NCBI RefSeq assembly: GCF_000196555.1
Contig: NC_015067.1
Span: forward strand, 1,920,001-1,952,000
DNA: 32,000 bases
Source: Bifidobacterium longum subsp. longum JCM 1217
GTDB lineage: Bacteria; Actinomycetota; Actinomycetes; Actinomycetales; Bifidobacteriaceae
Direction: 5' to 3'
Part shown: in pieces, positions 1-32,000 of the stretch
Layout of the letters: the number at the start of each line of letters is the position of its first letter
Position numbering within the stretch: position 1 is the stretch's first letter
Program-made: the position numbers and the translations under genes
Notes under the pieces: generated by a model
Databases searched by the model: none
Told to the model about the DNA's origin: nothing
Seen by the model: only the letters and a program-made list of their open reading frames with translations

Positions 1-1
1 G

Positions 2-571
2 TTCACCGGCAATGCCGGTGTGTTCTGCTGGTGGAGCTACGTCTCCCCTTGGCTGCAGAAAACCGGCGGATGGTCGTCTTCCCTGGTGCCGATGCTGATG
101 ATGCTTGCCGGCTTTGGTATGGTCATCGGCGGTCTGCTTGGAGGTCGTCTGACCGACCATTGGAGGCATGCCGGCGCGGCCGCAATAGGTCAGTCCATCT
201 CCTGCCTCGGCTTGTTGCTGGTGCTTATCACTCCGGGTAATCAGCCGATGACCGCTGTACTGACGTTCTGGATCGCCATCGGATTGTTCTTTACTTCCGC
301 TCCACAGCAATTGCTGATGACCGAAGCCGGCCAGGGCGGCGGCGAGCTGATCGCCGGCGCGGCTGTACAGGTGGCGTTTAACTTCGGCAATGCCATCGGC
401 TCGATTGTCGGCGGCGCGATGCTCACCACCTTCTCGATGAACTATCGCTATACCGGCCTGGGCGGTATGCCGCTGGCTCTGCTTGCCGTAGGGCTGCTGG
501 CCTTCTACTCGTGGCGCTGCGAAACCGATACCGACGCCATTCACCGCTTGCGCGAAACCAAGGTGGACTGA
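2..571 (+). CDS. MFS-type transporter, C-terminal half (5' end lies upstream of the window)
   Basis: The frame is open from the window edge to TGA at 569-571. The translation is a run of hydrophobic helices (GFGMVIGGLLGGRLTD, FWIAIGLFF, VQVAFNFGNAIGSIVGGAML, LALLAVGLLAFY) typical of the second six-helix bundle of MFS efflux/sugar permeases. Third-position GC is high. Confidence 0.6.
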   Translation, partial: FTGNAGVFCWWSYVSPWLQKTGGWSSSLVPMLMMLAGFGMVIGGLLGGRLTDHWRHAGAAAIGQSISCLGLLLVLITPGNQPMTAVLTFWIAIGLFFTSAPQQLLMTEAGQGGGELIAGAAVQVAFNFGNAIGSIVGGAMLTTFSMNYRYTGLGGMPLALLAVGLLAFYSWRCETDTDAIHRLRETKVD

Positions 572-657
572 GACCAAGCTCACAGCAAACTCCCTGACGT
601 GTTTGTTCACAGTATTAATAGACTGAAATCAGACACGATTCAGGGAGGTCTGGCGGT

Positions 658-3021
658 ATGGATGAGGAAGCACTGCTCAAACAATTCGCCGCGCAATTCG
701 CGCATGGTCCAGACGATGCCGACGACACCGATGCGGCGGCCGCAGCACAAGGTGCCGATTCCACGGCGAACCAGGTTGCGGACGATGCCGATCAATCGCC
801 CGCAACCTTTGATACCCAACAATTCCTGAACGGACTGGACGCGATTTTCGATCGCCACACGGCCGCCACCGAAGCCGGCCCGTACTTGGAACAGGCGATG
901 GTGGACGCGGAAAACGCCGGCGACGAGGCCGGACTGCTCACCGTGCTCAACGAAACGATGGGCTTCTATCGCTCGCAAGGTCGGCACAAGGAGAATCAGT
1001 GGATTGTGCAGCGAGCGCTGGAACTGGCCGCTCGTATGGGCTTGACCACCGGCACATCCGAGGCGTGGGCCACCACGCTAATCAATTGCGCCACCTCGAT
1101 GCGCGCGGCCAAACAATACGATCAGGCCGAGGATTTGTATCATCAGGCGCAGAGTGTCTGCCGGCATTCGCTGGTGCCCACCGACCGTAGGCTCGCAGCA
1201 CTGCACAACAATCTGTCGATGCTCTACAGCGAGACGAATCGGCCCGACAAGGCGGAACTGGAGTTGCGTGAAGCGCTGCGCATTATCGAAGCCTCGAGCG
1301 TGAACCCGGACGCGGATATCGACGTGTCCAGCTCGCACACGAATCTGGCGTTGACCCTGCTGACCGAACACAAGTTGGAGGACGCGCATTGGCATGCAGC
1401 CAAGGCGCTGGAAATCTATCGCACCGGCCATCTGGAACATTCCGCGCATTATGCCTCCGCACTGGCGGGCTTCGCGCAGGTGTGCTTTGCCGAGAGACGG
1501 TATGCGGATGCGGTTACTGGATACCGGCATGCGCTGGCCGTGATCGAGGAATGTTACGGCAAGGACACCGATTACTGGCGTATCACCGCCGACAATCTGC
1601 GGCAGGCCGAGGAAGCGGCGGCGCAGGCCGGGGTGACGGTTGACAATGCAGGTGTTGCCGGCGATGCAGGCGCGCTGCCCCAGTCCGGCTCGCGGCTGCC
1701 GAACAGCCCGGCACAGGGCAAGACCGGTGCGAACGCGGCATCTTCCCCATCCACCGTTTCGGTGTCGACCGGTTCTGCGGGCGCGGCCGAGGCCGTTTCC
1801 GCATGCCCGGTGTCCGGACTGAAGCTGGCCCGCGCGTTCTGGACGCAGATGGGCAAGCCGATGATTGCGGCGAAGTATCCGCAGTATGCCGGGCGTATCG
1901 CCGCCGGTCTGGTGGGTCATGGCTCGGAATGCTACGGATTCGATGATGCGTATTCGCAGGACCACGATTTCGGCCCGCGCTTCTGCCTGTGGCTTACGGA
2001 TGAGGATTACGCGGCGATCGGCGAGCAACTTGAGGTCGATTACGAGGCACTGCCGCGCAAGTTCAGCGTGGATGCGCAAGGCCGCGTGACGTTCGAGGCG
2101 CATGCCAGGTCCGATGCTTCCGGAGCATTCCCCTCCGCAGGTGCAGGCTCCACCGTCATACCCGATGCGGCAAACGCACCCACCCCCGGCACCGCTACGC
2201 ACGATACCGCCACTGCCGAGTCAGGCGCGGCGTCCTCTGATGTGGCGGAAGCGATGACGACTCCGATTGATGCACCGCTCTCCCCCGTCACGCCGCGCGC
2301 ACAGGGCACGAATCGCCGTGACGGCGTGTTCCGCATCGGTGACTTCTTTGAGTCGATCACCGGGTATCACACTGCGCCGGCGCAGACCGCGCCGCATGAG
2401 TGGCTAATGCTTCAGGAATCGACCTTGGCCGCCGCCACCAATGGCGAGGTGTTCGCCGATCCCACCGGTCTGTTTTCCAAGACGCGCCAAGGGTTCAAGA
2501 ACATGCCCGACGATGTGCGGCTCGCGCTGATCTCCAAGCGACTCGGCATGATCGCCCAGGCCGGTCAATATAATCTGCCGCGTTCGTTGAAGCGCGGCGA
2601 CGGCGCGGCCGCATGGCTGTCCATCCACGAGTTCGTGCAGGCCACCGCCTCGTTGGTGTTCCTGGTTAACGTGCCGATGGTGGTGGGCTATATGCCGTAT
2701 TACAAGTGGCAGTTCGCAGCATTGCGCAAGCTGTCTGGCTCGATGTTCGCGCTGTTGCCGAACGTGGGCGAACAGTTGGAAACCGTGATGCGATTGAGTT
2801 CGGCAGCCTGCTATGGCGGGGCCGGATTTGGCGAAGGCGGCAAGGGCGCGGCTCCAGCAATCGAGAAAATCAACGATATTGTGGAGCAGATTGCGGTGGA
2901 TATCGTCAAGGAACTCAAACGCGAACACCTGACCACGTCCGGCGAGACCTTCCTCGAATGGCAGCGCCCGTATGTCGAGGACCACATCGCCTCTGATGAT
3001 CCGGTGCTTAAAAGTTTGTAG
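658..3021 (+). CDS. TPR-repeat protein fused to a DUF4037 (nucleotidyltransferase-like) domain, 787 aa
   Basis: ATG at 658 follows GGGAGG (643-648). The N-terminal 330 aa carry kinesin-light-chain-like TPR repeats (LHNNLSMLYSETNRPDKAELELREALRI, HTNLALTLLTEHKLEDAHWHAAKALEI, ALAGFAQVCFAERRYADAVTGYRHALAV). Ala/Gly/Ser-rich linkers follow. The motif GLVGHGSECYGFDDAYSQDHDFGPRF then matches what I recall as the DUF4037 signature. Domain names are from memory, not from a search. Confidence 0.75.
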   Translation: MDEEALLKQFAAQFAHGPDDADDTDAAAAAQGADSTANQVADDADQSPATFDTQQFLNGLDAIFDRHTAATEAGPYLEQAMVDAENAGDEAGLLTVLNETMGFYRSQGRHKENQWIVQRALELAARMGLTTGTSEAWATTLINCATSMRAAKQYDQAEDLYHQAQSVCRHSLVPTDRRLAALHNNLSMLYSETNRPDKAELELREALRIIEASSVNPDADIDVSSSHTNLALTLLTEHKLEDAHWHAAKALEIYRTGHLEHSAHYASALAGFAQVCFAERRYADAVTGYRHALAVIEECYGKDTDYWRITADNLRQAEEAAAQAGVTVDNAGVAGDAGALPQSGSRLPNSPAQGKTGANAASSPSTVSVSTGSAGAAEAVSACPVSGLKLARAFWTQMGKPMIAAKYPQYAGRIAAGLVGHGSECYGFDDAYSQDHDFGPRFCLWLTDEDYAAIGEQLEVDYEALPRKFSVDAQGRVTFEAHARSDASGAFPSAGAGSTVIPDAANAPTPGTATHDTATAESGAASSDVAEAMTTPIDAPLSPVTPRAQGTNRRDGVFRIGDFFESITGYHTAPAQTAPHEWLMLQESTLAAATNGEVFADPTGLFSKTRQGFKNMPDDVRLALISKRLGMIAQAGQYNLPRSLKRGDGAAAWLSIHEFVQATASLVFLVNVPMVVGYMPYYKWQFAALRKLSGSMFALLPNVGEQLETVMRLSSAACYGGAGFGEGGKGAAPAIEKINDIVEQIAVDIVKELKREHLTTSGETFLEWQRPYVEDHIASDDPVLKSL

Positions 3022-3026
3022 ATTCA

Positions 3027-3077
3027 AGCTCCCTCTGCCACGGCTTCGCCGTGCCACCTCCCTCATCAGAGGGAGGT
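3027..3077. repeat. Palindromic intergenic element, copy 1 (CTCCCTC module + TTCG-loop hairpin + CCTCCCTC-ATCA-GAGGGAGG hairpin)
   Basis: AGCTCCCTCTG (3027-3037); hairpin CACGGC-TTCG-CCGTG (3039-3053); hairpin CCTCCCTC-ATCA-GAGGGAGG (3057-3076). Related copies lie at 10141-10170 and 21047-21110. The 3' arm GAGGGAGG is also the only Shine-Dalgarno candidate for the GTG at 3082. Confidence 0.7.
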
Positions 3078-3081
3078 ATCA

Positions 3082-3729
3082 GTGAAAGGAACGTCGATGA
3101 CCAACGAACTGACTGATGATGAACTGCGCGAGGCTATTGTGCGTCATGAATGGGATCAGTTCCAGCGCACCAACAATGAGGGTGGACGCGCGGCATGCCA
3201 AGGCAACTGGCCGGTGTTCCACCAGATGCGGTTGGCCCAGTTCCTCACATGGGAGCGGCCATTACTCACCAGCTATGCCGCTGATCTTGACGCGGCCGAC
3301 CACGTGGGCCGCAACCTCGTGACCGAAAAATACGGCCGCATGATGGCCTCCACCGCACCGGAAAATTTCACGAAGAACATAGAGCCGTATATTCCGCGTC
3401 TCTCTGAAGAGCGCGCGGCCCGTCAGGAACAGGTCATCGCCCAGCAGGTCGCCTGGGCCAAGGATTTCCGCGAGCGCTACCCCAAGCTCGGCGAGGCGAT
3501 GCGCGCACTCACCACCACCGAAGACACACCATCTGCCACCTCATTCGAAACCTATCTGCGCGGCGAGCTTGGTACGTATTCCGACCAGACCTTCGAACGT
3601 TACGAAGCGATGATTGGCGAGCGCGCCGCAGCCAGCCCGCAACGCAATATCACTGAGGAAACCTTGTTGCACACAGTCCAGCTCGGCGGTTTCGACACCT
3701 TAGAGGAGGCCGAAGCCTCCCAAGCGTAA
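3082..3729 (+). CDS. DUF4125-family protein (unknown function), 215 aa; alternative start ATG 3097
   Basis: GTG 3082 lies 5 nt after GGGAGG. ATG 3097 lies after AAAGGAAC. Motifs EWDQFQRTNNEGGRAACQ, GRNLVTEKYGRMMAST and TSFETYLRGELGTYS match my recollection of the DUF4125 family, which is commonly adjacent to DUF4037 genes. Confidence 0.7.
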   Translation: MKGTSMTNELTDDELREAIVRHEWDQFQRTNNEGGRAACQGNWPVFHQMRLAQFLTWERPLLTSYAADLDAADHVGRNLVTEKYGRMMASTAPENFTKNIEPYIPRLSEERAARQEQVIAQQVAWAKDFRERYPKLGEAMRALTTTEDTPSATSFETYLRGELGTYSDQTFERYEAMIGERAAASPQRNITEETLLHTVQLGGFDTLEEAEASQA

Positions 3730-3878
3730 TACTCAGCCATTCACTGTGTATCGGACACCCCGACTGATGTACGTCGGCCGGCCATACCCAGGCCAACGCA
3801 ATCTGCCGATCGCCCCACACCCAGACCACCAACGCAGCCTGCCCGCCAGGCCCCATTTACCAGCGCACATCGGCAGAA

Positions 3879-5480
3879 TTACAGCGAGAATAGGCCCCAA
3901 AATGCCAGTGTCATCAGTGTGGCGAGAGTGCCGAGCGCTACCATCACGCATATGACGCGCCGCACACCGACGATATCGGCGCGGCAATACCAGACACGTT
4001 CCATTTCCCAAGCAAACAGCACCACCAACAGCATGGTCGCTATTCGCAGCACCACCCATCCGACGGCAAACAGCCGCGGTTGAGGCATAACCAATACAGC
4101 CGATACGCCTACGGCGCTCATATAGCCGTACAACAGCCCAGTAATCACCATCACCGCTGTGCCGATACCGGCAGATAAGCCGGCAATGCCGTGCAACATG
4201 CGCCGCTGGGCGGCCCCCAGCTCACTCGGCGTCGCATGCACGGCCCGCACAGTCGCCACACTACGTCGCCCGGCCAGCAACGTCTGTAGCCAAGAAAACA
4301 CAGTCAAGCCAATACCTAATATCGCCGCCATCACGATCAGCACGGGCCCTGCCACCATCAGACCGGCCAGCACGCCAAGCGAGCCGACGATACCGGATCT
4401 GGTACGTTGCGACGCGGCGAAGCGCTGGTGAGGTGTTGCACCGGCGACTTGAGGCGTTGCCCATCCATCGGCTTTGGTTCCGGCAGTCACACCGTTCACC
4501 CAATTTTCCAGCGCTTGCGTATAGCCTTCGGCCAATGGCAGGTTCGGGGTGAATAAGCCCTCACCAGCCCGCATCTGATGGTTGCCGGCAAAATAGCGTA
4601 CGGTGACGTTCTCGTTGCCGGACTTGTTGGCCGTAGCGATGATCCGCTGCGCCCCCTGTTCGATGGGCATGGCCGTATCGTAGGTGCCGTAGTTCACCAG
4701 CACCGGCATGGTGAGGGATTTCAGATACCGGTCGGCATCAAAGTCGGCATAGGCTAGATCAAATGGCGCGTAGTCCAGCGACATCAATTTGGCCATGTCT
4801 TTGACCACGGGCTTGGGCGCGCCGGCCTCATGCGTATAGGCGCTGACAGCCATGGCCATTTGCTCACGTCCATTGAACACCGGTGCGGATGTAAGTACGG
4901 CAAAGGCAATGTCTTGCCGTTTCGAGGTTAGAATCGTGGCGATCCAGGTGCCTTCGGATTCGGCGTAGATGCCGGTTTTGGCGGGGTCCACGCCGATTCT
5001 GCCACGCAACACGTCGAGCGAACGCCCGTATTCGCGAGCAAAACGCGGGTAGTCGCGATGCAGCACGGTGTAGTTGTCGTTGCGCTTGGCCGGCACCAAG
5101 GTCACGATACCGGCAGAGGCCATGGCGTTGGCGATATCGCCGAAATCCTCGGCACCACTGGTACCGGACCCGTGAATGAACAGACAAGCCGGGCGTGGCC
5201 CGGGAGCGCCGACCGGTTCACGTAGTACGGCGGGTAGCGTGACGCCGTCGCCGGTCTTGATGGATAGTCGGGTTTCACGCGTACGATATCGCCCCTCGTG
5301 GGGAATGTTCGCATGGGCAGGGGTGATGGTGGTGTCGGCAGAAGCGATAACGATGTGCTTGGTGTAGGGCCGTGTGTTCCATTGCGGCATCATCGCCCAG
5401 CCAAGTGTGGCGAATACCAGCGTCATCGCCATCGCGGTGACGATGACGCTCGCTACCCGCCGCACCGAAATCCGCTTCAT
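3879..5480 (-). CDS. Membrane-anchored alpha/beta-hydrolase fused to a C-terminal polytopic (about 5-6 TM) domain
   Basis: The preferred start is ATG 5480 (MKRISVRRVASVIVTAMAMTLVF, a signal-anchor), preceded by GGGGGAGG 12 nt upstream. The track ORF extends to 5606, but that extension has no RBS. HGSGTSG and the nucleophile-elbow-like YAESEGTW sit in the N-terminal 360 aa. The last 200 aa are hydrophobic helices (GVLAGLMVAGPVLIVMAAILGIGLTVF, IAGLSAGIGTAVMVITGLLYGY, VGWVVLRIATMLLVVLFAW, ICVMVALGTLATLMTLAFWGLF). Confidence 0.7.
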   Translation of the reverse strand: MKRISVRRVASVIVTAMAMTLVFATLGWAMMPQWNTRPYTKHIVIASADTTITPAHANIPHEGRYRTRETRLSIKTGDGVTLPAVLREPVGAPGPRPACLFIHGSGTSGAEDFGDIANAMASAGIVTLVPAKRNDNYTVLHRDYPRFAREYGRSLDVLRGRIGVDPAKTGIYAESEGTWIATILTSKRQDIAFAVLTSAPVFNGREQMAMAVSAYTHEAGAPKPVVKDMAKLMSLDYAPFDLAYADFDADRYLKSLTMPVLVNYGTYDTAMPIEQGAQRIIATANKSGNENVTVRYFAGNHQMRAGEGLFTPNLPLAEGYTQALENWVNGVTAGTKADGWATPQVAGATPHQRFAASQRTRSGIVGSLGVLAGLMVAGPVLIVMAAILGIGLTVFSWLQTLLAGRRSVATVRAVHATPSELGAAQRRMLHGIAGLSAGIGTAVMVITGLLYGYMSAVGVSAVLVMPQPRLFAVGWVVLRIATMLLVVLFAWEMERVWYCRADIVGVRRVICVMVALGTLATLMTLAFWGLFSL

Positions 5481-5583
5481 AGTTACTATGCCTCCCCCCA
5501 TCAGCATAGAACGGTCGGCTCTTATCGGTCGGCTCCCGTCATAATGTGCTTCTACTGGGACCGTAATGCAATGGTTTGTAACG

Positions 5584-6291
5584 CTATTTTCTCTTCTTGA
5601 CGGCACCGACTATGGCCCATACAACGGCCACTATTACCAGAATCAGTCCCACTACGGCGCAAATAACAGCCGTCAGCAATTGCGGATTCGGCGAGAACAA
5701 CGAAATCATCCGATCCGGAGATATGTACCCGAAAACCAGCGCGATCACGCCGATAATCACGCCTAATAGTCCGAATACCACAGTAGGCGCGCTGGTGCTC
5801 TGTTTCTGGATGTTCTTGGCACTCTTGACATCCTTAGCATTCTGGACGTTCTTGGCGCTCTGGACGTTCTTGGCGCTTCCCCCAGGCTGGCATGGTTTGC
5901 CGGCGGTCTGAGACTGCCCATAGGGAGGTCGTGCTGAAGATGCTGCGTACATCGGCACATCATCGGCAGATGGAATCGGCCCACCATCTCCCTCCACGGC
6001 ATCGGCAACTGTTTCCAGGGCAATCCGATCTGTGGTTGGTTCGATGGGCGATGGAGAGGCAGCTGTTGCCTGCGTATCCACATCCGAGACCGACGCATCC
6101 GCATGATTGTCGGGGACGGGCAGCACAGCCGTTTCGTCATCATCCGCTGCGGATGGCAGCACCGTGGTATCGGTTCGGTCATCGACGGTCACCATGGTTG
6201 TGGTCGCGGTGGTCGCGTCGGTTTCGGAAGGTATGGCCGTGGTCGGTGTCGCATCCTCAATGGAGGCGAATTCCTTGGTTTCATCAGTCAT
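5584..6291 (-). CDS. Hypothetical acidic Thr/Asp/Ala-rich protein with two C-terminal TM helices
   Basis: ATG 6291 is preceded by AGGAGA (gcaactAGGAGAtggaatcATG). The N-terminal 150 aa are low-complexity and acidic. A SAKNVQ-type repeat follows, then VVFGLLGVIIGVIALVFGY and LLTAVICAVVGLILVIVAVVWAIVGAV, ending KKRK. I recognise no family. Confidence 0.55.
   Translation of the reverse strand: MTDETKEFASIEDATPTTAIPSETDATTATTTMVTVDDRTDTTVLPSAADDDETAVLPVPDNHADASVSDVDTQATAASPSPIEPTTDRIALETVADAVEGDGGPIPSADDVPMYAASSARPPYGQSQTAGKPCQPGGSAKNVQSAKNVQNAKDVKSAKNIQKQSTSAPTVVFGLLGVIIGVIALVFGYISPDRMISLFSPNPQLLTAVICAVVGLILVIVAVVWAIVGAVKKRK
5807..5878. repeat. Four tandem copies of an 18-bp unit inside the CDS (encodes the NAKDVK/SAKNIQ/SAKNVQ hexapeptide series)
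   Basis: TGGATGTTCTTGGCACTC / TTGACATCCTTAGCATTC / TGGACGTTCTTGGCGCTC / TGGACGTTCTTGGCGCTT, read directly from the + strand. Confidence 0.8.
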
Positions 6292-6320
6292 GATTCCATC
6301 TCCTAGTTGCAACGGCTTGA

Positions 6321-8042
6321 TCATTCCGATTGTTCGGTTGTGTTCTTGCTTGTACTGTTGCCGTCGTATATATCGGCAAGCGGCTGGAACGTAGAGCCTT
6401 CCCAATCGGAGGCGTACACCACGTTGACACGTGCTTCCACCACATAGGGAATATTGATTTTTAATTCTGGGCCGTTGTCCGGCATGGCGGATTCCTTATA
6501 CAACCATTCGTGATCAGGCCCATTGGTGGCACTTTCAGCTTCGAAGAAAACAAAGCTTGGACCCATGTAGTTGTTGTATACCATCTCGTATTTGCCGCCA
6601 ACGTCACTCGAAGTGGAGTAGTAGGAGTCGGCGGTGCCGAAGGCGTAAGTGCAGGAATCCGGCAGAACGATATGCACTTGCGCCTGTGTTGCGGCTATGG
6701 TGATGGTACCGACCGGGCAATTACTGATGGAAGTTTTGCCATCCAGCATCTTCACCGTGTGCGGTCCATGTGTCTTGTCCCAATCGGACCAATCAATGAT
6801 TGCCTGATCGGTGTTGTAGTTTTCACCGCTGAACGCCACACCTTGCTGCAATGTTTCAAACGTGGCATCGCTGGCATCGGCAACGAAGATGCCATCCTTT
6901 TGCACATCGTTCATGCCGTCGCTGTTTCTCGCACTGACAGATTGGCTCAGTGAAACAACAGTATTGATGCCGCTGGCACCAAGATCACGGTAGTACACGC
7001 CATACGTGCCTGAAACGATGGTCATGCAGAGCGCGCATCCACCGGCAACCAGTCCGAGAGGAATCAGACCACCGGTACGCCGTCCTCTGAATCCGAGAAT
7101 GATGACCACCAGCCCCATCACTATGCATACTGCGGCAATCCAGATGGTGCCCAGACGCATAATGCCGATAATGCCCATGTCGTTTACCCAAATCAGTCCC
7201 ATCAGACCGGCAAAGGAGAGGAAGGTAAGGCCCAGTATGCTCAAGACCACGATTGGGCCCGCCGGCTTGCGGCGCTTGGACTCGGTGGGGGCATAGGCCG
7301 TCGCATTCATACGGTCGGGGGCAAACGGCCCGTTGGGTACTGTGCCGGGCATCGCGCCGGGCACAGTACCCGGCATCACGCTGGGCATCGACTGATAGAC
7401 AGGCTGTGAAACAGGCTGTGAAACACTAGGCGCGGTTTGTGAAACAGGCTGTGAAACAGGTTGTGGAAAAGGTTGCGGAGCTGAATACAAAGGAGATTGA
7501 GGTACTGGTTGCGCGGCTGGATATGAGACAGGCTGTGGAGCTGGATATGACACAGGCTGTGAAACCGGTCGCGGCGCAGATGCCCCGAATCCGTACCCTT
7601 CCTGCTGGCGAATGCCGCTTTTGGCCAACAGCCATAGCGCTAAGGCGGCGAGCGCAATACAACCCCACCCCGCACCTGGAATCACGATTGCCACGGCGAG
7701 GAACAGGAAGCATCCCAGACAATTCCAGTCCCATTGGCCGGCAATGAGGTCCTCGGCCAAGATGTGCCCATCGCGTACATCCGGCATCAGAAACCAGCCG
7801 AGTGCGTACAGAGCTGCGCCAAAACCGAAGAACAATGTACATACAATCACCAACGCACGTACTAATGTGGGGCTCCAGCCAAGCCGTAAAGCGATGCCGC
7901 TGCATACGCCGCCGATCCACCGGTCGTCGCCGCGAACCAGTCCACTGGATCGCACCCAAGTGAAGAAGCGTCGCGATGTCTTGTTTTTTTGCGGACCAGG
8001 CTGCGGCTGTGGCTGATATGGATTCGCGTTTGGATTGCTCAT
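6321..8042 (-). CDS. PspC-domain membrane protein with proline-rich linker, multi-TM region and about 230-aa extracytoplasmic C-terminal domain
   Basis: The preferred start is ATG 8042 (MSNPNANPYQPQPQ). The upstream extension to 8177 is Cys/Arg-rich and would overlap the divergent kinase gene. FFTWVRSSGLVRGDDRWIGGVCSGIALRLGWSPTLVRALVIVCTLFFGFGAALYALGWFLMPD is a canonical PspC domain. A PVSQ/PVSY/PQPV repeat block is encoded at about 7395-7575. Confidence 0.8.
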   Translation of the reverse strand: MSNPNANPYQPQPQPGPQKNKTSRRFFTWVRSSGLVRGDDRWIGGVCSGIALRLGWSPTLVRALVIVCTLFFGFGAALYALGWFLMPDVRDGHILAEDLIAGQWDWNCLGCFLFLAVAIVIPGAGWGCIALAALALWLLAKSGIRQQEGYGFGASAPRPVSQPVSYPAPQPVSYPAAQPVPQSPLYSAPQPFPQPVSQPVSQTAPSVSQPVSQPVYQSMPSVMPGTVPGAMPGTVPNGPFAPDRMNATAYAPTESKRRKPAGPIVVLSILGLTFLSFAGLMGLIWVNDMGIIGIMRLGTIWIAAVCIVMGLVVIILGFRGRRTGGLIPLGLVAGGCALCMTIVSGTYGVYYRDLGASGINTVVSLSQSVSARNSDGMNDVQKDGIFVADASDATFETLQQGVAFSGENYNTDQAIIDWSDWDKTHGPHTVKMLDGKTSISNCPVGTITIAATQAQVHIVLPDSCTYAFGTADSYYSTSSDVGGKYEMVYNNYMGPSFVFFEAESATNGPDHEWLYKESAMPDNGPELKINIPYVVEARVNVVYASDWEGSTFQPLADIYDGNSTSKNTTEQSE

Positions 8043-8080
8043 GATTCCATTACACCGCCCGACCACTGCCACAACGCTCG

Positions 8081-8109
8081 GGGAACACCCTGATTGTTCC
8101 CTGAACACC
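8081..8109. promoter_or_regulatory. Candidate operator in the divergent PspC-protein / PspC-kinase promoter region
   Basis: A perfect 7-bp inverted repeat GGGAACA-N7-TGTTCCC spans 8081-8101. A direct repeat GAACACC sits at 8083-8089 and 8103-8109, 20 bp apart. The region lies in the 113-bp gap between the two divergent starts. Confidence 0.35.
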
Positions 8110-8155
8110 GGGTAAAACCCCGGCCGCAACGCCCTGAGCGCGGCACAATAGGAGT

Positions 8156-9439
8156 ATGACGTCATCTCCCGAACCATTGCTGCCCGCGCGCATGCCGTTG
8201 ATGCGCCCCCGGCAGGGCCGTTGGCTCACCGGCGTGTGCAAGGGCATCGCCCTGCACTTGGGCATCGGCGTGGCATGGGTTCGGATTGCGTTCATCGCAC
8301 TGACCGTCCTCTACGGCGCAGGCATCATCGCTTATGTATTCCTGTGGGTGTTCATGCCTGCCGGAGACCCGGTGGCGGCTGCGGCTCGCACAGTGCCCGT
8401 TAATCAGGCGCCGCTTGCGCGAGGCAATCAGCCACTTGCCGCTCATGACGACGAATCGGCTGCCGCACCGGAATCATTGTCCGAGGCCATCCAACGTGCT
8501 CCGAAACCGGCCGTCGTGGCATTGGCCGGTTTCGCGTTGATGGCCACTGGACTGTTGCTCACCAGCACCGGTGCGGATGTCCAGATTGTGTTTCCGCTGC
8601 TGGTAGGGTTGGGCGGCATCGCACTGGCATGGATGAATCTTAGTCCGCGAGGCACGCAGCTGTTGTCTATGTTGGGCGGCATCGCACTGATTTTCATGGG
8701 ATGGGCATTGTATGTGCATAATGTCAGCATTCCTGGGTGGGGCACCTCTCCTCGACGCATTGTTGCCAGCGGATTCGTGATGATCGTCGGTATCGTGGTG
8801 GCGGTGATGCCGTGGGCGAACGCGATGCTGCAACGACTCACCCACGAGCAGGCATTGAAGGAGCGCGAAGAGGAGCGCGCGGACATGACCGCCCATCTGC
8901 ATGATGGCGTGCTGCAAACGTTGGCGCTGATTCAGCTGAACTCCGAGGAACCGACCACCGTATTCGCCCTGGCGCGTAGCCAAGAGCGCGAGCTGCGCGA
9001 ATGGCTGTATCAGGAACGTTCCACATCGGATCGTTCGGTGGGAGCCGGATTGAAGCAGATCGCCGCCGAGGTGGAGGACGAGCACGGCAAGCCGATTGAG
9101 GTGGTCACCGTGGGCGACGCGCGGCCGAGCGCCCAGACCGATGCGCTGCTGGACGCCACCCGTCAGGCGTTGGTCAATGCGGTCACGCATGGCGGCGAGC
9201 CGGTGTCTTTGTATTGCGAGGCCAGCGACACGATGGTTGAAGTGTTCGTGCGCGACCATGGCGAAGGCTTCGATATGGACGCCATTCCGCCCGACCGGCT
9301 GGGCATCCGCGAATCGATTATCGGCCGCATCAAACGGCGCGGCGGTACAGTGGAGATAGTGTCCAGGGCCGGCTGGGGCACCGAGGTCAGAATGCATATG
9401 CCGATCGCGCTGAAAGCGGCGCAGGGAGAACATCGATGA
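8156..9439 (+). CDS. PspC-domain sensor histidine kinase (HisKA_3/LiaS-NarX class)
   Basis: The N-terminus RWLTGVCKGIALHLGIGVAWVRIAFIALTVLYGAGIIAYVFLWVFMP is a PspC domain and is followed by four TM helices. The H-box is DMTAHLHDGVLQTLALIQL. The HATPase region includes NAVTHGG, DHGEGFD and GLGIRES...GG. GGAG ends only 1 nt before ATG 8156, so the exact start is uncertain (in-frame ATGs at 8192 and 8201). Confidence 0.85.
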   Translation: MTSSPEPLLPARMPLMRPRQGRWLTGVCKGIALHLGIGVAWVRIAFIALTVLYGAGIIAYVFLWVFMPAGDPVAAAARTVPVNQAPLARGNQPLAAHDDESAAAPESLSEAIQRAPKPAVVALAGFALMATGLLLTSTGADVQIVFPLLVGLGGIALAWMNLSPRGTQLLSMLGGIALIFMGWALYVHNVSIPGWGTSPRRIVASGFVMIVGIVVAVMPWANAMLQRLTHEQALKEREEERADMTAHLHDGVLQTLALIQLNSEEPTTVFALARSQERELREWLYQERSTSDRSVGAGLKQIAAEVEDEHGKPIEVVTVGDARPSAQTDALLDATRQALVNAVTHGGEPVSLYCEASDTMVEVFVRDHGEGFDMDAIPPDRLGIRESIIGRIKRRGGTVEIVSRAGWGTEVRMHMPIALKAAQGEHR

Positions 9440-10131
9440 GCGAGAACGAGACAGCCAAGATTCGTGTGGCCATGGTCGATGACCATGAGATGTTCCGTGC
9501 GGGCGTAATCGCCACGTTGCGCGATTCCTTCGATATCGTCGGCCAAGCGGCGGACGTGCCCGGTTCGGTGGCGATGATCGCACAGACCAAGCCGCAGGTG
9601 GTGTTGCTGGATGTGCATGTGCCCGGCGGCGAGGGTGGCGGCGGTGCCGAGATCCTCGCCAAATCGCGGCCCTACTCCCCCACTACCGTGTTTCTGGCAT
9701 TGTCGGTTTCGGATGCGCCGCAGGATGTGGGGTCGGTGATTCGCGCCGGCGCCCAGGGCTATGTAACCAAGACGATTACCGGCGCTGATTTGATTTCATC
9801 CATCAAGCAGGTGCATGAGGGCTATGCCGTGTTCTCGCCAAAACTGGCCGGTTTTGTACTTTCGACCTTCCAGGGTGTGCCGGCGGCGGGGTCTGATGGC
9901 GGCGCTGATGGTGCGGCACGGGCTCATGATGAGGAGCTGGACCGGCTGTCCGCCCGCGAGCAGGAGGTCATGCGGCTGATCGCGCGTGGTTACACGTATA
10001 AAGAGGTGGCGGCCGAACTGTTCATTTCGATCAAGACGGTCGAAACGCACGTGAGCTCGGTGTTGCGAAAGCTTCAGCTTTCGAATCGCACCGAGCTCAC
10101 CCGCTGGGCCGCCGATAGGCGCATTGTGTGA
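9436..10131 (+). CDS. LuxR/NarL-family response regulator
   Basis: Its ATG overlaps the kinase stop (ATGA at 9436-9439), indicating translational coupling. The receiver domain is IRVAMVDDHEMFR...VVLLDVHVPGG. The C-terminal GerE/LuxR helix-turn-helix is LSAREQEVMRLIARGYTYKEVAAELFISIKTVETHVSSVLRKLQLSNRTEL. Confidence 0.9.
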   Translation: MSENETAKIRVAMVDDHEMFRAGVIATLRDSFDIVGQAADVPGSVAMIAQTKPQVVLLDVHVPGGEGGGGAEILAKSRPYSPTTVFLALSVSDAPQDVGSVIRAGAQGYVTKTITGADLISSIKQVHEGYAVFSPKLAGFVLSTFQGVPAAGSDGGADGAARAHDEELDRLSAREQEVMRLIARGYTYKEVAAELFISIKTVETHVSSVLRKLQLSNRTELTRWAADRRIV

Positions 10132-10140
10132 TAAACGACA

Positions 10141-10170
10141 GATGAGCTCCCTCATCAGAGGGAGCTCATC
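10141..10170. terminator. Bidirectional hairpin between the convergent response regulator and epimerase genes (palindromic element, copy 2)
   Basis: GATGAGCTCCCTC-ATCA-GAGGGAGCTCATC is a perfect 13-bp stem. It lies 10 nt after the regulator stop and 9 nt after the epimerase stop. No long U-tract is present on either side. Confidence 0.6.
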
Positions 10171-10178
10171 TGCTCATA

Positions 10179-11201
10179 TCACTCCGCGTCGCGGAAACCG
10201 TTGGGGTTCTTGGTCTGCCAGTTGAGGGAGGAGGCGGCCATGTCGTCGATGGTCAGCTCGGCCTTCCAGCCAAGCTCCTTCTCCGCCTTGGAAGCGTCGG
10301 CGTAGCAGGCGGCGATGTCACCGGGGCGACGCGGCTTGATCGCGTACGGAATCGGATGACCGGCGGCCTTCTCGTAAGCCTTGATAACCTCAAGCACGGA
10401 GTAGCCGTGGCCAGTACCCAGGTTGTAGACGAACACGCCTTCCTTGTCGATGTGGTCAATGACGGCCACGTGGCCCTTGGCCAGGTCGACCACGTGGATG
10501 TAGTCACGCACACCAGTGCCGTCGGGCGTGTCGTAGTCGTCGCCGTAGACCTGGACTTCCTTGAGCTCGCCGACCGCGACCTTGGCCACGTACGGGGTGA
10601 GGTTCGCCGGAATACCCTTCGGGTCTTCGCCCAGCAGGCCGGACTCGTGCGCGCCGACCGGGTTGAAGTAGCGCAGCAGCACGATGGTCCAGGACGGATC
10701 GGCCACATGCACGTCGCGCAGAATCTGCTCCTGGAACAGCTTGGAGGTGCCGTACGGGTTGGTGGTGCCGCCGGTCGGCGTCTCCTCGGTGATCGGCAGT
10801 TCCTTCGGCGTGCCGTACACGGTGGCGGAGGATGAGAAGATGATCTTCTTGACGTTGTGCTTCTTCATCACCTTGAGCAGCACAAGCGTGGAGTACAGGT
10901 TGTTGTCGTAGTATTCGATCGGCTTGGCCACGGACTCGCCCACGGCCTTGAGACCGGCGAAGTGGATGACCCAGTCGATGTTGTTTTCAGCGAAGACGCG
11001 TTCCATGAGCGCCTCATCGCGCACGTCGCCGTCATAACGCTTGACCGGCTTGCCGGTGATTTGCTCGACGCGCTCAAGCGCCACGGGCGACGAGTTGCCG
11101 TAGTTATCTACGGAAATAACGTCGTAGCCCTTGTTGAGCAGTTCGATGTCGGTGTGAGTGGCGATGAATCCAGCACCGCCCGTAACCAGAACAGTAGTCA
11201 T
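10179..11201 (-). CDS. lnpD: UDP-glucose/UDP-GlcNAc 4-epimerase (GalE family) of the GNB/LNB pathway
   Basis: MTTVLVTGGAGFIATH is a Rossmann GxxGxxG motif and the catalytic YxxxK is YGTSKLFQE. The protein is 340 aa, AAGGAGGG precedes the ATG, and the gene is last in the lnpABCD order. Confidence 0.95.
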   Translation of the reverse strand: MTTVLVTGGAGFIATHTDIELLNKGYDVISVDNYGNSSPVALERVEQITGKPVKRYDGDVRDEALMERVFAENNIDWVIHFAGLKAVGESVAKPIEYYDNNLYSTLVLLKVMKKHNVKKIIFSSSATVYGTPKELPITEETPTGGTTNPYGTSKLFQEQILRDVHVADPSWTIVLLRYFNPVGAHESGLLGEDPKGIPANLTPYVAKVAVGELKEVQVYGDDYDTPDGTGVRDYIHVVDLAKGHVAVIDHIDKEGVFVYNLGTGHGYSVLEVIKAYEKAAGHPIPYAIKPRRPGDIAACYADASKAEKELGWKAELTIDDMAASSLNWQTKNPNGFRDAE

Positions 11202-11270
11202 ATTCCCTCCTTTGGAAGGACTTGCCTTCGGTTTTTCCTTCAGTATTGAGCTTACTTCACTTGACCTGTT

Positions 11271-12818
11271 TCACCTAGCGGCAAAACCAAGGCTTTCGAG
11301 GAATGTTTGCGTGGTGGCTTTCTGCTTGAAGACGGCCGTGTTGCCGAGGATGCGGTAGCAGACGCTGCCGAGCTCGTCGTGTACGGCTTGGCGGATGGCC
11401 TCGCGGTCGTGGTTTCCGGCCAACGTTTCAGCGAGTTCGCCCCATTCGAGACTGAATTCGCTGACTTCATCGGGCAAATCGCGGCCTTCGGCGAGCGCCT
11501 CTTCGACAATGCCGAGCTGGTCGACGAGCCGTCCGGGCAGAATGAACAAGCCTTGGGCCTCGATCAGTCCGATCGGCTCCTGCTTGACCGGCCAGTATTC
11601 GGGGTGTGCATGGAAAATACCTTCCGGGTACTCGTCGCTGATCGCATTGTTGCGGAAGATGAGACTCATCTCATAGCCGCGTTCGGTGATGATCGCGCTG
11701 GGCGAGAGGGCGGATTGGCGGTTGCCATCCGCGTCATGGCTGGCGATGCCGTTCGCCGCGTCGTCATAACCGACCCATGCCTCGCGGATGATGTCGGATA
11801 CGTCGATGATGCTCTGGCGACTCTTCGACACCACGCGCACGGCGGTGCCGGGCCAGTCAAGGATTTCAACCACGGCGTCCGGATAGTCGGCAAGTGTGAA
11901 GGCGGCCCAAGTGGCGGCCTTGTGCATCGGCAGCAGTTCGCCGCCGCCCTGGTAATGGTCATGGGCGAGCACCGAGCCGCCGATGCGAGGCAGCGCGGCG
12001 TTGCATCCGAGGAAGTATCCGGGGAAACGGTCCACGAAGTCGAGCAGATGGCCGAAGGTGTCGCGGTCCACATGCATCGGCGTGTGGTCGGTGTTCACGC
12101 AGATGCCGTGCTGGTCGAAGTAGCCGTAGGGCGAGAACTGCCAGAACCATGACTCGCCGCCGAGCGTGACCGGCAAGGTGCGCAGCGTGCGCTTGTCACG
12201 TCCGGCGAAGCCCTCGTTCTCATGGCAGATCGTGCACTTCGGGTAGCCGCCGGCCACGGCGTTGCCGGCCGCCGCCTTCTTCATGTTCTTGAATTCGGGT
12301 TTGGCGAGGTTGATGGTCACCGTCAGCCCGTGCGAGTCGAAGCGCGGGTTCCGGTCGAGCTGGGCACGCTTGACATAATTGTTGGCCACACAGTAGTCGT
12401 AGAACCATTGCATGGCGGCCATGCCGCCATCCCGGTGCTCGACGAGCAGGAATCGGTCGTCGAGATCAGCGGGGTTGGCGGAGAGGATGCCCATGATGGT
12501 GTCGGCGTAGGCCGGGCCTTCCTCCGGCTTGAAAAGGCCGGCGGTTGTGGCGGCGGCGCGGAAGGCGGCGAGCAGGGGGTCGGGGGTCTTTTCGCCATAG
12601 GGGGCCTGGCTTCGGCTGCCAACAATGTCTTGGACTACGTCTGACACTGACGCCGCCGACGTTGTGGTTTTGGGTCCGGGGTAGGAATCTAGGCGGAAGA
12701 GGGCGAAGATTTGGTTGCGGGTCCAGTCTGCGTTGCGTGGGTCAAGGTCAAGATGGGCCAAGGCATAATCGATCAGGGCGTCGATGCTGGCGTATACCTC
12801 GGTCAGCTGATCGTTCAT
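11271..12818 (-). CDS. lnpC: UDP-glucose--hexose-1-phosphate uridylyltransferase (type 2 GalT) of the GNB/LNB pathway
   Basis: The protein is 515 aa, the length and architecture of the Gram-positive GalT class. The context is kinase upstream and epimerase downstream. GGAGG precedes ATG 12818. Confidence 0.9.
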   Translation of the reverse strand: MNDQLTEVYASIDALIDYALAHLDLDPRNADWTRNQIFALFRLDSYPGPKTTTSAASVSDVVQDIVGSRSQAPYGEKTPDPLLAAFRAAATTAGLFKPEEGPAYADTIMGILSANPADLDDRFLLVEHRDGGMAAMQWFYDYCVANNYVKRAQLDRNPRFDSHGLTVTINLAKPEFKNMKKAAAGNAVAGGYPKCTICHENEGFAGRDKRTLRTLPVTLGGESWFWQFSPYGYFDQHGICVNTDHTPMHVDRDTFGHLLDFVDRFPGYFLGCNAALPRIGGSVLAHDHYQGGGELLPMHKAATWAAFTLADYPDAVVEILDWPGTAVRVVSKSRQSIIDVSDIIREAWVGYDDAANGIASHDADGNRQSALSPSAIITERGYEMSLIFRNNAISDEYPEGIFHAHPEYWPVKQEPIGLIEAQGLFILPGRLVDQLGIVEEALAEGRDLPDEVSEFSLEWGELAETLAGNHDREAIRQAVHDELGSVCYRILGNTAVFKQKATTQTFLESLGFAAR

Positions 12819-12864
12819 TGCTCTGCCTCCATCATGCTGGTTCGGGTATGGTTCGGCTGACGGC

Positions 12865-13971
<1,107 letters not shown>

Positions 13972-16227
13972 TCAGGCTTCACGCCAGGCGATACCGCTGT
14001 CAGGCAGGTCGAAGTCCTCGGTGGTGCCGTCGGCCAAAGTCACCGTGGTCTTCTGCGGCTGATCGGTGTTGTTGATTACGCAATACAGCCCTTGCTCGGG
14101 GAAGTGTGCCACTTCGCATTCCGGATTGGACGAGCTCCAGGCCGCATACTTGTCTTCGTTGTGGGAAGCGTAGAACAGCACGCGTTCCAGCAGTCGGGCG
14201 TTGGCCGCCGAATAGGGCAGGCCGGAGATGTACACGCCGCGGCCCTTGCCATAATCGTTGGTCGCGAGCTGTACCTGGCCGCCGTCCGCGCGCAGCAGGG
14301 TCACGTTTTCATTGACCGGATACGTGTTGAGCACGGGTTCGCCGAAATCGATGCCGCCCAACGGCTTGATGGACTGGCCGCCGCCGCAGCCGCTCAGCGG
14401 GATGCGGTAGCCGGCCTGCTCCCAAGCCTCGCGGGCCGCCGGGTCGACCGGCACATCGGCGGTGATGAAGTGGTCCGGCACCACCGGCGGGAAATACTTG
14501 TCCACCGAAAGGGTCTGATAGCGCTCCTCGTCCACGCCAATCACGTCGGCCAGCTGGAAGAACCGGCCCGTTTGGAAGCGCGGTGCCGAGCTCGGCTCGC
14601 CCACGCCCACGAACGCGCCGCCGCCACGCACCCAGGCGCGCACGGTTTCCACGAGCTTCGGGTTGGTCCACACATCGCCGCCGGTGAATGCGGTGTCGAC
14701 CGGGCCGCCGTTGATGATTACGTCGATATCGCTATCGATGCCATGCGCGAGTACGTCGTCGAAGCTGATGAACCGCACGTTCACGCGCATGCCGGACAGG
14801 GATTCCAGAATGCCGTAGTAGGAGTAGGTCTGCTTGTTGGGCAGGGCGTGTGCCACGGTGAACGCCATCCAGGAGCGCATCTTGCCCCAGGAATTCAGAA
14901 TCGCCACGTTGAGCTCACCTTCGGCGGCCACCCCACCGGTGCGGTCGTGGATGTCGCGGAATTCGTTGGCGATATGGGTCACCGTGTCCACGAACTTCGG
15001 GAACTTGGCGGCCAGGGAGAGATAGCCGCCGTAGCCCATGCGGCTGATCGGCGAGCGCAGGATCGCGCGGCGGGCCTTGCGCCAGTTGTCGAGGCCTTCG
15101 ATGCTCGGATCGTTGCCCTCGTAGAACGTGTCGGGGAAGAAGTACGGCAGGAAGCGGCCTTCGGTGTACTTGACGCCCGGAATATCGGCGATCATGCGGG
15201 TGGTGGTGCCGTCGCCGATGGAACCGACCACGGCGTCCAGGCCGAGTTCGTCGAATCCGTCCTTGTACGGTTCGGTGCCGATCCACTGGTCGCCGAGGAA
15301 CATCATCGCCTCTTTGCCGGCGGCGTGGGACATGTCGGCGAGCTGCTTGACGTTTTCGCGCACGAAGCCGGAGAGGAAGTCGATCCAGTCGCGCTGGGCT
15401 TTTCTGGGCACGCGCCATGCGGAGTTGTAGGCACCGCCGTCCACGAAGTCCTCCGGGCGCAGGCGGTAGCCATACTTGGCTTCGAAATCATCCAGCGCAC
15501 GCGGGCTTACGGTGCAGGCGCAACCAAACCAGTCGACGACCTTTTCGCGGCGCTTTTCATCGAACAGGAGCGTGAACTGGTAGAAGAACGTGGTGAATCG
15601 CACCACATCGGTCTGCGGGCTGTCCTTAAGCCACTGCTCGAACGTGTCGAACACGAACTTGCGGGTGGCCGGATGGTAGATGTCGAACGGGATCTCGTGT
15701 TCCTTGTCGCCCCAGTCGTTGGTCAGATGGTTGTACATCTCGACCGGGTCCCAGATGATGTAGGCCAGGAAACTCACCGTGTACTCATGCCATGCGGCAA
15801 CGCCGCTCACATGCACGGTGTCCTCGTCCGCGTCAAGCGTCCAGTTCGCCGAATCAACGACCTCGCCGGTGGTGCGGTCTACAACCTCCCAATACTTGTG
15901 AGGGTCGGCATCACGATTCGGCTTCAGCTGCTCAGCGAAGAAGCTTTCCATCAGCGGAATATCAACCGTATCCGATTCGGCGAGAATGCGATCGGTCAGC
16001 AGATACACCTGTGGCGTCTCATCCATATGCAGCGTAATCCACTCGTTATGCGCGCGAGTCGGGAAATACGCATTGTAAATCTTCTTGCCCAAGGCAAGCA
16101 CAGCCTCATCCAGATGCGTGCCATCGGAGTTACGAATGGCGTCTGCTCCCCACAGTTCGGCAAGCTCCTTGGTCTTCTCCGCAAAATTCTCCTCGCTAGG
16201 CAAGGTGAAGCGGCCGGTGCTAGTCAT
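13972..16227 (-). CDS. lnpA: 1,3-beta-galactosyl-N-acetylhexosamine phosphorylase (lacto-N-biose phosphorylase, GH112)
   Basis: The protein is 751 aa and starts MTSTGRFTLPSEENFAEKTKELAELWGADAIRNSDGTHLD. AAAGGAGAG precedes the ATG. It is followed by nahK, lnpC and lnpD in the canonical order. Confidence 0.95.
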   Translation of the reverse strand: MTSTGRFTLPSEENFAEKTKELAELWGADAIRNSDGTHLDEAVLALGKKIYNAYFPTRAHNEWITLHMDETPQVYLLTDRILAESDTVDIPLMESFFAEQLKPNRDADPHKYWEVVDRTTGEVVDSANWTLDADEDTVHVSGVAAWHEYTVSFLAYIIWDPVEMYNHLTNDWGDKEHEIPFDIYHPATRKFVFDTFEQWLKDSPQTDVVRFTTFFYQFTLLFDEKRREKVVDWFGCACTVSPRALDDFEAKYGYRLRPEDFVDGGAYNSAWRVPRKAQRDWIDFLSGFVRENVKQLADMSHAAGKEAMMFLGDQWIGTEPYKDGFDELGLDAVVGSIGDGTTTRMIADIPGVKYTEGRFLPYFFPDTFYEGNDPSIEGLDNWRKARRAILRSPISRMGYGGYLSLAAKFPKFVDTVTHIANEFRDIHDRTGGVAAEGELNVAILNSWGKMRSWMAFTVAHALPNKQTYSYYGILESLSGMRVNVRFISFDDVLAHGIDSDIDVIINGGPVDTAFTGGDVWTNPKLVETVRAWVRGGGAFVGVGEPSSAPRFQTGRFFQLADVIGVDEERYQTLSVDKYFPPVVPDHFITADVPVDPAAREAWEQAGYRIPLSGCGGGQSIKPLGGIDFGEPVLNTYPVNENVTLLRADGGQVQLATNDYGKGRGVYISGLPYSAANARLLERVLFYASHNEDKYAAWSSSNPECEVAHFPEQGLYCVINNTDQPQKTTVTLADGTTEDFDLPDSGIAWREA

Positions 16228-16270
16228 AGTCTCTCCTTTGAGGACATTGATTATTTTTTTGGATAATTAA

Positions 16271-16299
16271 ATTGTAAACAATATATGCATATAAAACAA
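16271..16299 (-). promoter_or_regulatory. Candidate sigma-70 promoter for lnpA with two embedded palindromes
   Basis: The minus strand reads TTGTTT (16299-16294), a 17-nt spacer, then TACAAT (16276-16271), about 40 nt upstream of the lnpA ATG. It lies in a locally AT-rich stretch (16245-16300). Palindrome ATTGT-NN-ACAAT (16271-16282) overlaps the -10. The perfect 12-bp palindrome TATATGCATATA (16282-16293) fills the spacer. Confidence 0.45.
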
Positions 16300-16486
16300 G
16301 AATCCGACACAACCGTCGGGCGTCCAGGATCCTGACTGTATAAATCCTTGAGAGTAGCCCCACGGCAACGCCGGAAGAGCGAATTGAACATCACCGGAGC
16401 TTCCCGGTCAGTTTCACCGACAATCTCATGACAAGAATCAGGAAGGCTCTGGATCGGTATGGTTGCGTGCTACTTATTGTTGAGAA

Positions 16487-16528
16487 GCCGTCCGGCGCCG
16501 GAAGGAGTAGCACGAGGCACCGGACGGC
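16487..16528 (-). terminator. Stem-loop downstream of the permease genes (possible terminator or processing site between transporter and lnp genes)
   Basis: GCCGTCCGG (16487-16495) pairs with CCGGACGGC (16520-16528) as a 9-bp GC stem. On the minus strand it is followed by TTCTCAACAATAAG, which is only moderately U-rich. Confidence 0.35.
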
Positions 16529-16545
16529 GGGAATTATTGGTCTTA

Positions 16546-16686
16546 GGCTGTCCGCTTAACGCGTCGCCTTCGGCCCCTGCAATTAAGGACTCGCCTACGG
16601 CGAGACTCAATGCTGCCTTCGCTCGGCTACCGCCTCGCTCGGGCCGACGCTACAGACAGCCCACCGGGCTGTCCGCTTAACGCGTC
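16546..16686. repeat. Two 20-bp direct repeats flanking 101 bp of short TTCG/TACG-loop hairpin modules
   Basis: GGCTGTCCGCTTAACGCGTC occurs at 16546-16565 and 16667-16686. The second copy overlaps the permease stop codon. The interior holds CTCGCC-TACG-GCGAG and several GCC-TTCG-GC-like units. Confidence 0.75.
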
Positions 16687-17644
16687 AGCCCTTGACCGCA
16701 CCAGCGGCGAGGCCGGCCTGCCAGTAGCGCTGGAGACCGAGGAAGAGCACGATCACAGGCAGCACACCGAGCAGAGCACCCATCATCAGAGCGCCACGAT
16801 CAGTGAAGGTAGCCAGAGAGACCATGCCGTACAGACCCAAGGTCACCGGCTTCAAGGTGTCGGAAGAGACCATCATCAACGGCAGCAGGAAGTTGTTCCA
16901 AGTGGCCACGAACAGGAACAGGAAGATCGTGACCATTGCCGGAGCCAGAATCCTCAACACAATGGTGAAGAAGATGCGAGCTTCGCTTGCACCATCGATA
17001 CGCGCCGCCTCAAGCAGCTCGTTCGGCACTGAGGTCTGCGCGTATACGCGGCCCAGGAAGAAGCCGAACGGAGAGACGCAGCACGGGATGATGATGGAGA
17101 GCATCGTGTTGGTCAGGTGCATGGCATGGAAGATGGAGTACTGCGGAATGGTCAGCAGAGCGGCCGGCATCAGCATGCAGCCCATAATCACGCCAATGGC
17201 AAGGTTCTTACCCTTGAAGTTGAACTTTGCGGTAGCGTATCCCGCCATCACAGCCACGAGCGTACCCACCAGAGCGGAAACACCCGAGTAGATCAGGGAG
17301 TTCAGCACCCAGCGCCAGAACTGGCCACGGGTCCAACCAATCAGCGTGCCATAGTTCTTGGCGATGGCGGCAGGCAAATCGCTCAGACCCACGGCGAACC
17401 ACAGACCGTTGCTGCCGGTCATCTGGCTCGGCGTCTTGGTCGAGGCGATGATGGCCCAGTAAATCGGGAACAGAAAGTAGATCAGCGCGAAGACCAGAAC
17501 AACGATGGTGATGGTCTTGACCAGCGCGGAAGGCTGCATGGAACGAGGCAGGTCGTTGGCATGCTTGTCGCGAATCCTGTCAGCCTTCTTACGAGCGCGT
17601 GCGACCGCGCGGGATTCCTTATCAGTAGCTTCTACGGTGCTCAT
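16685..17644 (-). CDS. gltC: Carbohydrate ABC transporter permease (MalG-like) of the GNB/LNB importer
   Basis: The protein is 319 aa with six TM helices and the EAA-loop region ELLEAARIDGASEARIFFTIVLRILAP. Its ATG overlaps the upstream permease stop (ATGA at 17641-17644). Confidence 0.9.
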   Translation of the reverse strand: MSTVEATDKESRAVARARKKADRIRDKHANDLPRSMQPSALVKTITIVVLVFALIYFLFPIYWAIIASTKTPSQMTGSNGLWFAVGLSDLPAAIAKNYGTLIGWTRGQFWRWVLNSLIYSGVSALVGTLVAVMAGYATAKFNFKGKNLAIGVIMGCMLMPAALLTIPQYSIFHAMHLTNTMLSIIIPCCVSPFGFFLGRVYAQTSVPNELLEAARIDGASEARIFFTIVLRILAPAMVTIFLFLFVATWNNFLLPLMMVSSDTLKPVTLGLYGMVSLATFTDRGALMMGALLGVLPVIVLFLGLQRYWQAGLAAGAVKG

Positions 17645-18612
17645 TCTGCGTTCACCTTCCTTTCAACGAGCGTGTAGACCACGGCGAGTACGCCAGCGAT
17701 CAGTGCCATAACGATGGCCACAGCGGATGCAGGTCCGTCACCACCCGGGGTCAGCGTGCCCTGCGAGGTATTGAGGGCCATCATCATTGGCGTGTACGAC
17801 TTGGAAATGCTCGGATCGGAAATCGACATCACCTGCGGCTCGTTGAACAGCTGGATGGTGCCGACGATGGAGAGCAGCATGGCAAGCAGGGCGGCTGCAC
17901 GCACGTTCGGCAGCTTGATCTTCATGGCGATCTGGAAGCCACTGGCGCCATCGATGCGTGCGGCCTCGTACAGATCGTGCGGAATGGCCTGCAGTGCGGC
18001 GAGGAAGATCAGCATGTTGTAGCCGGTGAAGGTCCAGGTCGTGATGTTGGCCATAGAGCCGAGGACCACATTGTCGCCGAAGAAGTTCACCTTGATGCCG
18101 ATGGCGGCAAGTCCCTTAACGATAGGGGAAATCTGGCCGTTGTAGAGGTACACCCAGATGATGGATGCGACCACGCCCGGAATGGCGTACGGCAGGAAGT
18201 AGCTCAGACGGAATGCGGTGATGTGCTTGACGATATAGGAATCGATGAGCATTGCCAGAGCAAGTGCCGCGATGATCATGACCGGCACCTGAATCACGGT
18301 GTAGAGCACTACCCTGCCCACGCCAGCCCAGAAGTTGCCGGAAGTAATAACGTATTGGAAGTTCTGAAGTCCGACGAACTTATCGACCAGTTCCCCGCCG
18401 CCGTATGCGCCACCGCCCGTGGTGACCTGGCGGAAGAAGCTGGAATAAATAGCCCAAATGATGGGAAGAATAAATACCAGAGCGAACAGGATGCCAAACG
18501 GTGCCATGAAGGCCCAGCCGGTACGATTCTCACGCTTCACAGCATCAGAAGCCTTTGGCTTATCGGCACGCCTGGCGACCCCCGTCTTCGCCGTTTTTGT
18601 TGTTGCAGTCAT
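17641..18612 (-). CDS. gltB: Carbohydrate ABC transporter permease (MalF-like) of the GNB/LNB importer
   Basis: The protein is 323 aa with the EAA loop DLYEAARIDGASGFQIAMKIKLP. The N-terminus is basic and is followed by TM helices. Confidence 0.9.
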   Translation of the reverse strand: MTATTKTAKTGVARRADKPKASDAVKRENRTGWAFMAPFGILFALVFILPIIWAIYSSFFRQVTTGGGAYGGGELVDKFVGLQNFQYVITSGNFWAGVGRVVLYTVIQVPVMIIAALALAMLIDSYIVKHITAFRLSYFLPYAIPGVVASIIWVYLYNGQISPIVKGLAAIGIKVNFFGDNVVLGSMANITTWTFTGYNMLIFLAALQAIPHDLYEAARIDGASGFQIAMKIKLPNVRAAALLAMLLSIVGTIQLFNEPQVMSISDPSISKSYTPMMMALNTSQGTLTPGGDGPASAVAIVMALIAGVLAVVYTLVERKVNAE

Positions 18613-18724
18613 AGGGAAACCTGTCTTTCAAAAGAACAGTGAGAAATAGAAAGCACGTAATGCAGTTCGAATCGATGCAGTCAGATCAAACACAATTAAT
18701 GATGAACCGAACTCGAGTAAAAGG

Positions 18725-18753
18725 AAAGGCCGGAGTGTTGAGCTCCGGCCTTT
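18725..18753 (-). terminator. Intercistronic hairpin after the binding-protein gene (attenuating terminator or mRNA stabiliser)
   Basis: AAAGGCCGGAG-TGTTGAG-CTCCGGCCTTT. On the minus strand the stem is followed by TTCCTTTTAC. It lies in the 192-bp gap between the binding-protein stop (18805) and the permease start (18612). Confidence 0.5.
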
Positions 18754-18804
18754 CGATGTGTGGTTGAGGATATCAGCGGCTGGAAGGAACCCTAACCGTT
18801 AATG

Positions 18805-20121
18805 TCACTCGGAAACAGACAGGCCGAAGTTCTTCAGCGTATCCACAGAGGTGGTCTGTGCGTCGGAGAAGATGTCTGCAACCTTGCCGGAGCCATCGGT
18901 GGCCTTGGCGGCGGTTTCGTTCATCTTGGCGGCGACTGCGGAGAAGCCAGGCATGTAGGTGAAGTCACCCATGTTGTTGTTAGCGGTCTTGAATTCCTTC
19001 ATGATGTCCTGACCACCGAAGAAGGTGGACCACTCGGAAGGAGTCTCAGCGTCTTCAGTGGTAGCAGCCGGCACGAGGCCCTGGGAAACCAGATCAGGAA
19101 CCTGGGTGTTGAACCAATCCAGGAACTCCATTGCTTCCTTCGGGTGCTTGGAGTTCTTCAGCACGGCCACGGCGGAACCACCGTCAGGGCCGGTCTTGCC
19201 AGCGTTGCCGAACCAGTCACCGAGCTGAGCGACCTGCCATTCGCCGGAGCCGGTGCCACCGGAGGAGGTCATGAACAGCGGGGCTTCCCAAGCGGCGGCC
19301 ACAGTACCGATCAACGAGCCATCCTTGATGGATGCATCGAAGGACGGATCCCAACGCGGGTTGGTGGTGGCTGCCTTGGCGTCGAGCAGCTGCTGGTAGA
19401 AGTCAGCGGTTGCCTTGGAGCCATCGGTCTCGGTGTTGACGACCCAGGAGTCGCCCTTCACCTTGTACCAACCACCGGAGGCGCCAGCCAGACCGGAGAT
19501 CATGTTGCCGGCCTCATCAGGCTGGTAGGACATGATGTACTTGCCAGCGGCGGCAGCGGTCTTGGCAGCGGCGATAAACTCATCGGCGGTCTGCGGAATC
19601 TCGGTGATGCCGAGCTTCTCGAACTCAGCCTTGTTGTAGAAGTAAACCAGCGGGCCGGTGTCCTGCGGCAGGCCGTAAGCCTTGCCGCCAACCTGAACCA
19701 GGCTGTACGGGCCGGATGCGAAGTCGTTCTTGTACTGCTCGGCATACTGGGTCACATCCTGCAGCAGACCCTTGGTGAAGACCTCAGGCAGCTCGGCGTA
19801 ACCGACCTGAGCCAGATCCGGAGCCTCGCCGGACTTGACGTCGGTCTCAAGCTTCTTGATCATGTCAGAGGCCTTACCATCGAACTTGGTGGCCTTGACC
19901 TGAATATCCGGATGCTGCTTATTCCACTTGGCAACGATGTCGTTGACCAGAGTCATGCCCTCGGAATCCGGCAGACGGTGCATGTAGGTGATGTTGACCA
20001 CGCCACCATCATCGGTGGTCTTCGTGTCGCCGGCAGTGTCGCTGCCGCAACCGGCCAAGCCCATTCCCATTGCTGCTACCGCGGCAAAAGCAGCCACGAT
20101 GCGCTTATTGCGAGATACCAT
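18805..20121 (-). CDS. gltA: GNB/LNB-binding lipoprotein (ABC solute-binding protein, family 1)
   Basis: The preferred start is ATG 20121 (MVSRNKRIVAAFAAVAAMGMGLAGCGSD, lipobox LAGC), preceded by AAGGAG. The protein is 438 aa and the gene is first in the transporter/lnp cluster. Confidence 0.9.
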   Translation of the reverse strand: MVSRNKRIVAAFAAVAAMGMGLAGCGSDTAGDTKTTDDGGVVNITYMHRLPDSEGMTLVNDIVAKWNKQHPDIQVKATKFDGKASDMIKKLETDVKSGEAPDLAQVGYAELPEVFTKGLLQDVTQYAEQYKNDFASGPYSLVQVGGKAYGLPQDTGPLVYFYNKAEFEKLGITEIPQTADEFIAAAKTAAAAGKYIMSYQPDEAGNMISGLAGASGGWYKVKGDSWVVNTETDGSKATADFYQQLLDAKAATTNPRWDPSFDASIKDGSLIGTVAAAWEAPLFMTSSGGTGSGEWQVAQLGDWFGNAGKTGPDGGSAVAVLKNSKHPKEAMEFLDWFNTQVPDLVSQGLVPAATTEDAETPSEWSTFFGGQDIMKEFKTANNNMGDFTYMPGFSAVAAKMNETAAKATDGSGKVADIFSDAQTTSVDTLKNFGLSVSE

Positions 20122-20173
20122 ATCTCTACTCCTTCGTAGTGAAATCATCATCTCAGTGTGATGACTGATTACT

Positions 20174-20215
20174 AATGTATGCCCTCATTCTTTTATTGTC
20201 AACTTAGCTAACAAT
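20174..20215 (-). promoter_or_regulatory. Candidate promoter of the binding-protein gene with an overlapping 21-bp imperfect palindrome
   Basis: The minus strand reads TTGACA (20202-20197), a 17-nt spacer, then TACATT (20179-20174), about 50 nt upstream of the ATG. The palindrome ATTGTTAGCTAAGTTGACAAT (20195-20215) has 8 of 10 arm positions complementary and covers the -35. Confidence 0.45.
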
Positions 20216-20244
20216 TACCGCGCGTCCCGTTGAGGCGAGTAGCA

Positions 20245-20631
20245 TTAAACCGGTTCGATGCTCGATTGTGCGAGTTTGTTCATTTCATTAACTCCCCTTA
20301 CAAAGCAACGTACTTTTGGTCCACCGGTAGGCCTAATGAGATATTGGATAGCGGCAACAATCCAAGACGTTAGCTTGCAATCGTCCACCGCAAATTGCAA
20401 GCACTTGCCAACATTATCGGTTTTCAGGTCGCCGGCGCGATACCCGACCAGGGGGCACCGCACCTTAATGAGACGCTACACGAGCAGTCTCAGCAACTGG
20501 TAGAGCTGCCACAGGCTACGCACGTTGAAGTGCGTGCCGTCAACCGTGGCGTTCGCCTCGCCATCGCCCATATGGACGATCACGGTGCGCCCGTTCACGG
20601 TCAGACTACCGTGCATCGTGATATGATTCAT
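20245..20631 (-). pseudogene. Possible small ORF (51 aa, 20476-20631) continuing in-frame across a TAG into the 72-aa track ORF 20245-20463; a nonsense-disrupted gene or a genuine small protein
   Basis: ATG 20631 opens MNHITMHGSLTVNGRTVIVHMGDGEANATVDGTHFNVRSLWQLYQLLRLLV, then TAG at 20476-20478. Third-position GC is about 80% against about 59% at first positions, which favours this strand over the + ORF 20395-20667. The same frame reopens 12 nt later, and GC3 decays toward 20245. I recognise no homology. Confidence 0.25.
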
Positions 20632-20677
20632 CTTGCAACCTTGTTGATTAAAGGCGCAAGCCGGTAATCAACGCAAA

Positions 20678-20709
20678 GGCCCGATGCTGCAAACGTCGGG
20701 CCTTTTCTT
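20678..20709. terminator. Terminator-like hairpin of uncertain strand assignment
   Basis: GGCCCGA-N11-TCGGGCC is followed by TTTTCTT on the + strand. On the minus strand it is followed by TTTGCGTTGATT. No credible + strand gene ends here, so it may act as a back-up stop for minus-strand read-through from the tRNA-Ser/serS direction. Confidence 0.4.
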
Positions 20710-20811
20710 ATCGGCTCACGCCGATCGGCCCGTCATATCAACGGGGACACCGCATGTTACGGCATCACAAACCAATATATCAGCACCCCGGCGGCAATCA
20801 AGAAGACAGGT

Positions 20812-20853
20812 TCCAGAAAAAGAAAAAAAGGGCCTGGGCATGTTGCCCAGGCC
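20812..20853 (-). terminator. Rho-independent terminator after tRNA-Ser
   Basis: GGCCTGGGC-ATGTT-GCCCAGGCC (20831-20853). On the minus strand it is followed by CTTTTTTTCTTTTTCTGG. Confidence 0.8.
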
Positions 20854-20861
20854 TCGGTTCG

Positions 20862-20946
20862 CGGACAGGGCGAGATTCGAACTCGCGGAGGGTTGCCCCT
20901 CAACGGTTTTCAAGACCGTCTCTTTAGGCCGCTCAGACACCTGTCC
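20862..20946 (-). tRNA. tRNA-Ser (anticodon UGA), class II with long variable arm
   Basis: The minus strand reads GGACAGG-TG-TCTGAGCGGCCTAAAGAGA-C-GGTCTTGAAAACC... Elements are: acceptor GGACAGG/CCTGTCC, anticodon stem ACGGT/ACCGT with loop CT-TGA-AA, variable arm GAGGG-GCAA-CCCTC, T arm GCGAG-TTCGAAT-CTCGC, discriminator G. No CCA is encoded. Confidence 0.95.
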
Positions 20947-20974
20947 TGATGCGCGTTCACACGCGCAAGTATTC

Positions 20975-20982
20975 ATTATACA
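20975..20982 (-). promoter_or_regulatory. Extended -10 (TGTATAAT) candidate promoter for tRNA-Ser
   Basis: The minus strand reads TG-T-ATAAT about 30 nt upstream of the mature 5' end. The palindrome GCGCGT-TCAC-ACGCGC (20951-20966) lies in the short leader. No clear -35 is present. Confidence 0.35.
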
Positions 20983-21046
20983 GAAGGGAGGGATGTTGAT
21001 ATTCGGCAGTGCGGTCGGTCTTGGATTCGCCTGCTGGCTATCAGCG

Positions 21047-21110
21047 ATCTCTCCCTCAGTAATCTCTCCCTCAGTCAGCTACGCTGACAGCTCCCTCATC
21101 AGAGGGAGCT
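21047..21110. repeat. Palindromic intergenic element, copy 3, downstream of serS
   Basis: A direct repeat ATCTCTCCCTCAGT occurs twice (21047-21060, 21062-21075). Hairpin GTCAGC-TACG-CTGAC spans 21074-21088. Hairpin AGCTCCCTC-ATCA-GAGGGAGCT spans 21089-21110, 16 nt after the serS stop. Confidence 0.7.
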
Positions 21111-21125
21111 AAAGCACGATGAGAC

Positions 21126-22412
21126 TCAGGCCTCCCACTTCGTGGGCTCGATAACTTCCTTGCCGCCCATGTAGGCGCGCATGGCCTTCGGGATCTCGAT
21201 GGAGCCGTCCTTCTGCTGGTGGTTCTCCATGATAGCGACCAGCCAACGGGTGGTGGCCAACGTGCCGTTCAGGGTGGAGACCGGGCGGGTGCCGCCGTCT
21301 TCCATACGCTCGCGGATGTTCAGGCGGCGAGCCTGGTACTCGGTGCAGTTCGAGGTGGAGGTGAGCTCGCGGTAACGGCCCTGGGTCGGCACCCAAGCCT
21401 CGCAGTCGAACTTACGGGCGGCGGAGGAACCGAGGTCGCCGGCGGCGGTATCGATGATGCGGTAGGGCACCTCGACCTTGGCGAGCATCTCCTGTTCCAT
21501 GGCCAGCAGGTGCTCGTGCTCCTTGTAGGAGTCCTCCTGCTTGGCGTAAACGAACATCTCCACCTTGTCGAACTGGTGGACGCGGATGATGCCGGAAGTA
21601 TCCTTGCCTGCGGCACCGGCCTCGCGGCGGTAGCAGGAGGACCAACCGCAGTAGCGCAGCGGGCCGTTGCCGAGGTCGAGGATCTCGTTCTCGTGCATGC
21701 CGGCGAGCGCCACTTCGGAAGTGCCGACCAGGTACTGGTCATCGGGCTCGCGCAGACGGTAGATCTCGTCGGCGTGGGAGTTCAGGAAGCCGGTGCCGCG
21801 CATGACCTCGGGGCGCACGAGCGTCGGGGTGATGGCCAGCGTGAAGCCGTGCTCTTCGGCCTGGTCCACGGCCATGGTGAGCATGGCAATCTGCATGCGG
21901 GCCACCTGGCCACGCAGGAAATAGAAGCGGGAGCCGCCGACCTTGACGCCGCGGCGCATATCGATGCCGGCCACGCCGGTGCCGAGGGTCAGGTGGTCCT
22001 TGGGCTCGAAGCCTTCGGCCGCGAAGTCGCGAATCTGGCCAACCTTCTTGACGACCACGTAGTCATCCTCGCCGCCTTCGGGAGCTTCGGGCTCCACGAT
22101 GTTGGAGAGCTTCCACATGGCGGTGGTGTATTCCTCGGCTGCGGAATCGGCCTTGGACTTGTATTCGGAGACCTTCTGGGACAGTTCCTTGGTTTCGGCG
22201 ATGAGCTTGGCCTTCTCGTCCGCCGGGGCGGAGGCGACCTTCTTGCCGATTTCCTTCTGCTGGGCGCGAGCCTCTTCGAAGGCCTTCAGCGCCTCACGAC
22301 GTGCGGTGTCGGAGGAGAGCACTTCGTCGACGAGCTCCACGGACTCGCCGCGCTTGCGCTGGGATTCCTTGACGATATCGGTGTGTTCACGGATGAATTG
22401 AATATCAAGCAT
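21126..22412 (-). CDS. serS: Seryl-tRNA synthetase
   Basis: From ATG 22412 the protein reads MLDIQFIREHTDIVKESQRKRG, the canonical SerRS N-terminal coiled-coil start. Class II motifs include FRREAGAAGKDTSGIIRVHQFDKVE and GRYRELTSTSNCTEYQARR. It is 428 aa. The track ORF begins 12 codons earlier at a TTG. Confidence 0.95.
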   Translation of the reverse strand: MLDIQFIREHTDIVKESQRKRGESVELVDEVLSSDTARREALKAFEEARAQQKEIGKKVASAPADEKAKLIAETKELSQKVSEYKSKADSAAEEYTTAMWKLSNIVEPEAPEGGEDDYVVVKKVGQIRDFAAEGFEPKDHLTLGTGVAGIDMRRGVKVGGSRFYFLRGQVARMQIAMLTMAVDQAEEHGFTLAITPTLVRPEVMRGTGFLNSHADEIYRLREPDDQYLVGTSEVALAGMHENEILDLGNGPLRYCGWSSCYRREAGAAGKDTSGIIRVHQFDKVEMFVYAKQEDSYKEHEHLLAMEQEMLAKVEVPYRIIDTAAGDLGSSAARKFDCEAWVPTQGRYRELTSTSNCTEYQARRLNIRERMEDGGTRPVSTLNGTLATTRWLVAIMENHQQKDGSIEIPKAMRAYMGGKEVIEPTKWEA

Positions 22413-22645
22413 GGGCACCAGACTAGCCGCGTAAGCAGACACCGACAATGGCCGAATGCGCGGGAGTCACGCGGAAATCACAGGGAAGCCCGGGAAAGTC
22501 CGCGGACGGGTCCACCCGGCCAATTTCGTCAGATGAGACGCGATTGAACCATAATCACGCCCCACGGGGCTGTTGCGTGCAGGAAATGTTCACGTACGGC
22601 GCACCATGGCCGCAAACGACCTCCCCACCGATAACAATAGGAGCC

Positions 22646-23827
22646 ATGCCTCAGCCTGCCCTCACCGTGTTTCTGATCATCGCCGCAATCGCCATTGTGG
22701 TGGTGCTCATCGCCGTCATCGTCATCGCTCTGCGCGCGCAGCGCCGCCGCAAGCTGGCTCAGACGCTGGAGAAGCGCCGGGACGACGAGGTGCAGTACGC
22801 CTTCATCGTGAATCCGTCCAAACCGCAGGCCGAAGCCCGCAGGCTGCATATCCAGAGGTTCTGCGAGGCCAAGGGGCTCAATCGCATCCGCTTCTACGAC
22901 ACCCAGCTTGACAAGGACGGCAGGGTCTGCGCGCTTGAGGCGCTGGAGGACGGCGCCGACGTGGTGATCGCGGTCGGCGGCGACGGCACAGTGCGCACGG
23001 TGGCGAGCGCCGTCTCCGGCACCGGCCATGCGCTGGGCATCATCCCCATCGGCACCGGCAACCTGTTTGCCCGCAATATGGGCGTTCCCGTGGACGATAT
23101 CGACGCCGCGCTGACCGTGGCCACCTCCCACGGCTCCCGCCTGGTGGACATGGGCCGTCTCACCCTGCTCGACCACCCGGAGGACGACCACGGCCACGCC
23201 TTCCTCATCATCGCCGGCATCGGCTTCGATGCGGCCATGATCGACGACACCAACCCCGAGCTCAAGGCGAACATCAGCTGGCTCGCCTACTTCGTGGGCG
23301 GCGTGAAGAACCTGTTCGCGCCGAAGTTCCGCGGCACGCTGACAGTCACCAGCGCCGACGGCTCGACCCACACCATCAAGAATCTCGATTTCCGCACGGT
23401 GATGGCCGGCAACTGCGGCCAGATTCCCATGTTCTCGCTGATGCCGGCGGCATCCTATGACGATGGTCTGCTGGACTTCGAAATCATCGACACCACCGGC
23501 GGCATCCTCGGCTGGGCCAACCTGTTCGGCGACGTGGTGCACCAGACGATCATCGGCAAGCCCGAACAGAACCCGCTGTCCACGAACTCGACCATCGAAC
23601 AGGTTCAGGGCGTCAGTGCCGAAATCACATTGGAAAAGCCGGCCAAAGCGCAGGTGGACGGCGACATGCTACCGGAGACCAAACATATTCGTTTCTCAGT
23701 GGATCATCGCGCGCTGATCGTGCGCGTACCCGACGCCTCCGCGCTGGAAAAGACCGCACAGGCCGCTGCCTCAAACGCCACCTCGGATTTCGCCGAAATG
23801 ACCGGCACGCTCGAGCCGATTCGCTGA
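22646..23827 (+). CDS. Diacylglycerol-kinase-family lipid kinase with N-terminal TM anchor
   Basis: ATG 22646 follows AGGAG (aataGGAGccATG). MPQPALTVFLIIAAIAIVVVLIAVIVIAL is the TM helix. The DAGK_cat signature is VVIAVGGDGTVRTVASAV ... IIPIGTGNLFARN. The track ORF extension to 22448 overlaps the serS leader and has no RBS. Confidence 0.85.
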   Translation: MPQPALTVFLIIAAIAIVVVLIAVIVIALRAQRRRKLAQTLEKRRDDEVQYAFIVNPSKPQAEARRLHIQRFCEAKGLNRIRFYDTQLDKDGRVCALEALEDGADVVIAVGGDGTVRTVASAVSGTGHALGIIPIGTGNLFARNMGVPVDDIDAALTVATSHGSRLVDMGRLTLLDHPEDDHGHAFLIIAGIGFDAAMIDDTNPELKANISWLAYFVGGVKNLFAPKFRGTLTVTSADGSTHTIKNLDFRTVMAGNCGQIPMFSLMPAASYDDGLLDFEIIDTTGGILGWANLFGDVVHQTIIGKPEQNPLSTNSTIEQVQGVSAEITLEKPAKAQVDGDMLPETKHIRFSVDHRALIVRVPDASALEKTAQAAASNATSDFAEMTGTLEPIR

Positions 23828-23831
23828 TCCG

Positions 23832-24671
23832 CTACGATGCGTGGCCGGTGACTCGGGCGACGTGCATTGCCAGATAGGCGGTTTCGTCGTCGCTGATATC
23901 CGTGTCGAGGCGCAGTTCGAGCAGGGAGGCGATGGTTCGCGCGCATCGTAGCGCGGCGGGATAGGACTCACGAATCACCTTCATCACCGGTGCCGGCTCA
24001 TCCGTCAGTTGCTGGTGCTGGTGGATGCGTACGAACAGGTAACGCAGATGGGTGATGAACCTGCCCACATTCACGGAACTGCGGTCCAACGTGATGCCGT
24101 AGCTGTGGTCGATAATGTCAAGCAGTTGCTGGATCACGCCCGTCATCGTATACGTATAGGACAGGTCGCCGGTGGCGAAGCCGGCGTTGACCAGATGCAT
24201 GGCAAGCGCGGTGGCCTCGCCGTCCGGCAGCGTGACGTCGAGCCGCGCATTGAGCGATGCGAGCATCGCACGCCCCTGCGCGTATTCCTGCGGGTACAGG
24301 TTGCTCACCTCGCCGAGCAGCGGGTAGGTAATGTCGATGCCGCGCCGCACCCGCTCCACCGCATTCGCCACGTGATCCGACAAGGCCATGACCAGCGTGG
24401 TGCTGCCGGTCTCACGCTCCCCCAGTCCGGCTTCCTGCATGGATTCGACGACCACGCGGATGATTTCGGGCGGAATGTCCGCCAGCATCTGCGCCAGATG
24501 GTCCGGGTCACGCCCGTCCGACGGCACGAAGGTGCGCACGACTTTCGACTCGTCGACCGTCTGCCCCGGCTTGGCCTGGAACCCCAGTCCACGGCCGGTG
24601 AGAATCACCTCACCGCCGTCGCCGCCTTTGGCGAGCACGACGTTGTTGTTGAACACTCGCAGTATTTCCAT
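23832..24671 (-). CDS. BglG/LicT/SacY-family PRD-containing transcriptional antiterminator
   Basis: MEILRVFNNNVVLAKGGDGGEVILTGRGLGFQAKPGQTVDESKVVRTF is the CAT RNA-binding domain. Two PRD modules follow (ALSDHVANAVERVR..., ALAMHLVNAGF..., RFITHLRYLFVRI..., ETAYLAMHVARV). ATG 24671 follows AAAGGA. An alternative ATG at 24692 overlaps the PTS stop (ATGA). Confidence 0.9.
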   Translation of the reverse strand: MEILRVFNNNVVLAKGGDGGEVILTGRGLGFQAKPGQTVDESKVVRTFVPSDGRDPDHLAQMLADIPPEIIRVVVESMQEAGLGERETGSTTLVMALSDHVANAVERVRRGIDITYPLLGEVSNLYPQEYAQGRAMLASLNARLDVTLPDGEATALAMHLVNAGFATGDLSYTYTMTGVIQQLLDIIDHSYGITLDRSSVNVGRFITHLRYLFVRIHQHQQLTDEPAPVMKVIRESYPAALRCARTIASLLELRLDTDISDDETAYLAMHVARVTGHAS

Positions 24672-24688
24672 GGCATCCTTTCGCAACG

Positions 24689-27100
24689 TCATTGTTCCAC
24701 ATCGATGATCGGGCTGCCGGCTGATACGGTTTTGCAGTCACCGCCGTTGTTGTCGCCGCTACCGTCGCCGATCAACGGCGTGACCACGGTCAGTTCAGCG
24801 GCGTTGACCACCGTCACCACCACCACAACGCTGTGCCCGGCCGCCGCGACTTTGCCGAAATCCACGGTGGCCAGTGGCTCTCCCGCCGCGATCCGCTCGC
24901 CTTTAGCCACGACCACAGCGAATCCCTCGCCATCCATATCGACGGTGTCAATGCCGATATGAACCAGCACCTCGATGCCGCCATCGGTTTTAATGCCGAA
25001 GGCATGGCCGGTTCGGGCCACGGTTTTCAGCATGCCACTGACCGGTGCGAGCACGGCTGTCTCACCGGTCGTCTCCGGCACGACGCCTACACCCTCCCCC
25101 AGCGCGCGGGAGGCGAACACCGGATCGCCAGTCGCTTCCAGATTCATCAACCGGCCGGCGACCGGCGACAGGATGGCGTTGGAGTCAGGAGTCCGATCGG
25201 AGGCAGGCCGCGATGGGGAATCTTCCGCAGACTCCGCATCCGACGATGTCGCGCCAATCCCTCTCACCGCATCCTGCGAGCGTACGTTCTCGCCCGCCGA
25301 GACCATCTGCGCCTCCGTGGCGCGCGGCGGCGTACGGTACCCGAACAGCACCGTCAGCACCATCGCCATTACAAACGCAACGGCGATGGACAGCGCGTAC
25401 ACCCACATTCTGTCAAACACCGGAATCGTCAGCAACGAGGAGAAGGCGAACGCCGTAGTCGTGACGCCCCGGACCATCTGACCGGATGGCAGCACGGACG
25501 GGAACAGCCAGCCAAGCACCGCGCTGGTCACGCCGCCGGCCGCGCAGCCGGCGAGCAGCCAGCGGTAGACGCGGCGGTGATGCAGATGGATGCCGTACAG
25601 GCTCAGTTCCGAAACGCCACCCAGCAATCCCGCGAGCAACGCCCCCACCGCGGTCTGCCGCATGGCCGAATCCTTGCCGCGTACGGCCAGCACGAGCACG
25701 CCAGCGGTGGCACCGAAGCAGGCAAAGTTCCATACACCCATCGGACCTTGGACGAAATCGTAGCCGAGCGCCTGAATGTTCATCAGCATCAGGGCATTCA
25801 ACGGCCAGTGCAGACCGAGCGGCACGAGAAACGGGTAGAGCATCGGGATGATGAGCGCGAATAGGAACGGCACGTGCGCGTTAAGCCATGCTGTGGCCGC
25901 TCCCAGCCCACCGCCGAGCCATATTCCCAGAGGCCCGATAACCAGTATGGTGAGCGCAAAAACGACGACCAGTGAGAGGAATGGCACGAACACCAGCTGT
26001 ACGCTGTCGGGAATGACGCGCTTCAACCCGTGGTAGACCACGGCGAGCACGGCAGCCATGAGCAACGGCACGAAGACGTTGCCGCCGTAGTCGTTGAGTT
26101 GAATCGGTATGCCGAACGCCGACACGGTGCAGGTTTCGGTGCCGAATACGGCGTTGGCCGAGCATTGAATCGCCCCGGAGAGGGCGCTGGATACGGACGT
26201 CCCGGACATTCCGGACATCACGCCAGTAAACTGCGGGGTCATCAGCGCGGCCATAATCGCGCCGCCGAGCCAGGGGTCGACGTCCAGTTTCTTGGCCGCA
26301 TTGTAGGCGATCATAATCGGCAGAACGGTGAACACACCCTCCCAAATCGCCTTGAGTAGTATCCAACCGGTGGACGTCTCGCCATCAGGCACAATGCCGA
26401 GTGCAACGATCACGTTGACGATGGCGATGACCAGCGAGGCACCGAGTAGCACGCCCAGAATCGGGCGGAACGAGTCGGACAGGTAGTCGAAAAACGCGGC
26501 AGCCCGGGCACGGGCGGCACTGCCCCACTCGCGGATGGTACGAGGCATGAAGTGACGGGATGTATTGGCTGGGCCGTGACTCTGCTCGGTGTCGGTATCG
26601 CGCAATGGTGCGACGTCGTCGGAAAGGTTCGGCGCGGACTGCGTAGGCTGCGTAGGCTGAGTGGATTGCGTTGACTGAGTGGATTGCGTTGACTGAGTGG
26701 ATTGCGTTGACTGAGTGGATTGCGTTGACTGAGTGGATTGCGTTGACTGAGTGGATTGCGTTGACTGAGTGGATTGCGCGGACTGCGTTGGCCGCGACGC
26801 CGCCGATGGTAATTGCGTTGCCGGAGTCAATCGCGCTGCCTGCATCCGAACGATCTGCTCGTACACCGAGGCGACCGCTCCGCCGATGATGACCTGATAA
26901 CGATTGCCGGTTCGCGGGAATGCGCCGAGGACTCCGGGGATGGATTCGAGACCGTGCTGGCTGACCTGGCCGGCGTCGTCCAGTTCGAAGTGCAGTCGCG
27001 TGGCGCAATGGGTCAGGTTGGTGATGTTCGCGGAGCCGCCGACGGCATCAACGATGCACGCCGCAATCACTGCAGGCGTTGCGTTCGATGCGTTCGCCAC
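24689..27100 (-). CDS. ptsG: PTS glucose/beta-glucoside-family permease, fused EIIB-EIIC-EIIA
   Basis: The preferred start is GTG 27100, 5 nt after AAGGAGG. The EIIB site is ITNLTHCATRLHFEL and the EIIC core is polytopic. The EIIA region is GHAFGIKTDGGIEVLVHIGIDTVDMDGEGF. The protein is about 803 aa. The gene symbol follows my memory of the B. longum literature. Confidence 0.9.
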   Translation of the reverse strand: MANASNATPAVIAACIVDAVGGSANITNLTHCATRLHFELDDAGQVSQHGLESIPGVLGAFPRTGNRYQVIIGGAVASVYEQIVRMQAARLTPATQLPSAASRPTQSAQSTQSTQSTQSTQSTQSTQSTQSTQSTQSTQSTQSTQSTQPTQPTQSAPNLSDDVAPLRDTDTEQSHGPANTSRHFMPRTIREWGSAARARAAAFFDYLSDSFRPILGVLLGASLVIAIVNVIVALGIVPDGETSTGWILLKAIWEGVFTVLPIMIAYNAAKKLDVDPWLGGAIMAALMTPQFTGVMSGMSGTSVSSALSGAIQCSANAVFGTETCTVSAFGIPIQLNDYGGNVFVPLLMAAVLAVVYHGLKRVIPDSVQLVFVPFLSLVVVFALTILVIGPLGIWLGGGLGAATAWLNAHVPFLFALIIPMLYPFLVPLGLHWPLNALMLMNIQALGYDFVQGPMGVWNFACFGATAGVLVLAVRGKDSAMRQTAVGALLAGLLGGVSELSLYGIHLHHRRVYRWLLAGCAAGGVTSAVLGWLFPSVLPSGQMVRGVTTTAFAFSSLLTIPVFDRMWVYALSIAVAFVMAMVLTVLFGYRTPPRATEAQMVSAGENVRSQDAVRGIGATSSDAESAEDSPSRPASDRTPDSNAILSPVAGRLMNLEATGDPVFASRALGEGVGVVPETTGETAVLAPVSGMLKTVARTGHAFGIKTDGGIEVLVHIGIDTVDMDGEGFAVVVAKGERIAAGEPLATVDFGKVAAAGHSVVVVVTVVNAAELTVVTPLIGDGSGDNNGGDCKTVSAGSPIIDVEQ
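26639..26782. repeat. Coding tandem repeat: two copies of 9 bp plus six perfect and one degenerate copy of an 18-bp unit, in the EIIB-EIIC linker
   Basis: CTGCGTAGG occurs twice. CTGAGTGGATTGCGTTGA then starts at 26657, 26675, 26693, 26711, 26729 and 26747, with a degenerate copy at 26765. On the minus strand the block encodes SAQ-(STQ)12-PTQ-PTQ. Confidence 0.95.
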
Positions 27101-27399
27101 GGTTCCTCCTTGCTGCCGTATGCCACTGTGTTCCATTATCGGCGCTGGGTGCCCCAAAAGCACGGCAATGCCGGCAAAGCATCGCGAAACGGCAACTATG
27201 CGCTACGGTGCTCCGCGATAGCGTTCCGCTATGGTGTTCCGCCGCACCCGTTCTCCGTATTTGCCGCAGCGCCCATTCCGACTTCATTCCACCATGCAGA
27301 ATCCTGCAATCGTTGTCAAAAATCATCGTTTTTTGCCGCCTATTCGGAGTGTCGCGACCGAGAAAGTCGTATCCTATCTTTCACACACGTTGCGTAGCA

Positions 27400-27427
27400 G
27401 GGTTGTTACTCAAAATGAGGCAAGACC
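27400..27427 (+). promoter_or_regulatory. Ribonucleic antiterminator (RAT) site in the glcP leader
   Basis: GGGTTGTTACTCAAAATGAGGCAAGACC compares with the BglG/SacY/LicT RAT consensus GGNTTGTTACTG-loop-CAGGCAARACC. The apical stem is CTCA/TGAG. The 3' nucleotides GACC are shared with the terminator stem that starts at 27424. Confidence 0.8.
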
Positions 27428-27495
27428 TGGAGTGACGTGGAATTTGCGTATCGTAATATGCGAATTCCACGTTGTTCCAGGTCTTTTTTTGTTTT
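27424..27495 (+). terminator. Intrinsic terminator (conditional, RAT-controlled) upstream of glcP
   Basis: A 27-bp uninterrupted helix (27424-27450 pairing with 27457-27483, including five G-U pairs) has loop TCGTAA and is followed by TTTTTTTGTTTT (27484-27495). It lies about 90 nt upstream of the glcP ATG. Confidence 0.85.
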
Positions 27496-27586
27496 CGGGC
27501 GACTTCAGGCAATCGAAGCCTGACCTTGCATGCGGCAGAGGGGCCACGCGGCAGGCGCGGCCCGTCAACGGCGAAAGGACAAGGCA

Positions 27587-29140
27587 ATGACGACGACAAC
27601 GGCATCACCCGTATCGAAGCAGACGGCATCCGCGGCACAGGAGACCGGCGCAACCGGTGCAGCGGCCACCGCAATCGAAACCATCGAAACCGGCGTGGCC
27701 GGGGTGGCGGACGCGGCCACAAACGCGGCAGCAAACGCAATCGAGGACCTCGAAGCCGCCGAATCACGCGGCTTCTCCACGCGCTTCCCGCTCAACAGCG
27801 CATTCATCTTCACCTTCGGCGCGCTCGGCGGCATGCTGTTCGGTTTCGACACCGGCATCATCTCCGGCGCCTCCCCGCTTATCGAATCAGACTTCGGCCT
27901 GAGCGTCTCCCAGACCGGCTTCATCACCTCCTCGGTGCTGATCGGCTCGTGCGCAGGTGCGTTGTCGATCGGCGCACTGTCTGACCGGTTCGGCCGCAAG
28001 AAGCTGCTCATCGTCTCCGCGCTGCTGTTCCTGCTCGGCTCAGGCCTGTGCGCCTCCTCCACCGGATTCGCGATGATGGTGTGCGCCCGCATCATCCTGG
28101 GCCTCGCCGTCGGCGCGGCCTCCGCCCTGACCCCGGCGTACTTGGCCGAACTGGCGCCGAAGGAGCGTCGCGGCTCACTGTCCACGCTCTTCCAGCTCAT
28201 GGTCACCTTCGGCATTCTGCTGGCCTACGCCTCCAACCTCGGATTCCTGAACCACAACCTCTTCGGCATCCGCGACTGGCGCTGGATGCTCGGTTCGGCG
28301 CTGGTGCCGGCCGCCTTGTTGCTGCTCGGCGGCCTGCTGCTGCCCGAATCCCCGCGTTATCTGGTGAACAAGGGCGACACCCGCAACGCCTTCAAAGTGC
28401 TTACGCTGATTCGCAAGGACGTGGATCAGACCCAGGTGCAGATTGAGCTGGACGAAATCAAGGCCGTGGCCGCACAGGACACCAAGGGTGGCGTGCGCGA
28501 ACTGTTCCGTATCGCTCGTCCAGCGCTGGTGGCCGCCATTGGCATCATGCTGTTCCAGCAGCTCGTGGGCATCAACTCGGTGATCTACTTCCTGCCGCAG
28601 GTGTTCATCAAAGGCTTCGGCTTCCCTGAAGGCGACGCAATCTGGGTGTCGGTGGGCATCGGCGTGGTGAACTTCGTGAGCACCATCGTGGCCACGCTTA
28701 TCATGGATCGTTTCCCGCGCAAGGGCGTGCTGATCTTCGGTTCCATCGTGATGACCGTTTCGCTCGCAGTGCTCGCCGTGATGAACTTCGTGGGCGACGT
28801 GGCCGTGCTGGCCGTGCCGACGATGATTCTCATCGCTTTCTATATCCTCGGCTTTGCGGTCTCGTGGGGCCCGATCGCCTGGGTGCTTATCGGCGAGATC
28901 TTCCCGCTGAGCGTGCGCGGCATCGGCTCCTCCTTCGGCTCGGCGGCGAACTGGCTGGGCAACTTCATCGTCTCCCAGTTCTTCCTCGTGCTGCTCGATG
29001 CGTTCGGCAACAATGTGGGCGGCCCGTTCGCGATTTTCGGCGTGTTTTCGGCCCTGTCCATCCCGTTCGTGATGCGCTTGGTGCCCGAGACCAACGGCAA
29101 GTCGCTGGAGGAAATCGAGGAGGAAATGACCAAGCGCTAG
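27587..29140 (+). CDS. glcP: Sugar-porter-family MFS transporter (glucose/H+ symporter)
   Basis: ATG 27587 follows GAAAGGACAAGG. The protein is 517 aa. Sugar-porter signatures are GRKKLLIVSALLFLLG, PESPRYL and PETNGKSLEEIEEEM. It has 12 TM helices and an Ala/Thr-rich N-terminal extension of about 60 aa. Confidence 0.9.
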   Translation: MTTTTASPVSKQTASAAQETGATGAAATAIETIETGVAGVADAATNAAANAIEDLEAAESRGFSTRFPLNSAFIFTFGALGGMLFGFDTGIISGASPLIESDFGLSVSQTGFITSSVLIGSCAGALSIGALSDRFGRKKLLIVSALLFLLGSGLCASSTGFAMMVCARIILGLAVGAASALTPAYLAELAPKERRGSLSTLFQLMVTFGILLAYASNLGFLNHNLFGIRDWRWMLGSALVPAALLLLGGLLLPESPRYLVNKGDTRNAFKVLTLIRKDVDQTQVQIELDEIKAVAAQDTKGGVRELFRIARPALVAAIGIMLFQQLVGINSVIYFLPQVFIKGFGFPEGDAIWVSVGIGVVNFVSTIVATLIMDRFPRKGVLIFGSIVMTVSLAVLAVMNFVGDVAVLAVPTMILIAFYILGFAVSWGPIAWVLIGEIFPLSVRGIGSSFGSAANWLGNFIVSQFFLVLLDAFGNNVGGPFAIFGVFSALSIPFVMRLVPETNGKSLEEIEEEMTKR

Positions 29141-29227
29141 ACAACCGGCACACGATTCGCACAAAAGTTGACAACTCTTAACATAATCGTACCCAACGTG
29201 GCGAAAAAACGTGGCAGAATAGGGAGC

Positions 29228-30904
29228 ATGGTAGCAAACAATGCGGGTCAGCCCGCCACCCCAGCAGATCTGATCAATGTCGATGAGGTTATCGGCAAAT
29301 ACTATGACCTCGTCCCCGATCCCGAAGTCCCCGAGCAGCGTGTCATCTTCGGCACCTCCGGCCACCGCGGATCGTCCCTGAAGACCTCGTTCAACGAGGC
29401 CCACATCATCGCCATCTCCCAGGCCATCGCCGAATACCGCAAGAAGGCCGGCGTCACCGGCCCGCTGTACCTCGGCTCCGACACCCACGCGCTGTCCGGC
29501 CCGGCCAAGAAGACCGCCATCGAGGTGCTCGTCGCCAACGGCGTGCACGTGCGCGTCGATTCCCGTGACGACTTCGTGCCCACCCCGGTGGTCTCCCAGG
29601 CCATCCTGACCCACAACCGTGCGGCCGACGGCACCCAGCGCTTCGAGGGCGAGGGCCTCGCCGACGGCATCGTCGTCACGCCGTCCCACAACCCGCCCAC
29701 CGACGGTGGCTTCAAGTACGACCCCGTCACCGGCGGCCCGGCTCCGGCCGAGACCACCAATGCCATCGCCGCTCGCGCCAACGAGCTGCTCGGCGACTTC
29801 AAGTCCATCAAGCGTGTGCCCTACGAGGAGGCCATCAAGTCCGAGTACGTCGAGGGCTTCGACTTCCGCGAGCACTACGTGGACGACCTGGAGAACGTCA
29901 TCGACTTCGACGTGATCCGCAACTCCGGCGTGCGTCTGGGCATCGATCCGCTCGGCGGCGCTTCCGTGAACTACTGGCCGCTCATCAACGAGAAGTACGG
30001 CCTGAACATCGGCGTGGTGCGTCCTGAGGTCGACCCGACCTGGCGCTTCATGACCATCGACCACGACGGCAAGATCCGCATGGACCCGTCTTCCCCGTAC
30101 GCCATGAAGGGCCTGGTCGACGAGCTCAACGCCGGCGCTTGGGACAAGTACGATCTGGTCGGCGGCACCGACCCGGACGCCGACCGTCACGGCATCGTCT
30201 GCCCGAACTGGGGCGTGATGAACCCGAACCACTACATCGCCGTGTGCGTGGAGTACCTGTTCGGCGGCAACCGTCCGGGCTGGCCTGAGGGCGCAGCCGT
30301 GGGCAAGACGCTGGTCTCCTCTTCCCTGATCGACCGCGTGGCCGCATCGATCAACGCGAAGGTCATCGAAGTGCCGGTGGGCTTCAAGTGGTTCGTGGAC
30401 CCGCTGTTCAGCGGCGAAGTCGCCTTCGGCGGCGAGGAGAGCTCCGGCATGAGCTTCCTGCGCAAGGACGGCCGCGTGTGGACCACCGATAAGGATGGTC
30501 TGATCCCCGACCTGCTGGCCGCCGAGATCACCGCCAAGACCGGCAAGAACCCGGCCCAGCTTCACCAGGAGCAGGTCGAGCGCTTCGGCGAGTCTTGGTA
30601 CAAGCGCGTCGACACCCCGACCACGCTGGAGCAGAAGGCCAAGTTCGCCAAGCTGACCGGTGATGATGTGGCCGCCACGCAGCTGGCTGGCGAAGACATC
30701 ACCGCCAAGCTGACCGAGGCACCGGGCAACCACGCCAAGATCGGCGGTCTGAAGGTCACCACCAAGGACAACTGGTTCGCCGCCCGCCCCTCCGGCACCG
30801 AGAACATCTACAAGGTGTACGCCGAGTCTTTCGTCTCCCCCGAGGCTCTGGACAAGGTGCTCGACGAGGCCACCGTCGTGGTAGACAAGGCCCTGAGCGA
30901 GTGA
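29228..30904 (+). CDS. pgm: Phosphoglucomutase (alpha-D-glucose-phosphate specific)
   Basis: ATG 29228 follows AGGGAG. The protein is 558 aa. The active-site Ser loop is VVTPSHNPPTDGGFKY, the metal loop is GGTDPDADRHGIV and the sugar loop is GGEESSG. Confidence 0.95.
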   Translation: MVANNAGQPATPADLINVDEVIGKYYDLVPDPEVPEQRVIFGTSGHRGSSLKTSFNEAHIIAISQAIAEYRKKAGVTGPLYLGSDTHALSGPAKKTAIEVLVANGVHVRVDSRDDFVPTPVVSQAILTHNRAADGTQRFEGEGLADGIVVTPSHNPPTDGGFKYDPVTGGPAPAETTNAIAARANELLGDFKSIKRVPYEEAIKSEYVEGFDFREHYVDDLENVIDFDVIRNSGVRLGIDPLGGASVNYWPLINEKYGLNIGVVRPEVDPTWRFMTIDHDGKIRMDPSSPYAMKGLVDELNAGAWDKYDLVGGTDPDADRHGIVCPNWGVMNPNHYIAVCVEYLFGGNRPGWPEGAAVGKTLVSSSLIDRVAASINAKVIEVPVGFKWFVDPLFSGEVAFGGEESSGMSFLRKDGRVWTTDKDGLIPDLLAAEITAKTGKNPAQLHQEQVERFGESWYKRVDTPTTLEQKAKFAKLTGDDVAATQLAGEDITAKLTEAPGNHAKIGGLKVTTKDNWFAARPSGTENIYKVYAESFVSPEALDKVLDEATVVVDKALSE

Positions 30905-30941
30905 AATCGCTGCGTTAGTCGCGTTCACCGCAACTAATAAG

Positions 30942-30982
30942 GCTCTGCATTGGATTCATACAATCCACTGCAGAGCTTTTTT
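30942..30982 (+). terminator. Rho-independent terminator of pgm
   Basis: GCTCTGCATTGGATT-CATAC-AATCCACTGCAGAGC is a 15-bp stem with one mismatch, followed by TTTTTT. Confidence 0.85.
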
Positions 30983-31070
30983 AGCGCATATGCAGTTCGC
31001 GACCACTGAAACACGCAGGTCAACGGTTCTCCTCATGCACCGTGACTGCATTTTCTCAACATCACTGCAG

Positions 31071-31408
31071 GGCAGGACGGCCAGATGACCGCGAAACGTT
31101 CGCCTGCCTACCATCATCATTGTGGGGTCACAGCGGCCAGATGACCGCCGAAGCGTTCGGTCGGCTTGCATCATGGTCGAGTTTTAACATCGTTGTGGGA
31201 CGCCACGACGAATTTGCCCATTCCAGAGTTGCCATCCCACAAAAGCGTGGGACAACAGCTAAGTCAATCGTTTTACATTTTCCCCCATCCCACACACTCA
31301 AACTGGAAACCCCGGAAAGACGCCATTCCTGCCACACCCGTCACAGCCATTACCCGAGGGGCCGTGGGACGCCACGCAAAAATCGGCAAAACACGCGTAG
31401 CGTCCCAC
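31071..31408. repeat. Non-coding cluster of GTGGGAC-type motifs and a duplicated 24/25-mer
   Basis: GTGGGACGCCACG occurs at 31195 and 31364. GTGGGAC occurs at 31247 and GTGGGGTCAC at 31122. Reverse-orientation copies lie at 31234-31240, 31288-31293 and 31402-31408. The duplicated segment CGGCCAGATGACCGC(C)GAA(A/G)CGTTCG occurs at 31078-31101 and 31135-31159. Confidence 0.6.
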
Positions 31409-31453
31409 ACCCATTGGCGCAAATCCACGCCCAATGCACCGCCCCCCCCCCCA

Positions 31454-32000
31454 ATCGACCACTATGACACAGGCGGGTTCTAGTGATCGTTGCAACACCT
31501 GACCTACCGCAAGGAGGGTCAGGTGACCAGAAGCCACCGAAACGAAGACCGTGGCGGGGAACACCGTTGGACGTTCAACGGCGTCGAATATCCGACGAGG
31601 AAGCTGATGTGCGAGGCGAGACGCGCCGAGTACGTGCGCCTGCTGGACGAGGAAGGCATGAACTTCACCCAGGCCGCGCACGCGGTCGGCGTCTCGAAAC
31701 GCACCGGCAAGGCGTGGCGCAACGGCAGGACGCGCGCCACGGGAAGGAACGAGAAACCCCTGGTGGACTGGTATCGTTCCACCATGGACAAACCCAAGAC
31801 CCTCCATCCGCGCTACCTGAGCCAGGAGGAGCGCATCCAGATCGCGGACCGTCTGCGTCTGGGCGATTCGATCCGCGCCATCGCCCGCCTGCTGGGCCGC
31901 GACCCCGGCACGGTCAGCCGCGAGGTCGAGCGCAACAGGAATCCCGAGTCCGGCGGTTACGAGCCTTACCGCGCCCAGCAGAAGGCCGCGGACCGGCTCA
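31454..32000 (+). mobile_element. IS30-family insertion sequence, left part (runs off the window); left boundary approximate
   Basis: It contains the transposase gene below. The boundary is placed just after a C11 homopolymer (31442-31452), about 70 bp upstream of the transposase start, as is typical for IS30 elements. The terminal inverted repeat cannot be verified without the right end. Confidence 0.55.
31523..32000 (+). CDS. IS30-family transposase, N-terminal 159 codons (3' end beyond the window)
   Basis: GTG 31523 lies 4 nt after AAGGAGGG and the frame is open to the window end, so it is absent from the ORF track. LSQEERIQIADRLRLGDSIRAIARLLGRDPGTVSREVERN is the characteristic IS30 HTH_38 motif. 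Confidence 0.85.
   Translation, partial: MTRSHRNEDRGGEHRWTFNGVEYPTRKLMCEARRAEYVRLLDEEGMNFTQAAHAVGVSKRTGKAWRNGRTRATGRNEKPLVDWYRSTMDKPKTLHPRYLSQEERIQIADRLRLGDSIRAIARLLGRDPGTVSREVERNRNPESGGYEPYRAQQKAADRL

Follow-up and report, generated by a model that had tools for sequence, protein, structure and literature searches.

A predicted RAT/terminator antitermination switch upstream of glcP, a glucose permease gene of Bifidobacterium longum and its relatives

The leader of the glucose permease gene glcP in the 32-kb stretch of Bifidobacterium longum DNA analysed here (the window, to which all positions refer unless a locus is named) very probably functions as a LicT-type antitermination switch that is run by the PtsG-controlled antiterminator licT/GlcR. 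The preference of B. longum for lactose over glucose, a trait that bears on infant-gut colonisation, goes back to the glucose transporter GlcP; a PTS-coupled switch in its leader would provide a handle on sugar preference via licT, the RAT (ribonucleic antiterminator) and the terminator. The antitermination mechanism for glcP is a predicted one. The finding is correct but already known, because the assignment of a RAT and the control of glcP by ptsG/licT have been published. What is added here are coordinates, folding statistics, covariation counts, the distribution of the element, evidence that ptsG is not autoregulated in the B. longum clade and a second class of RAT elsewhere in the genus.

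The RAT, with the letters GGGTTGTTACTCAAAATGAGGCAAGACC, occupies positions 27400-27427 of the plus strand and is predicted to be bound by a BglG/LicT-type protein through its CAT domain. An earlier note on this DNA had described this 28-mer as fitting the RAT consensus, and this stands: the letters are as quoted there and the pattern match is exact. The 32-kb window contains a single match to the pattern GGNTTGTTACT-N8-GGCAARACC, and 100 dinucleotide-preserving shuffles contain none. When all 32 kb were scanned, with filters off, with a covariance model built from 13 RATs (R1), the glcP RAT was recovered as the sole RAT (54.1 bits, E 3e-14), the second-best match being the palindromic terminator arm on the reverse strand with 13 bits. 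The empty shuffles (0/100) and the E-value rule out a chance match. Judged by the pattern, the 54 bits and the pairing in 97.2% of cells across 33 distinct RATs, the element is a conserved RAT of the ~29-nt kind that folds with two internal loops. It does not belong to the Rfam family bglG-cis-reg (RF03530), for which it reaches 26.7 bits against a gathering threshold of 80 (E 0.13) in an alignment that spans model positions 54-120, i.e. the terminator half only. The glcP leader element would act like bglG-cis-reg leaders and is not a member of the curated family. An Rfam E-value scan of positions 23000-29500 yielded only sub-threshold matches, including Listeria rli52 with 24.9 bits against 70; matches to miRNA precursors were discarded as spurious, attracted by the long hairpin.

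That long hairpin is part of an intrinsic terminator (27422-27495, plus strand) found by a terminator scan and composed of a hairpin at 27422-27485 and a U tract at 27484-27495. The hairpin is a perfect one of 30 bp (dG -44.6 kcal/mol, z -9.8 versus shuffles), and the U tract reads T7 at 27484-27490, then G, then TTTT. The 3' end of the RAT and the beginning of the 5' arm of the hairpin have six nucleotides in common (AAGACC, 27422-27427), and because these are used by both, the RAT and terminator folds are mutually exclusive. The geometry of an overlapping RAT and terminator with U7, as claimed earlier, is thus confirmed, and only the sizes need minor correction, from 4 nt and 27 bp to 6 nt and 30 bp. 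As in other RAT systems, the RAT overlaps the 5' arm of a terminator upstream of the target gene, here at a terminator-to-glcP distance of 92 nt.

The gene following the switch, at 27587-29140 on the plus strand, encodes an MFS sugar porter/glucose-H+ symporter of 517 amino acids (Pfam Sugar_tr, 3e-111) that scores 368.7 bits with an NCBIfam sugar-porter subfamily, over the cut-off, and is indeed the MFS permease gene glcP in front of which the switch had been placed. An identical B. longum protein is present on at least 1000 contigs. From this identity, the genes are taken to correspond to BL1631 (glcP), BL1632 (ptsG) and BL1633 (licT) of strain NCC2705. The protein carries an N-terminal extension of ~60 residues, rich in Ala and Thr (27587-27770, plus strand), that is not conserved beyond the B. 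longum group. No terminator was found after glcP (29141-29227, plus strand), and pgm (the BL1630 equivalent) begins ~87 nt past it with its own TTGACA-containing promoter-like sequence ahead. It is possible that the RAT-controlled transcript reads through into pgm. In published expression data comparing glucose with galactose, pgm and glcP shift in opposite directions.

On the minus strand, ptsG (BL1632 equivalent, 24689-27100) encodes a PTS permease with EIIB, EIIC and EIIA domains in this order (Pfam EIIB, EIIC and EIIA_1). It starts with GTG at 27100, preceded by AAGGAGG, and its nearest NCBIfam model is that for beta-glucoside-type IIABC, with a score under the cut-off. PtsG probably is a working transporter besides a sensor, and it is presumed, by analogy, that as a sensor it determines how far the antiterminator is phosphorylated. 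A stretch of ~60-100 residues between EIIB and EIIC (26630-26810, minus strand) is poorly conserved, with tblastn alignments splitting at about residues 97 and 157.

The antiterminator gene licT/glcR (BL1633 equivalent, 23832-24671, minus strand) begins 17 nt past the ptsG stop codon with AAAGGA as ribosome-binding site, so that the EIIBCA gene is situated directly upstream in the same operon. Co-transcription of licT and ptsG across the 17-nt gap is predicted from this sequence. Both the gap and the domain composition (CAT_RBD, PRD1 and PRD2) bear out the earlier description of a PRD antiterminator behind the PTS EIIBCA gene on the opposite strand. The CAT domain is recognized by Pfam PF03123 (CAT_RBD, 1.4e-18) at residues 8-59 of the long open reading frame, and the N-terminus matches the CAT domains of PDB entries 1l1c (LicT) and 6twr. 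Two stretches are covered by the PRD model PF00874 (1.4e-36). In alignments with the B. subtilis LicT structures 1tlv and 1h99, all four phosphorylatable histidines are kept: the motifs SDHV, AMHLVNA, ITHL and AMHV align with TDHI, ALHIVNA, VTHL and TIHI of LicT (1tlv), which contain the regulatory histidines. The best NCBIfam models are those for LicT and GlcT, and the protein stays under the equivalog cut-offs of both (LicT NF046042, 238.2 bits versus 300; GlcT NF047357, 205.6 versus 320). By sequence, it would be classified as a BglG-family member that is the equivalog of neither. It falls into a cluster of 2412 members, of which those with a name are 279-residue PRD proteins from B. longum, and the form of this length is the B. 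longum protein at NCBI. BL1633 is listed by Khoroshkin 2016 as the BglG-family regulator GlcR, with a reconstructed glucose utilisation regulon of 17 sites in eight genomes (PMC4746261). Table 1 of that study gives a single BglG-family regulator for NCC2705, and each B. longum genome is reported there to have one protein of this family (PMC4746261).

Scanning genomes with the antiterminator as query resulted in 50 loci. All 16 Bifidobacterium loci in which glcP resides beside ptsG contain a RAT on the glcP strand (42-57 bits), and in all of them the RAT/terminator module is oriented toward glcP. These 16 loci also share the RAT-over-terminator geometry of the window, although the U tract is weak in two of them, L013 and L014. 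In every glcP leader examined, the hairpin is located at the same place and its base, AAGACCUGR/YCRGGUCUU, is conserved, while the upper stems differ by compensatory substitutions or have been wholly replaced. Within the RAT, all four apical-helix pairs covary (4/4; C-G to G-C in nine sequences and U-A to C-G in five), and the basal helix and the internal loops are invariant across the 33 distinct RATs. It is the basal helix and the internal loops of a RAT that the CAT domain contacts. A comparison of glcP leaders, suggested earlier as a check, reveals compensatory changes in the terminator stems, and the set of 33 RATs reveals them in the apical helix. Outside the bifidobacteria, loci from Corynebacterium, Arthrobacter, Propioniciclava, Streptomyces and Demequina have a near-identical RAT with terminator ahead of the operon for the PTS and the antiterminator, the canonical order, which ties the RAT element to this antiterminator family.

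Some of the retrieved loci feature peculiarities. Locus L047, labelled uncultured Porphyromonadaceae, carries antiterminator, DAGK and SerRS genes of the Bifidobacterium type with 76-93% identity, and L037, labelled Sporosarcina beigongshangi, contains a RAT-PTS-antiterminator locus of the Arthrobacter type; these contigs seem to have been mis-binned or to stem from contamination. In L050 (B. merycicum), the antiterminator match at 10001-10835 consists of two overlapping pieces in different frames (10001-10441 and 10407-10835), which suggests that the gene is frameshifted or was sequenced with an error.

For B. longum, we propose the following chain of events. A nascent RNA starting at ~27382 would form either the 28-nt RAT hairpin or the 30-bp terminator. 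Without protein, the terminator would prevail and transcription would end at about 27484-27495, ahead of glcP. Active licT/GlcR would bind and stabilise the RAT with its CAT domain, thereby block the terminator and allow transcription to continue into glcP. If the protein behaves like BglG, SacY, LicT and GlcT, the EIIB domain of idle PtsG would phosphorylate PRD1 and keep the antiterminator inactive, and PtsG engaged in glucose transport would release it. Glucose sensed by the PTS would thus switch on the MFS glucose symporter GlcP. The steps from the protein onward are established knowledge for BglG, SacY, LicT and GlcT; for B. longum, we infer where the promoter and the start site lie, that the protein binds the RNA, in which direction the PRDs act and any connection with lactose repression.

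This circuit, leading from a PTS sensor via the antiterminator to read-through into glcP, had already been drawn in the earlier note, and it appears as the best reading of the locus because the switch elements are conserved, the sole nearby PRD antiterminator is encoded behind the PTS gene and the ptsG of this clade lacks a RAT. It agrees with the published induction of glcP by glucose, as in NCC2705 the expression of glcP and BL1633 on glucose exceeds that on galactose (PMC10059941). A terminator and a RAT in the glcP regulatory region have been named before, as 'potential' ones, in 2023 (PMC10688810), and glcP-ptsG-licT was treated as one functional cluster (PMC10688810). The absence of a correlation of the cluster or the leader with sugar preference in this comparative study counts against the circuit (PMC10688810). 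In B. infantis ATCC 15697, an IS in the antiterminator gene coincides with a near-absent transcriptional response to glucose (PMC7522266). Searching the literature, we found no experimental test of RAT binding or antitermination for glcP.

Upstream of the RAT, a conserved block, the putative glcP promoter and 5' leader, extends over positions 27344-27399 (plus strand). It comprises three stretches that are invariant or nearly so: TCGGAGTGTCGCG at 27344-27356, GTCGTATCCT with the -10-like hexamer TATCCT at 27370-27375, and CACACGTTGCGTAGCA, which extends to the RAT, all on the plus strand. In 12 aligned Bifidobacterium intergenic regions, TCGGAGTGTCGCG, GTCGTAT(C/T)CT and CACACGTTGCGTAGCA are kept and the remaining spacer is unalignable. 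Because these blocks are conserved in an otherwise unalignable spacer, we infer a promoter whose -10 box would occupy 27370-27375 and from which transcription would start near 27382. A sigma-70 consensus scan reported no promoter in the ptsG-glcP intergenic region, and the -10 assignment derives from conservation alone. In other species, our reading of the sequences places a -10-like hexamer ~21-27 nt before the RATs in the ptsG leaders.

The NCC2705 glcP-ptsG-licT cluster is said to have been described by Parche et al. in 2006, and glcP is reportedly repressed when lactose accompanies glucose, as the title of that work has it. Canonical PRD logic explains the induction of glcP by glucose and not by itself its repression by lactose. 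By this logic, any transport of glucose should induce glcP, and the reported repression therefore calls for one or more additional inputs, for instance PRD2/HPr control or a regulator acting at the promoter. The latter is plausible because of a conserved palindrome at 27305-27318 and because glcP is among the predicted MalR1 targets. It is conceivable, if somewhat short of probable, that the RAT/terminator serves glucose induction only and that lactose repression is exerted at the promoter via a LacI-family repressor or activator of the MalR1/AraQ type, which would complement antitermination. The LacI-family-like palindrome TGCAATCGTTGTCA (27305-27318, plus strand) belongs to the small number of blocks that are conserved in the ptsG-glcP spacer; it reads TGCAAACGATTGCA in four relatives (L003, L004, L007 and L011) and may be the operator through which MalR1/AraQ-type control and lactose repression are exerted. 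Against such a function, it is imperfect in B. longum, precedes the -10-like box by ~50-65 nt and could serve the divergent ptsG promoter instead. The prediction of glcP as a MalR1 target in NCC2705 stems from a listing in PMC10059941, which may concern the adjacent pgm. Repression left unexplained by PRD logic while glucose is present speaks in favour of a promoter-level regulator.

The ptsG leader/promoter region also contains a pair of direct repeats of 16 nt, CGCTACGGTGCTCCGC and CGCTATGGTGTTCCGC (27201-27242, plus strand), which flank and overlap a palindrome, ATAGCGTTCCGCTAT (27218-27232), in an arrangement that is kept only in the closest relative, L001. It may represent a transcription-factor site for ptsG.

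No RAT is present in the ptsG leader of the window, be it by a loose pattern, by the covariance model R1 with filters off or by a fuzzy regular expression allowing for the type-B variants described below, and no significant fold is formed (z 0.08). This agrees with the earlier note, in which no RAT comparable to that of glcP was seen ahead of the PTS gene. The stretch GCAGGATTCTGCA...GCGGCAAATACGGAG on the minus strand at ~27310-27250 was considered as a degenerate RAT and rejected, as it has neither a model score nor a terminator or a fold. In many other bifidobacteria, the ptsG leader contains a variant RAT, GCAGGGTTGC(A/T)AGTC...GACGCAAGACCTGAG, that overlaps a terminator. Variants on the plus strand are located at L023:7742-7778, L009:7718-7754, L022:7702-7738, L012:7691-7727, L015:7745-7781, L027:7686-7724, L028:7708-7746 and L050:7746-7783; further ones are found at L014:7731-7766, L013:7705-7774 and L006:7643-7714. 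The loci with a variant RAT and without an adjacent glcP are L009, L012, L015, L022, L023, L027-L029 and L050. Three species (L006, L013 and L014) possess both the variant and the glcP RAT, and B. longum and 13 relatives have the glcP RAT alone. In two of these relatives the entire spacer between RAT and ptsG measures ~95 nt, leaving no room for a leader switch before ptsG. Neither RAT was detected, by model or by fuzzy pattern, in the ptsG leaders (~7400-7750) of L016, L017, L019, L024, L045 and L049, all of which have kept ptsG and the antiterminator gene without an adjacent glcP. The element before glcP (type A) reads UUGUUAC...GAGGCAAG and that before ptsG (type B) UUGCAAG...GACGCAAG: the internal loop is UUA in the former and CAA in the latter, and the first apical pair is C-G versus G-C.

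The occurrence of RATs in front of ptsG in other bifidobacteria also bears on the idea that the antiterminator has its main target at another RAT elsewhere in the genome, with the glcP RAT being weak or secondary. The published GlcR regulon with its 17 sites in eight genomes amounts to about two per genome (PMC4746261), and our RAT search covered 32 kb of this genome. Still, we consider this unlikely, since the glcP RAT is closest to the ancestral actinobacterial consensus, with R1 scores of 42-57 bits versus 20-30 bits for the ptsG-type variant, and the ptsG of the clade is devoid of a RAT. One may tentatively, and with slightly more doubt than confidence, go a step further: in the B. longum clade, ptsG-licT could have lost its self-regulating RAT (of type B in other bifidobacteria, of type A in other Actinobacteria), such that its expression would be independent of its own signal, PtsG would chiefly be a glucose sensor and GlcP the sole antitermination output. 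Where both RAT classes coexist, they could set an affinity hierarchy. If true, the glucose 'blindness' reported for B. infantis ATCC 15697 would go back to failed read-through into glcP and not to the loss of the PTS. The GlcR regulon, as published, may implicitly cover the distribution of the type-B RAT; its presence before ptsG and its absence from the B. longum clade possibly make a small addition to the known picture.

That the glcP RAT and terminator are a mere relic, a displaced ancestral ptsG leader with the true glcP promoter downstream of the hairpin, is highly improbable: the 92 nt between the terminator and the glcP start codon would offer space for a promoter, but the sigma-70 scan revealed no promoter-like site within 27496-27586, 22 RAT positions are invariant across genera next to an unalignable spacer, the terminator stems stay paired despite compensatory or wholesale changes and the module always points to glcP.

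A working antitermination switch in front of glcP, the reading that we prefer, finds close counterparts in known systems. The glcP-ptsG-licT cluster of NCC2705 (BL1631-BL1633) is the same locus and differs in nothing substantive. In the SacY/sacB and LicT/licS systems of B. subtilis, a PRD antiterminator set by an enzyme II acts on a RAT overlapping a terminator upstream of a non-PTS target gene. The RAT in the window matches the SacY and LicT RATs in its 5' half, GGNTTGTTACT, and its 3' half, GGCAAGACC, and the four LicT histidines align; it comprises 28 nt compared to the classical 29, and, unlike sacB and licS, the target gene encodes an alternative transporter for the very sugar sensed by the PTS. 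GlcT of B. subtilis and Staphylococcus antiterminates the leader of ptsG itself. In B. longum, a glucose PTS is likewise paired with a PRD antiterminator, but the RAT is located before glcP on the other strand and the ptsG leader is without one. The actinobacterial loci L030-L044 and L048, from Corynebacterium, Arthrobacter, Propioniciclava and Streptomyces, share the RAT GGRTTGTTAC...GGCAAGACCTGR over a terminator and encode orthologous antiterminators with 48-56% identity. In contrast to B. longum, their switch precedes the PTS gene, in an autoregulated operon, and an MFS gene is lacking.
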